From Candidatus Aegiribacteria sp. (GTDB taxonomy: Bacteria; Fermentibacterota; Fermentibacteria; Fermentibacterales; JCC-6), in contig JAGLOY010000001.1 in the NCBI GenBank assembly GCA_023138735.1, forward strand, positions 3,626-67,625: DNA of 64,000 nt. The letters run 5' to 3'. Positions 1-64,000 of the stretch are shown one piece after another (positions within the stretch are counted from its first letter, which is position 1; the number at the start of each line of letters is the position of its first letter). Position numbers and translations under genes: made by a program. Below the pieces are notes generated by a model. It worked only from the letters and a program-made list of their open reading frames with translations. It had not been told where the DNA came from and ran no database searches.

Positions 1-578
1 AATCCGAACAGATAAGAGGCATCGTAAAGATCACGCCCCATGATTCTTCTGCGATTCAGTATGGCATACAGCTTCTGGGCTAGAATCAGTTCAGCGGAGG
101 CTACAGGCACTGGAACTATCACATCCAGTCGGTTCAAGACCTTTACCTGCGGCACATAGTTATACCGCTGTGGTGAAGCGTCAAACTTCAGGGTGAGTAC
201 CTCATCTCTGTGACGTGTGAGTTCCCACTGCTGAAGCGCATCTGTGAACCTGAGTTTTGCAGAGAATGTGCTTCCCCTGCTAAAGGTTACACTGCAATCA
301 ACAGCTTCCAATTTGAATTCATTCACCGCTGTCAGGGCTATTCTCTGAAGATCATCATCGGAAATATCCTTTGAATCAAAGTCAATATCCTCGGAGAACC
401 TCCTGCTTCCATAGAATACTCTCAACGCTGTTCCACCCATGAAAACAAGTCCGCCGCTTCCCTTCGCCCTGAAGATGAACTGAAGCGTTTTGTACTGCAG
501 GTATTCTCTGAGCATTGCTCTCTTGAAGGTATCGGGGATACCGGGAAAAGCATCGCAGACGATCAAACGGTCAAGCAT
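1..578 (-). CDS. abiEii: AbiEii/AbiGii-family nucleotidyltransferase toxin (type IV TA), partial: C-terminal part lies beyond the window start
   Basis: Minus-strand ATG at 576-578; absent from the ORF track because the frame runs off the window. Translation is MLDRLIVCDAFPGIPDTFKRAMLREYLQYKTLQFIF..GGLVFMGGTALRVFYGSRRFSEDIDFD. GGTAL...RFSEDIDFD is the DUF1814/AbiEii NTase signature. The start overlaps the upstream antitoxin stop by 8 nt. Confidence 0.8.
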   Translation of the reverse strand, partial: MLDRLIVCDAFPGIPDTFKRAMLREYLQYKTLQFIFRAKGSGGLVFMGGTALRVFYGSRRFSEDIDFDSKDISDDDLQRIALTAVNEFKLEAVDCSVTFSRGSTFSAKLRFTDALQQWELTRHRDEVLTLKFDASPQRYNYVPQVKVLNRLDVIVPVPVASAELILAQKLYAILNRRRIMGRDLYDASYLFG

Positions 579-1185
579 TTGCAATCACCTCAAGTAATTC
601 TTTTACTTTCCCTGTCAGCCAGGGCTTGTTGAACCTATCTGCCAGTTCGAGGAATTCCATTGAATCCAAGGCGTTGAAGGCCTCTGTATCAAAACGTAGT
701 TCAAGCATATCCGCAGCTGAGCTGATATCTCTCCTGAAGTATAGCATATCAACAACCGCCCTCTCGGGAGAAGCCATAAGAAATCTCTGCTTCCTTCCTA
801 TCTTCGCTTCGTACCCGAAAAAATACTCCGGCTGAATGCTCCTGTATATGAATGTACACAGAGGTGAATTGATGCGTCTTGTCTTTCTTGTGCAGACTGA
901 AGTAACAGAAAGGACTGTCTCCGGAATAAGCCCGTAAAATGAAAGTGCAGATTCCAGAGAAACGAACGATGGTGTGTACAACCTGCCGGCAATTGCGAAT
1001 AGATCGGTTTCCTCAGTGATCTCATCCGGGAGAACATAGTAGCCGGGAGCCACCATAATGATCTTTCCGCTGCGGCTCCACCTTGACAGGGTTTCCTGAC
1101 GAAGACCAGGTATAATGTTTCTTATATCGGCAAGCGAAACAACCGGAAGCTTCTTCGCCAGTTCTGCAAATTCGTTGAGTCTCAA
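571..1185 (-). CDS. abiEi: AbiEi-family antitoxin / transcriptional regulator
   Basis: 204-aa ORF with a TTG start and AAGGGA 9 nt upstream. N-terminal wHTH-like LADIRNIIPGLRQETLSRWSRSGKI, C-terminal AbiEi_4-like region. Translationally coupled to the AbiEii gene. Confidence 0.7.
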   Translation of the reverse strand: MRLNEFAELAKKLPVVSLADIRNIIPGLRQETLSRWSRSGKIIMVAPGYYVLPDEITEETDLFAIAGRLYTPSFVSLESALSFYGLIPETVLSVTSVCTRKTRRINSPLCTFIYRSIQPEYFFGYEAKIGRKQRFLMASPERAVVDMLYFRRDISSAADMLELRFDTEAFNALDSMEFLELADRFNKPWLTGKVKELLEVIANA

Positions 1186-1201
1186 AAGTATATTTCCCTT
1201 C

Positions 1202-1219
1202 TATGACATTTATGTCATA
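1202..1219. promoter_or_regulatory. Palindrome TATGACAT-tt-ATGTCATA just upstream of abiEi; candidate autoregulatory operator
   Basis: 8-bp arms are exact reverse complements, 17 nt upstream of the abiEi start. AbiEi antitoxins are known to bind inverted repeats in their own promoter. Confidence 0.4.
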
Positions 1220-1237
1220 ATATAGAAATACTATTTC

Positions 1238-1276
1238 AAAATAGCAATGAAGAAGGGCACCCTCGAAGGGTGCCCT
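1238..1276 (-). terminator. Rho-independent terminator after the S8 protease gene
   Basis: GGGCACCCT (1255-1263) pairs with AGGGTGCCC (1267-1275). A T-rich tract follows on the minus strand (ttcttcattgctatttt). Confidence 0.55.
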
Positions 1277-1297
1277 CTTCTCAGCAGTAGAATTCTG

Positions 1298-3025
1298 CTA
1301 TTTAACTATAGTCATTCTTTGCGTTACGGTACCGCCGCCGACATTCACCCGTACGAAGTAAATACCGTTTCCAACGCCCTGGGGAACCATCCAGTTGTAG
1401 GCGTGGGTTCCAGCGGCCATCTCTTCCGAACTGATGATCGCGATCCTGCGGCCTGAGACATCGAAGACACCTACATCGACCCTTCCGGGGTTTTCGGTGT
1501 AAATCTCGAAGGAAACAAGATCATGTGCAGGGTTGGGGTTGATCGTGCTGATCAGGATTCCTGCAGGACCAACACCCTCCGGAGTATCTCCAAGGCCAAC
1601 CAGGGAAAGAGCAGCCTGAACCGCAGCGAGAGCATCTATCCTGCCTGCGCCGTAAGTATTCTCCTTACCGGCGGCTCCGAGATCAAGTGCCGTTACTTCG
1701 ATAATACTGTCGATCTGTGCGACTGTGAGGCCAGGATTGGCATCAAGGATAAGTGCTACAACTCCCGCTACAAGCGGCGTAGCCATGGATGTACCGTCCA
1801 TTGTTGTGTATCCACCGCCCCACTGCGTGCTAAGAATATTTACTCCGGGACCGCAGATATCAGGATCGATAAGAGGCTGGGAATCACTGTAATCGTTCCA
1901 GGGAGCTACGCTGCCCCACCAGGTGACGGGTCCGCGGCTTGAAAAACCGGCGATATTGTCACCGCTGTCCGTTGCTCCGACTGTAACCACTGCACTCTGG
2001 CCGCCATGGTAAGTCTGATCGGGATGGAACCACGGAGGAGGACTGTCTCCGCTTGAGAGTATTGTACCGGAACCTGAACCGCTGTTCCCTGCAGCAACAC
2101 TGTGGTACACACCAGCGGTAAGAAGGTTCTCTTCTGCAACTCTGAGTGTTGCGTCTCCGGTTCCGGGGGCTCCAAGTGACATGGTAAGAACTGCGGCGCC
2201 GTTATCAGTACCGAATTCCATGGCCTGTATCCAGGTGGCTTCGCCGCCACTGTAATAATTGATACGGAGAGCCATGCAGGTTGCGCCTGGGGCAACACCT
2301 GTTTCGGTACCCTCTGAGCCGTCACCGAGTACCGTTCCGGAACAGTGTGTTCCGTGACCGTAATCATCCATGGGATCGTCGTCATTATCGTAGAAATCCC
2401 ATCCGTAATGATAACCAGCTGGAGTATCGTGCCACATGTTGTTGTGAAGGTCCATGTGGTTGTAATCGGTACCGGTATCAATGACACCGACAATGACACC
2501 GCTTCCATCGTAACCAAGAGCCCAGACGTCGTCCGCGTTTACCAGGGTAACGTTCCAGGTTATGGCCTTATCGAGTTCCTCCTGTGTAGCTTCCCGTACT
2601 TCGACGGGATAGATAAGCCCTGCTTCAGGGTTGGCTGCCGACTCAATAAGAGTAACATCACTGCGGAATGACATTTCTCTGATAACAGCTGGCGACGCTT
2701 CGCAGTAGACCGCATTAGCAAGCCAGAGCGATAAGATGCCCGAAACATTCTGCGTGGTGTAAAGCCCGAGTTCGCTTATGACCCCTGCCTGGGATACAAA
2801 AGCGATGTTCTTCAGAGCATCAACCACGAATTCCTGTCTCTCACTGCGGTTCATATCAAATGTTACAGCATCGACCCACTCCTTATCAAGGTCCCCCTGG
2901 ACAAGCATGAAAACGGGAATGAGTTCAGTCCCGTTGGATGTCTGCATCAGATCCAGAAGATCCGGGTGGATTGTGCCGGAGAACGCGGCAGCTGCAGTGA
3001 TAAGCAGTATAAGAAAATACTTCAT
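1298..3025 (-). CDS. Secreted subtilisin-like serine protease (peptidase S8) with T9SS-type C-terminal sorting domain
   Basis: Catalytic motifs VIDTG (Asp), HGTHCSGT (His) and GTSMATPLVAG (Ser). N-terminal signal peptide MKYFLILLITAAAAF. C-terminal tail NPNPAHDLVSFEIY..VFDVSGRRI..GIYFVRV..RMTIVK. Confidence 0.9.
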   Translation of the reverse strand: MKYFLILLITAAAAFSGTIHPDLLDLMQTSNGTELIPVFMLVQGDLDKEWVDAVTFDMNRSERQEFVVDALKNIAFVSQAGVISELGLYTTQNVSGILSLWLANAVYCEASPAVIREMSFRSDVTLIESAANPEAGLIYPVEVREATQEELDKAITWNVTLVNADDVWALGYDGSGVIVGVIDTGTDYNHMDLHNNMWHDTPAGYHYGWDFYDNDDDPMDDYGHGTHCSGTVLGDGSEGTETGVAPGATCMALRINYYSGGEATWIQAMEFGTDNGAAVLTMSLGAPGTGDATLRVAEENLLTAGVYHSVAAGNSGSGSGTILSSGDSPPPWFHPDQTYHGGQSAVVTVGATDSGDNIAGFSSRGPVTWWGSVAPWNDYSDSQPLIDPDICGPGVNILSTQWGGGYTTMDGTSMATPLVAGVVALILDANPGLTVAQIDSIIEVTALDLGAAGKENTYGAGRIDALAAVQAALSLVGLGDTPEGVGPAGILISTINPNPAHDLVSFEIYTENPGRVDVGVFDVSGRRIAIISSEEMAAGTHAYNWMVPQGVGNGIYFVRVNVGGGTVTQRMTIVK

Positions 3026-3153
3026 TCTGCTTCCTTTCAGTTAAGAGTATACTTAGATAAATTGGATAATCAACGTAAAGAATAAGGATTTTTCTACCTT
3101 GATGCAATAGCATAGTAGAATAGCATCTACATTTCCGAGTTGTTTACTAGTAA

Positions 3154-5142
3154 TTACTTCTTTTTCTGTTCCTTCTGTTTCCTTGCTAAACTGATCACGG
3201 TTCGCGCTGCAGCGTTTCTTATTTCCCGAGAATCATGCCGGAGAAGCTCTTCAAGATAGGTTTTTGAGAGTGAGTACTTACCTGTAGAAGCCCATCTGAG
3301 CATGGATACTATCCCTTTTCTCGTTAGTTTAAGCCTGTTCTTTGCCGTTCTGTCAACGATCCTCGCGAGATCGTAGCCTCGGGGGGTAACCTCTCTTGAT
3401 TTCATGGTTTCAAGAAGCACTTCAAATTCGTTTGGATCATCGGTTCTTTCAATACTGTCGAGGAGCCATTTAGAAATTTCATCGGAGGCTCTGCAGGGCA
3501 TCCTTCCAAGAAATCTCAGAACCTGTATTCGGTCGCCCCCCCTTCTCAGATCAAGGCCGGTAAATGCAGATTCAAGTTTCTCAATCGACTCTTCGGGCAG
3601 CCCGTGGGGGTCAAACCGGTACAGTTGTCTGATGATGTCGAAACAATCCCCGGATTCAACAGCATTCAGCATCTTTTCAACGCAGATCATCCCTCCGAGT
3701 GTAAGTAGGGTTTTCCAGATAACCTCCTTTTTTACCCCGGGGTTCTCGCTAAGAATATGCGCCACAGCATCTGCCAGGCTCGAATCCCCGAGGAACGCTG
3801 CGCCTTCCAGAGCAGCAGCAAGTTCCTGCCTGCGGTTAAGCCAGAACCTCCCTTCATCTGACCTTTCAAGCTCGAGTCTCAATATCCCGGCAGCCCCCTG
3901 CCAGCCACTTATACCAAGGCCGCGAAGGGCAGCCCTGCAGACCCATGTGCTTCTGTCCCCGGCGGCATCCTTCAGGTAATTACCGGCTTTTTCCCCCAGA
4001 ACGAACGGGAGCGCCATTGTAGCGGCGGTTCTGACATGTACGTTACCGTCTTTCAGAGCAGCTTTCAAAGCTTCAACAGAATCCTGCTCGGCAACGTTTC
4101 CAAGTGCTCTGGCAGCGCTTTTACGAACTTTATAATCCTTTTCTCTGTTCAGAATCTCAATTAGACAGGTTGTCATTTTCGTATCCCCAAGGATACCTGC
4201 GGATTCTATCAATGCCTTTACCTGCAGAATATCAGGGTCCGAATTCCGAAGCCATTCCGTGAAATCATTGTATTCCGGTATCCCATCCCCTCCGCTTAAG
4301 AAACTGGCGACCGTATCCGGAAGAAGCTCACCCTTGAGCCTCTTCTTCTCCAGTCCGGCCCTGCAGGCAAGCTCCTCCACACTGCTGCATCCGGTTCCGT
4401 CAACCACCGACACCGTAAGGTCCATAATGGGATAGAACCTGAATTCCCCGGATCTGTCCAGCGCTTCGATACCACCTGCAACATGATCCCTGCCGCTGTA
4501 GAAACCGCCGGCTCTTCCGTTGAATATTCTGGCAACACGCTTAACGGATTCTTTAAAATCACCGCCGCAGCCAATCGCAACGAAATCGTCACCTCCCACA
4601 TGTCCAACGAAATAAGCAGACAGGTTGAACGTCAGTATTGCAGCCAGGGAACGGAGTACGGCATCCCCTCTGCTGAAACCGTAGTAATCGTTGAATGGTT
4701 TGAATCCAGAAATATCAAAATATGCTGCAAGACCATGATTTTCAAGTACATGAGATCTGAGCCTGGATTCGATTGCCATATTTCCCGGAAGGCCGGAGAG
4801 TGGATTTCTGGTTCTTGCGATTTCAAGGAGCCTTGAAATGCCATGAAGAGTAGCCTGAATTGTTTTCCCCGGAGTTCCTGCGGGTATGAAACCGGCAGCT
4901 CCCGCATTCAGCCACCGCTCCATGTTATCCTCAGTGCCGTATACCAGCCAGGGGATCTCGGGACCTAAGCAGTTTCTGATGGTTTCCACAATTCGTTCAG
5001 TATCCTGTTTCCCGGAAACCAGAATGGCGGAGCAGTTCCCGCGGTCGCAGTTTTTGATATCATCTGAACCCGGAAATGGGGAACTACCATCCCCTATCCA
5101 AACGAATCTACCTGATGACTGCTCTCCCATCCTGCCACACAA
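3154..5142 (-). CDS. Signalling protein: receiver-like N-terminus, GGDEF-like domain with GGDDF motif, C-terminal HEAT/PBS-lyase repeats
   Basis: NPLSGLPGN...YFDISGFKPFNDYYGFSRGD...VGHVGGDDFVAIG is the GGDEF fold. HEAT-like VRKSAARALGNVAEQDSVEALKAALKDGNVHVRTAATMAL and terminal EIRNAAARTVISLA. The start could be the second ATG at 5130. Confidence 0.65.
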   Translation of the reverse strand: MCGRMGEQSSGRFVWIGDGSSPFPGSDDIKNCDRGNCSAILVSGKQDTERIVETIRNCLGPEIPWLVYGTEDNMERWLNAGAAGFIPAGTPGKTIQATLHGISRLLEIARTRNPLSGLPGNMAIESRLRSHVLENHGLAAYFDISGFKPFNDYYGFSRGDAVLRSLAAILTFNLSAYFVGHVGGDDFVAIGCGGDFKESVKRVARIFNGRAGGFYSGRDHVAGGIEALDRSGEFRFYPIMDLTVSVVDGTGCSSVEELACRAGLEKKRLKGELLPDTVASFLSGGDGIPEYNDFTEWLRNSDPDILQVKALIESAGILGDTKMTTCLIEILNREKDYKVRKSAARALGNVAEQDSVEALKAALKDGNVHVRTAATMALPFVLGEKAGNYLKDAAGDRSTWVCRAALRGLGISGWQGAAGILRLELERSDEGRFWLNRRQELAAALEGAAFLGDSSLADAVAHILSENPGVKKEVIWKTLLTLGGMICVEKMLNAVESGDCFDIIRQLYRFDPHGLPEESIEKLESAFTGLDLRRGGDRIQVLRFLGRMPCRASDEISKWLLDSIERTDDPNEFEVLLETMKSREVTPRGYDLARIVDRTAKNRLKLTRKGIVSMLRWASTGKYSLSKTYLEELLRHDSREIRNAAARTVISLARKQKEQKKK

Positions 5143-6100
5143 TCTGTTTATCAGAAGGGACTTTCACTGCAGATGCTGTTCCCGTCTTACCCAATAAAGA
5201 ATCTATAATATCATCCAGAATGGCAATACCCGCCGGCTGACCGGTTCTTCCGAGAACGATCCCTGCGGGAGCGGCTGATTTCCGAAGCATCGTGGTAACA
5301 CTTATAAGGTCGTCCCCTTCTTCAAAATAGGGAATCCCTTCAATTCCATTTCCATCAAGTAAACTGCCGGATTTAAGTAATGAATTGCCATCCGTGTATC
5401 CCCTCAGGGTTTCACTGTCCCTTTCGCATACCAGCACGAAGGGGTAACCGGTATCGATAAGTTTTTCAAATACCGAGTTTCTTGTCTCCCCTATTCGTGT
5501 ATGGGGTATTTCCTTCAGCTTTCTCATTACATTCCCTATCCGGATATCGTTCATCCTGAGGATCCTCTCCGCAATGGGTCCGGTGTCTGATGAGGAATCT
5601 GCAAGAAGTCCGAGTATTTCGCTCTTACTTTCAAATACACGGGAATCAACCCTTCTTCCGACTATCAGTGAGGAGAGAAAATCAGCGATGAGGATAACCG
5701 GGAAAAGCACTGTTCGCAGGAGTAGAAGTGGAAGGGAGAGACTGGAAACCACTGCTTCCCTTGAAACGAGCATCAGATGCTTGGGAATCATCTCAGCGAA
5801 AATGAGCATGAAAAAGGAGAGGAATACGATCAGAACCGGTTCAAGCCACGGCAATTCAGTGCCTTCAGCGAATCTTGAAGTAATAATCGACGCCAGAACA
5901 ATACCGATATTCGTTCCAACCAGTGTTGTAGTGAGATACCTTCTGGGGTGTTCTATGAAACTGAGAGAAAGCCGAGCCCATTTTCTGCCCTCCCGGAGGC
6001 GGCTTAGTGCTCTTATTCTGCTGGCTGACGAGAAAGCTGTTTCTGCACCGCTTGAAAAGGTTGCAAGAATGACTGCAAGGATAAACAGCAGCGACATCAT
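5108..6100 (-). CDS. DUF21/CNNM-family membrane protein with CBS-pair region (TlyC/CorC-like), lacks an obvious CorC_HlyC tail
   Basis: N-terminus MMSLLFILAVILATFSSGAETAFSS is the typical DUF21 start, followed by 4 TM segments. ATGA overlap with the upstream paralogue. Confidence 0.75.
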   Translation of the reverse strand: MMSLLFILAVILATFSSGAETAFSSASRIRALSRLREGRKWARLSLSFIEHPRRYLTTTLVGTNIGIVLASIITSRFAEGTELPWLEPVLIVFLSFFMLIFAEMIPKHLMLVSREAVVSSLSLPLLLLRTVLFPVILIADFLSSLIVGRRVDSRVFESKSEILGLLADSSSDTGPIAERILRMNDIRIGNVMRKLKEIPHTRIGETRNSVFEKLIDTGYPFVLVCERDSETLRGYTDGNSLLKSGSLLDGNGIEGIPYFEEGDDLISVTTMLRKSAAPAGIVLGRTGQPAGIAILDDIIDSLLGKTGTASAVKVPSDKQIVWQDGRAVIR

Positions 6101-7224
6101 CTCATCGGCTCCTCGTCTGTGATTAGCCTGATTTCAAGACGATCTATCCTTGGTCCTTCTTTTGAAGTAATCCTGAAAATGTACCCCGAGATCTCTATTT
6201 TCTCACGTTCCTCGGGTATCCTTCCGGTAACTTCCTGAATCAGTCCGCCGCATGTCTCGGCGTACCTGGCTTCGAATTTCTTTCCCGAGAGTTCAGAAAG
6301 AGTTGATAGTTTCAGCGCGGCAGGCACCAGAAGCCACTCGTCCCTGACGCTTACACCAGGTGGGAGGGTTCCAGGCGGAGCGGCTGAACTGAAAAGGAAA
6401 TAATCAAGGATGTCATGCACCGTTACTATACCTGTCCAGTCACCGTACTCATCGAATACAGCGCCGGCATCTTCATCCGAGCTGCGCAGACCCTTAAGCA
6501 CTGTTTCAAGATGGGCATTTTCCGGGAAGGAAGGCAGATCATGCAGGGTAAGCGGTTCTCCGTCCCCCGTGACGAAATACTCCCTCGAGTCCACATAGCC
6601 AATCACATTCTCCATAGGGCCATCCAATACCGGGAATCTCGTAAACCCTTTGCTTCGCATAACTTCGCTGAAGCGTTCCTCATCCCACCCCATCCTCAGT
6701 ACGGCTACTTCCGATCTTGGCTTCATGACATCGGTACACTGAGATTCATTGAGTGTCAGAAGGTTAAGCGTTGCTCCTCCCTCGGAGCCCAGCAGACCTT
6801 CTGACTGCCCGAGTTCAACGAGGGCAATTATTTCCTCGCGGGATAACCTGCTGCCCGGGCTGTTGATCCCTATTTTTCCGGATATGAACTTCGAGAACTT
6901 CGAAAGAGTTGAAGCAATAGGAGTACACAGCTTCATGAACACCAGAAGAGTGGAAGAACTTCTTGATGCCCATTGTTCCGCGCGGGCGACCGCCAGTGTC
7001 TTGGGTGATATCTCACCGAAGACCAGGAGAAGAAATGTCATGGAACCTACCGCCAGAGCGAGACTGAGACTGCTGTTGTCCGGAAACATTCCCGCGGCAA
7101 TGGATGCAGCAATAGCGGAAGCAGTGATATTGACAACCGTATTCCCGAACAGGATCACGGACAGCAGTTTCTCGGGGCTGGAAAGAAGGAAAAGAACCCT
7201 TCTTCCAGCTTCCGTTCTTCGCAA
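6097..7224 (-). CDS. DUF21-CBS-CorC_HlyC hemolysin/CNNM-family transporter; true start probably upstream at 7326 (see findings)
   Basis: DUF21 TM region, a CBS pair (VMKPRSEVAVL.., GIVTVHDILD) and a CorC_HlyC-like tail (YIFRITSKEGPRIDRLEI). The track ORF begins at TTG 7224, but the conserved SAFFSGSETA segment lies in-frame upstream. Confidence 0.8.
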   Translation of the reverse strand: MRRTEAGRRVLFLLSSPEKLLSVILFGNTVVNITASAIAASIAAGMFPDNSSLSLALAVGSMTFLLLVFGEISPKTLAVARAEQWASRSSSTLLVFMKLCTPIASTLSKFSKFISGKIGINSPGSRLSREEIIALVELGQSEGLLGSEGGATLNLLTLNESQCTDVMKPRSEVAVLRMGWDEERFSEVMRSKGFTRFPVLDGPMENVIGYVDSREYFVTGDGEPLTLHDLPSFPENAHLETVLKGLRSSDEDAGAVFDEYGDWTGIVTVHDILDYFLFSSAAPPGTLPPGVSVRDEWLLVPAALKLSTLSELSGKKFEARYAETCGGLIQEVTGRIPEEREKIEISGYIFRITSKEGPRIDRLEIRLITDEEPMR

Positions 7225-7498
7225 CCTTCTTTTCTGAAGCCGGTCAAGACTGAAACAGGCTGTCTCCGAACCGCTGAAGAATGCGGAAAGCAGAAGAAGA
7301 AGTACCAGGGCTACGTATTTCAGCAGTTACACCTCCCCAGGAGCCTGTCCGACAATGAGACATTGGCATAAAATCCACACAGCTGGCTATAATACTCGCA
7401 TATTTTCGTCAAATACATCCAGTATTCTCCTCAAATCTCCGAGCATTCTATCTCAACTGTGAGAATATTCTGCTCAATGTACATTATCAGACACACTC

Positions 7499-8779
7499 CT
7501 ATTCAATTTCAATATCCAGCATATCCATGCTAAAATCTTCTGTGAAGGTTTTGATGAAGTATCCCTTGCTGGAGTATACCGGCTGAATAACCATCTCAAG
7601 ACTGTAATCACCTCCGGGGACCTGAATACCTCTTGCTGTCATTCCCTCCCACTCCGCGTGGAAAGAACCTGCAGGATGCCTGCCTTCCGCGAGGCGGAAT
7701 ACCGATTCTCCTTCCGAGTTATAGATCATCGCATCAACAAGCGCGTATTCCGTCAGTCTGCCGTCTATCTGAAGACCCCGCCCGGTAGGTTCGATGGAAA
7801 CGTCAATGAAGTCGGCACCCATCCAGAAGTACCTTGCGCCTTCCTCCTCACCTATGAATACCTGCCCGAAGCGTTTCCATATGGCCAAACCTGTAGGAGA
7901 GTAGAATTCCCGGTCTCCGCTGCCTTCAGAACCGAAACTGCAGATATACTCCATACTGTCAGTAAATTTATGCACGCAGCAGGAAATACTGTCCGTTACC
8001 CAGACATTGCCCCAGAAATCGATGGAGGGGTAGTTGAAGAAGGACCCGCCGCAGTCTTCAAGGAAAGCTTGGGCAACGATCTCGCCTTCTGCCAGCTTCA
8101 CTATAGAGGAGGCATCTTCAGTAATCACAACTATGAACTCCTCCTCACTGTGAAACCACCTCTCGTCACTGACAGCATCCACTCCCGTTGGAGAATCTAT
8201 CTCTACTATCTCCGGCAGCGTATCCGCAACTGAACTGTAGATGTAAAGTCTGTCCCCGGCTCGATCCGTCACGTAGATAGTGCCGGTCCCATCCAGAGCT
8301 ACATCCCATGGTTCCTGGAAATCTCCGTGGAGTACTCCCTGCGAAACCAGTCTGGACCCGCTCCTCTTTAGAATAACAACCCTTCTGTTACCGGTATCGG
8401 CGACGAGAACAAAGCCCTCCGGATCGGCTGCAATACCGTGAGGATTCATAAGCTCATCGGGACCTGATCCGTTCCCTCCGTAAAGACCCAGAGTGTACAT
8501 ATTAGCATTGTAGATAATATTGCCGGTGCCTGAATTCACCCCGTATACAGCAAGTTCATCATCGTCACCGGAACCTGTGTCGTCCCAGTCATCAAGCTTG
8601 ACGCATGCAAGTCCCTGGGTGTTATCGAACCTTACCAGCCCTCCCAGAAGCATCGAAAGCTGTTCCGTTCCCGCTCTGTAGATCCCCATACAGTGCCCGA
8701 AAGGCGGATAGACCAGAGTAGTAGAGACCGGAGGATCAACAAAGTAACCTGTAACGATCATCAGTAAAGCAAGTACCAT
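7499..8779 (-). CDS. NHL-repeat beta-propeller protein with FlgD-Ig-like C-terminal region
   Basis: NHL repeats GIAADPEGFVLVADTGNRRVVIL, DVALDGTGTIYVTDRAGDRLYIY and PTGLAIWKRFGQVFIGEE. N-terminal signal anchor. Starts 5 nt after the slt paralogue stop. Confidence 0.7.
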   Translation of the reverse strand: MVLALLMIVTGYFVDPPVSTTLVYPPFGHCMGIYRAGTEQLSMLLGGLVRFDNTQGLACVKLDDWDDTGSGDDDELAVYGVNSGTGNIIYNANMYTLGLYGGNGSGPDELMNPHGIAADPEGFVLVADTGNRRVVILKRSGSRLVSQGVLHGDFQEPWDVALDGTGTIYVTDRAGDRLYIYSSVADTLPEIVEIDSPTGVDAVSDERWFHSEEEFIVVITEDASSIVKLAEGEIVAQAFLEDCGGSFFNYPSIDFWGNVWVTDSISCCVHKFTDSMEYICSFGSEGSGDREFYSPTGLAIWKRFGQVFIGEEEGARYFWMGADFIDVSIEPTGRGLQIDGRLTEYALVDAMIYNSEGESVFRLAEGRHPAGSFHAEWEGMTARGIQVPGGDYSLEMVIQPVYSSKGYFIKTFTEDFSMDMLDIEIE

Positions 8780-8783
8780 ATAT

Positions 8784-10997
8784 TCATCGCCTTTCGTATA
8801 TCCAGGCTGATCTTAGAACCTTCTTAACGTACATTCTGGTTTCCCTGTAGGTTATCTGCTCAATATACAATTCAGGATCGGAAGGATTCCAACCATGCAT
8901 GTCTACCCATCTTGCAGCATTACCGGGACCTGCATTGTAAGCCGCCAGGAACAGGGGGGTCTCGCCGTTGAAATTGCCGTACTGCCTGTTTATATACAGC
9001 GCACCATACGGAACAGATACAAATGGATCAAAAAAATCGTCAGTTTCAAGAAAGGGCAGCCCATACCATCTGGCAACATCGTATGCAGTACCTGGCATCA
9101 GCTGCACCACCCCCATGGCTCCCGCCCTGGAAACCACCAGGCGATCAAAATAACTCTCCTCCCTCATTATTCCCTGCAGTACGTCCGTATCGAGTGCGAG
9201 GGAATCGGTTGCCTCCGATGACAGATCTCTGAAAGGCGAGGGAAAATAGAAACACAGAAGGGAATCCGGAAGCATTTCATCTGAAGATTCTCTTAAATCA
9301 GTATCAAGAGCGCGGAGCAATCTCAGAACGCACCCGTGACGCCCCATCAGGGAGAGCGCGGCCGCCCGGGCTGCGGGGGAACCGATGGAGCCCTCGGAGA
9401 GCATTTCCACCGCTGCAGCACCGAAACCTGAAGCGGTCATTTCAACAGCAAGTGAACAGACAGCATTGTCCATCAGGTTAATTTCCTGCACAGGGAACCC
9501 ATTACCGTTCCGGATACCAAGCCTTCCGGCTGCCAGTAATCCATAAAACTCCCAGGGATGATCGAGGGCAACTGTGAGAAGAAGGGAATCCCGGAGATTG
9601 TCTCTTCCGAGCTCCCCCGCAAGTCTGGCCCTCCAGAAGAGCATCTCATCTCTCCAGTAACCTGCCGGCCACCTTTCGCACGAATGGGACCAGATGGAAT
9701 CCGCCTGGATGAACCTGCCTGACATGTAAAGGGAAAATCCGCCACGCCAGTGAGCCCTCTCGTCACCTCCCCATGACCCAGAGGTTCGGAGTGAGGTCAG
9801 ATACGCATCGGCAGCACTGTTCCATTCCTGTTCGCAATCAAAGTACTTGCCCGCATTGTAGGCGGCTTCCCGTGCAAATGGATGCCGGGAAAATTCAGCC
9901 GCGAATGCAAGATAGGCAGGGTAGAAAGCACTTCCGGGGCTTCCCGATCCTCTCAGTGCATGCGCCCTGAAAAGAGCTGCCCTTGCCCTGATCGAATCCG
10001 GATCCCCGGGACTTACACTGCCGGTGAGCTGAAGCAGCTCATTGTACTTCTCCTGCTGCAGAAGTACAGCCATCAAAGAGCCCGTTCTGTGCCATGAATC
10101 TCCTCTTCCTGAATAATCGAGGATAAGATCAACATCGCCCCGTTCAGCGAGACAGTCAACAATATCCCAGCGGGGGCTGTATTCCTCAGGATAACGCTGA
10201 AGTATCTCTTCTACCGCTATTGAACATGCTGATGTTCCGACACTCATGATACCATCCCAGTACTCGAAGGTGCCCGAATCGGTCATAGCCTGTATTTCGT
10301 GAAACAGAGACTCACTTCGGGGTGTCTGTGAGATCTCATTCAGGATTTCAACGATCCAGAACCCAGCCGAATCGGCAGATGCCTTCAGTTCTCTTAACAG
10401 AACATCCCTTACAGATGGAAAAAGTGTTTCGTACCCGACCAGAATAATCAGCATGTCAGGAGAAAGACTTTCGGGCACGGCAATATGCGCCAATGCAAAA
10501 ACATCTCCGGGAGTATGATCAGCGGGCAACTCGACCAGGCATTGAAGAGAATCGATCTCCCATGACAACCACGCGTACAGTGTTGACTGCCCGGGAGATA
10601 GATATAGAAGAGCTCTCTCGGGATTACCGGCAAGATCCAGAGCTGAAACTTTCCATCCGGTAAGTGGGCCAAAATTCTCCAGTTCGAGGCTGTCAAGGAG
10701 TGTTACGAACTCATCCTCCATCGCTCTGCCATGGTACAACCCCAGTATTCTGAACAGGATCTCATCCTGAAGTGTCGAATCCGTACTGAGCAGGCTCAGC
10801 AGGGAATCCAGCACAGGCTGAAATTCCCCCGCAAGATAGAGAGAATCAATTTGCGAAAATACATCCGCCCCGATTGCAGCCACCGGTTCAGAAGAGGGAA
10901 TACTCTCTTCATGAATGCGATTGCATGAAAACATGATCATGAACAGAGCTGTAATAAGCAGAAGATTTCTCAATTGAACAGCTCCGAATAGATCCAC
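8784..10997 (-). CDS. Slt70-like soluble lytic murein transglycosylase, paralogue 2
   Basis: C-terminal SLT domain GIMREESYFDRLVVSRAGAMGVVQLMPGTA ... AAYNAGPGNAARW, with a long alpha-superhelical N-terminal region. Possible lipobox LFMIMFSC. Confidence 0.85.
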   Translation of the reverse strand: MDLFGAVQLRNLLLITALFMIMFSCNRIHEESIPSSEPVAAIGADVFSQIDSLYLAGEFQPVLDSLLSLLSTDSTLQDEILFRILGLYHGRAMEDEFVTLLDSLELENFGPLTGWKVSALDLAGNPERALLYLSPGQSTLYAWLSWEIDSLQCLVELPADHTPGDVFALAHIAVPESLSPDMLIILVGYETLFPSVRDVLLRELKASADSAGFWIVEILNEISQTPRSESLFHEIQAMTDSGTFEYWDGIMSVGTSACSIAVEEILQRYPEEYSPRWDIVDCLAERGDVDLILDYSGRGDSWHRTGSLMAVLLQQEKYNELLQLTGSVSPGDPDSIRARAALFRAHALRGSGSPGSAFYPAYLAFAAEFSRHPFAREAAYNAGKYFDCEQEWNSAADAYLTSLRTSGSWGGDERAHWRGGFSLYMSGRFIQADSIWSHSCERWPAGYWRDEMLFWRARLAGELGRDNLRDSLLLTVALDHPWEFYGLLAAGRLGIRNGNGFPVQEINLMDNAVCSLAVEMTASGFGAAAVEMLSEGSIGSPAARAAALSLMGRHGCVLRLLRALDTDLRESSDEMLPDSLLCFYFPSPFRDLSSEATDSLALDTDVLQGIMREESYFDRLVVSRAGAMGVVQLMPGTAYDVARWYGLPFLETDDFFDPFVSVPYGALYINRQYGNFNGETPLFLAAYNAGPGNAARWVDMHGWNPSDPELYIEQITYRETRMYVKKVLRSAWIYERR

Positions 10998-13111
10998 GTA
11001 TTCGCCATCACATGCTTCACATAGCCCCTTGTCTCCGTGAGCGGTATCTGTTCAATGAATAATTCAGGGTCATCTTCCTCAAGGGGAAATGCCTCCATCC
11101 ATTTTGCGGCGTTTCCGGGGCCGGCATTGTAAGCGGCCAGCGCGAGAACCGATGAGCCGTTGAATGCAGAGAACTGCCTCGCAAGATATAGAGAACCGTA
11201 CTGTATGGATTTTTCCGGAACAAAAAAGTCGGATCCGGACAGTACCGGCAGACCGTACCACCTCGCAATATCGCCTGCAGTGCCAGGCATCAGCTGGATC
11301 AGTCCTGATGCGCCTACCCATGACCTGGCCCACCTGCTGAAATAACTCTCCTGGCGCATAAGGCCTGTCACTATGGCCTGCGGGATATCCAATCCTGCAA
11401 CGGTGCTTTGGGTCAGCTCTCTGTAGGGCGCCGGGAAGTAAAAGCTAAGCAGGTTTTCAGGAAGAATGCCTATGTTCCCGCTTCTCAGCTGGAAATCCAG
11501 TGCGCGAAGCAGAGTTAGTGTACTGTGATGGCAGCCCATGAGAGAAAGCGCCGCGGAACTGGTTTCCGGACCGCTCAGTTCAGTATCTGACAGCATGGAA
11601 GAGGCCATCGAGCCGTATCCACGGGACATCATATCAAGCGCTTCAGCAGTAACTGCGTTTCCGAGCAGGTTGATTTCCGGTGCTTCTATTCTGAGATAGT
11701 CTGACCCGGTTCTTTCCGCAGCAAGCAGGCCGTAGAATTCCCACGGGTGCCTTCCTGCAGTTTCAAGAAGCAGCTCGCTCTCCCTCCCCGCATCACCAAT
11801 TCTGTTTGCGTACCTGGCCTTCCAGAACAACATCTCATCGCACCAGGCGGAGAACGGGTATTTCTCTATTCCCGCGGTCCAGATGGAATCACCTGTACTG
11901 CCTCTTCCGCACATATAATGACAGAATCCCCCTCTCCAGTGGGCTCTGGCTGCGCCGAAATCCCCGGAGGAGAGTGCCGCCATATAGGCATCGGCTGCGG
12001 CGGGCCAGTTCCGCTCTGAATCGAAGTACCTTGCTGCAAGATAGGCAGCTTCAGATGCCTTGTCATCCCATGGGTACGCATGAGCATATGCAAGGTAACT
12101 TCCATAGAATTCGTCGGGAGGCCGCTGGAGAGCTCTTAAAGCTCTGGCTCGAAAGAGGGCAGCCCTTGCACATAGAGAATCAGGCATATCCGGCGGTATG
12201 GAATCGCATAGCGCAAGAAGCTGCCCGTGCTGGGCGGTCTCCCTCAGGATTGCCATTGATACACCGGTTGCGAAGGAGATATCATGAGAAGCTGCAGCAA
12301 TACTATCCGCAAGGGAGATACGGCCGCCCCCTGCAAGTATATCCGCTATCAGCCAGGATCTTCCCCATTTATCCGGATCGATTCTCAGAAGCATTAAGGC
12401 AGCAGTGAGTGACACTTCATCACCGAGGTCAAGGCGCGACTCCCAGGTTTCAGCGGAACCCCGAACCAGATGCATATCCCTTGCGGCAGAAAGTCTGTCG
12501 AGTCTGCCGCTCTCATGCACCAGGGAGAGATCAACGGCAATTCCGTCCCACCAGGGACCTTCGGTTTCAAGAGAGATTTCAAGCTCATCTATGACCTCAT
12601 CCCCGAGGAATCCTAAAAGGGCAGCATCCAGAACGGTCTGCTCCATCTGTCCTTTGCTCATCCTGCCATCCGTACAGATCAGAGCTCTGACAGCCCGTTC
12701 TGCAAGACAGTCAGGCGCCGGAAGAATACCTGATGCGGGTACTTCTCCCGATTCTCTCTGGAGCCATAACCGCAGCAGAATATCATCTGGCGGCACCAGT
12801 GCCAGGGCTTCATCGGACCTTCTGGAGAGGTCGAGAAGGGATACTTTCCACCCGTAGAGGTTCTCGCCGGATTCCTGCCCGATACTGTCAAGCAGCTCGA
12901 TACAATCGTCTTCCCTGCCCACTGCATGATAAAGACCTGCGAGCCTGTACAGAATGACATTCTGAGGAATATCATCTTCCCTGAGAAGCTCAAGGAGTTC
13001 CGAAACAGCCCGTTCATTCATCCCTGAAAGGATGAACGAATCCGCACGCTGGAGAGATGCGGACATTAATGGCAGCGATACAGTCAGGAGTAATAGAAGA
13101 AGTCTGAACAT
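10970..13111 (-). CDS. Slt70-like soluble lytic murein transglycosylase, paralogue 1
   Basis: SLT domain GLMRQESYFSRWARSWVGASGLIQLMPGTA ... AAYNAGPGNAAKW. Signal peptide MFRLLLLLLTVSLPLMSA. Same architecture as the downstream gene. Confidence 0.85.
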   Translation of the reverse strand: MFRLLLLLLTVSLPLMSASLQRADSFILSGMNERAVSELLELLREDDIPQNVILYRLAGLYHAVGREDDCIELLDSIGQESGENLYGWKVSLLDLSRRSDEALALVPPDDILLRLWLQRESGEVPASGILPAPDCLAERAVRALICTDGRMSKGQMEQTVLDAALLGFLGDEVIDELEISLETEGPWWDGIAVDLSLVHESGRLDRLSAARDMHLVRGSAETWESRLDLGDEVSLTAALMLLRIDPDKWGRSWLIADILAGGGRISLADSIAAASHDISFATGVSMAILRETAQHGQLLALCDSIPPDMPDSLCARAALFRARALRALQRPPDEFYGSYLAYAHAYPWDDKASEAAYLAARYFDSERNWPAAADAYMAALSSGDFGAARAHWRGGFCHYMCGRGSTGDSIWTAGIEKYPFSAWCDEMLFWKARYANRIGDAGRESELLLETAGRHPWEFYGLLAAERTGSDYLRIEAPEINLLGNAVTAEALDMMSRGYGSMASSMLSDTELSGPETSSAALSLMGCHHSTLTLLRALDFQLRSGNIGILPENLLSFYFPAPYRELTQSTVAGLDIPQAIVTGLMRQESYFSRWARSWVGASGLIQLMPGTAGDIARWYGLPVLSGSDFFVPEKSIQYGSLYLARQFSAFNGSSVLALAAYNAGPGNAAKWMEAFPLEEDDPELFIEQIPLTETRGYVKHVMANTWIYSELFN

Positions 13112-13127
13112 TTATTTATCCATCCTG

Positions 13128-14609
13128 CTAGTGTCTGAAGTGCCTGGTTCCTGTGAATACCATGGTCATGCCATGCTTGTTCACAGCATCGATAACTTCC
13201 TCATCCCGTATGGATCCTCCCGGCTGCACTATGGCGGCAATTCCCTCTTCGGCAGCTTTGTCAGGACCGTCTCTGAACGGAAAAAAACCATCGGAAGCGA
13301 GTACCGCTCCTGCAAGGGAATGCCCCTCCCTTTTAGCCTTTCTGACGGCAAGGTCAAGGCTTTCAATCCTGCTCATCTGGCCTGCCCCCACTCCAAGGGT
13401 ACCCATGCTGTCACCTATTACAATTGCGTTGCTTTTAACTGACCGGCATACCCTCCAGAGAATATCCATTGCATCCAGTTCCTGCTTCGAAGGCTGGCGC
13501 AACGAGACTACATTCACCTCTTCGAGACCACTGACAGGATCGGTGTCCTGATATAGAAATCCTCCGTTGATGCTTCTGACCTGTCTTCCATTTTCCGTGC
13601 CGTCCGGCAGTCTCAGGATTCTCAGCTTCTTCCTTTTCTGAAGCCGCAGCAGAGCATCGGAATCGAATGAAGGGGCCATTACTATTTCCAGGAACATTCC
13701 TTTAAGCCCGGCGACAAGTTCCATATCAACATTGCAGTTCATGGCGAGTATCCCGCCGTATGGCGAAACACTGTCAGCCCTGAAAGCATTATCGAAAGCT
13801 GCCTTGGGTGTGTTTCCCCTTCCGGCACCACAGGGATTACCATGTTTCATAAGGACAGCAGAAGGGGAACCTTCCGGCATCTCCAGAGCAAGATCCCATG
13901 CGGCTGTTGCATCCAGATAATTGTTGTAGCTCAAGTTTTTCCCGCCCAGTATCTCCGCACTTCCAAAGCCTCGTCTGGGCCATGTGAAGTGCACTACAGC
14001 CGATTGATGAGGGTTCTCGCCGTATCGAAGCTCGGGAACAAATCCTCTTTCCATGCTGAGCGAGATGTCAAGATCGTAACGAGATGTAATATCGAATGTT
14101 CTTGATGCGATCATTCTTCTGAATTCTTCATCATCCGCACCTTTGGAAATCACCTCAAGCACTTCGGGAAAGACATCGCATCCAACAGCTGATATGACGT
14201 GGCGCCAGTTCTTTGCGGCGGCACGGGCCATTGTGGGGCCGCCTATATCAATGAATTCGACCAGTTCGGGATCATCCGCTTCCATTCCAACCGTTTTTTC
14301 GAAAGGATAGAAATCGACAGCCACCAGATCAAATACCGGTTTGCCTTCCCTGATTCTGTCTGCTCTGTCTTCTCCAGCTGCAAGGATAGAAGCATGAAGT
14401 TCGGGATGAAGGGTTTTCACCCTCCCGCCAAGCAGTGAGCTTATGCCGGTTATTTCCTCGGTCGGGATCACATCGATTCCGGTTTTCTCAATATGTTCCG
14501 CAGTTCCTCCGGATGCGTATATCTTCCATCCCAGGCCGGAAAGCCCGGTGGCCAGCTTATCCAGATTTTTCTTGTTCCATGCACTGATCAGCGCGGTTTT
14601 ATCAGCCAT
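13128..14609 (-). CDS. purH: Bifunctional AICAR transformylase / IMP cyclohydrolase
   Basis: MGS-like N-terminus ALISAWNKKNL..ASGGTA..GGRVKTLHPELHASILA, and an AICARFT domain ending VQPGGSIRDEEVI..MVFTGTRHFRH. Confidence 0.95.
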   Translation of the reverse strand: MADKTALISAWNKKNLDKLATGLSGLGWKIYASGGTAEHIEKTGIDVIPTEEITGISSLLGGRVKTLHPELHASILAAGEDRADRIREGKPVFDLVAVDFYPFEKTVGMEADDPELVEFIDIGGPTMARAAAKNWRHVISAVGCDVFPEVLEVISKGADDEEFRRMIASRTFDITSRYDLDISLSMERGFVPELRYGENPHQSAVVHFTWPRRGFGSAEILGGKNLSYNNYLDATAAWDLALEMPEGSPSAVLMKHGNPCGAGRGNTPKAAFDNAFRADSVSPYGGILAMNCNVDMELVAGLKGMFLEIVMAPSFDSDALLRLQKRKKLRILRLPDGTENGRQVRSINGGFLYQDTDPVSGLEEVNVVSLRQPSKQELDAMDILWRVCRSVKSNAIVIGDSMGTLGVGAGQMSRIESLDLAVRKAKREGHSLAGAVLASDGFFPFRDGPDKAAEEGIAAIVQPGGSIRDEEVIDAVNKHGMTMVFTGTRHFRH

Positions 14610-15345
14610 TATCCTCCATCCATTTCCTGGCGTTGAAATATACTATCGGATTACGTTTATGTTCCGTGGACTTAACCATCTTTTGTATACTTGCTGCTGC
14701 TGACTCGGAGATGTTCCCGCCATCGAAATATGCCCTGATATCCAGGTAGGATACTCCCATTTCCTGCTCATCACTCTGCCCCTGCCAGAGACCGGCGGAC
14801 GGTACCCGGTCGATAACCCACCGGGGAAGCCCCAGGACGACGGCAAGTTCTCTTACCTCATCTTTGTACAATCCGGCAATTGGAAGAAGATCGGCAGCTC
14901 CATCCCCCCACTTCGTCCAGTAACCGACAAGTATCTCCGAGTAATTACTTGTTCCCAGAACAAGCCTTCCAGTAGAATGAGCGTACAGCATAGCCATTCT
15001 CAAGCGTGATTTGATGTTCGCAATATTCAATACGGATGTATCATCAAGATCGCCGGTAAAGGCCTGGAGAACGGGGGTGAGATCGATTGTCCTGTGTCTT
15101 ACTCCAAGATGCTCTGCTATCTTAATACCGTCATCAGTATCCGATTGCATGCTCGCGCAGGGCATTATCAATCCAAGTACATCCTCAGTTCCGAGGGCTC
15201 CGGCACACAGAGCGGCTGAGACCGCGGAGTCCAGTCCACCGCTCAGACCGACAACCACACCGCTCACGGATGCTTCCGAAACTGTCTTGTTTATCCATTC
15301 CTCAATCGAATCTGCCAGCCCCCTGTAATCAATTGTCCGATTCAT
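14602..15345 (-). CDS. nadE: NH3-dependent NAD+ synthetase
   Basis: PP-loop motif GLSGGLDSAV. 247 aa with family-typical length and C-terminus. 8-nt overlap with purH. Confidence 0.9.
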   Translation of the reverse strand: MNRTIDYRGLADSIEEWINKTVSEASVSGVVVGLSGGLDSAVSAALCAGALGTEDVLGLIMPCASMQSDTDDGIKIAEHLGVRHRTIDLTPVLQAFTGDLDDTSVLNIANIKSRLRMAMLYAHSTGRLVLGTSNYSEILVGYWTKWGDGAADLLPIAGLYKDEVRELAVVLGLPRWVIDRVPSAGLWQGQSDEQEMGVSYLDIRAYFDGGNISESAAASIQKMVKSTEHKRNPIVYFNARKWMEDNG

Positions 15346-15348
15346 TAT

Positions 15349-17412
15349 TTATTCCCTGACAGGTTTCAGTGATAGTTTTCTTGCCATCGGGTCAACTGCG
15401 AGAACCTCGACTTTCAGGAATGTACCCTCATGATAGGGTCCGCCGGACTCGGTGAAGGGAATTCCAGCTCGCAGAATTTCAGATCTATGCGCCAGCCCTT
15501 CGACCGGTACACCTTCAAGTCTTACGAAAACACCGAAGTCCTTTACACCGGTAACCACTCCATTGAAGACAACTCCGATATTCCTTGAAAGAAAAAGCAT
15601 TGCCATGAGTTCGTCAGCTTCCCTCTCCGCACTCTCAGCATTGTCCTCAGCTGCATTGGATGTCTCGGCAACTACAGCAGGACCGAAATCCAGGAGAGGG
15701 ATATCACCCTTCTCCTGCATAGCCAGTACCTGGTGAACAATAAGGTCAGGGTAGCGGCGGATAGGGCTTGTGAAATGAAGGTAACTCCGCAGTGCCAGTC
15801 CGAAGTGCCCCGTGTTCGACGGCAGGTAGACAGCTTTCTGCATCGACCTGAGGATATATTCAACCGCGAGATCATACAGGGGTGAATCCCTGAGACTGTC
15901 CAGGATCTTTTTCAGAACGGAAGGATTGTGCACTTTGCCCCCGGGAAGGGAGATATCAAGCATTTCAAGCTGCCGCACAAGACGCTCCTCGGATATTTCT
16001 ACAGGCTCGTCATGTACTCTGAAGAGAACGGGCAGGTCCGACCACATGCAGTGATCGGCAACGGCTCTGTTGGCTTCCACCATGAAATTCTCGATCAATC
16101 TGTGTGCCCTGTCCGAAGGAACGGGTTTGAAACCCTCCGGCCAGCCGTCCTCACCGAAAACAACCCGGTATTCGCTGCTCCCGAGGTCAAGAGCACCCCT
16201 GTTTTCCCGGAGGGTATCAAGGTCCGCGGAAAGAACCCCCATAGATTCAAACAACTGCCGGAGGTTTTCTTCGGTTCCGTTACCCTCCAGATAATCAAGA
16301 GCTTCTTCGTAGGTCATCCTTCTGTCCGAACGGATAACGGATGGAACTATGGAAAAATCCTGGCGCTCACCTGATCTGTCGAACTTCATCACAACGGTTC
16401 TCGTTGGTCTTTCTTCATCAGGTTTCAGGCTGCAGGCACCGTTGGAGAGTACCTGCGGAATCATCGGCAGCACCCTGTCCGGAAGGTATACACTTGTCCC
16501 TCTGAGTCTAGCTTCATTATCAAGCCCGCTGCCTGGCGCAACGTAATGAGCAACATCCGCTATATGCACATAGAGCGTCCTGACACCGTCCTCGATCACC
16601 AGTGAAACGGCATCATCAAAATCCTTCGCATCCACAGGGTCGATGGTTATGGTGAAAAGCTCGCGAAAATCCTCTCTTCCGTTCAGAACCCAGGGCTCGG
16701 AAGCAAGCTCTTCCGCCATTGAAAGCAGATTCTCCGGAAACTCATCGTGAAAACCATGATCAAGCACCACCGAATCGATCAATGCCCGGGGAGAAGTCGG
16801 GCTGCCGAGATCTTTCTTAAGTTCGGCAGTCAGCTTCTTTCCGGAGTAGTCCAGCGTCGCGAAGACAAGCCTTCCCTGCGATATATCGGTATCGGAAATG
16901 GTACTGAGCGGTATTTCCCTTGGAAGAACAGGATTAACCGGATCTATCACCCATTTTCTTCCCTTTTTCCTTGCTATTCCGCTTAAACCCGCTCTTCTGC
17001 GTTTGATGACGGTCTCTATCTTTCCCCTGTAGCGACCCTCTCCCGGAAGGGATTCAAGCTTACGGGCCATAACAAGATCACCATCAAGCGAGCCCGATGT
17101 GTTGCGGGCATCGATATCGATCCTCTCCCCTTCAGTCTTAACAAAACCGCTTCCATTCGCACGAATGACTATGGTCCCGGCTGATATTCCCAGTTCGGAA
17201 GGAAGCGCATATCGCCTGTCCCCAGCGGGCCATAGCAGTCCTTTCTCCACGAGTTGCTCCACTGCAGCCCCGAGATCAGGGTGCACACCTTCCAGCTTTG
17301 CGGCGATCTGCTGGAAAGTCAGCCTGGATGAGGGTTCGCTCTGAAAAAGCTCGAGCACAGCATCCAGCGCTTCGGCATTCGACCCGGAAACTACTGACTT
17401 GTCGAGGGGCAT
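15349..17412 (-). CDS. rnr: Ribonuclease R
   Basis: RNB catalytic domain (ITIDPVDAKDFDDAVS, HFGLALRSYLHFTSPIRRYPDL) and C-terminal S1 domain (GVVTGVKDFGVFVRLEG). I place the start at ATG 17412 (MPLDKS..), 1 nt after the upstream stop and behind GGAGGA, rather than the track start at 17481. Confidence 0.9.
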   Translation of the reverse strand: MPLDKSVVSGSNAEALDAVLELFQSEPSSRLTFQQIAAKLEGVHPDLGAAVEQLVEKGLLWPAGDRRYALPSELGISAGTIVIRANGSGFVKTEGERIDIDARNTSGSLDGDLVMARKLESLPGEGRYRGKIETVIKRRRAGLSGIARKKGRKWVIDPVNPVLPREIPLSTISDTDISQGRLVFATLDYSGKKLTAELKKDLGSPTSPRALIDSVVLDHGFHDEFPENLLSMAEELASEPWVLNGREDFRELFTITIDPVDAKDFDDAVSLVIEDGVRTLYVHIADVAHYVAPGSGLDNEARLRGTSVYLPDRVLPMIPQVLSNGACSLKPDEERPTRTVVMKFDRSGERQDFSIVPSVIRSDRRMTYEEALDYLEGNGTEENLRQLFESMGVLSADLDTLRENRGALDLGSSEYRVVFGEDGWPEGFKPVPSDRAHRLIENFMVEANRAVADHCMWSDLPVLFRVHDEPVEISEERLVRQLEMLDISLPGGKVHNPSVLKKILDSLRDSPLYDLAVEYILRSMQKAVYLPSNTGHFGLALRSYLHFTSPIRRYPDLIVHQVLAMQEKGDIPLLDFGPAVVAETSNAAEDNAESAEREADELMAMLFLSRNIGVVFNGVVTGVKDFGVFVRLEGVPVEGLAHRSEILRAGIPFTESGGPYHEGTFLKVEVLAVDPMARKLSLKPVRE

Positions 17413-17413
17413 T

Positions 17414-18430
17414 TCAGATATCCTCCTTATCGATCGGTACAAGAAGAGAAATGGATCCGCCTTCACTGTTCCAGGCTCCAAGCCTGAATGTGAGCTTTGC
17501 CGTAACGGCTATCAGTGCGGCCCGGTTCAGCAGATCAGCAGCGGAATCCATGCTATTTGGGCAGAGTCCGGAACTCTTAGAAGAGGAGTTCCAGTTTAGT
17601 CTGAATTCCACTGCTTCCTCCTGCGGGGATACTGACATTTCTATCGATCCGCAGCCGTTAACCGATATTGTGGCAGCAGCAGCGATCAACCCTGTCAGAA
17701 GGTTCATCAGGTTTTTTCTGACAGGTATCTTCCCGGGCATGCCGCCCTTCTCTTCGTATGTGAATTTAACTGAAGTCCCGCTGGACATCCGGGTGAGTTC
17801 CAGTACGTCCGTCTCGTTACCGGAAGTCCATTCACTCTCGTCATCATCAGGCATGGAATAAACGGATAACCTTTCGAGGAAACTCCTGAGTTCATCCGTA
17901 GCTTCAAGAGCGATGGAGAGCTTTTTCGAAGCTTTATCGGTTCTGCCGCTGTGAAATTCAGCAAGTTCTATATTCCCCATTATCCGCGCAAGGATATTGT
18001 TCATGTTGTGAATGAAAAACGGTAGAAGAGAACCGGTTCTTTCCCACAGGATACAATTCAGGCTCGCTGCGGAATCCGCATGCATGCCGGCAGAACATGC
18101 CATTCTCCTGAGTAATTCAAGGGTGAAATCGCTCCGATGAAGGAGTATGGGAAACCCGATTCCGGCATCCGGCGCGAAAGTGAGAATAGCAGCTGAGGGA
18201 ACAGCTGAAGAAAGAAAATCCCTTCCAGCCTCCCGGTACAAATTCTCAAGTTCCTGACTATCAGCGGGGCAGAAGACTCCGAAGATCATTCTTCCGGGAC
18301 CGTCATACTTCTCAAGATCATTCAGAAGTACACATGGGAATGGAATTCTGTCATTGATCCATTTGTATATTTCTTCTCTTCTACTGCCCCACAGAACAAC
18401 GGCCCCCGGTCTGCCTGCATCCATAATCAC
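17414..18430 (-). CDS. Histidine-kinase-like protein with an H-box but degenerate ATP-binding motifs (possible pseudokinase)
   Basis: H-box FFIHNMNNILARIMGNIELAEF resembles HDFNNLL-type HisKA. The C-terminal region ends like HATPase_c (AWNSEGGSISLLVPI), but I see no N-box Asn or DxGxG/GxGLG boxes. Confidence 0.5.
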   Translation of the reverse strand: MIMDAGRPGAVVLWGSRREEIYKWINDRIPFPCVLLNDLEKYDGPGRMIFGVFCPADSQELENLYREAGRDFLSSAVPSAAILTFAPDAGIGFPILLHRSDFTLELLRRMACSAGMHADSAASLNCILWERTGSLLPFFIHNMNNILARIMGNIELAEFHSGRTDKASKKLSIALEATDELRSFLERLSVYSMPDDDESEWTSGNETDVLELTRMSSGTSVKFTYEEKGGMPGKIPVRKNLMNLLTGLIAAAATISVNGCGSIEMSVSPQEEAVEFRLNWNSSSKSSGLCPNSMDSAADLLNRAALIAVTAKLTFRLGAWNSEGGSISLLVPIDKEDI

Positions 18431-18442
18431 TCTCTTCCTTTT

Positions 18443-19096
18443 CTACTCTCTGCGCGGTTTCACAAGCGGTACGAATCTTACCGGAAGGGATTCCCTCATT
18501 ACCAGATCATCGCCGTTCCTGGTTATGGATATCAATCTCTGAGACCAGTCTCCCAGAGGTATAACCAGCCTGCCGCCCAAAGGATTCAGCTGATCCTCAA
18601 GCCCGTCTGGCATTCGCGCAGGAGCAGCGGATACGATTATGCAGTCGTACGGGGCTGCAGGTGTCCATCCATTGTATCCGTCTGCCACGATGAACCTGAT
18701 ATCCGCCCCGGGAAGAATGGCAAGAACTGCCTTTCTTGCATTTACTGCCAGGTCCGGCAGCAGCTCAATTGTAACCACTTTCATTCCCATTGCAGCGAGG
18801 ATAGCTGTCTGATAACCTGAGCCTGTTCCTATTTCGAGAACACTGTTTCCCGGTTCACATTCAAGCATCTGAAGCATGAAAGCAACGATGTAGGGCTGTG
18901 ATACCGTCTGTCCGAGTCCAATGGGCAGGGGATGATTGCCGTACGCGTTAACAAGATTTATACGGGGGGGAACGAAATCCTCCCTTGGTATTTTCATGAA
19001 GGCATTGAGAATGCGCTCGTCTACAATTCCAACGTCCGCAAGATCTCTATTTACCATTCTCAAGCGAAGGATGGCAGATGACGATTCAGAATTCAA
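18443..19096 (-). CDS. pcm: Protein-L-isoaspartate O-methyltransferase
   Basis: GQTVSQPYIVAFMLQML and the SAM motif VLEIGTGSGYQTAILA. 217 aa. Confidence 0.92.
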   Translation of the reverse strand: MNSESSSAILRLRMVNRDLADVGIVDERILNAFMKIPREDFVPPRINLVNAYGNHPLPIGLGQTVSQPYIVAFMLQMLECEPGNSVLEIGTGSGYQTAILAAMGMKVVTIELLPDLAVNARKAVLAILPGADIRFIVADGYNGWTPAAPYDCIIVSAAPARMPDGLEDQLNPLGGRLVIPLGDWSQRLISITRNGDDLVMRESLPVRFVPLVKPRRE

Positions 19097-19099
19097 GGA

Positions 19100-20443
19100 T
19101 CACTCCTTCCTTGCCCTGTCTCTTACCCTCTTCCATTCGACAAGTTTTTTCTTTATTGCAGATTCCCTTCCGGAGCCTGCAGGAACGTAGTATTCCTCCT
19201 CCTCTATTCCATCAGGAAAGTTCCTGTGGGTCACGATTCCTCCCGGCTGTGAATGAGCATACTGATAATCCTTTCCATAATCCAGCCTTTTCATGAGTTG
19301 AGTCGGCGCATTCCGCAGGTGCAGGGGAACCGGAAGGCTGCCCCCCCGCTCAGCCGACGATACGGCTTTCTTCCAGGCGGAGTAGACGGAGTTGGATTTG
19401 GGCGCAAGAGCCAGGTAACATGCAGCTTCAGCCAGGGCCAGATCACCCTCGGGAGAGCCGAGGAACCTCCAGGAATCGGTGGCCCTCATGGCAACAGTAA
19501 GCGCGGAAGGGTCTGCAAGACCAATATCTTCAGTTGCAAAGCGAATCATCCTCCGAGCTATGTAAAGGGGGTTCTCACCAGAAGTCATCATCCTTGCAAG
19601 CCAGTACAGCGAGGCGTCCACGTCTCCCGAGCGCAGAGATTTGTGAAGAGCACTTATTAGATTGTAGTGTTCCTCTCCGGATTTATCGTAGCGAAGAGGT
19701 GAGGATATAATAGCCTTCTCGGTCAGTTCTACCGTAACAGCCTCTCCGGAAGCCATCCCGGCGAGGAGTTCAAGAAGATTCAGAGCCCGCCTGCCGTCTC
19801 CATCGGCAGCCAGGGCTATCATTTCCAGCACCCCCTCCTGAATGCCCCCCGGATTCATTTCGCTGAATACTGCATTCGATGATACACGATCGAGTATGGA
19901 GATAATGTCCGATTCCTCAAGCCTTTTGAGAAGGTATACAGTACACCTGCTGAGAAGCGGGGCGATTATCTCGAAGGAAGGATTTTCCGTTGTGGCTCCG
20001 GCAAGGGTTATTGTTCCGTCTTCCACGTGGGGCAGGAAAGCATCCTGCTGAGCTTTGTTGAACCTGTGAATTTCATCTACGAAAAGAAGAGTCTTTGTTC
20101 CGTTCCGCCGAAGCCGGGAAGCGTCAGCAACTATTGCTCTTACCTGCTTAACCCCTCCCGTGACAGCACTGAACCGGATGAAATTCTGTTCGGTATACTC
20201 CGAGACAAGCAGTATAAGGGTTGTTTTGCCTGAACCCGGCGGCCCCCAGAGTATGAACGATCCCAGAACGCCCTCGGTAATGGCCATCCTGAAAGCCGCA
20301 TCTTCGGACAATAGATGATCCTGTCCAGCCACCTCCTCCAGTTTTCGGGGACGGAGGAGATCGGCAAGCGGCGGTTTCGGTTCTTTTATCTCAATATTTT
20401 CTAGCAGATCCATTTGATGCTGAAAATAAACCAAATGGAGCAT
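19100..20443 (-). CDS. rarA: Replication-associated recombination protein A (AAA+ ATPase MgsA/RarA)
   Basis: [16 protein letters not shown], Walker [10 protein letters not shown], Walker [12 protein letters not shown], and a MgsA C-terminal domain. The start may instead be ATG 20413 (MDLLENIE..). Confidence 0.92.
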
Positions 20444-20451
20444 GAAAGAAA

Positions 20452-20490
20452 GGGAAAGAAAAGAAAATGCCCGGCGTTTCGGCCGGGCAT
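20452..20490 (-). terminator. Rho-independent terminator downstream of the acidic lipoprotein gene
   Basis: ATGCCCGGC (20467-20475) pairs with GCCGGGCAT (20482-20490). On the minus strand it is followed by TTTTCTTTTCTTTCC. Confidence 0.7.
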
Positions 20491-20512
20491 CTTCTTAGAA
20501 TGTTCTATTGCG

Positions 20513-21571
20513 CTAGTTAACGCCTCTGCCCTGGTCAGCACCCATGGCACCCATCTGGGACATCATACCCTCAAGGAACATCATAGCCTGAAGGGTCTGT
20601 GCGGGTTCGCCTGGAAGAAGGTTCTGGGCTCCGCTGAAACCGTATCCTCTTACCTCTATGAAATGGGTTTCACCGTCACCGGTTGCTGAAGCGTAGGCAA
20701 GCGGTACAAGTGGAAGCTCGGAACAAATAACAGCTTCAATTTCACCCTCGGGATGTGTTACTGAGAATTCGATTCCCTGAATCCTGTTACCGGCCACGTC
20801 GACACTGGTCTCGGTGATGCCGAACTGCAGGTTGTCAAGCTCGGCCAGGATATCATCGAGGCCTTCCTGTCCGCCATCGGCGTTGAAGCCCTGCTCGAAG
20901 CCCTGCTCGAACTGCTCCTGGAATGCAGGATCTTCCATGACTTCCTCGAGGAATTCAGGCACACCGATAAGGTCGATAGCCATGATCATGCCCTGCTGCT
21001 CGAATTTAACTATTCTGATGGCGCTGATAAACTCAAGAGCCATATCCATGTTTTCTTCGTTACCGAACATATCAGCCATGCTGCTGGCATCGGACATGTT
21101 TTCACGGATGTATGCTGCAGGGTCCGCTGCGAATTCTCCGAGCTGTTCTTCGTATTCCCCCATGGCACTTTCCATACCTTCAGCATCGATAAGCATCTGG
21201 GCTACGAAATCCGAAACGCTGATCTGAACCCAGTAACACTCGGTTCCCTGATTCACCTCGGCGCCAACTACGGATATGGTAAGTGTTTCGGACATATCAT
21301 CTGCACCGTATTCGATCCACTGGCCTACGGCCATTTCCGGGGAATCCAGATCGAATCCGCCAAGCGAGGCTACGGTCTGGTCGCCCGTGTCATCTTCACC
21401 GATATCGTCGCCGGCATCGTCTCCAGCCTCACCTGAATCGTCACCGTTACCATCCTGAGTGACCTCTCCATTATCACCGTCAACACCGTTACCTGCTTCG
21501 TCAGCCTGTTCGCCGCATCCGAAGAAGGCAAGGCCGATGATCATTGCCAGTACTAAAAACAACCTTGACAT
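20513..21571 (-). CDS. Acidic (D/E/G-rich) lipoprotein of unknown function
   Basis: ATG 21571 behind AAAGGAAGGA. Lipobox MSRLFLVLAMIIGLAFFGC. Low-complexity tract GNGVDGDNGEVTQDGNGDDSGEAGDDAGDDIGEDD. No family recognised. Confidence 0.6.
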   Translation of the reverse strand: MSRLFLVLAMIIGLAFFGCGEQADEAGNGVDGDNGEVTQDGNGDDSGEAGDDAGDDIGEDDTGDQTVASLGGFDLDSPEMAVGQWIEYGADDMSETLTISVVGAEVNQGTECYWVQISVSDFVAQMLIDAEGMESAMGEYEEQLGEFAADPAAYIRENMSDASSMADMFGNEENMDMALEFISAIRIVKFEQQGMIMAIDLIGVPEFLEEVMEDPAFQEQFEQGFEQGFNADGGQEGLDDILAELDNLQFGITETSVDVAGNRIQGIEFSVTHPEGEIEAVICSELPLVPLAYASATGDGETHFIEVRGYGFSGAQNLLPGEPAQTLQAMMFLEGMMSQMGAMGADQGRGVN

Positions 21572-21658
21572 ATTTTTCCTTCCTTTGAGAATTATAACCA
21601 TGTGAATCTGCTGAAGTTGAGTGGAATTATGCGAAATTCAAAGCAGTTAGTCAAATAA

Positions 21659-22198
21659 CTACTCCGAATCTACCTCTATAAGCTTTACATACGGGATTCC
21701 GTTCTCTTTGAGCCTGCTCTCTCCTCCGAGGAATGTAAGATCCACGACGAATGCTGCCCCCGCCACCGTACAGGCATCCTGGCGAAGCAGGGACACTGCA
21801 GCCATGGCGGATCCTCCAGTGGCAATAAGGTCGTCAACGATCAGTACTCTGCTTCCGGCGGGAAGCGAATTCTTATGCATTTCAACAGTGTTAGTACCGT
21901 ACTCCAGGGAATAATCTTCGCTGATGGTGTGGCCCGGCAGCTTACCTGGCTTTCGAATAAGTACAAGCGGCAGTCCCTTTATTGCCGCCATGACCGAACC
22001 GAATATGAACCCTCTTGACTCAATAGCCGCAATAGCATCAAATTCGAATTCTTCACATGCTTTTTCAAGGTGTTTCACGGTATCATGCAAGGCTCCGGGA
22101 TGAGTGAGGAGTGTGGTAATATCTTTGAAAACAACACCCTCAATCGGAAAATCGGGAATGTTCCTGATATGATTATTCAGTTCCTCAACGGTAAGCAT
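21659..22198 (-). CDS. apt: Adenine phosphoribosyltransferase
   Basis: IRNIPDFPIEGVVFKDITTLL and the PRPP motif VLIVDDLIATGGS. Confidence 0.93.
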   Translation of the reverse strand: MLTVEELNNHIRNIPDFPIEGVVFKDITTLLTHPGALHDTVKHLEKACEEFEFDAIAAIESRGFIFGSVMAAIKGLPLVLIRKPGKLPGHTISEDYSLEYGTNTVEMHKNSLPAGSRVLIVDDLIATGGSAMAAVSLLRQDACTVAGAAFVVDLTFLGGESRLKENGIPYVKLIEVDSE

Positions 22199-22611
22199 AA
22201 ATCCCCTCTCGAGTTCTTAATAATGAAGTCCAGCGCTTCCTCAGGTGAACTGACAGGCACTACTCCATCGATTCCGGACCATTTTCCGATTGCGCAAACA
22301 GGCTTCCCGGCCTGCAGCGCGTAGGCTATCTCAGAGAGGGTTCCGTACTTCCCTCCTACCGCCACCACAACTTTTCCGGACAGGATGATTATCCGATTTC
22401 TAGAAGTTCCCAGTCCGGTTGGTATCACAGTATCTACCCATCGGTTAGCTTCAAGCGGGTCGGTTCCACGGAGTATCCCTATACTCCTGCCCCCTTTTTC
22501 GGATGTTCCCCGGCATACCGCTTCCATAACACCGGTTCCCCCCCCGCATATTACGGTAAAACCATGATCAGCAAGCAGCCCCCCGAGTTCTGCCGCCCAA
22601 GCAATTTCCAC
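22177..22611 (-). CDS. TIGR00725/LOG-family (SLOG) protein; conserved N-terminus extends upstream of the first canonical start
   Basis: VICGGGTGVMEAVCRGTSEKGGRSIGIL and GGKYGTLSEI motifs. The track ORF starts at GTG 22611, but ..KLISVIGGASADP is in-frame upstream (see findings). Confidence 0.75.
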   Translation of the reverse strand: MEIAWAAELGGLLADHGFTVICGGGTGVMEAVCRGTSEKGGRSIGILRGTDPLEANRWVDTVIPTGLGTSRNRIIILSGKVVVAVGGKYGTLSEIAYALQAGKPVCAIGKWSGIDGVVPVSSPEEALDFIIKNSRGDLCLPLRN

Positions 22612-22694
22612 CGGATCAGCGGATGCTCCTCCAATTACGGAAATGAGTTTTGTATTGATGTGATCCTTCGTTCTGGTGTGATCATTATAAGATA

Positions 22695-22772
<78 letters not shown>

Positions 22773-22832
22773 ACTACTGTTTTCGGTCATGCGAATTTAC
22801 TATTTATGCCGTTCTTTTGCAACATTTGAGCT

Positions 22833-23348
22833 TCAGTGAGACCCCACAAGAAAATCAATACCAGCCAGCGCGCCGGACATGATCAGTGTTACGAGTCCAC
22901 CCGCTATTGCTACTCCAAAGGCTATCGCTGGAAATGCCAGCTTCTTCGGAATTCCGAACAGAAAAGCGGCTGCCGATCCGGTCCAGGCACCTGTTACAGG
23001 CAGTGGTATGGCTACAAAAAGGGTCAGGCCCAGGGCTTCGTATTTTTCGATCTTCTTCCCGACACGCTTTCGTGTTTTTTCAAAGAGTTTGTCAAAAAAT
23101 CTGTCGAAAATTTTCCATCTCCTGAGAAATCTGCTGACAGGCTCCAAGAACCAGAGCAGGAACGGTACAGGCAGGAGGTTACCGGCAACAGCCAGAAGGT
23201 AGATCTTCCACCAGGGCCATGCCCAATCGGCGTTCATCCATGCCAGAGGGATACTTCCGCGAAGCTCGGTAAGGGGAAATCCTGAAAGAACCATCATCTG
23301 TATTTCACCAGGAATTCCTGAAAGCCAATCAAGCAGAGTTTCGCCCAT
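22833..23348 (-). CDS. Small membrane protein, COG2426 / putative small multidrug export family
   Basis: 171 aa, 4-5 TM. ELRGSIPLA..GNLLPVPFLLWF..LPVTGAWTGSAAAFLFG resembles PF06695-type proteins. Confidence 0.55.
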   Translation of the reverse strand: MGETLLDWLSGIPGEIQMMVLSGFPLTELRGSIPLAWMNADWAWPWWKIYLLAVAGNLLPVPFLLWFLEPVSRFLRRWKIFDRFFDKLFEKTRKRVGKKIEKYEALGLTLFVAIPLPVTGAWTGSAAAFLFGIPKKLAFPAIAFGVAIAGGLVTLIMSGALAGIDFLVGSH

Positions 23349-23390
23349 ACAGTCCTTTCATGTGCTCGGTATTAAAGTGAAATTAAGAAA

Positions 23391-23467
23391 TGGTCGGGGC
23401 GACTGGATTCGAACCAGCGACCACTTGAACCCCATTCAAGTGCGCTACCGGACTGCGCCACGCCCCG
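23391..23467 (-). tRNA. tRNA-Pro (anticodon GGG), CCA encoded
   Basis: Hand-folded cloverleaf: CGGGGCG-TG-GCGC-AGTCCGGTA-GCGC-A-CTTGA-ATGGGGT-TCAAG-TGGTC-GCTGG-TTCGAAT-CCAGT-CGCCCCG-A-CCA. Confidence 0.9.
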
Positions 23468-23484
23468 ACCGAAGATGAGCAAAA

Positions 23485-23874
23485 TTACGTTTTATTGTCC
23501 TGTTTGTCAACTGCCATCGGATCCCTCTCAAGCAATGCGATTATCTCCGTTAATTCCTTTCTGATTGAATCAATCATCTCGGCGGATACCGTTGCAGCCT
23601 TAAGCTCCAGTATCATCTGCTGGTCCTGACTGCTCATCTCTTCTATTTTCTGTCTGGCACCGTCAATAGTGTAGCGTTCCTCGTAGAGCAGCGTGCTTAT
23701 CAGCTTGATCAGCTCGATATCTTCCTGTTTGTATATCCTGTTGCCGGACTGATTTTTTGAAGGCTTGAGTATTGGAAATGCAGTCTCCCAGTATCTCAAT
23801 ACATGGGGTTTAAGACCGGTAAGACTGCAGACTTCACTTATGGAATAATAGAGCTTCTCAGTGCCTGAATCCAA
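23485..23874 (-). CDS. MerR-family transcriptional regulator
   Basis: [51 protein letters not shown] followed by a coiled-coil tail. Confidence 0.85.
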
Positions 23875-23879
23875 TTCAG

Positions 23880-24623
23880 TTACTCCTTACGTCCGAAAGC
23901 TTTCGCTACTTTTCTGAACATCCTCTGGATGGGTGGTTTCTCAGCATCTCTAAGCTCCTCGATGTCCTTCAGCAGATTGAGGGCACCCACATGTTCAGCA
24001 TTCCATCCAAGTGCCTCGTGGAGTGCCTTCTCCGCCAGAACAAGTTGTCCCGCCAGAATATAGATATTTCCCAGTTTTACGAAATTCTCCGGATCATGAT
24101 AAGCGACCGTACAGGCAACTTTCATGTGATTCGCGGCATCATGGTACCTTTTCATTCCCAGGGCGGCGGAAGCGAGCGTCGTTCTAAGATGTGGGTTTTC
24201 CGGATGGGTCTTGAGGAACATCTCGAGTGAACGGCTGGCTTCCCAGAAATTATCTCTGCTGCACTGTCTTTCAGCTTCCTTTATTGTGCGCCTGAGTTTA
24301 GCATCCAGACGGCGCATGTCCGCGCCAGGGGTTTCGTCCTTACCGTAAACGGACTCTGGTTTCTTCTCTTCACCATCAGAAAGCTTGTCGATACCTATAG
24401 AGACATCGTATTCCATCCGCGTATGGGGCTTTGAGAGTACCTGATAAGCCTCATTGATAGCCATATACCTTTCTGTGAGCTCAGCATCTCCTCCTGTAAC
24501 ATCAGGATGCAGTTTTCTCGCGAGGTCATGATAGGCATTCTCTATCTCTTCCTGTGTCACCTTGTATTTAACGCCGAGGATTTCGTAGAAATCCTGCTTT
24601 GAACTCTCCTTGCTATCCGGCAT
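23880..24623 (-). CDS. J-domain (DnaJ-like) protein with TPR-like C-terminal region
   Basis: DFYEILGVKYKVTQEEIENAYHDLARKLHPDV contains the HPD motif. The C-terminal half has TPR-like helices (YHDAANHMKVA.., GNIYILAGQLVLAEKALHEAL). Confidence 0.8.
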   Translation of the reverse strand: MPDSKESSKQDFYEILGVKYKVTQEEIENAYHDLARKLHPDVTGGDAELTERYMAINEAYQVLSKPHTRMEYDVSIGIDKLSDGEEKKPESVYGKDETPGADMRRLDAKLRRTIKEAERQCSRDNFWEASRSLEMFLKTHPENPHLRTTLASAALGMKRYHDAANHMKVACTVAYHDPENFVKLGNIYILAGQLVLAEKALHEALGWNAEHVGALNLLKDIEELRDAEKPPIQRMFRKVAKAFGRKE

Positions 24624-24629
24624 CCAGGA

Positions 24630-26093
24630 TTACCTCATAACGGTGAATCTTCTGCTGTCGCAGTTTCCTGCCGCGTCAGAGATTCTGGCGGTATATACTC
24701 CAGCCGGCATTTCATCGGGAATAGCCCATATAAGACTGCTGGTTCCACCGGTAACACTGCCGGTTTCAAATGAATCAACTATCCTGCCGACCGTATCATA
24801 GATCGTTACGTCAGCATTCGACGACCCGGAAGAAGTAATCGTAAAGGATGCGCTTGATATAACCGGGTTCGGGCAGATGGAATTAAGTACAAGAATGGGT
24901 TCAATTCCCACTTCACTCTCTCCGCTGATTCCGACAAATCCCGGTGCTGTCATGCAAATGAAAATATTCATAGGTCTGCAATCCGCACAGTTGTCTACGA
25001 TTACTGAACTATCATTCTGTCCACCCCAGAAGCTGGTTCCGACTTCAGGTGTAAAAACCATTATAGCCTGTTCCCCGTTTCCTCCGTACATCCAGTCGTT
25101 CTGATCTCCGTTTACTGGATACAGACATTCCGGACATGTACCTGAAGTGTAACCGTTATCGGCAGTCATTACTGCAGACCATCCTACGAATGTACTTTGA
25201 TCAGGTGTGTAAGTGTTATAATCATAGCCATATGGATATATAAGCCACTTCCCGGAGGAATGATAGTTCATTGCGGCTATAGGTTCAATATCGAGAATGA
25301 AATCCCTCTGGACCTGGGTTTCAGGTTCTGAAAAAGCTGAGGTTCCACGGTAAGTTGGATCGTTGGGATTGGGACTTGAACCTGTGTCATCGTAACCCCA
25401 CATATATCCCCAGTTCCGGTTCAGATCAACGCCGTCGCCAAGGGTGTAATTCATGTTCTTTCTGTGCATCCCGCCGTTAGGCATGTTGTACGCGTAACCA
25501 TCAGGATTTCCAATAGGAACAAAATAGACGGTTGTATTGTCAAGAATATATGCTGCTCTTGTATCACCGCCGTCGTAGTTGCTTGTAAGCCACATGGCGA
25601 AGTCAATGAGTACCGAGTTACCGCCCGGTTCCCTTGCATGGACAAGTGAAGAGAAGTAAATGGGTGGTTTGTAGCCCATTGTCGGGCTGGTCATTCTGAT
25701 CATATAGATGTCTCTGCCTTCATAGGATTGCCCTATTGTGACCGGTGTATCAGACAGATCACTGTAGTTATCGGCAAGCGAGCACCAGAATTCCCAGTTT
25801 TCTTCGGGATCGTAATAGTAACCGGCTCCCTTTGAATTCTCAGGAAGAAGCTCTCCCCATTCTCTTGGAAGGATTTCATAATCATATGAAAGCAGGGCAG
25901 CCTGATCGATTTGTCGTTCCGGCAGCATGATATCAACATATCCTCTTCTCATATCGACATTTGCTACATCGTATCCATCTTCTATCATATCCGTTACAGA
26001 TCCCGGTGATACATCGTACAGTCTTACAAGTCTATCCGCCGAAACGACAGACGAGAATGCAAGAATTGCAAGAGCTAAAAACAGATACTTCAT
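24630..26093 (-). CDS. Secreted M14 zinc carboxypeptidase with T9SS-type C-terminal sorting domain
   Basis: Zn motif SLVHAREPGG (HxxE), NPDGY, and signal peptide MKYLFLALAILAFSS. C-terminal tail CPNPVISSASFTI..VTIYDTVGRIV..GVYTARI..RRFTVMR. Confidence 0.85.
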   Translation of the reverse strand: MKYLFLALAILAFSSVVSADRLVRLYDVSPGSVTDMIEDGYDVANVDMRRGYVDIMLPERQIDQAALLSYDYEILPREWGELLPENSKGAGYYYDPEENWEFWCSLADNYSDLSDTPVTIGQSYEGRDIYMIRMTSPTMGYKPPIYFSSLVHAREPGGNSVLIDFAMWLTSNYDGGDTRAAYILDNTTVYFVPIGNPDGYAYNMPNGGMHRKNMNYTLGDGVDLNRNWGYMWGYDDTGSSPNPNDPTYRGTSAFSEPETQVQRDFILDIEPIAAMNYHSSGKWLIYPYGYDYNTYTPDQSTFVGWSAVMTADNGYTSGTCPECLYPVNGDQNDWMYGGNGEQAIMVFTPEVGTSFWGGQNDSSVIVDNCADCRPMNIFICMTAPGFVGISGESEVGIEPILVLNSICPNPVISSASFTITSSGSSNADVTIYDTVGRIVDSFETGSVTGGTSSLIWAIPDEMPAGVYTARISDAAGNCDSRRFTVMR

Positions 26094-26113
26094 GGTATTC
26101 TCCTATGTAAAGA

Positions 26114-26142
26114 TTGACTTCTACTGCGCAAGGGTTTAGAAT
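26114..26142 (+). promoter_or_regulatory. Sigma70-like promoter for rpsT
   Basis: TTGACT (26114-26119), 17-nt spacer, TAGAAT (26137-26142), about 65 nt upstream of the rpsT start. Confidence 0.5.
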
Positions 26143-26208
26143 TCCTCCCTGCTGACAGCAGTATGAACAGAATTCGAGTATTACCAAATTTGTGAAAGGA
26201 GTCTCCTT

Positions 26209-26442
26209 TTGGCAAGGTGCAAGCAATCGCTGAAACGTCACAGGACCGATATAGTAAAGGCACAGAGGAACCGCAGCAAAATGCGGGAGCTCAGAAGCGC
26301 TATCAAAAGTGTTAAGGAATCAGAAACCCCTGAAGACAGAGAGAAAGCCCTTCGTAAAGCCCAGAGTCTTATTGATAAAGCATCCAGAAATCATCTTCTT
26401 CACAAGAACAAAGCTAATCGTCTCAAGCATTCTTTGATGTAG
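26209..26442 (+). CDS. rpsT: 30S ribosomal protein S20
   Basis: TTG start 8 nt after AAAGGAG. KQSLKRHRTDIVKAQRNRSKMRELRSAIK... is typical S20. Confidence 0.92.
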   Translation: MARCKQSLKRHRTDIVKAQRNRSKMRELRSAIKSVKESETPEDREKALRKAQSLIDKASRNHLLHKNKANRLKHSLM

Positions 26443-26445
26443 TTT

Positions 26446-26480
26446 AACGGACCCTCCTTAGTCAGGATGGTCCGTTTTCT
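26446..26480 (+). terminator. Rho-independent terminator of rpsT
   Basis: AACGGACC (26446-26453) pairs with GGTCCGTT (26469-26476), followed by TTTTCT. Confidence 0.7.
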
Positions 26481-26523
26481 GCACTTTATTCTACCCTTCC
26501 AGAAATTGTTATAATCGTAAACA

Positions 26524-26561
26524 TTGACACGATTTAATCTATTTGTTAGATTTGTCTAACA
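26524..26561 (+). promoter_or_regulatory. Promoter (TTGACA-17-TAGATT) overlapped by palindrome TGTTAGA-tttg-TCTAACA; candidate DtxR-family operator
   Basis: -35 at 26524-26529 and -10 at 26547-26552. Perfect 7-bp arms at 26544-26550 and 26555-26561. It lies immediately upstream of the DtxR-like gene and the feo genes. Confidence 0.55.
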
Positions 26562-26578
26562 GAAATAGAGGTGTCTAT

Positions 26579-27295
26579 ATGTCTACTGTCAGGAGCGACA
26601 TTACAGGCTCACTTGAGGATTACCTCGAGACCATTTACAGGATACTCGGCAGAAGTTCCGTGGCGAGGGTCAGAGACATTGCGGAGGAGATGCAAGTTAA
26701 TCCGGCTTCCGTTACACCCGCGATGAAACGTCTTTCCGCGAAACAACTGATCAAGTACTCAAAGAGAAATTACATAGAACTTACTGAAAAAGGTCTTTTC
26801 ATCGCGCGTAGGACCATGACCCGTCACAATCTCCTCTCCCGCTTCTTAACGGAAGTCCTTGGGATCAGCCGGGAGCAGGCCGAATGCGATGCCTGCGCAA
26901 TGGAACACTTCCTTTCCGAGAGTTCAATGGAAAGACTGGCTGCATTTTTCGAATTCCTTGCGGCCAGTCCCGAACTTCAGGCTCTTATAGATACAGGATT
27001 CGGTAACTGTCCTGAGGGTAAAGAAGAGCTTGAACTTCTACCCCTCACAGATCTCGAACCGGGATCTTCAAGAAGAATCGCCAGGATTAACGCCGGACAG
27101 AAAATAAGAGGACAGCTCATTGATTCGGGCTTCATCCAGGGAGCAATAATTACTCTGACCCGCCCGGGGGGCACCGATCTGCCGTTCATTGTTGATCTTG
27201 ACGGGTACGATCAGGAACTCCCCGGTGAAATAGCTGAATGTGTCCTTCTTCATCCGGTCCAGGAACAAACGGGAGAAGATGATTATGAGAAATAG
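26579..27295 (+). CDS. DtxR/MntR-family metal-dependent transcriptional regulator with C-terminal FeoA/SH3-like domain
   Basis: LEDYLETIYRILGRSSVARVRDIAEEMQVNPASVTPAMKRL..TRHNLLSRFLTEVLGIS..CDACAMEH, with a C-terminal LEPGSSRRIARINAG..LIDSGFIQGAIITL. I use ATG 26579 behind AGAGG; the track start TTG 26543 lies inside the operator. Confidence 0.85.
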   Translation: MSTVRSDITGSLEDYLETIYRILGRSSVARVRDIAEEMQVNPASVTPAMKRLSAKQLIKYSKRNYIELTEKGLFIARRTMTRHNLLSRFLTEVLGISREQAECDACAMEHFLSESSMERLAAFFEFLAASPELQALIDTGFGNCPEGKEELELLPLTDLEPGSSRRIARINAGQKIRGQLIDSGFIQGAIITLTRPGGTDLPFIVDLDGYDQELPGEIAECVLLHPVQEQTGEDDYEK

Positions 27296-27905
27296 AAGGG
27301 GAAGGAGACGTAACAGAGAAGGAGGATTGGAAAGAGCAAGCGCAGTCAGACCCGGTTACCCTCTGACTATGGCATTATCCGATGAATACGTCAGGGTTGT
27401 GACAATAACCACAGACCACGCGGCGGAAAGCAGGCTTGTCAGCATGGGTATCAACCCCGGTGCCCTGCTTCATATTATCGCTGCTTCAGGAAGTGGTCCG
27501 ATCGTTGTGGCAAGAGACGAAACAAGGTTTGGAATTGACAGAAAAACAGCATGGCATGTGAGGGTAGTGCCTGCCTCCTCTGACATTCTTCACGCTTCGT
27601 ATCCGCTTTCCTGCGATGATAACTGCAAGGGGTGTTCGTACAGAGTTGAGATGATGAAAGCCGAATATGGGGAATGTATTACACTCAAGATACTGAAGGA
27701 AGGAGAAACCGGCACGGTTGCTTCAATAAGAGGCAGGGGCGTAACGGTCACCAGGCTCAGAAACGTGGGAGTCATCGAGGGAGCAGCAGTCAAAATGGTC
27801 CGCAGCATGCAGCATCCCGATTCCGTGACTGTAGAGGTAAATGGGAAACAGATGGAGATAGCAGGATGGGACGCGATGCATATTATTCTCGAGGTAAACC
27901 GATGA
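27279..27905 (+). CDS. feoA: Tandem FeoA-FeoA protein with Arg-rich N-terminus and Cys-rich interdomain linker
   Basis: Two FeoA/SH3-like modules: LSDEYVRVVTI..RLVSMGINPGALLHII..IVVARDETRFGIDRKTAWHVRV, and LKEGETGTVASIRG..RLRNVGVIEGAAVKMV..VTVEVNGKQMEIAGWDAMHIIL. ATGA overlap with feoB. Confidence 0.8.
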   Translation: MIMRNRRGRRRNREGGLERASAVRPGYPLTMALSDEYVRVVTITTDHAAESRLVSMGINPGALLHIIAASGSGPIVVARDETRFGIDRKTAWHVRVVPASSDILHASYPLSCDDNCKGCSYRVEMMKAEYGECITLKILKEGETGTVASIRGRGVTVTRLRNVGVIEGAAVKMVRSMQHPDSVTVEVNGKQMEIAGWDAMHIILEVNR

Positions 27906-29995
27906 ATCATGCAATGCCTGTAATAGCCCTTGCTGGAAATCCGAACTCCGGTAAAACTTCCATATTCAACGCACTTACCGGTGCCAAGCAGCATGTGGCA
28001 AATTATCCCGGAATCACTGTGGAGATAAAGGAAGGGAAAGCCCATTCTGGTGAGTTTACCGCTGAAGTTATCGACCTCCCGGGAACGTACAGCCTCACAC
28101 CCTATTCCCCAGATGAGGTCGCCGCAAGAGATTACCTTCTGGAACAGCATCCGGATGTTGTGATCCATGTCGTGGATGCTTCCAACCTTGAGCGGAACCT
28201 CTACCTGACTACTCAGCTCATGGAGCTGGGAGTACCTGTGCTGATCGCACTTAACATGATCGATATAGCCGAAGCAAGGGGAATAAGGATCGATTCGGAA
28301 GGTCTTTCTCGAATATTGGGAATTCCTGTAATACGAACCATAGCAAACAGGGGAACAGGTTCCGATGAACTTCTGCAGAAAGCTATGAGCATGGCAATAG
28401 AAGGAGCCAGCTGGGTCCCGATAGACCTCACCTACGGTCAGGCTTCCGATGATGCTCTGCGAATACTGGAGAAGAACATAAGGGAAACGGAACTCCTCTC
28501 TGATATGGTGCCTGCAGGATGGCTTGCCCTGAGACTGCTGGAGCAGGATTCACATACAATCAGCAGGATTGAGAAATTGAATTCACCTGCAGGTGATGAT
28601 ATACTGGACAAGGCAGCCGATCTGGCGGACAAAGTATTCAGGGAGATGAACGATGAAACCGAGGGCGTAATAGCCGATCACAGATACGGATATGTCGCCG
28701 GTGTCGTCAAGCGGATAAAAAGCCATTCATCGCTGAACAGGGTATACCTCTCGGACAGGATTGACAGGTTTCTGACGAATCCCATCCTTGGTCCCGTTGT
28801 CATGGCTGCAGTACTGTTCGGTCTTTTCCAGTTCACATTCTTCATCAGCAGTGCACCTATCGCATTAATGGAAGGTTTCTTCAGCTGGCTCCACACCCTC
28901 GCGTGGAGTGCATTGCCCGAAGGATTGATCAGATCAATGGTAGTCAGCGGAGCCATCGACGGTGTCGGAGGTGTAGTAGGTTTTGTACCGCTTATCATGT
29001 TCATGTTCTTTTTCATATCCATTCTTGAGGACACTGGCTATATGGCCAGAATTGCCTTCCTGATGGATAGAATATTCCGGAAATTCGGTCTTCACGGAAA
29101 TTCCATCGTCCCCTTCATCGTATCGGGAGGGATCAGCGGCGGATGCGCGGTGCCAGGCATAATGGCTGCCAGAACACTCAGGGATCCAAAGGAAAGGATA
29201 GCAACAATACTCTCCGTCCCCTTCATGAACTGCGGGGCAAAACTTCCAATATACGCCCTCCTGATAGGGGCATTCTTCTCAGCCAATGAAGGCCTGATGC
29301 TGTTTCTGCTCATTCTCATTTCCTGGACATTCGCGCTGCTCTCCGCAAGGATGCTGCGCTCCACGATTCTGAAGGGTGAATCAACCTCATTCGTTCTTGA
29401 GCTTCCTCCCTACAGGCTTCCTTCAATGAAAAACCTCCTGATACACATGTGGGAAAGAACGTGGCTATATCTGAGGAAGGCTGGAACCGTTATCCTCTTC
29501 GCCTCCGTTGTAATGTGGGCTCTTATGACATTTCCTGCTCTTCCGGCAGAACAGGCGTCATCACTCACAGGTAACGAACTTGCACAGGCAAGACTGTCAT
29601 ATTCAATTGCTGGAAGGGCCGGCAGGGCATTTGAAAGCATAACGAAACCACTTATGGGATTTGACTGGAAAACAGATGTTGCGCTGATCGGTGGATTCGC
29701 AGCCAAAGAGATCGTGGTTTCCACTCTCGGCACAGTCTATTCGATGGGAGAAATTGAAGCCGATGATTCATCATCCCTTTCGGAAAGGCTGGCGGACGAG
29801 GAGGGATGGAACCCGGTAGTAGGATTTGCCCTTATCCTGTTCACAATGCTGTACATACCATGCATAGCCACAATCGCTGTTATCAAACGAGAAACGCATT
29901 CATGGAAATGGGCGGGATTCGCCATCGTCTATACAACGGGTGCTGCGGCGATTGTTGCAGCAGTTACGTACCAGATCGGGATGCTGTTTCAATAG
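27902..29995 (+). CDS. feoB: Ferrous iron transporter FeoB
   Basis: G-domain IALAGNPNSGKTSIFNALTG, DLPGTYSL and NMID, followed by a polytopic membrane domain. ATG 27902; the longer track ORF (27674) is an in-frame upstream read-through of the feoA region. Confidence 0.95.
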   Translation: MNHAMPVIALAGNPNSGKTSIFNALTGAKQHVANYPGITVEIKEGKAHSGEFTAEVIDLPGTYSLTPYSPDEVAARDYLLEQHPDVVIHVVDASNLERNLYLTTQLMELGVPVLIALNMIDIAEARGIRIDSEGLSRILGIPVIRTIANRGTGSDELLQKAMSMAIEGASWVPIDLTYGQASDDALRILEKNIRETELLSDMVPAGWLALRLLEQDSHTISRIEKLNSPAGDDILDKAADLADKVFREMNDETEGVIADHRYGYVAGVVKRIKSHSSLNRVYLSDRIDRFLTNPILGPVVMAAVLFGLFQFTFFISSAPIALMEGFFSWLHTLAWSALPEGLIRSMVVSGAIDGVGGVVGFVPLIMFMFFFISILEDTGYMARIAFLMDRIFRKFGLHGNSIVPFIVSGGISGGCAVPGIMAARTLRDPKERIATILSVPFMNCGAKLPIYALLIGAFFSANEGLMLFLLILISWTFALLSARMLRSTILKGESTSFVLELPPYRLPSMKNLLIHMWERTWLYLRKAGTVILFASVVMWALMTFPALPAEQASSLTGNELAQARLSYSIAGRAGRAFESITKPLMGFDWKTDVALIGGFAAKEIVVSTLGTVYSMGEIEADDSSSLSERLADEEGWNPVVGFALILFTMLYIPCIATIAVIKRETHSWKWAGFAIVYTTGAAAIVAAVTYQIGMLFQ

Positions 29996-30030
29996 AACCT
30001 GAAATTATCTAGATCACAAATCCAGGAATG

Positions 30031-31320
30031 TCAGTTTATGTAACCAAGATCACGAAGTGTTCTATCTATTTCCTCAGCGTTGTTAGCTGTGGGTGGATTG
30101 AACAGAGGTGGAGTCGACCAGTACTGCTCAAGATCGGAAAACATATCTGAATCCGGTGTGAGTGGAACCAGTTCGTGTGGATCATTAATGAGGTCATGCA
30201 TAACATAATCATAGGTGTCCATATCACCGATGATCTTACGAAAACCACAAAGGACGGAAGCTAGATTCAGTCCTCGAAGACCGCTCGAAGGGATGATTCT
30301 GTTATCGCTGATCTCGTCGAGAAGACTGATTCCATCCAATGATCCTGGATTCTCTAGATTAAGATAATCCAGAACTGTGGGAAGAATGTCGAACTGACCA
30401 ACCGGTTCTGTCACAACTACGCCCGATGCGAAGTTTCCTCCGCTGATAATCAGGGGCACGTGAAGGAGCTCCTGGTAAAGAGTATGCCCATGCCCACCGG
30501 TGCCATGATCAAGGAATTCTTCACCGTGGTCTGCAACGACTATGATCAGGAGTTCATTGGAAAGACCCATCTCTCTTATCTCTGAAAATAACCGTCCCAA
30601 CTGCACATCAACCGAGCGAATCTCTCCGTCGTACATGTTTACAAGATGATCTCTGTCCTCGGGATTAAGAATTATACTCCGATCATCCTGATCCCTGAAC
30701 CAGACTGTACCCCCGGAAACCCCAATCTGTGAATATTCAGTATCGTATGGCTCGGGAGGATTGTGGGGAGCATGAGGATCCATAATATGAATCATGAGAA
30801 AGAAGGGTTGGGTGGCAATGGTATTCAACCATTCAATAGCTTCGTTTACAGTCTCTTCTGATCGGCCATCTCCCTGAGGATAAAAACTGTAGTAATCCAT
30901 ATAATCGGCAAAGCCAAGTGTTTGGCTCAGCAGAGGATTGTTGACAATACCTGCTGTCATATAGCCTGCTTCAGAAAGAATTTTTGTCAGTGTATTTATG
31001 GTAGGATCAAGGCGGTACGTGTCCCGTTGACTGGTGGTCGTGCCGTGTGATTTTGTCGTGAGACCCGTAAGGATAGATGCGCATGAAGGAAGAGTCCATG
31101 GTGATTGCGCCTGGCATCTTGTGAATATCGTACCCTGTTCTGCCAGGCTGTCAAGAACCGGAGTTGTCTCTCTTTGATAATCGTAGCAACTCAAGTGATC
31201 TGCCCTTACCGCGTCCAGTATTATCAGGAGAACACTGTGTTCCTGATGGTTGCTGCCACAGGATATCAACAAGACGATCACTAGAAGTGGTATGAAAATA
31301 AAGACTGATGTTCTGCTCAT
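30031..31320 (-). CDS. Sulfatase-fold (alkaline-phosphatase superfamily) lipoprotein with Thr at the nucleophile position
   Basis: LIILDAVRADHL...TPVLDSLA..SPWTLPSCASILTG..ADHGEEF..GHGH. Lipobox LLISC. It lacks the C/S-x-P-x-R formylglycine signature. Confidence 0.75.
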   Translation of the reverse strand: MSRTSVFIFIPLLVIVLLISCGSNHQEHSVLLIILDAVRADHLSCYDYQRETTPVLDSLAEQGTIFTRCQAQSPWTLPSCASILTGLTTKSHGTTTSQRDTYRLDPTINTLTKILSEAGYMTAGIVNNPLLSQTLGFADYMDYYSFYPQGDGRSEETVNEAIEWLNTIATQPFFLMIHIMDPHAPHNPPEPYDTEYSQIGVSGGTVWFRDQDDRSIILNPEDRDHLVNMYDGEIRSVDVQLGRLFSEIREMGLSNELLIIVVADHGEEFLDHGTGGHGHTLYQELLHVPLIISGGNFASGVVVTEPVGQFDILPTVLDYLNLENPGSLDGISLLDEISDNRIIPSSGLRGLNLASVLCGFRKIIGDMDTYDYVMHDLINDPHELVPLTPDSDMFSDLEQYWSTPPLFNPPTANNAEEIDRTLRDLGYIN

Positions 31321-31534
31321 AATTTCTCATTTCAATAGATCCGGCTTTTCTTACCGATACCTGGTCAGTAAAATTAACAATGCAATCCGATCACAAATAT
31401 GACACATTTACAATAGAATAGTTTCCGTAATTCTTATACTATGATTCAATAAAATATAACAAGTTCCTCACAGCGTAAGTAATGGAGCAATCAAGGCAAA
31501 TCGCTACCGACGCATTCATCAGACAGGGGGTTGT

Positions 31535-32797
31535 TTAGATCACAAATCCGGGTTCGAGCATGGTATTTTTTGGAATGACAATGATACCGTCGCGAATACA
31601 GAAGAGTTCTGAAGAGTATTCCTGAATACCCTCTTTGTTCTCCAGTCTGCATCCATCACCTATTCTGGCATTTTTATCGATGATCGCATTCTTTATGACG
31701 CAATTCTCCCCTATTCCGAGGGGCAGCATCTCACTCCGAATATTCCGAGGATCAAGGTAGTGACCCTCCCAGTAATCCGACCCGATGAACACACATTTTT
31801 CCATCACAGTTCCGGTGCGGACCTTTCCGCGCAACCCCACAATACAATCGCTGAACGATACACCGCTTACATCGGAAGCGTCGCATATTATCGTATTTTC
31901 CATGCTGCAGTTATTTATCCTTGCCCCGGGAAGAGCCCTTGCCCTGGTATAAAGTGGAGAGAAGCTTGTATACATATCAAAATCCGGGTCGGGGCGCGCC
32001 ATATCAAGATTGGCCTTGAAGAAACTGGAAATGGTTCCGATATCGGACCAGTAACCGTCGAACATGTACGAAGCCAATCTGTATGACCCTATGGAATGCG
32101 GTATGATCTCCTTCCCGAAATCAATAACATCAGGTTCCTTCTCAAGCACTTCTCTGAGAATATTGGGAGAAAACATGTAAATTCCCATACTTCCCAGAAA
32201 TGGTTTTGTGGTGGTGGTTCCGTCCTGAGTGCTCATCAGCTCTTCGAGTTCATCTTCAGGCGGTTTTTCTCTGAACCTGGTAATAAGACCGTCACCACCC
32301 ACTTTCATGATACCCAGGGAGGGGGCTTCGGAAGCAGTGACAGGTTTTGTAGCGATGGTGATATCAGCATTACTGCTTTCATGACACCTGGCGAATTCTC
32401 TGAAATCCATTCTGTAGAGCTGATCACCGGATAGTATAAGGACCAGATCCGGATGCTGGCTGTTGATGTACCTGAGGCTTTGTCTGACCGCATCGGCGGT
32501 TCCCTGAAACCACTCCTTGTTTTCATCGGTCTGTTCGGCTGCGAGAATGGAGACAAAACCGTTCGAAAACCGGTCAAACCTGTAAGTACGTGCCACGTGG
32601 GTGTTAAGACTCTCACTATTGTACTGTGTAAGGACCAGCATGTGTCTGATCTGATCGTTGATGCAGTTCGAGATCGGTATGTCAATAAGCCGGTACTTGC
32701 CACCGATAGGAACGGCAGGTTTGCTCCTGTCCCGGGTAAGGGGGAAGAGTCTTGTTCCCCTTCCTCCTCCAAGAATCACTGCAATTATCCTTTTCAT
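31535..32797 (-). CDS. glgC: Glucose-1-phosphate adenylyltransferase
   Basis: AVILGGGRGTRLFPLTRDRSKPAVPIGGKYRLIDIPISNCIN and EKP motifs, with a left-handed beta-helix C-terminus. Confidence 0.93.
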   Translation of the reverse strand: MKRIIAVILGGGRGTRLFPLTRDRSKPAVPIGGKYRLIDIPISNCINDQIRHMLVLTQYNSESLNTHVARTYRFDRFSNGFVSILAAEQTDENKEWFQGTADAVRQSLRYINSQHPDLVLILSGDQLYRMDFREFARCHESSNADITIATKPVTASEAPSLGIMKVGGDGLITRFREKPPEDELEELMSTQDGTTTTKPFLGSMGIYMFSPNILREVLEKEPDVIDFGKEIIPHSIGSYRLASYMFDGYWSDIGTISSFFKANLDMARPDPDFDMYTSFSPLYTRARALPGARINNCSMENTIICDASDVSGVSFSDCIVGLRGKVRTGTVMEKCVFIGSDYWEGHYLDPRNIRSEMLPLGIGENCVIKNAIIDKNARIGDGCRLENKEGIQEYSSELFCIRDGIIVIPKNTMLEPGFVI

Positions 32798-32899
32798 CTG
32801 TCCCCCCAGGTTGATCCTAATGCAATAGAATCATCCCATTGCGGATAGTCAAGGAGGTGGAAATATGGCGATTGGCACATTAATATATTTATCGAATAT

Positions 32900-32927
32900 T
32901 TGACATTTTTAAATGTTTTTGTATAAT
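32900..32927 (+). promoter_or_regulatory. Consensus sigma70-type promoter of the DUF2089 operon
   Basis: TTGACA (32900-32905), 16-nt spacer, TATAAT (32922-32927). AGGAGG lies 6 nt before ATG 32953. Confidence 0.6.
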
Positions 32928-32952
32928 TTCTTTAAGATATAGGAGGTTAGAT

Positions 32953-33303
32953 ATGGATATTGGTAATGCGAAATGTCCTGACTGCGGAAAATCGATGACG
33001 CCGGTTACCTGTGAATGTCAGTACTGCGACATAAGGATGGAGGGGAAATTTACGGTTTCAATTCTCTCCCAGCTGTCCTCCTCAGACCAGGCGCTCGTAA
33101 TAGCATTCTTGCGCAGTTACGGTTCTATAAAGAAGATTCAGAAACTCCTTGGCGTGAGCTATCCCACTGCAAGGGTTCGTATCGCAGATTTGATACAGAG
33201 GCTGGATTCAACTATGGAGGTAACAGAGAATATGGAAAGTCAGATCCTTGAGCAACTAGAACGGGGAGATATCTCCTTCTCCAAAGCGATGGAGGAACTC
33301 TGA
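32953..33303 (+). CDS. DUF2089-family protein (Zn-ribbon plus HTH)
   Basis: CPDCGKSM..CECQYCD is a CxxC...CxxC ribbon. LSSSDQALVIAFLRSYGSIKKIQKLLGVSYPTARVRIADLIQRL is a sigma70-region-4-like HTH. Confidence 0.7.
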   Translation: MDIGNAKCPDCGKSMTPVTCECQYCDIRMEGKFTVSILSQLSSSDQALVIAFLRSYGSIKKIQKLLGVSYPTARVRIADLIQRLDSTMEVTENMESQILEQLERGDISFSKAMEEL

Positions 33304-33560
33304 TGCCTGCCTGCATACTCCTGCTCAGAATCAAGAAATTCTTCATCCCGCTGCCCTGGTTCCTCGTCTGGTGTCTTGGGGCACCTTTTGTACTTTTAGG
33401 GTGGTTCTTGGGGCATATCTGGCTGATCTTCGACCCTGACAGTTATCCAATGCGCGCTGCCAGTGAATCGTGGAGGGTTCTCATGCTGCTGATGAACCTT
33501 CATGGAACCGAAGTGAAAGTCGATACTGGTACCGAAAACATCTTGATAAAGTTCATATAA
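33303..33560 (+). CDS. Small membrane protein (2 TM), unknown function
   Basis: 85 aa, hydrophobic FFIPLPWFLVWCLGAPFVLLGWFLGHIWLIF. The TGATG start overlaps the upstream stop. Confidence 0.5.
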   Translation: MPACILLLRIKKFFIPLPWFLVWCLGAPFVLLGWFLGHIWLIFDPDSYPMRAASESWRVLMLLMNLHGTEVKVDTGTENILIKFI

Positions 33561-33581
33561 CCCTTAAGAAAGGGGAATACA

Positions 33582-33995
33582 ATGAAAAACGATTCACACA
33601 AAAAAATCCTGGAAATGCTCTCCGACGGCAAGATCACCGTTGAGGAAGCTACAGCGCTTCTTTCAAAACTTCAGGATCCTGAGACTACCGACGATGAGAT
33701 CATCGAATCGGAATCCGGAGAAGTCAGAAAAAGAGCTCCAAAGTACCTGAGAGTAGTGGTTGACTCTTCCAACGGAGACAAAGTTAATGTAAGGGTCCCC
33801 ATGAGCCTTCTAAAGACAGGCATAAAGCTGTCAGCCCTACTTCCTGGCAATGCCGCGGAACAGATGAGCAGTCATGGGTTCGACCTGTCCCAGCTCTCCA
33901 AACTTGACGGGGATGAACTCATCGAAGCTCTGAGCGATCTTACGGTCGATGTGGACAGCGCCGATGGAGACAAGGTCAGGGTTTTTACCGAATAG
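33582..33995 (+). CDS. SHOCT-like domain protein (common DUF2089 partner)
   Basis: N-terminal KILEMLSDGKITVEEATALLSKL is a SHOCT-like motif. Repeated ..GDKVNVRVP.. / ..GDKVRVF.. segments. GGGGAA precedes the ATG. Confidence 0.55.
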   Translation: MKNDSHKKILEMLSDGKITVEEATALLSKLQDPETTDDEIIESESGEVRKRAPKYLRVVVDSSNGDKVNVRVPMSLLKTGIKLSALLPGNAAEQMSSHGFDLSQLSKLDGDELIEALSDLTVDVDSADGDKVRVFTE

Positions 33996-34030
33996 ATAAC
34001 GCTCTTTCTTCAGTTATACTTTCGTTCAAA

Positions 34031-34891
34031 CTAATGCAGTGGAATGTTAAAGTTTCTGTGCCTGATAATCGAGTTATCAATAATGCACAATCCGACGAGA
34101 CCCAGATCTACAGTAACACCTACTCGTTTGTCTCCGGCAATGGTATTCCAGGCTCTTCTCATACCTTCAGACCAGGTAATGTCATCGAAAACAAGAAGTG
34201 CTGTTTCACCAAGAAAGGGAAGAATCTGTTCAAAGTATGCCAGAGTTGCATGCTCATCGTGGTGACCGTCAATAAAAACGAAGTCAACCGGCCTCCGGGC
34301 GGCAAGGACATCGGCAAGTGTGTCCTGAAAGTTCCCGACTGTTATTGTAACGGAATCGAGACCGAGTTGCTGGAAGTTATTTCTGGCAATGTCTGCGAGT
34401 GAAGCTGCCCCCTCGAGTGATACCAGTGAACCATGTCCGTTCAAAGTCAATGCTGCGGCCTGGCAGGCTGCCGACAGGCCTACTGCTGTTCCCATTTCGA
34501 TGCATGAATCAGGCTGGATGGTTCGAATGAGTTTGAACAGTAACAGACACCAGAAGGAAGGCTTGCTAGCAACTTGACTGATATGGCCAAGTGTATCCGT
34601 CACTTCAACACCAGCTCGCATTTCATCCAGTTTCAGATTCGAATCATGATTTCTAGCTCCATAATCCATACGAGTGATCTGCATGGTTGATGAATTCATC
34701 TCGGTACGCAGATTCTCTACTCGGTCGATCCAGTATTCTTCTTCAGGTGTCAGAGAGCACTTCAATGCTGCTCTGACACTTTGCTGGATAGATCGCGAAA
34801 TACGATCTCCATTACGACTTAGACGGTACAGGTTCAACGATCGTTCAAACATTCGGTGAGGTTTGCGAACAGCCTTAGAAATGATGGACAT
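34031..34891 (-). CDS. Class I SAM-dependent (O-)methyltransferase with ~100-aa N-terminal extension
   Basis: CIEMGTAVGLSA (motif I), VDFVFIDGHHDEHATLAYFEQILPFL, and LLVFDDITW. Confidence 0.7.
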   Translation of the reverse strand: MSIISKAVRKPHRMFERSLNLYRLSRNGDRISRSIQQSVRAALKCSLTPEEEYWIDRVENLRTEMNSSTMQITRMDYGARNHDSNLKLDEMRAGVEVTDTLGHISQVASKPSFWCLLLFKLIRTIQPDSCIEMGTAVGLSAACQAAALTLNGHGSLVSLEGAASLADIARNNFQQLGLDSVTITVGNFQDTLADVLAARRPVDFVFIDGHHDEHATLAYFEQILPFLGETALLVFDDITWSEGMRRAWNTIAGDKRVGVTVDLGLVGLCIIDNSIIRHRNFNIPLH

Positions 34892-35133
34892 GAGAACCTC
34901 CCGTTTACTCTGGTGTAAAATAGTACACTTAAGAAGAATGTAACAATAACACTACCATAGAAGAGGCATATTTGCAATAATCCTGTAAGATAATATGTGT
35001 CGAATGAAAACCGGTCAGGAATGACGGAAAGAGAAAAACCAGATCTTCACCGAATAGAAAGGACGGGTTATCTGACACTTGACATTACGCTAGTATATTC
35101 CCCTTCTCTATTAGATGTAGAAAGGAAATATCC

Positions 35134-36123
35134 TTGAAAATTGCCCTTGCGGGAAAACAGGGCTGCGGCAGGTCCACTCTATTCCGTGCACTTGCTGGTT
35201 CCCCGGAAGCTGACTCGGGGAAACCTCTTACGGTTAAGGTTCCAGATCACAGACTGGACTTTCTTGAGCGCATCCATAACCCGCTTAAGAATATTCATGC
35301 AACGGTTGTATTCTTCGATGTTCCAACCCCCTCCTTCTCATCGAAAAATCTGACTCTTATCAGGAATGCTGCGGTACTGACGATAGTCCTTGATAACTAT
35401 GCGCTGGGTGATACCGTAAACGATTTCAATGAGATCGAATCGGAGCTCATTCTGAACGATATGGCCCTGTGTGAAAAAAGACTGGCTCGCCTTGTCAAAG
35501 AGAGCAAAGGTAAAACCAGGGAAGCCCTTCTACTAGGGAACCTTCAGAAGCATATGGAGAATGGCAGCCCTCTGCGAATTTTTAACCTTGATAAAGGAGA
35601 AGCTGCAATTCTGGCTCCTTACGCCCTTCTCTCCCTAAAACCTCTTATAGTGGTTTCCAATAGAATGGGTGATCCAATAACTCCTGATGATGAACTGTCC
35701 GCTGCAGTATCTGAACATGGAGGAATCCTTCTCGCTATCGATGCAGGATTCGAGCTTGAACTTACCGAGATCGATGAAAGTGAACAGGCTCCTTTTCTTG
35801 AATCAATGGGCTATTCCTCCAGCGGACTCTCCCGGCTGATCAGATCGGCGTATTCAACACTTGATCTTATAGTCTTTTTCACCATTGGAAAGGATGAAAC
35901 AAGGGCATGGCCCATTAGAAAAGGTTCAACTGCTCTGGACGCTGCGGGAATCATCCATTCCGACCTTGAAAGAGGCTTTATCCGTGCAGTTGTCGTACCT
36001 TGGGAGCTTTATCATGAGCATCCTGACAGAACGCTGCTGAAGGAAAAAGGAGAACTCCGGATCGAAGGAAAGGAATACACCGTTGAAGATGGTGATCTGA
36101 TAGAAATTCGATTCAACGTCTGA
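35134..36123 (+). CDS. YchF-family (Obg-like) P-loop NTPase, divergent, with Walker-A Lys replaced by Arg
   Basis: TTG start. MKIALAGKQGCGRSTLFRAL. C-terminal YchF/TGS-like FFTIGKDETRAWPIRKGSTALDAAGIIHSDLERGFIRAVV. The last 101 nt are duplicated at 39141. Confidence 0.75.
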   Translation: MKIALAGKQGCGRSTLFRALAGSPEADSGKPLTVKVPDHRLDFLERIHNPLKNIHATVVFFDVPTPSFSSKNLTLIRNAAVLTIVLDNYALGDTVNDFNEIESELILNDMALCEKRLARLVKESKGKTREALLLGNLQKHMENGSPLRIFNLDKGEAAILAPYALLSLKPLIVVSNRMGDPITPDDELSAAVSEHGGILLAIDAGFELELTEIDESEQAPFLESMGYSSSGLSRLIRSAYSTLDLIVFFTIGKDETRAWPIRKGSTALDAAGIIHSDLERGFIRAVVVPWELYHEHPDRTLLKEKGELRIEGKEYTVEDGDLIEIRFNV

Positions 36124-36142
36124 TCAAACCAACAGGGAACCT
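36023..36142 (+). repeat. Direct repeat copy 1 (3' end of the YchF-like gene plus 19 nt)
   Basis: 120 nt, with 112/120 identical to 39141-39260 by my manual alignment. Confidence 0.9.
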
Positions 36143-36444
36143 GACCGACATGGCGCAGACTGCAGTGTCGAGCTTCGGAAAAGCTTTGCAGATGCGCCTG
36201 GGACTCACTCACAATGTTTCCTCATGAAGCCCTTGATCGCAGGGATGCTTTTCCGGCGGTAAAGCCATTGGAACTTGTCTGCGAGCCATTACATTCGCGA
36301 ATATCAGTTCCATGGCAGGACGATGTCCCTGAAATAGAGGTCGGGTAAGTTGTCAGTAAGAAATCTCTATACTGAGAAGCAAATCTGATAAAGTGCCTGC
36401 AAGTCTAATGGAACAGCAAGGAGAATTCGAACATCAAATGAGAT

Positions 36445-36480
36445 ACCCCGCTATGAAAGTAACACATCATTCAGCGGGGT
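36445..36480 (-). terminator. Probable terminator hairpin after the OMP gene
   Basis: ACCCCGCT (36445-36452) pairs with AGCGGGGT (36473-36480). The loop is 20 nt, which is large, so this call is tentative. Confidence 0.35.
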
Positions 36481-36512
36481 AACTTGTCAGATTAAACAGG
36501 TTTAGGGCGAAG

Positions 36513-37109
36513 CTACAGGCTGAAGCCGTATCCTGCCATGATCATGATCCCGGTATTCTTCACATCCTCCTCATCAGCTGTATTATCGATGCTGGTAAGA
36601 CCAAGGGTATACCTTGCGTCGAACGTAAGCTCACCGACAAGCAGGGAATAATCGACACCTGCTCCAACGACCAGGCCAAAATCAGTTGTTTTCAACGAAT
36701 CCGAAATGTCCTCTTCAACATCTCCCATATATACATCTGCACTCATATTGAATCCTACGTAGGGTCCTGCAAAAATGTTGGGTGATATGGGTCCCAGTGT
36801 AGGTATGGAAAATTTTACCAGAAGAGGAAGATCTATATAGGACATCCTCACACCGCCATCGCTTATTGATTCAAACTCATATCCCTTCATTACATATAGG
36901 AGTTCGGGCTGGATACTGAACGGTCCACCAACGGGAATGTTCAGGAAGGCACCACCGCCGAAGCAAACCTTCATCTCGTTATCCTCGATATCGTCACCAG
37001 CCATGTTAGCAAGGTTAAGTCCGCCCTTGAAACCAAGGGTCAGAATTTCAGAGAGAGCCGCACCGCTGAAAAGAGATACCAGCATCAGGATCAGGATCAA
37101 TCGCTTCAT
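36513..37109 (-). CDS. Outer-membrane beta-barrel protein (OmpA-like/porin family, PF13505-type)
   Basis: Signal peptide MKRLILILMLVSLFSGAAL. Alternating amphipathic strands and a terminal MAGYGFSL. Confidence 0.7.
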   Translation of the reverse strand: MKRLILILMLVSLFSGAALSEILTLGFKGGLNLANMAGDDIEDNEMKVCFGGGAFLNIPVGGPFSIQPELLYVMKGYEFESISDGGVRMSYIDLPLLVKFSIPTLGPISPNIFAGPYVGFNMSADVYMGDVEEDISDSLKTTDFGLVVGAGVDYSLLVGELTFDARYTLGLTSIDNTADEEDVKNTGIMIMAGYGFSL

Positions 37110-37200
37110 CTTTACCCTCCTTCTGGGTACTTGTGCTAGGTCTACCGTATGTAAATTCTATTTCCGCATCATTTTGTCAAGGGCATCTAAATTCTTATAA

Positions 37201-37493
37201 CCAGCAACCTGGAAGAGTGTCTTGATATTGCCCCAGGTCGTTGGACGCAGCGATGTAGTTGAGTCCATAATGAGCCAGGGAGCCAGTTTCAGGAATAGAT
37301 TGATCACTCTCAACGCTGATAGATACGGATACTATAAGGATGACCATCGATTACAGCTGCGGCATAGTAGTGGGCTGCTCTTCTAAGGAAGGTATGGGAT
37401 ATTGAGGTTTTGAAGTGTACGAAGTGCGGAGGACAGATGACGGTCATCCGGTTGTCTTCACCGAAGAGTATATTCCCTGATAATTGTCAATGA
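37201..37493 (+). mobile_element. Relic of an IS91-family (Y2/HUH rolling-circle) transposase gene: two out-of-frame fragments
   Basis: Frame 1 (37201-37386): ..VVGRSDVVESIMSQGASFRNRLITLNADRYGYYKDDHR.. resembles the ..YL.RY..R.AISN.RL....V.F.YKD.. block. Frame 2 (37371-37493): WAALLRKVWDIEVLKCTKCGGQMTVI matches the C-terminal W..LL.RVF.iDvL.CP.CGG.M.ii motif. Confidence 0.6.
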
Positions 37494-37536
37494 AATCAAG
37501 CGTTATGAACGCGGTAAATAGAAAGGTTGCAGAATA

Positions 37537-39063
37537 ATGGAGCGATCCGGGATGGTGCCTCCGCACCTGTTCGTATTTTTCACAGGAGCCGCCGTGATGG
37601 CCACCGAAATGTGCGCCTCCAGGTTTATTGCTCCCTGGTTCGGTACCTCCATGATAGTGTGGTCGGTTCTTATCTCGGTGGTTCTGGCTGCCATGTCCCT
37701 GGGCTACTGGTTGGGTGGCAGACTTGCCGACCGCAGACCCTCCTGGAAGATACTCTTCTCGCTGCCCGTGATAACAGGACTGTTCATCGCTCTTGTTCCC
37801 TTTGCCGGGGAATTCATTTTCTCCAGCCTTACAGCGGGGATCAGGGGAACGCCGGTGAACATCATTGTTCTGTCATTCACGGGGATAATCGCGGTGTTCG
37901 TTCCTCCCGTATTTCTTCTGGCCATGGTCAGCCCATTCGTAATACGTCTTCTGGCCAGGGCTGAGAATACAGGCAGAACCGCCGGGTCCCTCTACGCCAT
38001 GTCCACCCTGGGAAGCATTGCTGGAACCCTTGTTCCCACTCTGCTCACCATACCCTGGCTCGGTACACGGGAAACACTGTTCCTCAGCTCGGGAATGCTT
38101 ATTCTCCTGGGAGGTCTGGGACTGAAGGGCAAAGGCAGGCTTGTGCTTCTGCTGCTGATTGTGCCGGCGGCGGGGTGGACATTCTTCACCGGCGGGATAA
38201 AACAGGGGAACTCCATTGTTCACCAGGAGGAAAGCGCTTACCAGTACCTTCAGGTTCAGATAAGAGACAACGGTTCCACCGTTCTTATTGTTAACGAGGG
38301 GGGCGGTATACAGTCAATCGCCAGGACGGAGAACAGGCTGGACCCGGCTTCTACCTACTACGAGAGCTATCTTCTTCTGCCCTATATGCTGAACGACTCC
38401 GATTCAATTGATGTTCTTGTGATAGGGGCGGGAGCCGGTACCATTCCCCACTGGCTGGCGGTCTATGATCGTCCTTTCTTCCCGGGGCTTTGTACCGATG
38501 CAGTGGAGATAGACTCACGGGCCACAGAGCTGGGTTACGAATGGTTCGGCACCGAGAGGGACGATGCCAGGGTTTTCACCGCCGATGGAAGAGTATTCAT
38601 CGAGAACACATCAAACCTGTATGACCTTATTATCACCGATACCTACAGCAATCAGATCTATATTCCCTTCCATCTCACCACGCTGGAGTACTTCACCGCG
38701 ATCAGAACTCATCTGAACAGTGGGGGCATAGTGGCGATGAATGTGAATGCTGTCAGTGAAAGCTCCGACCTTGTGCAGTCCATCGGGCGCACCGTCGCCC
38801 GGGTCTTCCCCTACGTCTACATTGCCAATGTGGGCAACGACCTGAACTACATGATTGTCGCATCCGATCGGCCTCTTTATGCGCCTCCGGCGGATTCCAT
38901 GATATGCTGGAACCCACCTCTGGATTACACCGCACGGTTGTTCGAACCCCTTTTCATGCCCTTCAGGCCCGAGGATGGATTTGTGCTCACCGATAACAGG
39001 GCTCCCGTTGAGTTCATGACCGACATGATGATAGTCCGGGAGGCCACCGGTGGAAGCAGATAG
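37537..39063 (+). CDS. Fused membrane domain / spermidine-synthase-like (polyamine aminopropyltransferase fold) protein
   Basis: About 7 N-terminal TM segments (FFTGAAVMATEMCASRFIAPWFGTS.., GYWLGGRLADR), then a class-I MTase-like module VLVIGAGAGTIPHWL..DLIITDTYS..GGIVAMNV. Confidence 0.75.
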   Translation: MERSGMVPPHLFVFFTGAAVMATEMCASRFIAPWFGTSMIVWSVLISVVLAAMSLGYWLGGRLADRRPSWKILFSLPVITGLFIALVPFAGEFIFSSLTAGIRGTPVNIIVLSFTGIIAVFVPPVFLLAMVSPFVIRLLARAENTGRTAGSLYAMSTLGSIAGTLVPTLLTIPWLGTRETLFLSSGMLILLGGLGLKGKGRLVLLLLIVPAAGWTFFTGGIKQGNSIVHQEESAYQYLQVQIRDNGSTVLIVNEGGGIQSIARTENRLDPASTYYESYLLLPYMLNDSDSIDVLVIGAGAGTIPHWLAVYDRPFFPGLCTDAVEIDSRATELGYEWFGTERDDARVFTADGRVFIENTSNLYDLIITDTYSNQIYIPFHLTTLEYFTAIRTHLNSGGIVAMNVNAVSESSDLVQSIGRTVARVFPYVYIANVGNDLNYMIVASDRPLYAPPADSMICWNPPLDYTARLFEPLFMPFRPEDGFVLTDNRAPVEFMTDMMIVREATGGSR

Positions 39064-39140
39064 ATGAACACTTTCATCCCTCCTTTGCGAGGAACTTCGA
39101 TGTTGCAGGTCCCCTCAGGTCTGTTTCATTATCCTGAATG

Positions 39141-39260
39141 CTGACAGAACGCTGCTGAAGGAAAAAGGAGAACTCCGGATAGAAGGAAAAGACTACACTG
39201 TTGAAGATGGTGATCTGATAGAGATCCGATTCAACGTCTGATCAAATCAGCAGGGAACCT
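39141..39260 (+). repeat. Direct repeat copy 2: orphan 3' fragment of a YchF-like gene ([32 protein letters not shown]-stop) plus 19 nt
   Basis: The frame is intact to TGA 39239-39241, with no upstream gene body. The repeat ends at the stop codon (39259-39261) of the convergent yihY-like gene. Confidence 0.9.
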
Positions 39261-40182
39261 ACCGGATACTTTTCATCGTTCTCGCCACTTTACGCCATTC
39301 ATGCACGATCTGACTGATCTCAGCGGCACCCAGAAGTATCACGCACTCCCAGTATAGCAGGAAGAATGTAGCCATTACCCTTGCCAGCGCCCCGTAAACC
39401 ACTCCCCACCCCGGATGCCCGATCACCCACATGTAAATTTGTGTACCAAGGCCGGTGAACACTGCTGCTATTACAGTAGCAAGAAAAGCCTGCCCGATAC
39501 TGACCCTGCGGTTGGGAGCAGCCTTGAAAAGGGTGAAGAACAGCAGCAAAGTGAAGGTAATACCCAGTATCTTAGCCAGACCGCCTCCGGTAAGTTGCCC
39601 GATCAAAGGCCATTGGGAGACAATGTCACCCACCGGGCTGTCCACGACCAGACGGGCCATGGTTGAAAAGATCAGTGAGGAGACAAAGCAGAGCGCAACG
39701 AGCAGAGCCAGAACGAAATCGTACAGCTTCCCCAGAACGATATTGCGACCCCTGGCTACTTCGAATACTTTGTCAAATGCAGTCCGAATGGTTCCGAATA
39801 GCCGGCTGACAAGCCATAAAAGAAAAGCGAAACCTACTACCCCGGGTATTCCGGCATTGCCTCTGAAAATGGCGCTTTCTATATCGCTCCTCATGGACTC
39901 GGGAATAAGAGGATTAGCAGTATCGAGCCAGTTTGTAAGGCCCTGCTGAAGGCCTTCGTCCTCCTGGAATGCAAGACCGCTGAACATAAGTATCATCAGA
40001 CCAAGAGGAAGGATGGTTATAAGCACATTAAAGGAAATGGCTGCAGCCGAGAAGAAAACACTGTCATCGTTCCAACGGTTGTAAAGCCTTCTTCCGAAGA
40101 ATCTGATGAAGATCCATGATCTGTGAAAGTACCTTCTTACCGATGCAGCCCAGATGGGAGAAAGTTCACGCCATGATCCCAA
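39259..40182 (-). CDS. YihY/BrkB-family inner-membrane protein
   Basis: FFSAAAISFNVLITILPLGLMIL and 6 TM segments. Family-typical 307 aa. Confidence 0.8.
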   Translation of the reverse strand: MGSWRELSPIWAASVRRYFHRSWIFIRFFGRRLYNRWNDDSVFFSAAAISFNVLITILPLGLMILMFSGLAFQEDEGLQQGLTNWLDTANPLIPESMRSDIESAIFRGNAGIPGVVGFAFLLWLVSRLFGTIRTAFDKVFEVARGRNIVLGKLYDFVLALLVALCFVSSLIFSTMARLVVDSPVGDIVSQWPLIGQLTGGGLAKILGITFTLLLFFTLFKAAPNRRVSIGQAFLATVIAAVFTGLGTQIYMWVIGHPGWGVVYGALARVMATFFLLYWECVILLGAAEISQIVHEWRKVARTMKSIR

Positions 40183-40196
40183 TTTGGCAGTCAGAT

Positions 40197-42032
40197 TTAC
40201 TCTACCGTTACACTTTTAGCGAGATTTCTGGGTTTATCAACATCACATCCCCTGGCAACGGCGATATGATAGGATAAGAGCTGAAGCGGAATAACACTGA
40301 GCAGAGGAACAAGCATGTCCGGCGCTTCGGGAACCCTTATAATCCAGTCTGAAACCGATTCGATATCGGTATCTCCTTCGGTAGCTATGGCAAGGACCCT
40401 TCCGTGTCTTGCCCTTACTACCTGTATATTGGAGATTATCTTATCATAAGCTGCGCCCTTAACGGCAATCACAGCAATGGGCATCAACTCATCTATCAGA
40501 GCAATGGGTCCGTGCTTCATTTCAGCAGCCGGGTAACCTTCCGCATGAATGTAGGATATTTCCTTGAGCTTAAGGGCACCTTCGAGTGCTACAGGGTAGT
40601 TCACCCCCCTGCCAAGGTAGAGGAAATTTCTCGCGTATGTAAATTCCTTTGCTATCTCAGCTATACTGCTGGAATTCTCCAGAATCTTCCTGACCTTGTC
40701 AGGTATAGCCATGATCTCCCGGACAAGTTCAAGCCCCTGTTTTCGGTTGAGAATATGCCTGGCTCTTCCAAGGGCAAAGGCTATCAGGATAAGGGCCATC
40801 ACCTGAGAAGTGAACGCCTTTGTTGAGGCGACTCCAATCTCGGGACCCGCGTGAATATATACTCCGGCATCTGTTTCACGGGCTATGGTCGAACCAACTA
40901 CATTCACAATACCGAGGGTGCGGCATTTCCTCTCTTTAGCCAGTTTCAGGGCAGCCAGCGTATCCGCTGTCTCACCACTCTGACTTATCACTATCATTAC
41001 AGTATCAGGAGATAGAACAGGATCACGGTATCGGAACTCGGAAGCGTACTCCACCTGTACGGGAATTCTTGCATAGGCCTCGATAAGGTACTTGCCTATG
41101 GAAGCCGCATGCCAGGACGTTCCACAGGCAGTAATTACTATTCTGCTGATGGATCTCATATCCTCCTCGGACATCTGCAGGCCTCCCAGATGCGCTGTGC
41201 CCTGAACCAGATCCAGCCTGCCCCGAAAAGCGTTTGTGAGAGATTCAGGCTGACTGTATATCTCTTTCAGCATGAAATGGGGGTAGCCGTCCTTTTCGAT
41301 ATCAGTGATATCCCAGTCTACATATTCGATCCGTTCTCGTATCAGCGATGGATGACCGTTATCCGATTGAATCCCTTCGAGGTTCACTTCAATAACTTCA
41401 CCCTCTTCAAGGTAGATCACATCCCTGGTGTGAGATACAATGGCAGCAACGTCACTGGCTACGAAATACTCCTTATCACCTATACCGGCTACAAGGGGGC
41501 TGCCGTAGCGGGCTGCTACAAGTGTGTTCGGCTCATCCGCGGAGAGGACAGCGATTCCGTATGCTCCATGTACCTTAACAAGCGCGTCTTTAACGGCAGT
41601 GAAGAGCTTCTTCCCTTTTGCGACTTCCTGGCTTATCAGCATCGGCAGCACTTCAGAATCTGTTTCCGATTCGAACTTAATCCCGGACCTGATGAGATCC
41701 TTCCTCAGTGTCATGAAATTCTCAATAATACCGTTATGTACAACGGCTATCCTTCCCGCCTGATCGTAATGGGGATGCGCGTTTGTATATGAAGGTTCAC
41801 CATGTGTAGCCCATCGCGTATGAGCTATTCCCACATTTGATGAAGAAGCAGTTCCGGGATCGATATTTTCGAGGTCACTGACGCGCCCTTCACATTTCTT
41901 TATAAGGAGGTTGCCTTTGTTCTGAAGTGCGTATCCTGCTGAATCGTAACCTCTGTATTCAAGACGTTTCAGCCCGGCAAGAAGTACTTCCCTGGCAGGT
42001 TTGTATCCAACGTATCCGACTATTCCACACAT
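40197..42032 (-). CDS. glmS: Glutamine--fructose-6-phosphate aminotransferase
   Basis: MCGIVGYVG..RLEYRGYDSAG (Ntn Cys2), two SIS domains, and C-terminal DKPRNLAKSVTVE. Confidence 0.97.
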   Translation of the reverse strand: MCGIVGYVGYKPAREVLLAGLKRLEYRGYDSAGYALQNKGNLLIKKCEGRVSDLENIDPGTASSSNVGIAHTRWATHGEPSYTNAHPHYDQAGRIAVVHNGIIENFMTLRKDLIRSGIKFESETDSEVLPMLISQEVAKGKKLFTAVKDALVKVHGAYGIAVLSADEPNTLVAARYGSPLVAGIGDKEYFVASDVAAIVSHTRDVIYLEEGEVIEVNLEGIQSDNGHPSLIRERIEYVDWDITDIEKDGYPHFMLKEIYSQPESLTNAFRGRLDLVQGTAHLGGLQMSEEDMRSISRIVITACGTSWHAASIGKYLIEAYARIPVQVEYASEFRYRDPVLSPDTVMIVISQSGETADTLAALKLAKERKCRTLGIVNVVGSTIARETDAGVYIHAGPEIGVASTKAFTSQVMALILIAFALGRARHILNRKQGLELVREIMAIPDKVRKILENSSSIAEIAKEFTYARNFLYLGRGVNYPVALEGALKLKEISYIHAEGYPAAEMKHGPIALIDELMPIAVIAVKGAAYDKIISNIQVVRARHGRVLAIATEGDTDIESVSDWIIRVPEAPDMLVPLLSVIPLQLLSYHIAVARGCDVDKPRNLAKSVTVE

Positions 42033-43366
42033 AAACTCTCCATTGCTTCGCGGAAGATACGATAATCCTCTTCAATGTAACTATTATCCCTGTTCTCCGC
42101 AATGAACCTTACTACTGGCTCAGTACCCGAAGGTCTGATGTGCATCCAGCCGCCATCCCTGCCATACCATAGCCCATCTCTTGTGTCATCTGCGGGACCG
42201 TACTGCGCAATCAATTCTGTACGCAGGGAATCAAATCCGGCTCCCAGCGGCAGCTTCTTTTTGAACATGGTGTACGATGGATAACTGTCCGCCCAGCATC
42301 CAATGCTGGAATCGGGATTTTCTCTGAGAAATGAGATCGCGCAAGCCATTGCGACACCGCTATCCCTTCCGGCGTGGAAAGCCCTGTCGATCACGCCGCC
42401 GTTCCCCTCTCCGCCTGTGATGGCTCCGTACTTCTCCATTTCCTCCACTACATTCACTTCGCCCACCGGGCTGCGGTATAGCCTGCAGCCATGTTTCGCA
42501 GCGGCATCCTCTGCAAGTCTGGAGGTTGAAAGATTTACAACAGCCGGTCCGGGTCTTACTGAAAGTATAAAATCGATAGCCAGAGCGACCGTGTAATCCT
42601 CACCGATTATTCTTCCGTTCTCATCTACCATGGCAAGCCTGTCTCCATCCGGGTCAAAGGCAAAACCTATATCGGCGTTCTCATCGATAACAGCCTCCGA
42701 AAGGTCAGCCAGACTTTCAACGGTAGGTTCCGCCATACGCGGAAAGTCACCTTCAGGCGTCATTTCAGAATTGATAATCGCGAATTCAACTCCAAGTTTT
42801 TCCATCAGCATCGGGGCAAACGCGGCAGCGGCTCCGCCGGTTACGTCAAGCACTGCCTTCAGAGGTCTGCCTTCAGGAACAAGCCATGGTATTGAAAGTA
42901 TGCCTTCGATATGTCTTTCCACCGAACCGCTCGATTTTCCAGGTATCCCCACTGTTCTATAGTCCGCATACTCTATGTCTCTGCCAAGCAACGTAATCAA
43001 ACGCTTCCTGTCTCTGGACCTGAGGAAAATTCCATCAGCCCCGATTAGTTTCAGTGCGTTCCAGGAGCCCGGATTGTGGCTTGAAGTGATAGCTATTCCG
43101 CCGCGAATCCCCTCTCCCATGGCTTCAAGCTGTACCGTAGGAGTGGGCACGATACCCAGAAGAACAGGGTCACAACCAACGGACATCAGCCCGGCGGTTA
43201 CAGCGGCCTCAACTGCAGGGCCGCTCCTTCTTGTGTCTCTGCCGACGATGACAGGCCCGTTTCCGACAAGAACTCCAAACGCAGAGGCGAATTCAACCAC
43301 ATCAGCAATCGTCAGTGAAGCGCCGAATATGCCCCTGATTCCAGATCCGCTGATAATTGGTTTCAT
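42020..43366 (-). CDS. glmM: Phosphoglucosamine mutase / phosphohexomutase (alpha-D-phosphohexomutase superfamily)
   Basis: Phosphoserine loop GIAITSSHNPGSWNALK, metal loop FAFDPDGDRL, and GGEGNGG. It overlaps glmS by 13 nt, which supports a GlmM role. Confidence 0.8.
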   Translation of the reverse strand: MKPIISGSGIRGIFGASLTIADVVEFASAFGVLVGNGPVIVGRDTRRSGPAVEAAVTAGLMSVGCDPVLLGIVPTPTVQLEAMGEGIRGGIAITSSHNPGSWNALKLIGADGIFLRSRDRKRLITLLGRDIEYADYRTVGIPGKSSGSVERHIEGILSIPWLVPEGRPLKAVLDVTGGAAAAFAPMLMEKLGVEFAIINSEMTPEGDFPRMAEPTVESLADLSEAVIDENADIGFAFDPDGDRLAMVDENGRIIGEDYTVALAIDFILSVRPGPAVVNLSTSRLAEDAAAKHGCRLYRSPVGEVNVVEEMEKYGAITGGEGNGGVIDRAFHAGRDSGVAMACAISFLRENPDSSIGCWADSYPSYTMFKKKLPLGAGFDSLRTELIAQYGPADDTRDGLWYGRDGGWMHIRPSGTEPVVRFIAENRDNSYIEEDYRIFREAMESLCVE

Positions 43367-43388
43367 AATTCTTCCTTGAAAAGAGATC

Positions 43389-43464
43389 TGGAGCCGGCGA
43401 ACGGAATCGAACCGTTGACCTGCGCATTACGAATGCGCTGCTCTGCCAGCTGAGCTACGCCGGC
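43389..43464 (-). tRNA. tRNA-Thr (anticodon CGU), CCA encoded
   Basis: Hand-folded cloverleaf: GCCGGCG-TA-GCTC-AGCTGGCA-GAGC-A-GCGCA-TTCGTAA-TGCGC-AGGTC-AACGG-TTCGATT-CCGTT-CGCCGGC-T-CCA. Confidence 0.9.
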
Positions 43465-43511
43465 TCCGGAGCAATGGATATTATTGAATAATTCACAGTT
43501 CGTCAATAATG

Positions 43512-44138
43512 TCAGAAGATGGACCCGGAGCCCCCGAACAGGCTCACAGGAAATGTTACACAGAACTGAGAACTTCCCAGATCAGCTTCCGCAGCGGGAT
43601 AAATCGATGATTCCTGACCATCTATTATGGCGTTGTCCGTCTTGAAACCAGCAAAAGACCTCCTGTACTCAAGCCTGCCTGAAAGGGGGCCGGCAAGGAC
43701 TACCTCAGCCCCGACGGAAAAGGTAAAACCTGCTGAATTTCCTTCCGCTTCGACGAATTCACCGAAATCATCCGTTCCACTGTACTTCCCGGTTATGAAC
43801 ACTCCTCCCGCTCCGGCGAAAAGCGAGAACCTGTTGAACACTTCGTACTTCACCAGCGGCATGATTGAAATAAGGAAAGCGCTCAATTCACCATCCCATC
43901 CGATCGGAGAAGAATTTTTCCAGAAATATTCACCTGATAACCTGAAGTCCAGGATTCCCGGCGCGTCGATATCTACGGCAAGGCCGACAGATGTTCCCGG
44001 TGTGAGGAATCTGTTTTCGTAAACGGAATCCATCGGAGCCAGATTGGATATCATCGGACCCACACTGACAGAGATGCCGTCGAAAGCGGAAGCCTGCAGA
44101 AAGCAGAGCATAAGTGTGATAGTGATAACGATCTTCAT
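43512..44138 (-). CDS. Outer-membrane beta-barrel protein (porin family)
   Basis: Signal peptide MKIVITITLMLCFLQASA followed by a beta-strand periodicity pattern. ATGA overlap with leuD. Confidence 0.6.
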   Translation of the reverse strand: MKIVITITLMLCFLQASAFDGISVSVGPMISNLAPMDSVYENRFLTPGTSVGLAVDIDAPGILDFRLSGEYFWKNSSPIGWDGELSAFLISIMPLVKYEVFNRFSLFAGAGGVFITGKYSGTDDFGEFVEAEGNSAGFTFSVGAEVVLAGPLSGRLEYRRSFAGFKTDNAIIDGQESSIYPAAEADLGSSQFCVTFPVSLFGGSGSIF

Positions 44139-44629
44139 GCTTCATCTCCCTGGACATACTGCTTCTTTATATGGTTAAGCAGCCCTCCATCCTTGAGAAT
44201 TTCCAGCATCTCATCCGGCAGCGAAGGAAAAGTGAACACTCTGTCTCCGACACGTACTTCCCCGGCGGCGGGATCAACCGTAACAATATCACCTTTGGTA
44301 TAGTACTCCACAGCTTCCGGGCTCTGGACCAGAAGAAGCCCCTGGTTCACCGCGCTTCTGTAGAATATCCTCGCAAATGATGAAGCAATTACAGCCTTCA
44401 GACCAATGTGTTTAAGACCAAGGGAAGGATGTTCCCTGCTTGATCCGCATCCGAAGTTCTCCCCCGCTATTATTATATCTCCAGGTTGAACCGCTCCTGC
44501 AAAGGATGCATCAAGATCCTCCAGCAGATGTTCCTTTATCTCAGGACCTGTGGAGCAGGTATAAGTGTACTTTCCCGGAAAAAGCAGATCAGTGTTAATG
44601 TCATTCTGAGGGTAGTGGAATACGTTCAT
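44135..44629 (-). CDS. leuD: 3-isopropylmalate/homoaconitate dehydratase small subunit (short, archaeal-type LeuD)
   Basis: GENFGCGSSREHPSLGLKHIGLKAVIASSFARIFYRSAVNQGL. 164 aa. Confidence 0.85.
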   Translation of the reverse strand: MNVFHYPQNDINTDLLFPGKYTYTCSTGPEIKEHLLEDLDASFAGAVQPGDIIIAGENFGCGSSREHPSLGLKHIGLKAVIASSFARIFYRSAVNQGLLLVQSPEAVEYYTKGDIVTVDPAAGEVRVGDRVFTFPSLPDEMLEILKDGGLLNHIKKQYVQGDEA

Positions 44630-45885
44630 TTGAGTACCTCCCGGGGATCACGAACCTTACCAGTCAAGGCCGATACGGCTGCCGTCTCAGGGCTGGACAG
44701 GTATATCTCAGCTTCTTTTTCACCCATTCTTCCCTTGAAATTCCTGTTTGCTGTTGAAAGGCATTTCTCACCAGGTGCAAGCGCGCCCTGGTGCGCTCCG
44801 AGGCAGGGACCGCAGCCCGGAGGCAGCACGACAGCACCCGCACTGACCAGATCCTGCAGGACACCCATCTTCATTGCCTTGAGGTACTCCGTTCTGGAGG
44901 CAGGTGCAACCAGCATCCTAACAGAGGAGTGAATTCTCTCTCCCCTCAGGATATCGGCAGCAGCCTTGAGATCTTCGACTCTGCCGTTCGTGCAGGTTCC
45001 AAGGAAGATCTGGTCAATCTTCATGCCGGCCATCTTTTCAACCGGAACAACATTGTCCACCTGATGGGGACATGCGATAACCGGAACTATGTTCTCAAGG
45101 TCGTACTCCAGTGTTCTGGCATATTCGGCGTCAAAATCACTCCAGACGGCGTCGGTGACTGGAATATCCAGAGCTTCAAAGTACTTACTTGTCACGATAT
45201 TTGTGGGGAACGCAGCGATTTTCGCTCCCATCTCGATTCCCATATTAGCGATTGTCATTCTGTCGCACATTCTCAGTCCCCCGACGGCAGGTCCGTTGAA
45301 CTCGACAGCCATATAGTTCGCTCCGCCTGCGCCCACATCTCCTACGATAGTCAGGATCAGATCCTTGGCTGAAACTCCGCCGGTAAAAGCTCCGGTAAGT
45401 TCTATATTGATAGTTTCAGGTACTTTAAACCATGTTCGACCGGTAATCCAGATACCTGCTGCTTCCGTTCTGTCGATACCGGTTGCAAAACAGTTGAATG
45501 CGCCATAAGTGCACGTATGGCTGTCACTGCCAACTACAATTGATCCAGGCTTCACCAGCCCCACCTCTGGCATGACCTGGTGGCAGACACCGGTTCCGAT
45601 ATCGTAGAAGTTCACGATTTCCTGCTCTTTGACAAACTCCCTTACCTTCTTGTGACCGGCGGCATGCTTGCTGGAAGCGGCTGGAATGACGTGATCAAGT
45701 ACAATGGCTATCCTCCCCGGATACTTCACCCTGGCTCCCGGAACGGTGGATTCGAATTTTCCTATAATCGCCGAACTGTTATCATGAGTTAGAATGTAGT
45801 CCGGCTCGACAAATACAATTTCACCTTCTCTGACTTTCTTCCCGGCAGCCCGGCTGAGGATCTTAATCGCAAAAGTATCTCCCAT
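44626..45885 (-). CDS. leuC: 3-isopropylmalate/homoaconitate dehydratase large subunit (aconitase family, type 2 LeuC)
   Basis: DHVIPA.., VGSDSHTCTYGA, and Fe-S ligands FLGTCTNGR and GCGPCLG. 419 aa. Confidence 0.88.
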   Translation of the reverse strand: MGDTFAIKILSRAAGKKVREGEIVFVEPDYILTHDNSSAIIGKFESTVPGARVKYPGRIAIVLDHVIPAASSKHAAGHKKVREFVKEQEIVNFYDIGTGVCHQVMPEVGLVKPGSIVVGSDSHTCTYGAFNCFATGIDRTEAAGIWITGRTWFKVPETINIELTGAFTGGVSAKDLILTIVGDVGAGGANYMAVEFNGPAVGGLRMCDRMTIANMGIEMGAKIAAFPTNIVTSKYFEALDIPVTDAVWSDFDAEYARTLEYDLENIVPVIACPHQVDNVVPVEKMAGMKIDQIFLGTCTNGRVEDLKAAADILRGERIHSSVRMLVAPASRTEYLKAMKMGVLQDLVSAGAVVLPPGCGPCLGAHQGALAPGEKCLSTANRNFKGRMGEKEAEIYLSSPETAAVSALTGKVRDPREVLK

Positions 45886-46004
45886 ATGCGGAACCTTTCT
45901 TCAAGATTATCCTGCTCCTCTGATCGATTCAGTATAGTACGAATTATACAATCTGTTCCGGGAGTAGTAACCCCGAACAGAGTAATAATTGAAGAAGGGT
46001 CTTT

Positions 46005-47462
46005 ATGAGATCAATTACAGGGAGAGAAAACGTAGCGGAAATGTGTGCCGACCTTCTACAGGACGAGTCTAATCTATCGGGCGCATGGTGTGAAGCCGCT
46101 GCCTGGCCTGAAAACACCGATGAAGCCAGAGATTACATCAGGAAGTGCTCGAAGACCGGAATAAAACTGACGGTTTCCGGCGCGTTAACAGGTATTGCAG
46201 GGGGGGCCCTCCCGGAGGGCGGAGAAGTGATATCGGCATCAGCGCTGAAGGATATCAGGCTTCTGGGCAACGGCAACATAGCGGCCGGCGCAGGTGTAAC
46301 GATAGAAGAGCTCAATTCCTTTATCAGTGCTAATACGGATGGCTTTTTCTACCCACCGGACACTACGGAGGAAACTGCTTCTGTTGGTGGCACAATCGCC
46401 ACCAACGCATCGGGAGCGGACAGCTTTCTGTACGGATCTACAAGAAAATGGGTGGAAGGCCTCCAGATAGTACTTCCCAGCGGTGTGCTGCTTAAAATAA
46501 AACGGGGCATGCATATGTTCGAGAACAGCACATGCACCCATCCCCTTCTGGGAATAATACAACTGCCGCTACTGCGAATAGAACAGCCGCCCAAGAACGC
46601 CGCAGGGTACTACATACGCCCCGACATGGACCTTATAGATCTCTTCATCGGCTCGGAGGGAACACTTGGTTTCATTGTAGAAGCCGAACTGAAACTGGCG
46701 CCGGAGCCGGAGTACGTTATCGATCTTGCAGTTTTCCCCGAAAAGCAGGAGTCCTTCTGGAAGCTCTACGATTCACTGCTGGATGCCCCCGAACCGCTCC
46801 GGATAAGAGCACTGGAAATTATGGATGATAGGTGCATGGATTTTCTGAGGTCACATCCTGGTGAACTCCCTCTTCCTCCCGGGAATGCCCTCTTCTGTCT
46901 GCTTTTAAGAGCTGAAGCCGACAGCGATGAACATCTCGAGGAAACCCTTGTTATGCTGGATGATATGCTCGTCTCATCGAATTCAAACCCGGAAACTGCA
47001 TGGGGCGGTTTTGAACCCTCCGAAAGACAGAGAATCAAGGATTTCAGACACGCACTGCCGGAAGCTGTAAATCACTGCATTGCAGAATCAAGGAGGAAAC
47101 ACCCCTCAATACACAAATTCGGCTCCGACGGCGCAGTCGAACTATCACGGTTCAAAGAATACTTCGTACTTGTGACGGGTATCCTTGAGGAAAGAGGTCT
47201 GCCTTTCGTCATCTTCGGTCACGCCGGACAAGGGCACATTCATGCCAATGCCATGCCGGAGGAGCCGCAGCAGATGCTCCTGGCAGGCGAAGCCATGAGG
47301 GAAATAGCGGCAGCTGCCGTGGAAATGGGCGGCACGGTATCAGCCGAACACGGGCTTGGAAAACTGAAACTCGATTATCTGAAACTTATGTATTCGGAGG
47401 AAGAGATCAAAGGGATGGAAACCATAAAAAGGGATATCGATCCTGACCACATGATGAATTAA
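46005..47462 (+). CDS. FAD-binding oxidoreductase (GlcD / D-lactate dehydrogenase-like, PCMH type)
   Basis: The FAD_binding_4 region (VSGALTGIAGGALP, ASVGGTIATNASG) and a C-terminal FAD-oxidase_C region (SAEHGLGKLK). Confidence 0.75.
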   Translation: MRSITGRENVAEMCADLLQDESNLSGAWCEAAAWPENTDEARDYIRKCSKTGIKLTVSGALTGIAGGALPEGGEVISASALKDIRLLGNGNIAAGAGVTIEELNSFISANTDGFFYPPDTTEETASVGGTIATNASGADSFLYGSTRKWVEGLQIVLPSGVLLKIKRGMHMFENSTCTHPLLGIIQLPLLRIEQPPKNAAGYYIRPDMDLIDLFIGSEGTLGFIVEAELKLAPEPEYVIDLAVFPEKQESFWKLYDSLLDAPEPLRIRALEIMDDRCMDFLRSHPGELPLPPGNALFCLLLRAEADSDEHLEETLVMLDDMLVSSNSNPETAWGGFEPSERQRIKDFRHALPEAVNHCIAESRRKHPSIHKFGSDGAVELSRFKEYFVLVTGILEERGLPFVIFGHAGQGHIHANAMPEEPQQMLLAGEAMREIAAAAVEMGGTVSAEHGLGKLKLDYLKLMYSEEEIKGMETIKRDIDPDHMMN

Positions 47463-47571
47463 ATAGGGACGGAGGTCTTTTATTTGCAATCATGAAATAA
47501 TATGACTTAATTATTGATCTAAAATACATATTATTCACGTAATCAGAATAAATTACCTCCGTCCCTATTTA
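47460..47571. repeat. 17-bp perfect inverted repeat (TAAATAGGGACGGAGGT / ACCTCCGTCCCTATTTA) enclosing a 78-nt AT-rich spacer; bidirectional terminator or MITE-like element
   Basis: Arms at 47460-47476 and 47555-47571. Each arm begins with the stop codon of one of the two convergent genes. Confidence 0.8.
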
Positions 47572-49299
47572 TCTTACATCGCCGTAGTCGCTGATTATCC
47601 TGCAGCCTCTTGAGTAGTCCTTCTCCCTGCTCTTGCGGATACTGTCAGCGATTACTTCCCGCATATGGGAGATGATATCATGAAGCTCTTCACCGGATAC
47701 GCCCGGAAATTCTCTTTCCAGGTAATCTCTCTGGAAAACTGAAAGTTTCTCGGGGCTGCTCGAGAGGCATTCCAGTGTGAAAAATCTAACATGGAACCTG
47801 TAGGTCTCGATAGCCCGGAGCCTGTGTGCTTCGGTTAGATAATTCTTGCCAAGACCGGGGATATCCGATTCCGTGTATACCTCTTTCACCGATTGCACAT
47901 CCAGTTTCTCAAGTGAACTCATCATCATTCTCACGGTCTCTTCCCGGATGATCTTCCCGCCGGGTTTCCAGTGCAGGGCGCGGTTTCTGGACATGTACTT
48001 CTCCTCGTTCCTCTGTACCGCGAAGAGGTTATCGGAGAGTACCCACCCCGGTATTATCTGATTGAATGCGGGTGGTATGCCATCAATCGAACTGTAGGGC
48101 TCACATATAAGTGAAAAGGGGAATTCAACCCTCTGGGGCAATGTCGTTACACCTGTTGCTATTATGCTGTATGGAGCCTGCGAATAATCAGCCGGGAATT
48201 TCACGGAACATCCCAGTCCGAAGAACATACCCTCTCCGGGTTTGATCTCCTGGTCCGGAAGCCTGGATGTATGGTTGCTTCCGACGTTGGCTCCGTAACC
48301 GATGTTTCCTCTCCCCTCAGGCCACCTGGCGGCTATCAGGAGAGACTGGTGATGAGATGATGTAAAAGGGCCTACCAGTGATGCTGTGATCTCACCTTCG
48401 GCCAGTACCGAATTCGGTCCCAGAAAGGACAATGTCAGCTTGCCGTGCTTCTCAACAACGGACGCTTCACCGACTACGGACTTCTCTACAATGGCCATCG
48501 AATCAACTCTTGAGCCCCATTTCAGTATGGAATCCCTTACAAGGGCCCCGTCCAGTACAGAAGCCGGATTCAACTCTCCACCCAGCATGGTACTGTTTCT
48601 CACTGCGCAGGCGTTGAGTATGGAAACCCGGGAACCGATAAAACAGTTTTCCAGAACAGGCGTGTCCTGAATAATGCAGGCTTTCCCGATGACACCTCTT
48701 TTTCTCGATTTCAGCTCCGATAAAAACCCATCTAGAAACGTACGGTAGCCAGCGAGATAATCATTCCGATTACTGCCCCCTGAGAGTACCGATGCCAGGC
48801 CTCTGCAAAGGCAGGGCGAAGACGGTACATTTCTCTCCCCGGTTTCAACTCCGAGTTCCAGATCAGTTCCGCTGCCGCACATGGAACCCTGTTCGTAAAT
48901 GAGTCTGCCGCAGTTCTCTATGACGACACCCTCTCCTATGCGAAGATTACGAAGAAGGCTGGTGGATAATATCCTGCATCCGGGTAGAACTTCCACATCC
49001 TCAAGGCAGCAGTCAATGAGAATGGGATCAACCAGCCTGCCTTCAATCTCAGCCGGAATCATGGCTATCCTGACCTCACCTCTGAAAACACAGTTCAGAA
49101 CGGAATCAAGTTCGGCGTTTCTGAATACTCTTACTCTGGTCCAGTCTTCGGATGAGTTACAGTTGTTTTCAAGAAGTTCGATCTGAGAATCGCTAAGGGA
49201 TATCCAATCTACCGGAGTATCGCTGACTGTGAACATCTCATCTGAGATCTGCTTCCATCTCTCACTGAGCATTCGCTTGAAATCCATATTTTCCTGCAT
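47569..49299 (-). CDS. DUF4954-like left-handed beta-helix protein
   Basis: N-terminal LSDSQIELLENNCNSSEDWTRVRV resembles the DUF4954 start as I remember it, and there are long hexapeptide-like stretches. Family assignment is from memory only. Confidence 0.5.
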   Translation of the reverse strand: MQENMDFKRMLSERWKQISDEMFTVSDTPVDWISLSDSQIELLENNCNSSEDWTRVRVFRNAELDSVLNCVFRGEVRIAMIPAEIEGRLVDPILIDCCLEDVEVLPGCRILSTSLLRNLRIGEGVVIENCGRLIYEQGSMCGSGTDLELGVETGERNVPSSPCLCRGLASVLSGGSNRNDYLAGYRTFLDGFLSELKSRKRGVIGKACIIQDTPVLENCFIGSRVSILNACAVRNSTMLGGELNPASVLDGALVRDSILKWGSRVDSMAIVEKSVVGEASVVEKHGKLTLSFLGPNSVLAEGEITASLVGPFTSSHHQSLLIAARWPEGRGNIGYGANVGSNHTSRLPDQEIKPGEGMFFGLGCSVKFPADYSQAPYSIIATGVTTLPQRVEFPFSLICEPYSSIDGIPPAFNQIIPGWVLSDNLFAVQRNEEKYMSRNRALHWKPGGKIIREETVRMMMSSLEKLDVQSVKEVYTESDIPGLGKNYLTEAHRLRAIETYRFHVRFFTLECLSSSPEKLSVFQRDYLEREFPGVSGEELHDIISHMREVIADSIRKSREKDYSRGCRIISDYGDVR

Positions 49300-49311
49300 C
49301 CCCGTGGCCCC

Positions 49312-50751
49312 TTAGTCCAGAGTTTCAAGTAAGTATAAGAAGAACTTCCAGAAACGCTGAAGTGAAGAAATACTGGCTCTCTCTCCCGGTATATGAACAT
49401 CCCTTATATCAGGACCCATCGATATCATGTCCATGTTGCCTATCCGCTCACCGATTATGCCGCATTCAAGCCCGGCATGGACGGATTCAACTTCAGGCTT
49501 ACGTCCTGATATTTCAGTATAAATTTCAATCAGTTTTTCAAGCAATTTGGAATTCGAATCAGGCATCCATCCGGGATACGAGCCGCCTGTGCTGAAACTG
49601 CACCCGGAAAACCTGGCAACAGCAGCTATTCTATCGCCAAGAGCCTTCTTCGCGCTTGCGATCGGACTTCTTACAGTAAGCTCAATATTGAATTCTTCAT
49701 CACTCATTGAGACAATGGCCAGGTTAACGGAAGTTTCTACCAATCCCTTAATTACTCCACTTTTTTTCTCTACTCCATGGGGAAGCGCGAGAAGCAGATC
49801 GGCAATCCTCAGGCCGGTTTCGTGATCCAGAGCTCCTTTTCTGACGGTCTCATTGTTCATACTTATAAAGATATCATCTTCGATTCCACTGTATTCAAGC
49901 ACAATCTCCTCAAGCAGACGGTTCAGACATTCTCCTGCCTGATCGGAATCATCATGGGGAAAATGAATGAAAGCTGAGGCATTGCGGGGGATCGCATTTC
50001 TTTTTGTACCGCCTGAAATACCTGCGATACGGCAATTGTAATCTACGCAGAGTCTTCTGAGAGTTCTTCCGAGGAAACGGATCGCGTTACCGCGGTTCTT
50101 ATCTATCTCCATCCCCGAATGACCACCTTTCAGTCCGGAGATCTTAAGGTGATAGCAATCAACCGGTTCAGAACGCGCAATGGGCATGCTCAGATGAATA
50201 TCCATCCCACCTGCACACCCTATTGTGAAAACTCCCTCGTCCTCCGAATCGAGATTAATCAGGCGTCTGAAATTTATCCACCCCGGACGAAGATTGTCTG
50301 CTCCCGTCAGTCCCCTTTCCTCATCCGTTGTGAAGAGGCACTCCAGAGGAGGATGAGCGTTTCGGGAATCCAGCACTGCAAGCATAAGCGCAACGCCTAT
50401 TCCGTTATCCGCGCCCAGAGTGGTGTCAGGTGAAATGACCCAGTCACCCTCGATGACAGGAATAATGGGATCCTCTGAATGATTATGTGTGCTTTCATCC
50501 GTCTTCTCGGGAACTATATCAACATGAGCCTGGAGAACGAGTCCTGGATGATCGGCAGCCTTGCCTGTGCCTGCAGAGCGGATAAGAACATTGTTAACAT
50601 CGTCCCTGCTATATTCTAGACCTCTCTTCTTAGCGAACTCAACCAGAAAATCCGCAATCTTCTCCTCTTCACCCGACGGCCTGGGTATCCTGGATATCTC
50701 CTCGAACCAGTACCAGACTATTTTCGGTTCAATATTCTCTAATATCCTCAT
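49312..50751 (-). CDS. pepD: Aminoacyl-histidine (Xaa-His) dipeptidase, M20C
   Basis: LENIEPKIVWYWFEEISRIPRPSGEEEKIADFL, HVDIVPE, TTDEERGLTGA, and SVHAGLECG. Confidence 0.9.
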   Translation of the reverse strand: MRILENIEPKIVWYWFEEISRIPRPSGEEEKIADFLVEFAKKRGLEYSRDDVNNVLIRSAGTGKAADHPGLVLQAHVDIVPEKTDESTHNHSEDPIIPVIEGDWVISPDTTLGADNGIGVALMLAVLDSRNAHPPLECLFTTDEERGLTGADNLRPGWINFRRLINLDSEDEGVFTIGCAGGMDIHLSMPIARSEPVDCYHLKISGLKGGHSGMEIDKNRGNAIRFLGRTLRRLCVDYNCRIAGISGGTKRNAIPRNASAFIHFPHDDSDQAGECLNRLLEEIVLEYSGIEDDIFISMNNETVRKGALDHETGLRIADLLLALPHGVEKKSGVIKGLVETSVNLAIVSMSDEEFNIELTVRSPIASAKKALGDRIAAVARFSGCSFSTGGSYPGWMPDSNSKLLEKLIEIYTEISGRKPEVESVHAGLECGIIGERIGNMDMISMGPDIRDVHIPGERASISSLQRFWKFFLYLLETLD

Positions 50752-51482
50752 CTATCTGACCTTTCATGTCTTTGGGATCCGGAGTCTGAACGCCCTCTGA
50801 ACGTGTTAAGAAAATACTCAAAGAATACTTTTCCAGCCTCAATCGATGGGCCATCATCTATAACGGACGTAAGATCGATGCCGTTATCCTCAAGGAGCCT
50901 GGCTTCCTTAAGAAAAAGTTCGTTACCATCAGCTCGGGTGAATTCCGGATGGAATTGCAGACTGAAAAGGTTCTTCTCCCTGTCAATGAACCCCTGGATA
51001 TCCGTGTGAGTGTTCGTTGCTATTACCTCGGAAGTATCAGGAATTTTATTAACTCTGTCAAAATGCGACTGCAGAACTCTGGAAACTGGGGTTGCTCCCG
51101 GTATTTCAAGTCCGCTGCCGATCATCTCCACATCGATCCAGCCGATTTCAAGACCATTTGCACATTTACCGATAGCTGATGGGTCCAGCAGAGACATGCA
51201 GATGAGCTGATGCCCGTAACAGACTCCCATTTGAGGAATATCCTCAGCGACACATTTCCTTACTATTTCTTCCGCCTCTTCCAGGAAATCAGATTCCGCA
51301 CATATGGATAAACTGGATCCTGTATGCATCACATGTGAATATTCAAGCGGATCGGGAAAACTGTCGCCATAATAGATATACGCAGATGTGGAAGCGCAGT
51401 GATCCGGGAACCATCTCCTGAATAGTGGCGCTTCCGACCGATCAACTGAATAATCGAGTATCAGGACGTTAGCAGTATTCAT
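50748..51482 (-). CDS. Class I glutamine amidotransferase-like protein
   Basis: Nucleophile elbow MGVCYGHQLI and the HPEF motif. ATGA overlap with pepD. Confidence 0.75.
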   Translation of the reverse strand: MNTANVLILDYSVDRSEAPLFRRWFPDHCASTSAYIYYGDSFPDPLEYSHVMHTGSSLSICAESDFLEEAEEIVRKCVAEDIPQMGVCYGHQLICMSLLDPSAIGKCANGLEIGWIDVEMIGSGLEIPGATPVSRVLQSHFDRVNKIPDTSEVIATNTHTDIQGFIDREKNLFSLQFHPEFTRADGNELFLKEARLLEDNGIDLTSVIDDGPSIEAGKVFFEYFLNTFRGRSDSGSQRHERSDR

Positions 51483-51550
51483 GATTCCCCTGTAAATTCA
51501 TTGCTGGATGAATGGTTGAAATCGGTGAATTGAATAAGTATTGATTTGAA

Positions 51551-52156
51551 TCAGGGGAAGCTGTTCAGTCCCATGAAATTCGTTACTTTCCACTGGTTAT
51601 CTTCTTTTCTCAGGTTAGCCTGATATGACAGCTCCAGCCCCGTCGCTGTACTGAACACAAGTGGTATTGTAAGCTCATTGCCCCGATCCGAATATTCGCC
51701 GATCTGCATTTCATAAATTGAGTAACGGGCTTTCATTACGGGAAGCATAATGGTGCTGGTCAGATAATCCATCGGTGACCAGTCATCTATTTCATCCGCA
51801 GTCACCGTATATCCTGCAGTGGCTAACCTGGATAGTGTGGCATCATCAAGATTCTCCTGCAGAATTTCCAGCATTATGTCTATTTCATCAAGTCCATCGC
51901 TGGAAATAAGCTCGGAGATCACAAATTCATCACCGGTTTTCAGAGCCTGGAAGAAAACCTCAAGAACAGCTGTGGGATCATTTGGTATGAGGGGAATTTC
52001 AACCTCAATCGGGACTTCAATCTCTTCTGCAGAAAGTGAATCAGGTTCCGTGTTTTGAAGAGAATCCGGAGGAGAAGTTACTTCCTCTTCAGGCTGTGCG
52101 TAAACGCCCCCAGCAAACATCATCATAATCAGAGCAAGGAATGCTGTTTGTCTCAC
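51551..52156 (-). CDS. Secreted hypothetical protein
   Basis: GTG 52156 lies 5 nt after GAGGAGG and gives signal peptide VRQTAFLALIMMMFAGGVYA. There is an acidic linker. No family recognised. Confidence 0.5.
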   Translation of the reverse strand: MRQTAFLALIMMMFAGGVYAQPEEEVTSPPDSLQNTEPDSLSAEEIEVPIEVEIPLIPNDPTAVLEVFFQALKTGDEFVISELISSDGLDEIDIMLEILQENLDDATLSRLATAGYTVTADEIDDWSPMDYLTSTIMLPVMKARYSIYEMQIGEYSDRGNELTIPLVFSTATGLELSYQANLRKEDNQWKVTNFMGLNSFP

Positions 52157-52351
52157 AAGAACCCTCCTCAGATAACAAAATGTTTCCAATACATAATACA
52201 AAATAGCTAATAAGAACCAGTAGAGCAAACAACACCCTTTAACGTACCTGATCCATGTCAGTAGCGCGGTCTACTACAATATCCATAAGTTCAACGAGTA
52301 TAATGGTATCAGACGGTTTTACCGACGGCGAAGAGGTGCTTCCGAATATCT

Positions 52352-53569
52352 TCACTGCGAACCCCATATCCTGAGCGTTTCAAGGACTATCCCGTATGAC
52401 AGCTCAAGTCCCTGCTCAGCTATCCACTCATTTCTGGAGTGGAAAAGCTCTCCGCCCGTCGGCAGATTTACAGTGGGGATTCCCATGAAAGACAATCTGG
52501 ATCCATCGGTACCGCCCCGGATAGAGCTTTCCTCAGGTTCAAGCCCGACGTGTCCGGTCGCTCTAAGAGCGAACTCTACAGGTCTTCTATCCTGCTTTAG
52601 AATCTCACTGGGATTCATGTACTGTTCTGACATCTCCAGAGATATTTCCGCCCCGGGATACCTTACCTTGATCCACTTTTCAAGACTCCTCATCGTTTCA
52701 ATTCTCGATCTCATTCCTTCGGACGTAAAATCGCGCAATATCATTTTCAGATTTCCTTTGGAGGTCACCGATGAAATGGAAAGAGGGTAGTAATATCCCT
52801 CATTTCCAGAACTGTTCTCAGGCATTTCCTCCGGAGGTATCGATGATACGATATCAGTCAGTACGCGAAGGGCATTCACCATTATTCCTTCTGCGCTTCC
52901 GGGGTGGACTTCTCTACCCTTAACTTTCCAGTCTGCTGACCAGGCATTGAAAGTCTGTGTATCTATTTTCCCAACTGAGCCGCCATCGACTGTATATGCG
53001 AAATCAGCGCCGAATCTCACCGGATCAAAATTATCCATACCCCTCCCAACCTCTTCATCAGTTGTAAAAGCGATCTTCAGAGGCGGCACGGGTATTCCAT
53101 TGTTATTAATAAGAGTATCAAGAACTTCCATAATGATAGCAACGCCGGCTTTATCATCCGCTCCAAGAAGAGTTGTGCCGTCAGATGTAATAATCGTACC
53201 ACCTATATATCTCAGCATATCAGTAGTTTCAGACGGACTGATAATCACTCCTTCACAAAGATCAATCGGCTTTCCATCCCAGTTGTGATGTAGAACGGGA
53301 TTAACGTTCTCACCGGGTGCATCAGGTGAGGTGTCCACATGAGCAAGAAGACCTATCACAGCATCGCCGCACCCTTCTGCAGGAAGTGAAGCGTAAAGGG
53401 TGCCTTTTTCATCAAGTTCAATATCGCCCATTCCAAGCTCTTGTAGTTCAATCTCAAGCATACGCAGGAACTCAATCTGCCTGCTGGAGGAGGGTGATGT
53501 AGAAGAGGATGAATCGGAAGCTGTATTCACCCGGGCATACCTGAGGAATCTATCGGTCAGTTCTGACAT
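52352..53569 (-). CDS. pepT: Peptidase T (tripeptide aminopeptidase, M20B)
   Basis: LTDRFLRYARVNTASD, GLLAHVDTSPD, GADDKAG, and FTTDEEVG. Confidence 0.92.
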   Translation of the reverse strand: MSELTDRFLRYARVNTASDSSSSTSPSSSRQIEFLRMLEIELQELGMGDIELDEKGTLYASLPAEGCGDAVIGLLAHVDTSPDAPGENVNPVLHHNWDGKPIDLCEGVIISPSETTDMLRYIGGTIITSDGTTLLGADDKAGVAIIMEVLDTLINNNGIPVPPLKIAFTTDEEVGRGMDNFDPVRFGADFAYTVDGGSVGKIDTQTFNAWSADWKVKGREVHPGSAEGIMVNALRVLTDIVSSIPPEEMPENSSGNEGYYYPLSISSVTSKGNLKMILRDFTSEGMRSRIETMRSLEKWIKVRYPGAEISLEMSEQYMNPSEILKQDRRPVEFALRATGHVGLEPEESSIRGGTDGSRLSFMGIPTVNLPTGGELFHSRNEWIAEQGLELSYGIVLETLRIWGSQ

Positions 53570-53676
53570 TGCATCTCCTTTTCAAGCATGGATTATTTGA
53601 TGTATATATACCCGAGTGCGAATATTGAAACAGTCTGACAGTCGCCACATTCTCTAATCGGGAAGAAGGTGCGTGA

Positions 53677-54600
53677 GTGGTATCGTTCAGGGGTAGAAGT
53701 ATAGTATCCATCAGAGACATGTCGCGTGATGATCTGATAAAGGTAGTTTGCACAACAGAACTGGTAAAACAAGGTGAGTTATCCGGTTTTCTCAATGGTA
53801 AAACTGTTGCAACGCTTTTTTTCGAGCCTTCTACAAGGACCCGTCTTTCGTTTGAATCCGCTGTTTTAAAAAGCGGAGGTTCCGTTTTCGGTATTGCAGA
53901 TCCCAAGGCTTCATCACAGAGCAAGGGTGAAACATTCGCCGATTCGATCAGAACTGTTTCCGGCTACTGCGATGTCCTGGTGATTCGTCATCCTGTTGAA
54001 GGAGCAGCACGTATGGCTTCCGAGCTCTCCTCTACGCCTGTTATCAACGCGGGTGACGGAGCAAACCAGCATCCCACCCAGACTTTTCTTGATCTGTTCA
54101 CCATAAAAGAGAGTTTTGGGCGCCTTGATAACCTGAAAATCGGTATGATGGGAGATCTCAAGTACGGAAGGACTGTTCATTCACTTACCGATGCTCTCGC
54201 GATGTTCAGCAATGAGCTTGTATTCATCTCACCCCCTTCGCTACAGATGCCGGGGCATATACTGAAGGAGCTTGATGATGCTGATATAAGGTACAGGAAT
54301 ATTTCGGACCTGGAAGAAGCTGAAGACCAGAATCTCGACATTCTGTACGTTACAAGAATTCAGAAGGAGCGTTTCGGAGATCCGCAGGAATACAAAAAAG
54401 TCGCAGGTATCTACAGGATCACGCAGGATACGATAAATATGCTGGGAAAAGATATTCGCGTGATGCATCCACTTCCGAGGGTAGATGAGATCTCGGAAGA
54501 GGTTGATTCCATGCCAAACGCGATATACTTCACCCAGGCACATAATGGTATTCCAACAAGACAGGCACTGCTCGGCCTGGTGACTGGAGGGCTGAACTGA
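53677..54600 (+). CDS. pyrB: Aspartate carbamoyltransferase catalytic subunit
   Basis: FFEPSTRTRLSFE, HPTQ, and HPLPR motifs. GTG start. Confidence 0.95.
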   Translation: MVSFRGRSIVSIRDMSRDDLIKVVCTTELVKQGELSGFLNGKTVATLFFEPSTRTRLSFESAVLKSGGSVFGIADPKASSQSKGETFADSIRTVSGYCDVLVIRHPVEGAARMASELSSTPVINAGDGANQHPTQTFLDLFTIKESFGRLDNLKIGMMGDLKYGRTVHSLTDALAMFSNELVFISPPSLQMPGHILKELDDADIRYRNISDLEEAEDQNLDILYVTRIQKERFGDPQEYKKVAGIYRITQDTINMLGKDIRVMHPLPRVDEISEEVDSMPNAIYFTQAHNGIPTRQALLGLVTGGLN

Positions 54601-55058
54601 TGACGAGAGCGTACAAGGTTTATTCCATAGAAAACGGTACTGTGATCGATCATATTCCCACTCCGCTTGCCCTTAAGGTTATCCGTATACTCGGTCTGGG
54701 AAATGAGGGAATAATGACAATCGGGATCGGCTTCAACTCAGAGAGGCATCCTCGCGGCAAGGATATTCTGAAGATTGAAAACCGGGAACTCTCTTACGAA
54801 GAGACAGATAAGATCGCCCTTATCGCCCCCGACGCGACCATCAATATCATCAAGAAGGGCGAAGTGGTAGAAAAACGACAGATCACATTGCCCTCGGAAG
54901 TAAAGGATATACTCTCCTGCCCAAATCCCAACTGCGCAACCAATCAACTGGGAGCCAGGAAACACTTCCTGCTTGAGAATAAGGATACGGTTACCTACAG
55001 ATGCGCATACTGCGAAAGAGCCACAGTTGTAAATGCTGATATGCTTGCATCAAAGTGA
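54600..55058 (+). CDS. pyrI: Aspartate carbamoyltransferase regulatory subunit
   Basis: YKVYSIENGTVIDHIP, and the Zn domain CPNPNCAT...YRCAYCE. ATGA-type overlap with pyrB. Confidence 0.93.
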   Translation: MTRAYKVYSIENGTVIDHIPTPLALKVIRILGLGNEGIMTIGIGFNSERHPRGKDILKIENRELSYEETDKIALIAPDATINIIKKGEVVEKRQITLPSEVKDILSCPNPNCATNQLGARKHFLLENKDTVTYRCAYCERATVVNADMLASK

Positions 55059-55120
55059 GATATTACTAAGAGGCAGAAAATCCAATTTTCATAGAATTGA
55101 TCCAAGTGGAGGTATTCGAA

Positions 55121-56389
55121 TTGAAACGTCCATCTATACTCCTTCCCGCCCTTGCATGCTTGTTTCTCCTGCCGCTCAGTACCCATGCGACCAGCCTGAT
55201 ATTCGAGAACGGACAGTTCTCTTTCCAGGCCCTCAGGACCTTAGGATATTCAGTGAATGATGGCGCTGACATCGGCGAATGTCTGAGTACCTGCAGCAGG
55301 ATAGAGGATGGAGATACGGAGAGCTGGTACTCGGAGTGGCTGGCAACCGCAGAGAGGGTTGAAGCAAAAGCGAACAGCTTCCTTGCTCAGGCACATACCG
55401 TCAGTGCGAGGGAGTGCTACTTCAGAGCCTCTGCGTACTACAGGACTGCGGAGTTCTTCCTCCACACCGACCCCGATGATCCGAGGATCGTTGAAACCTG
55501 GGAGCGCAGCAGAGATACTTTCCTTTCTGCAGCGGTTCTTTCAGATCGCCCTATACTCCCTGTTGAGATCCCCTTCGAAGGTGGCAGTCTTCCAGCCTAT
55601 CTCTGCCTCGTGGACGATTCCGGAGAGCAAAGGCCGCTCATTGTGGCGCACAGCGGATTCGACGGGACCAAGGAGGAACTCTACTTCAGCATTGGATCAC
55701 CCGCCGTCGAGAGGGGCTACAATTGCCTGCTGTTCGAAGGACCAGGGCAGGGTGAGATCATTCGGCTGCAGCACATCCCATTCCGACCTGACTGGGAATC
55801 AGTAGTCAGCCCTGTTATCGACTTCGCAGTCGAGCTTCCTTTCGTTGATACGGAGCGGATCATCCTTATCGGATACAGCATGGGCGGCTACCTGGCACCC
55901 CGTGCAGTCACCCGGGAACACAGGATCACCGCATGTGTGGCTAACGGCGGAATTTACAGTGTGTACGGGAGCATCATCAGCAATAATCCCCCCGGTCTGG
56001 ATTCAATTCTCGATAATGAACAGGCTTCACTGGAGTACGACAGCACTATTTACGGTATGATGGAGGAGAATCTTTACATCCAATGGTATTACAGCAACGG
56101 CATGTGGACCTTCGATGCCGATTCGCCAAGTGAGCTGGTCCGGATGATGAGGGCGTACACACTCAGAGACTGTATCACAGACATCAGCTGTGAAATGCTA
56201 ATTCTGGATTCCGAACATGATCAGAATATCCACGGACAGGCGATAATGCTGTACGATTCTCTTCAATGCCCGAAAGAGTACGTCCTCTTCACCGAGGAAG
56301 ACGGTGCAGACGAGCACTGCCAGATGGGAGCTATCACCGTTTCGAATGAGCTGATATTCAACTGGCTCGACCGTGTACTCGATCTTTAG
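55121..56389 (+). CDS. Secreted alpha/beta-hydrolase
   Basis: TTG 55121 lies 8 nt after GGAGG and gives signal peptide LKRPSILLPALACLFLLPLSTHA. Nucleophile elbow GYSMGGY. Late D and H residues (DSEHD, DEHCQ). Confidence 0.7.
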   Translation: MKRPSILLPALACLFLLPLSTHATSLIFENGQFSFQALRTLGYSVNDGADIGECLSTCSRIEDGDTESWYSEWLATAERVEAKANSFLAQAHTVSARECYFRASAYYRTAEFFLHTDPDDPRIVETWERSRDTFLSAAVLSDRPILPVEIPFEGGSLPAYLCLVDDSGEQRPLIVAHSGFDGTKEELYFSIGSPAVERGYNCLLFEGPGQGEIIRLQHIPFRPDWESVVSPVIDFAVELPFVDTERIILIGYSMGGYLAPRAVTREHRITACVANGGIYSVYGSIISNNPPGLDSILDNEQASLEYDSTIYGMMEENLYIQWYYSNGMWTFDADSPSELVRMMRAYTLRDCITDISCEMLILDSEHDQNIHGQAIMLYDSLQCPKEYVLFTEEDGADEHCQMGAITVSNELIFNWLDRVLDL

Positions 56390-56534
56390 AGAATCCATGA
56401 AAACTACAGGATGATTATAATTTCAGTATTTTTTAGTTCTCCCGCCAGTTCGGTCAGTAGAATATTGACCTGTCGATATAGCTTTGCTTTCTTGAACTGT
56501 TTTTCATAAATTATAGTTGAGGAGATGCTGCTTT

Positions 56535-58310
56535 ATGAAAAGCTTACTCATAATGATGATACTTCTTGCTCCAGCTTCTGGAGATGAAACAAGTCAGACG
56601 GACTGGTCTGGCGGAGGTGGCTTTCAGGGACCCGTTTCTATCTGGACGGATCAGTTCTACTTATCTGATTCTGTAACCAGCTCAATTCCTGAGGAAATCC
56701 TGCTTGGAGTCTCTTTGAACCCCCTGCTAGATACTATTCCATTTATACATACCGGATGTAATTCAATACCACCAGTCTGGGGTGACGTGAACGATGACGG
56801 TTTCACTGACTTCATTGGTCTGTCCTCCGGGTTAGACAGCATTTGTTGGAGAGAAAATCCCGGTGTGCCTGGTGCAGAGTGGATACGACATCATGTGTGG
56901 AATTTTGAAGAAGTGAAGGATTTTTGTGGATTGGTATACGAGGATGAATTCACAGGTATCGTCGTTGGTTATACAGATCCGTGGGAAGATGAGATTGTAG
57001 TAGATATTCTCACATATTACTCCCCGGGGAGCTGGCACCTCTACCACATAGGTTTTCTGGGTGATGACAATTATCCTCTCGGTCTGACTACTGGTGATCT
57101 CGATGGTAACGGCCTGGGTGACATTGTGGGCTGGCTGTGGGCAGAAGATGCGATTGTGGTCTGGTGGGACTGTGTACCGGGAGATTATGAGTTTCTGATA
57201 GGACCTCATTGCCCGTCACTCGTAGAACTACATGACTGCGACGGGGATGGAGACTGTGAACTCTTCGTAGAAACTTCCTATTTGCCATCATCCCGGATCT
57301 ACTGGAATACTGGAACATCCTTTACTGTGCAGTACATTGGTGATCTCTACTACACAGGTTCCAAGGCAGTTGCTGATCTTGATGGTGGAGCATACTGGGA
57401 AGTAGCTTTCGTCATGTTCAGTGAACTCTACATTTACAGGTACACTGCTGGCTCTGGATGGGATTATCACTTCATCACCGACTGGGCAGCATCACCACCC
57501 AGATTCACTGATTTGAATGAAGATGGTGAGATGGATCTGATGTCCTATAGAGATAATGAGTTAGCCGTATTATACAACATGGGTCAAGGCCAGACATGGC
57601 TGGAAGCCAGGATGAATACCGGTATTCCCGGAGGTCATCTTGTTTTCACAGATATTAACGGTGATTCAGACACCGATTTCACCTTGCATAATAGCAACTA
57701 TGGTGAAATTGTATGGTTCGACTGGGAGGGATGCCCATTTTATGGTCGGGGTTATCTGGAATCCACCTGGCTTGATCCGGAAATGGATTCTGTATGGGAT
57801 ATAATAAACTTCGGGAGCATTCAACCGGATCAAACAGACATTACTGTGCAGGTCCGCACTGCCGATGATGTATCTGATCCTCCCGGATGGTCACCTGAAC
57901 TTGAGAGCGGAGCTGATATTTCTCCCTACTGCTCTATTGACCAGCCATATTTTCAGTACAGATTGAATCTGTATTCAAATGACCCTGAAGTTACACCTTC
58001 TGTTACAGATGTTTCTCTGCAATGGACAACAAGCCTGGAGGGAAGCAGCATTTCTGTTGGAACTGCTTTCAGACCTGTTCAGAATCCATCCAATCGCGCT
58101 TCTCTTCTGGTGAGCCTCCCAGCAGATGGAGACTGTTTCATAGAAATCTATGATATTGCGGGGAGAAAGATTGTGAATACCGAGTATACATTTACCGGAG
58201 GAGTTGATGAGGTAATACTGCTTCCCGTTCTACCTGCCGGTTTGTATCATTCAAGACTGGTGTCTCCTGACTCTATTCACAGTACAAGATTTGTTATTAC
58301 TGCAGATTAG
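56535..58310 (+). CDS. FG-GAP/VCBS-repeat beta-propeller protein with T9SS-type C-terminal sorting domain
   Basis: Ca-binding-like repeats DVNDDGFTDF, GDLDGNGLGDIV, HDCDGDGDCELF, TDLNEDGEMDL and TDINGDSDTDF. Signal peptide MKSLLIMMILLAPASG. C-terminal tail VQNPSNRASLLVSL..IEIYDIAGRKI..GLYHSRL..RFVITAD. Confidence 0.8.
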   Translation: MKSLLIMMILLAPASGDETSQTDWSGGGGFQGPVSIWTDQFYLSDSVTSSIPEEILLGVSLNPLLDTIPFIHTGCNSIPPVWGDVNDDGFTDFIGLSSGLDSICWRENPGVPGAEWIRHHVWNFEEVKDFCGLVYEDEFTGIVVGYTDPWEDEIVVDILTYYSPGSWHLYHIGFLGDDNYPLGLTTGDLDGNGLGDIVGWLWAEDAIVVWWDCVPGDYEFLIGPHCPSLVELHDCDGDGDCELFVETSYLPSSRIYWNTGTSFTVQYIGDLYYTGSKAVADLDGGAYWEVAFVMFSELYIYRYTAGSGWDYHFITDWAASPPRFTDLNEDGEMDLMSYRDNELAVLYNMGQGQTWLEARMNTGIPGGHLVFTDINGDSDTDFTLHNSNYGEIVWFDWEGCPFYGRGYLESTWLDPEMDSVWDIINFGSIQPDQTDITVQVRTADDVSDPPGWSPELESGADISPYCSIDQPYFQYRLNLYSNDPEVTPSVTDVSLQWTTSLEGSSISVGTAFRPVQNPSNRASLLVSLPADGDCFIEIYDIAGRKIVNTEYTFTGGVDEVILLPVLPAGLYHSRLVSPDSIHSTRFVITAD

Positions 58311-58468
58311 AGGTTACTGTGTTTTCCAGAATTCCATTCTGGTATACTTTCAGCTTGCTCGGTTGCGTCCTCGATCAGAATCAACTTCATATTATTCAGG
58401 CAGTCGCAGAAGATAGATGAGGGCCGGAGTAATGTATGCCCCGGCCCCGTCCTAATCGGGAAAGCAGG

Positions 58469-58613
58469 CTAAGCCTTACCCTCCCCGCATTTGTATTCGT
58501 TTCCTACCATGTGCACCTCCTCTGTTGGGGTTTAGGATATAGAGGGCTGATCTAGGCCAGCACCTCCGTGCGTACGCCCTTCCCTTTCCTCATGTGCACC
58601 TCCTTTCGGTTGG
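58469..58613 (-). other. Two tandem 13-codon mini-ORFs, each preceded by the identical module CCAAC-n(2-4)-AGGAGGTGCAC-ATG
   Basis: ORF-A 58552-58593 (MRKGKGVRTEVLA-TAG) and ORF-B 58469-58510 (MVGNEYKCGEGKA-TAG). The modules lie at plus-strand 58591-58613 and 58508-58528. A GC hairpin at 58421-58447 follows on the minus strand. Confidence 0.4.
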
Positions 58614-58689
58614 AGTTGGTAGACCTAATAGAACAGATAGCATGTTCACTCGTCAAGTAATGCGAAATAACAGAGTCTTCCTCATCTTC

Positions 58690-59793
58690 TCACATTCCAT
58701 CTATCACACCTTCTTCGATCAGTTCCTGAATCATTTCATCCTCATACTCCAGAAATTTCTTCAGAACCATCTCAGTATGCTCCGCATAATGAGGTGGGGG
58801 GAGAATTACTCTATTTTTCGATTCACACTCGGATACGAAAACCGCAGTCCGGAGACCTTTAAGAGAGAAACCCTGTACACTGTTTGCCTCAATCAGAAGT
58901 TCCCGTACTTCAGGCTGCTCGAAAACCTCCTCCATATTACAACACTGCCTGCCGGTATATTCTTCTCATTCAGCTGCTCAAGAAAATCGTCCATGAATAT
59001 CTTTACAATGTATTGCTGCAGAATCTTTTTCAATTCCTCCCGATGCTTAACCCTTTCTGCATTAGAAACAAATTTTTCGTCCGATACAATCTTGGGTATT
59101 CCAAGAAGCCTGCATAAATCAGCGAACTGCTTATCCGTTCCGACAGTAAGAACGATATCCTTGCCGTCCCCGGTCTTAAAAATGGTTCCGTAGGGGACTA
59201 TATTCGGGTGATCAGATCCCATCCTCTGCGGGATTGATTTTCCCACGAGCCAGTTTGAGGTCTGATTTGCCAGGGATGCTGCTCCTGACTGAATGAGCGA
59301 GACCTCTATAAGCTGCCCCTCTCCAGTTCTTTCGCGGTGGAGAAGTGCAAGAAGAATTCCTTCCTTTACCTGATGTGCGGCAAGCACATCCATTAACGCT
59401 ACAGGCATCTTTACCGGTCCGCTGTCAGGTTTACCATACATATATGTGAAACCACTTTCCGCCTGGATGATCGCATCGTAACCCGGTCGATTATTCCGCG
59501 TGCCATATCCGGTGATATGAGCGTAGATCAATCCGGGATTAAGTCTTTAAAGAGTATCATGGTCAACCTTGAGTTTCTCCGCGTCCCCCGGTTTGTAACT
59601 GACGAGAACGATATCACTCTCTGCCGATACGTGGGAAGTTTCCATCTGCGGGTTACATCACCGCCCGTTAAGCGGTTCTCAATTTTATTACCGTGGCACC
59701 CAGCTCTGAAAATAGGGCGCCAGCACTGGGACCGGCAAGGACATTGGCAAGCTCGATAACTTTCAATCCGGAAAAGATGTTATCTAGTGACAT
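58690..59793 (-). pseudogene. CaiB/BaiF-family (class III) CoA-transferase pseudogene
   Basis: Family blocks occur in three frames: MSLDNIFSGLKVIELANVLAGPSAGALFSELGATVIK / ENRLTGGDVTRRW / DIVLVSYKPGDAEKLKVDHDTL-TAA-RLNPGLIYAHITGYG...QRMGSDHPNIVPYG...NIPAGSV / MEEVFEQPEV...PPPHYAEHTEMVL. That implies at least 3 frameshifts, 1 in-frame stop and about 35 codons missing. Confidence 0.8.
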
Positions 59794-61208
59794 TTATTCT
59801 CCCTGAATTTAGTCCATAGATAGCCAATAATTATGAAAAGAACAGCAGACCCGACAGCTCCAAATGTTTTGTCAATACTGAAGAAACCCAGTTTTCCGGC
59901 GATGATGCAGATGAATACGGTGAGAGTACCGCCGATGAAGGCAAGTTTGGCACCCAGTGGTGTTATCCAGCCACGGGCATAAATACCCAGAACAATGACT
60001 ATCGCTCCGATAGCTCTGATGGCGTAAGACACGTAGGCTGCGTCAAGGATTGCTCCTCTGAGATAAACTGCCAGAGGTATGGTGATAAGATTGATAAGAA
60101 GTACCAGTTTACGGGCAGTGACAAGTATTCTTTTGTCATCTGCTGTTTTATTAATAAGTCCGTGATAGATGTCTTTTGTGGCAATTGTTACTACAGCAAA
60201 ATTCACCGGACCGACTGTGGAAAGAATCGCGGCAAGAATACCCGCAAGCGCCAGTCCTCCAAGAATCGGAGAAATAAACACGGATGATGTAAGCAGAGTA
60301 GGTAACGCCATTTTGGGATCGCATGAAGCAGTATCGAAAAAGAGACCTGTTTTTGCGATCAGTCCGAGTATCCCGACCATAATACCAAAAGGAGCAATAA
60401 TAAGGCTGGATGAGATAGCTGCACGTTTGGCTGTAAGCGGATTTCGTGCGGCGAATATCGGCTGTATGCTGGCCTGTCCGGCCATCCCACCCAGTATACC
60501 TCCAAGCAGCAGGCTGAATGCATAACTGATATTTGCGCTGAATGGATTGTAAAGATTGGCGGGAGAACCTGATGCAATCAGATTGCTTTGCAGTGATGCA
60601 AATCCTCCCACCTTCTCAAGCCCGATTATCAATGCAATGCCTATACCTGCGAACATGGTTACAACGTGAATTATGCCGGTCACCGCAAGAGCATGCATAC
60701 CACCTAGATACGTATACAGCGTTATGATAACGGATGAGATAAGTATCGAGGATAGCCAGCTGATGCCGAACAGGGGGGCGATCACACTGGAACAGGTCTG
60801 CAATTGCACATAGGCCAGGGTTATATAGGCTATAAGGAATGAGATGGCGGAGATCGTTCGCACTTTCGGGCCAAAGAGATTTTCAAGCATCTCGCTGACC
60901 GTATGGACGTTTTCCTTTCTATAGCGGGAAGCAACAGTAAAACCGATGATAACCATACCAATCGCTGTCGCAATATTGTATAGAATCGGCTGCAGAGTAC
61001 CTGTGGTAAAAGCTTTTTCACTGACGCCGATTGTGCTCATGCCGCCAAGCCACTCAGCGGCCACGACAACAGCGCACACAACTACCCCAAGATTCCGACC
61101 GGCAATAAGAAAATCAGAAGCGGAGCGACTGGCGTATCGCCTGGTAAACAGGGATACTAAAATGACAAAAGCGAAATACGCGACAATTACAGCGATATGT
61201 GTGCTCAT
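59784..61208 (-). CDS. Sodium:solute symporter family (SSF) transporter
   Basis: 474 aa, about 13 TM. N-terminal ..SASDFLIAGRNLG.. is typical of SSF. Substrate unknown. Confidence 0.8.
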   Translation of the reverse strand: MSTHIAVIVAYFAFVILVSLFTRRYASRSASDFLIAGRNLGVVVCAVVVAAEWLGGMSTIGVSEKAFTTGTLQPILYNIATAIGMVIIGFTVASRYRKENVHTVSEMLENLFGPKVRTISAISFLIAYITLAYVQLQTCSSVIAPLFGISWLSSILISSVIITLYTYLGGMHALAVTGIIHVVTMFAGIGIALIIGLEKVGGFASLQSNLIASGSPANLYNPFSANISYAFSLLLGGILGGMAGQASIQPIFAARNPLTAKRAAISSSLIIAPFGIMVGILGLIAKTGLFFDTASCDPKMALPTLLTSSVFISPILGGLALAGILAAILSTVGPVNFAVVTIATKDIYHGLINKTADDKRILVTARKLVLLINLITIPLAVYLRGAILDAAYVSYAIRAIGAIVIVLGIYARGWITPLGAKLAFIGGTLTVFICIIAGKLGFFSIDKTFGAVGSAVLFIIIGYLWTKFRENKCH

Positions 61209-61247
61209 GTATTTCTTCCTTGCCGTTCTGATTCTCTGTGCAAGGTG

Positions 61248-62285
61248 TTAGGAAGTCTCCCCGTCTAAGTATTCCCTGATCTCTTCAAGTATATCCTTAA
61301 GGGGTGGAATATCATTGAACCACTCATTTTCAGTAATTTCATTTGTACAGGCGCAGTACACTTGTGAGATCAATTCTTTCAGCCTGGAAGGCAGAGGTTC
61401 AGGCTGCAGCCTGCAGATCTTCTTCCAGTTCTGTCTGTCCGCTTTCTTTGCCTCTTCAACAGCCTGATACCATGGAGTGTTTCTGTAATATACGCGTGCA
61501 ATTTCTTTACTTACGGGCATTCCGTTCAGAGTGAATCGGCATTCATCCAGCGTACCTAGAACGTCAACCAGCATCAGGCGCCGTTCGCTGTCAAAGCCGA
61601 CCTCTATTTTCCCATCTTCATTGATGAGTCCGATCTTTGAGTATTCATCTGAAATGAAGTTATTAAGCACCCTCGTAAGATCCTTCAAATCCAATATCTC
61701 CTGATCACTCAAGCCCGAGATTAGTCCCGCTTCCGGCCATGATATGTATCTATCAGTGATTTCAAGCTTTGTGGACACATCTATGATCGGTGGCTCAAGC
61801 TTCTGATTGGGAGTGGGGAAACTATCAAGCCCCAGATCCTGCGGAGTTATCTTACCTTCTTTCAATCGTCTGAACACACTGCTGCCGGGAGGCAGTGTGT
61901 TTCTATAAATTATTTCAAGCGGGATTAAGTGCTGTCCCTTCAAATCGCGATACGCTGAATAGTCGTAAATATCGCCAGTAAGTTCGGGGCGTATTACGGG
62001 AAGTAAATCGATTTCCATAGCATTTGTGACTCTATGAATATCGGACAGCTTCCTGACTTTCCCATCCTCAACAAGCCCGACGTAATGTGTGCAAATGTCC
62101 ATCTTCTCAAGTTTTTCGAAAAAATATGCACCAAGAAGAGTAATGGCTGCACCTTTTTCTGGAATGTTGTCAGGCATTTCACCCCAGTCGAACACGGAAT
62201 ATCGATCTGAATAAATGAAACGGGCTTTCCCCGGTTTCTTTGAATCTGCTGCTTTAAGTACTTCCAGATCCTTTACACTGCCCAT
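61248..62285 (-). CDS. purC: SAICAR synthetase (long form)
   Basis: GSVKDLEVL..ARFIYSDRYSVFDWG.., LIPLEIIYRN, and KIEVGFD..LMLVDVLGTLDECRF. At 345 aa it is longer than the ~240-aa bacterial form. Confidence 0.88.
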   Translation of the reverse strand: MGSVKDLEVLKAADSKKPGKARFIYSDRYSVFDWGEMPDNIPEKGAAITLLGAYFFEKLEKMDICTHYVGLVEDGKVRKLSDIHRVTNAMEIDLLPVIRPELTGDIYDYSAYRDLKGQHLIPLEIIYRNTLPPGSSVFRRLKEGKITPQDLGLDSFPTPNQKLEPPIIDVSTKLEITDRYISWPEAGLISGLSDQEILDLKDLTRVLNNFISDEYSKIGLINEDGKIEVGFDSERRLMLVDVLGTLDECRFTLNGMPVSKEIARVYYRNTPWYQAVEEAKKADRQNWKKICRLQPEPLPSRLKELISQVYCACTNEITENEWFNDIPPLKDILEEIREYLDGETS

Positions 62286-62287
62286 AT

Positions 62288-62752
62288 TTATATCTCCTGA
62301 TCGTCTTTCTCCAGCTTTGTCCTAAATCCTTCCTGATATTTACTGACTTCGTCCCGAACGCTCCGATTACTCAAACCTATGATCTTAGCTGCTGCTAACG
62401 CGGCGTTTTCAGGTTCAAGAACCACAAGAGGAGCTACACCTGACGGCATTCTCAGACTGGAATAGATATCGTTTCCTCCAAATTTATCACTGTAGGGAGG
62501 ACAGGCGATAACAGGGCAGAACGTCTGAGCATCTGTGAAACCGCTCAAAGCATTGCTTCTTCCAGCGACGGTAATAAACACAACTCCATCGCCTTCATAT
62601 TCCTTTATCAGTTCGTAGCATTTCAACGGTACTTTATGTGCGGAGGCAATCCTCATGACATTTGCAATCCCGAGCCTGTCCAGAACATCAGAAATTCTTG
62701 CAGACCATTTCATGTCACTTTTAGAGCCCATGATTATTATTACCATACTCAT
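62288..62752 (-). CDS. purE: PurE, class II-like (AIR carboxylase type)
   Basis: IIMGSKSDM..RIASAHKVP..EYEGDGVVFITVAGRSNALSG..PVIACPP. The SAHK and AGRSN motifs match the class II (animal PAICS / Treponema) pattern rather than class I SAHR / AGGAAHLPG. Confidence 0.85.
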   Translation of the reverse strand: MSMVIIIMGSKSDMKWSARISDVLDRLGIANVMRIASAHKVPLKCYELIKEYEGDGVVFITVAGRSNALSGFTDAQTFCPVIACPPYSDKFGGNDIYSSLRMPSGVAPLVVLEPENAALAAAKIIGLSNRSVRDEVSKYQEGFRTKLEKDDQEI

Positions 62753-62985
62753 ACCTTCCTGCTTCAGAATTAGAGAGTTTCTTCGTATCCCAAACTGATG
62801 CCCAAGTTATAAGCAAAGTAAACTATAACGCAAGTATATGGTTCTGATAAAGCAATTTACGGGATATATCTTGTTGTCTATCATTTCGATATGAAATTGA
62901 ACTATAACAGCAGCAGTGATAGCATGATCTGTAAGCGGACATTGCTCAGTTCGAATACAGTAATTTCAGGATTCGTAGTTCTGGC

Positions 62986-63543
62986 TCATGCCTGTCCGGG
63001 TGATTTCAATCTGAGATATCTGTCCCGTTCACTGAAAACGCAGCCGCAGTAAGGCTGCCTGTACATTCCAGCTTCACGTGATATCCGCATGGATTCTTTG
63101 TAGAATTCCCTGAAGTCTCTGTAAATGAACCGAACGCCGCTTTCAAGGGAAGCAGCGTTCCCGGCTTCCATAATGAATGACTGATTCTGATAGGGGCTGA
63201 CGGAAAGTGTTGTGGAAAAATTCTCAATTCCAAGCTCCCGAGCTTTGTCAGCCGTTGCCGAGAGTCTGTCTTTAAAACAGGCGCAACATCTGTTATCAGT
63301 GTCCATCAGTATCCTGATATTCTCTTCCAGCGGGTATTCATCATCGATCTCAAGAGGGATCCCTTTTGAATAAGCGTACTCGACCAGAGCCTGAAGCCTT
63401 CTCTCCCTCTCCTTCCATGGGTGTATGTTGGGATTGTAGAAGAAAGCGGTGATCTCGAAACCTTCCTTCTGAAGCTGCTCGCAGACAACGGTCATGCAGG
63501 GACCGCAGCATGCGTGTAATAGAAGGGGTTCGGATGTCTTCAC
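62986..63543 (-). CDS. queH: Epoxyqueuosine reductase QueH (DUF208)
   Basis: LLLHACCGPCMT..FFYNPNIHP..CCACF..QPYCGC. GTGA overlap with the ruvB stop. Confidence 0.88.
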   Translation of the reverse strand: MKTSEPLLLHACCGPCMTVVCEQLQKEGFEITAFFYNPNIHPWKERERRLQALVEYAYSKGIPLEIDDEYPLEENIRILMDTDNRCCACFKDRLSATADKARELGIENFSTTLSVSPYQNQSFIMEAGNAASLESGVRFIYRDFREFYKESMRISREAGMYRQPYCGCVFSERDRYLRLKSPGQA

Positions 63544-64000
63544 AGAGGGAGTTCTTCCTGGCTGTTGCGTTTCAACCCCAGATGACGGTACGCCTTCAGC
63601 GTTGTCATTCTGCCCCTGCTTGTCCGGTTGAGAAAACCTGATATCAGCAAGTACGGCTCCACAACATCTATAAGCGTATCTTTCTCTTCGTTAAGGGTCG
63701 CGGCAAGAGCTGCCACTCCTACGGGACCGCCTGCATACTGCTTGATTATGATGCTGAGGTATTTGATGTCCAGACTGTCCAGCCCCGATTCATCTACACC
63801 ATGAATATCCATGGCCTCGACGGCAACATCCTCGGTGATCGCACCCTTACTTTCAACCTGGGCAAAATCCCTTGCCCTCTTAAGAAGCCTGTTGCAGATC
63901 CTGGGTGTCCCCCGCGATCTCAAAGCTATCGTTTCTGCTCCGCTGTCAGTTATTTCAAGTTTCAGGATAATGGAAGATCTTCTTATTATCACTGCCAGTT
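63540..64000 (-). CDS. ruvB: Holliday junction branch-migration helicase RuvB, C-terminal part (partial; N-terminus beyond window end)
   Basis: IALRSRGTPRICNRLLKRARDFAQV.., GLDSLDIKYLSIII..YAGGPVGV..LAATL.E..DTL.DV.EPYLL..GFL.RT.RGR. Confidence 0.92.
   Translation of the reverse strand, partial: LAVIIRRSSIILKLEITDSGAETIALRSRGTPRICNRLLKRARDFAQVESKGAITEDVAVEAMDIHGVDESGLDSLDIKYLSIIIKQYAGGPVGVAALAATLNEEKDTLIDVVEPYLLISGFLNRTSRGRMTTLKAYRHLGLKRNSQEELPL

Follow-up and report, generated by a model that had tools for sequence, protein, structure and literature searches.

Within the window analyzed, i.e., the whole stretch of 64,000 nucleotides from Candidatus Aegiribacteria sp., the 3' end of a gene encoding a YchF-like GTPase occurs twice, and the two copies bracket an insert of about 3.1 kb. 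This arrangement raises the question of how the insert was acquired, either by island-type site-specific integration into the 3' end of a gene, as proposed by the first-pass annotation, or by another kind of recombination. A repeat search covering a 9.5-kb region identified a single direct-repeat family at positions 36020–36142 and 39138–39260 (123 nt, 93% identity, spacing 3118), and the runner-up was a direct repeat of 33 nt at 76% identity. The bracketing repeat described initially (36023–36142 versus 39141–39260; eight mismatches, 112 of 120 positions identical) was therefore recovered, its full length being 123 nt. It contains a 40-nt exact core (36023–36062 and 39141–39180). The following features were assigned to the locus:

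35134–36123, forward strand: intact gene for a YchF-like GTPase of 329 aa (PF06071, E=8.6e-31)
36020–36142, forward strand: repeat copy 1 (R1), made up of the terminal 104 nt of ychF (stop codon counted) and 19 nt of intergenic spacer
36145–36348, forward strand: IS91-family tnpA fragment alpha, 5'-truncated at the R1 junction, with an internal deletion of 771 nt, ending at the tnpA stop
36349–36417, no strand assigned: 69-nt spacer, no match to the fetched loci or the IS reference
36418–37207, reverse strand: outer-membrane protein (OMP) module, a beta-barrel gene with its own upstream region and terminator hairpin
36447–36480, reverse strand: OMP terminator hairpin (z = -3.4)
36513–37109, reverse strand: outer-membrane beta-barrel gene, 198 aa (PF13568, E=7e-27)
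37208–37369, no strand assigned: 162-nt segment, no match in any fetched locus
37370–37468, forward strand: IS91-family tnpA fragment beta, a zinc-ribbon region (LLRKVWDIEVLKCTKCGGQMTVI) truncated at either end
37466–39070, forward strand: spermidine-synthase module, the gene flanked by 86 nt on its upstream and 7 nt on its downstream side
37552–39063 (alternative start 37537), forward strand: fused MFS/spermidine-synthase gene, 503 aa (NF037959, 206.7 bits, above cut-off; PF01564)
39062–39115, forward strand: IS91-family tnpA fragment gamma, truncated on both sides
39116–39137, no strand assigned: filler between gamma and R2, no significant similarity to ychF or the IS reference
39138–39260, forward strand: repeat copy 2 (R2), orphan ychF 3' fragment directly next to the yihY stop, composed of 104 nt and 19 nt of spacer
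39259–40182, reverse strand: gene for a yihY/BrkB-family membrane protein, convergent with ychF (PF03631; TIGR00765)

The YchF-like protein is identical to MCK5114992.1 and scored 191.6 bits against TIGR00092, i.e., under the curated cut-off. As recognized before, R1 represents the real 3' end of ychF, and R2 is an orphan that remains in frame to the same TGA; its terminus falls inside the yihY stop codon. Six differences between R1 and R2 are located in the coding part, all at codon position 3 (five synonymous, one E to D), and two more within the 19 nt 3' of the stop codon, again in agreement with the earlier description. Random changes in this coding stretch would be synonymous in just 24% of cases. 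None of the eight differences falls outside the right-hand 83 nt of the repeat, which has a P of about 0.04 under a uniform spread. Among full-length YchF alleles, the one closest to the window (P0302, 95% amino acid identity) has a C-terminus matching the R2 peptide exactly. R2 shares 74–84% identity with each intact ychF of the relatives compared, R1 and R2 being mutually closest, and at least three changes were polarised to the orphan branch, every one of them silent and at the third codon position. As judged from their sequences, both copies derive from the same divergent ychF lineage. The differences fit two alleles, each with its own history as coding sequence, as had been suggested; this argument is of moderate strength (about p=0.01–0.04, estimated), since there are just six coding differences.

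Since the sample is a metagenome, an assembly artefact or wrong phase was considered, in which the copies would come from different strains, or an empty site and a free 3.1-kb circle would have been merged. Two unitig-style Logan contigs, assembled independently from run SRR13892605, are identical to the window at 36291–39170 and 39151–40964, and thus the cargo/R2 and R2/yihY junctions are each present in reads. These contigs stop where the k=31 graph has to branch, at the 40-nt exact core, which leaves the phase across this core open in that assembly. Moreover, the window is identical (100%) to ENA scaffold_91 over positions 25134–50182 and, judging by the scaffold coordinates, would extend about 14.9 kb past the end of that scaffold, so it apparently represents a different, longer assembly; MCK5114992.1 is encoded on a 189-kb contig. 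Had contigs simply been misjoined at the repeat, a single hybrid ychF would be expected instead of two copies, and the 40-nt core is probably shorter than the reads and the large k-mers of modern assemblers. An artefact as the source of the two-copy structure is consequently regarded as very improbable.

Comparison with relatives addressed whether the junction exists in an uninterrupted form. An empty ychF/yihY junction, with stop codons 3–50 nt apart, was found in 11 related Fermentibacteria/Aegiribacteria contigs (L009/L093, L010, L015–L018, L020, L094, L095, L097, L099). The two-copy arrangement is hence not shared by all relatives, and the idea that R2 together with yihY resembles the ancestral junction gains support. 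Furthermore, three other, unrelated cargos occupy the same junction: class A in L008, L011 and L019, class B in L013 and L014, and class C in L012. These occupants are single genes of 0.6–2.4 kb with unrelated ends, and no recombinase was seen among them. Empty sites and other cargos at the same junction indicate a true insertion, and the ychF/yihY junction is an insertion and recombination hot spot in the Aegiribacteria/Fermentibacteria lineage. In L008, the order is ychF, cargo, a 64-nt orphan ychF end and yihY, and IS91 DNA is absent; the left boundary of the duplication lies at -60 from the ychF stop in this contig and at -104 in the window. The L008 orphan starts where the 40-nt exact block of the window ends; crossover might be favored at this point. 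Chromosomal hot spots of horizontal gene transfer are situated between conserved core genes, and most of them swap cargo by double crossover, leaving no duplication. The junction described here resembles such hot spots in its differing accessory genes within one core-gene interval and in the recombination tracts of its flanks; unlike most of them, it features a duplicated gene end in two of four cargo classes.

The insert itself is a mosaic of two relocated chromosomal gene modules and dead IS91-family fragments. The OMP gene (TDE1717-family match of 94 bits, under cut-off) belongs to a module whose homology comprises positions 36418–37043 with L175, 36513–37187 with L173/L176, and about 36477–37207 with L177 (roughly 95% identity, judged by eye). 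The spermidine-synthase module shows 86.4% nucleotide identity to L088 475–2077, with homology absent outside that range, and its gene adjoins dnaE in relatives. In relatives, each module has a different native context, and homology does not extend more than a few tens of nucleotides past its gene.

IS91-family fragments were delineated by blastn/tblastn with positions 2091–3128 of the related contig L178 as reference (PF04986, E=4.8e-14; NF033538, IS91 family, E=2.7e-28). In fragment alpha, 36181–36261 corresponds to L178 2196–2277 (83%) and 36308–36348 to 3088–3128 (95%), extensions to 36145 and 36263 being weaker matches. Fragment beta matches L178 2891–2969 at 37370–37448 (86%, E=4e-22; tblastn E=3e-7) and the C-terminus of the NCBIfam family ISCR_clade_Ia (E=0.01), and fragment gamma matches 2651–2704 at 39062–39115 (81%, E=4e-10; tblastn E=1.5e-4). 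Similarity of 37208–37369 to the IS91 reference was not significant, as 35 of 500 shuffles scored equally well. All three fragments are on the same strand and truncated, and recognisable IS termini were found on none of them. Junction alignment revealed microhomology of 2–6 nt at R1/alpha, beta/spermidine synthase and spermidine synthase/gamma; at the last of these, gamma overlaps the module end by about 6–9 nt of imperfect microhomology. About 22–25 nt of filler directly precede R2. Att-like ends were not found on the insert, an integrase is absent from the insert and from 10 kb on either side, and the window holds no intact transposase. The cargo listed by the first-pass annotation (OMP gene, IS91 relic, membrane-fused spermidine synthase, no integrase) was correct, except that three IS91-family fragments are present and not a single relic. 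An insertion as such is upheld by the empty sites, but not a foreign donor: the similarity search traced both modules to relatives' genes in other contexts, and by this comparison the cargo consists of lineage-typical genes from other chromosomal contexts and the three IS91-family fragments.

In order to evaluate the ancestry of the locus, four-fold-site divergence from L095, the closest relative, was determined. It amounted to 0.13–0.18 in glmM, glmS and the 5' half of yihY, and to 0.32–0.40 in the 3' half of yihY, ychF and DUF2089C (Fisher p=2e-8); within yihY, values were 0.32 for the 3' half and 0.13 for the 5' half (p=0.008). The distance between L008 and L095 is equal on both sides of this ancestry shift. 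The segment spanning ychF, the insert and the 3' half of yihY is accordingly one block with an ancestry unlike that of the right flank, which suggests that it moved as a unit via homologous recombination in the flanking genes. Since the ancestries differ, homologous recombination probably brought the structure into this genome in finished form, as opposed to its having been built here, which modifies the original view.

Several mechanisms may be weighed against this anatomy. Capture by an ISCR/IS91-type rolling-circle process is considered unlikely. In this scenario, an IS91-family element beside ychF would not have stopped at its terminator end but continued into the final ~104 nt of ychF, and a circle of ychF fragment, IS and captured genes would have been rescued by homologous recombination with a chromosomal ychF, duplicating the ychF end. 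For ISCR1 in complex class 1 integrons, such a rolling-circle and rescue model has been used to account for partial 3'-CS duplications (PMC6834847, PMC3575428), and one-ended transposition as well as circular intermediates have been described (PMC13181058). The window shares with these integrons a duplicated conserved segment with a partial second copy around same-strand IS91-family DNA, here three fragments at module boundaries, as well as non-cassette genes from elsewhere and, beside the first repeat, an IS copy that is 5'-truncated like ISCR1 at the 3'-CS. Moreover, Aegiribacteria MAGs contain the tnpA tail in multiple copies, and L178 harbors six IS copies in 19 kb; all share the tnpA 3' end position, their 5' truncations differ, and the accessory gene behind the copy is another one in each case. 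However, unlike ISCR1 integrons, the window has neither an intact transposase nor an oriIS or terIS that could be recognised; fragment alpha is devoid of the ~40-nt conserved segment found 3' of the stop in seven other copies, R2 is preceded not by an oriIS end but by a mid-gene fragment and filler, microhomology joins take the place of transposase cleavage sites at the junctions, and the sister case L008 exhibits the same kind of duplication without IS91 DNA.

Genomic islands and CIMEs can be integrated at the 3' ends of conserved genes by tyrosine recombinases. If the insert were a CIME-like remnant of such an element, a circular one with an attP resembling the 3' end of ychF and a tyrosine or serine recombinase that was lost or acted in trans, R1 and R2 would be attL and attR, with the crossover core in the 40-nt block. 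Direct repeats formed by the 3' end of the target gene, restoration of that gene, empty sites in relatives, the exact block, and reuse of the junction, including the L008 orphan that begins where this block ends, are in line with this scenario. It is nevertheless improbable, as the insert, its flanks out to 10 kb each and the other occupants seen yielded no recombinase, the duplication boundaries differ (-104 and -60), a fixed crossover position is not evident, the cargo is very small with a microhomology-joined patchwork interior, the other occupants are single genes with unrelated ends, and a scan of viral contigs for ychF-end sequence found nothing. Site-specific integration as originally proposed is thus unsupported. 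Even less credence is given to an in-place tandem duplication of ~125 nt at ychF/yihY with later entry of cargo between the copies, whose differences would have arisen afterwards, partly through allelic replacement of the intact ychF. The mutual closeness of R1 and R2 (94% versus 74–84%) and frequent recombination in the region fit this possibility, but purely silent third-position changes on the orphan branch are unexpected for a non-coding relic (about 0.02–0.04, estimated), a full-length allele with the R2 ending exists, and two events at the same point would be needed in two lineages with different boundaries.

The explanation judged best, with a chance somewhat above even for the account as a whole, is recombinational displacement of the ychF 3' end with a mosaic cargo and later spread by homologous recombination; R2 would then be the displaced end of ychF. 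The repeat, the empty sites, the hot spot, the mosaic make-up, the microhomology joins, the lack of an integrase and the ancestry shift are observations, from which we infer the sequence of events and the mode of recombination as follows. Donor DNA from a closely related lineage would have brought its own ychF 3' end and the cargo, with all mosaic pieces joined by illegitimate recombination involving microhomology or filler. On the left side, homology to the resident ychF would have allowed recombination, and on the right side an illegitimate join would have occurred 104 nt before the resident ychF stop (homology-facilitated illegitimate recombination). This right-hand join has filler and not clean microhomology, and its mechanism is read from anatomy alone. 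The presumed outcome is an intact ychF, with the resident last 104 nt and spacer orphaned beside yihY. The finished block would then have spread, or entered this genome, by ordinary homologous recombination within the genes beside it, and at present neither an integrase encoded by an element nor an active transposase would take part. An equivalent route would be integration of a circle with the junction fragment by a single homologous crossover (Campbell-type rescue). One homology-anchored event alone fails to explain the R1 spacer (and perhaps a few nucleotides of the yihY end) before the cargo; a Campbell-type crossover accounts for both boundaries in one step, leaving the circle's origin to explain.

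Displacement of 3' ends, attributed to homology-facilitated illegitimate recombination, leaves orphan 3' fragments at Rhs loci and in T6SS effector-immunity arrays (PMC5361080). As in Rhs/CDI/T6SS displacement, the conserved 5' part is kept, a new allelic 3' end and extra DNA are gained, the old 3' end persists as a downstream orphan in the same orientation, the DNA comes from a related lineage and no dedicated recombinase takes part (PMC5361080). In contrast to these systems, the gene concerned is a housekeeping-type GTPase and not a polymorphic toxin, its two ends differ by one residue so that nothing functional was exchanged in ychF, the payload is the inserted cargo, and the illegitimate junction has filler without clear microhomology. 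The insert would accordingly represent an ordinary recombinational patchwork and not an integrase-driven island, i.e., a known kind of event.

A repeat search identified positions 36020-36142 and 39138-39260 as the sole long repeat family, with a length of 123 nt, 93% identity and a spacing of 3118; within the surrounding 9.5 kb, the next-longest direct repeat comprised 33 nt at 76%. The direct repeat described in the first-pass annotation is thus real, its two 120-nt intervals differing at 8 positions. The elements of the junction are as follows:

35134-36123, + strand: YchF-like gene, 329 aa (PF06071; TIGR00092 below cut-off), the end of which is copy 1
36020-36142: copy 1 of the repeat, comprising the ychF 3' end and a 19-nt spacer
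39138-39260: copy 2 of the repeat, an orphan ychF end
36023-36062 and 39141-39180: exact 40-nt block shared by both copies, ending at -60 from the ychF stop
39259-40182: yihY/BrkB gene, convergent to ychF

Copy 2 is located outside any long ORF; it remains in frame up to the TGA shared with copy 1 and extends into the yihY/BrkB stop codon. All six coding differences between the copies fall on codon position 3, five being silent and one causing an E to D exchange. The YchF-like protein is short and was matched by the YchF equivalog model from residue 93 onward only, below the curated cut-off; moreover, divergence is seen in the N-terminal G domain, the P-loop of which reads GKQGCGRST. The designation YchF-like is therefore the safer one.

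In order to evaluate the assembly, the window was compared with independent data. It matches the ENA metagenome scaffold_91 (sample SAMN18200495) exactly over positions 25134-50182. As deduced from the scaffold coordinates, the window would reach about 14.9 kb beyond the end of this scaffold and would therefore originate from a different, longer assembly. An identical YchF protein, MCK5114992.1 (MAG: Candidatus Aegiribacteria sp.), is encoded on a 189-kb contig. Furthermore, two independent Logan contigs (run SRR13892605) correspond to window positions 36291-39170 and 39151-40964, so that the join between the insert and copy 2 and the join between copy 2 and yihY are each present in the reads. 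These contigs stop precisely at the 40-nt exact core, where the k=31 de Bruijn graph must branch, and the Logan assembly leaves the phase across this core open. An assembly artefact is very improbable; a strain misjoin of the simple kind would yield one hybrid gene, not two copies. The Logan unitig covering the insert begins at 36291, inside an IS91-family fragment (alpha, see below) and not at the repeat, which fits a multi-copy IS tail in the sample with branching of the graph at this point.

The YchF protein was scanned against one genome per species and JGI metagenomes, yielding about 20 close relatives, all of them MAGs or contigs of Fermentibacteria/Aegiribacteria. Eleven contigs (L009/L093, L010, L015, L016, L017, L018, L020, L094, L095, L097 and L099) feature an empty site, i.e., a ychF-yihY junction in which the stop codons are 3-50 nt apart. 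Copy 2 and yihY in the window have the same form. These results support the proposed insertion as well as the proposal that copy 2 represents the ancestral ychF/yihY junction. In other relatives the junction is occupied by a 194-aa ORF (L008, L011 and L019), by a different segment of unrelated DNA (class B; L013 and L014) or by a gene for an LVIVD-repeat protein of 731 aa that carries a T9SS sorting domain (L012). The architecture of L008 resembles that of the window, consisting of an intact ychF, a 915-nt insert encoding the 194-aa protein (without Pfam match) and an orphan ychF end abutting yihY:

L008, 10928-10991 and 11843-11906: ychF-end duplication, 64 nt, 83% identical

The L008 orphan starts at the position equivalent to the end of the window's exact 40-nt block. 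In L008, L011 and L019, a stretch consisting of the spacer and 10-20 nt of a yihY 3' end separates the intact ychF from the cargo; the duplicated unit therefore covers the whole junction. Both orphans, in the window and in L008, carry ATA where nearly all intact ychF genes have ATC.

A second variable spot is situated directly upstream of ychF (window 34031-34891, - strand). An O-methyltransferase gene occupies this position in the window, L008, L010 and L094-L096. L012-L016 and L019, in which DUF2089C abuts ychF, lack this gene, as do L009, L011 and L017, which have a longer gap. Moreover, L014 4895-5024, following the class-B insert of this contig, matches L013 6468-6596, located about 1.3 kb upstream of ychF in the latter, suggesting a further rearrangement around ychF in that lineage.

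Divergence at four-fold sites was used to follow the ancestry of the region. In the right flank, the window is sister to the empty-site contig L095, with values of 0.13 for glmM, 0.18 for glmS and 0.13 for the 5' half of yihY. Values of 0.32-0.40 were obtained for the 3' half of yihY, ychF and DUF2089C, equalling the distance to L008, and the distance between L008 and L095 is unchanged across the junction. Fisher tests returned p=2e-8 for ychF versus glmS and glmM and p=0.008 for the two yihY halves. The divergent tract extends over about 33600-39730 of the window and contains the whole repeat-cargo-repeat structure. Within it, the methyltransferase gene shows intermediate divergence (0.25), and the tract is therefore possibly a mosaic. 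Copy 2 is 94% identical to copy 1 and 83% to L095, both copies being of the divergent ychF type. In the simplest reading of these sequence comparisons, the entire block, from ychF and copy 1 through the cargo to copy 2 and the 3' half of yihY, would have been imported as a unit via homologous recombination in the flanks. The duplication would then predate the import and would have arisen in the donor lineage.

The first-pass annotation had regarded the repeat copies as two alleles, each evolved under selection. Only 24% of random changes in the coding stretch of the repeat would be silent, versus six out of six observed differences at third positions; when relatives are used for polarization, at least three silent changes map to the orphan branch. 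Furthermore, P0302, the closest full-length YchF among the proteins of the collection (95% aa identity), ends exactly in the orphan peptide (20 residues). Based on these results, the two-allele view is moderately supported, the number of sites being few, and with moderate confidence the orphan may derive from the end of a ychF that was functional in a sister lineage. Tandem duplication in place with subsequent insertion is accordingly rated as improbable. A comparison with L095 and L010 regarding the native copy was mixed, copy 2 matching at two and copy 1 at three of the six variant sites. A YchF combining the copy-2 ending with the window's own gene body was not found in the protein collection.

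Rather than being foreign, the cargo is pieced together from DNA typical of the lineage. Its components, including three fragments of an IS91-family tnpA gene, are:

36145-36348: fragment alpha, about aa 20-61 and 320-345 of the transposase; 5'-truncated at copy 1, internally deleted by 771 nt, extending to the stop codon
36418-37207: extent of homology of the OMP gene (PF13568; TDE1717-like)
37370-37468: fragment beta, about aa 268-298 (zinc-ribbon region), truncated on both sides
37552-39063: fused MFS/spermidine-synthase gene (speE module; NF037959)
39062-39115: fragment gamma, about aa 188-205, truncated on both sides

The GC content of the cargo matches the flanks on the left (45-47%), and that of the speE gene (52-55%) is similar to yihY and glmM. 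About 40 Fermentibacteria homologues of the MFS/spermidine-synthase were found, sharing roughly 60-90% aa identity. In all relatives examined (L088, L089-L092), this gene adjoins dnaE, encoding DNA polymerase III alpha; the window's copy resides at the ychF-yihY junction. The closest of these dnaE-adjacent copies (L088, 547-2070) is 86% identical to it at the nucleotide level, with homology confined to window 37466-39070, i.e., the gene, 86 nt upstream and 7 nt downstream. Homologues of the OMP with 68-69% aa identity occur in relatives in the context 55-aa ORF/OMP/TetR/RND, one of them in the MAG that also contains the empty-site locus L016; a further homologue has a different gene context, and a copy of 94% identity is present on a 773-nt contig from another sample. 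A scan for promoter and terminator consensus sequences added little.

Most of the remaining cargo DNA corresponds to the three IS91-family fragments, all on the same strand, as judged against a 345-aa Y2-transposase gene used as reference (L178 2091-3128; PF04986, E=4.8e-14; NF033538 IS91 family, E=2.7e-28). An intact HUH-Y2 transposase (PF04986/NF033538) was not encountered in the window's insert, and no recognizable IS terminus is present on alpha, beta or gamma. Alpha ends at the tnpA stop, followed by GTTG, and is devoid of the conserved segment of about 40 nt found after the stop in seven other copies; the hairpin 36153-36199 (z=-2.8) lies within this fragment. Pfam searches with the translated relics returned nothing, and NCBIfam provided a weak C-terminal ISCR match only (E=0.01). 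Beyond the three fragments, no further IS91-like DNA was detected in the 64-kb window. Comparison with the fetched loci and the IS reference gave no source for 36349-36417, 37208-37369 and 39116-39137. The seams of the cargo feature microhomologies of 2-6 nt, namely CCG between copy 1 and alpha, GAG between beta and speE and TGA(A/G)CA between speE and gamma; the seam between gamma and copy 2 carries about 22-25 nt of filler matching neither ychF nor the IS reference. These seams are marks of illegitimate recombination, not of transposase cleavage or att sites.

Two interpretations of the relics were abandoned. Comparison with the IS relic in L019 (2064-2511) had suggested a single gene split once with permuted halves, hinting at a circular intermediate; this was withdrawn because the longer L178 reference exposed a partly spurious alignment and resolved three separate fragments. 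The segment 39064-39140 had been considered a decayed upstream ychF extension of the orphan. This similarity did not reach significance (46 of 1000 shuffles for the whole gene and 1205 of 2000 for the colinear 100 nt), and most of the segment is fragment gamma.

In this lineage, the IS91-family element has proliferated strongly: 87 clusters of short ORFs represent the C-terminal 90 aa or so of its transposase. These ORFs (50-155 aa, 66-96% identical to the query) originate from Aegiribacteria, Fermentibacteria and Sabulitectum MAGs.

Considering all results, displacement of the ychF 3' end by recombination at a hot spot is favoured with moderate confidence. Incoming DNA of a related lineage would have been anchored by homology within ychF, with an illegitimate join ahead of the resident stop codon; in an equivalent route, one homologous crossover could have rescued a circle bearing the junction fragment. 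Both routes would leave ychF intact and its old end orphaned. The window shows the corresponding anatomy: ychF is intact and carries an allelic 3' end, and it is followed by the inserted DNA and, in the same orientation, by an orphan of the old end. Short microhomology would be expected at the non-homologous junction; the join between gamma and copy 2 carries the filler described above, and the other joins within the cargo show the microhomologies of 2-6 nt. The process would require DNA uptake or transfer from a related donor as well as RecA-dependent anchoring, for which the ancestry shift across the block offers indirect support. The same logic was proposed for Rhs C-terminal displacement and T6SS effector-immunity arrays (PMC5361080).

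The main rival, considerably less likely, is an ISCR1-type process, in which homologous recombination rescues aberrant rolling-circle products and duplicates a conserved segment (PMC6834847, PMC3575428, PMC13181058). Among the features of an ISCR1 complex array, a duplication, same-strand IS fragments at the seams and captured genes are present in the window. The 19-kb region L178 1900-18835 points in the same direction, harbouring six IS copies that share the tnpA 3' end, differ in their 5' truncations and each precede another accessory gene (GH10, GH8, FG-GAP/T9SS proteins), a pattern to be expected from abortive rolling-circle transposition or from ISCR-like gene arrays. However, the two ends of IS91/ISCR elements, oriIS and terIS, are distinct, oriIS adjoining a CTTG or GTTC target (PMC13181058), and the window, unlike a complex array, has no oriIS-to-orphan junction; its critical junctions lack any recognizable IS end, its joins represent microhomology and L008, devoid of IS91 DNA, also carries the duplication. 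Site-specific integration, by a recombinase that was lost or acts in trans, is unlikely. The coincidence of the -60 end of the exact block with the start of the L008 orphan would speak for it, and the eleven empty junctions would correspond to unoccupied attB sites. However, no recombinase was seen in the ORFs of the insert (Pfam), among the genes called within +/-10 kb of it (precomputed Pfam) or in the site occupants of L008, L012 and L013, and a scan of viral contigs for an attP-like mimic of the ychF end gave no match. Moreover, the boundaries differ between the cases, and the insert's interior is a patchwork. Integration of this type would call for an identical core in attL and attR and a fixed crossover position: the two copies in the window share the exact 40-nt block, but L008 has no exact block longer than 13 nt, and the duplication starts at -104 in the window and at -60 in L008. 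The mechanism of an island integrating into a gene 3' end, as envisaged in the first-pass annotation, was accordingly not upheld, given the missing recombinase, differing boundaries and microhomology seams. It is conceivable, at a low probability, that the ychF-yihY junction is a cassette-like docking site for small integrase-less gene modules in Fermentibacteria. Such modules would exist as circles bearing a junction mimic of about 100 nt. A recombinase of the host or one acting in trans would insert and excise them at a favoured position some 60 nt ahead of the ychF stop, the position at which the window's exact block ends and the L008 orphan starts. Coexistence of an empty site and an excised 3.1-kb circle in the sample would agree with the Logan graph.

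The event is of a kind already known, i.e., hot-spot cargo with a displaced gene end, seamed by IS91-family debris, and with an OMP gene and a fused MFS/spermidine-synthase gene as cargo, its biological payoff is modest. Direct repeats of gene 3' ends are usually read as att sites; here, the evidence favours recombinational displacement, which calls for caution in annotation. If true, the docking site would constitute a cassette-like exchange system in Fermentibacteria. The locus represents a clean and well-controlled example of accessory DNA built and moved without a dedicated integrase in a candidate phylum without cultured members: recombination is anchored in conserved convergent genes, the housekeeping gene survives through duplication of its end, and remnants of a prolific IS91-family element lie at the joints of the relocated chromosomal genes.
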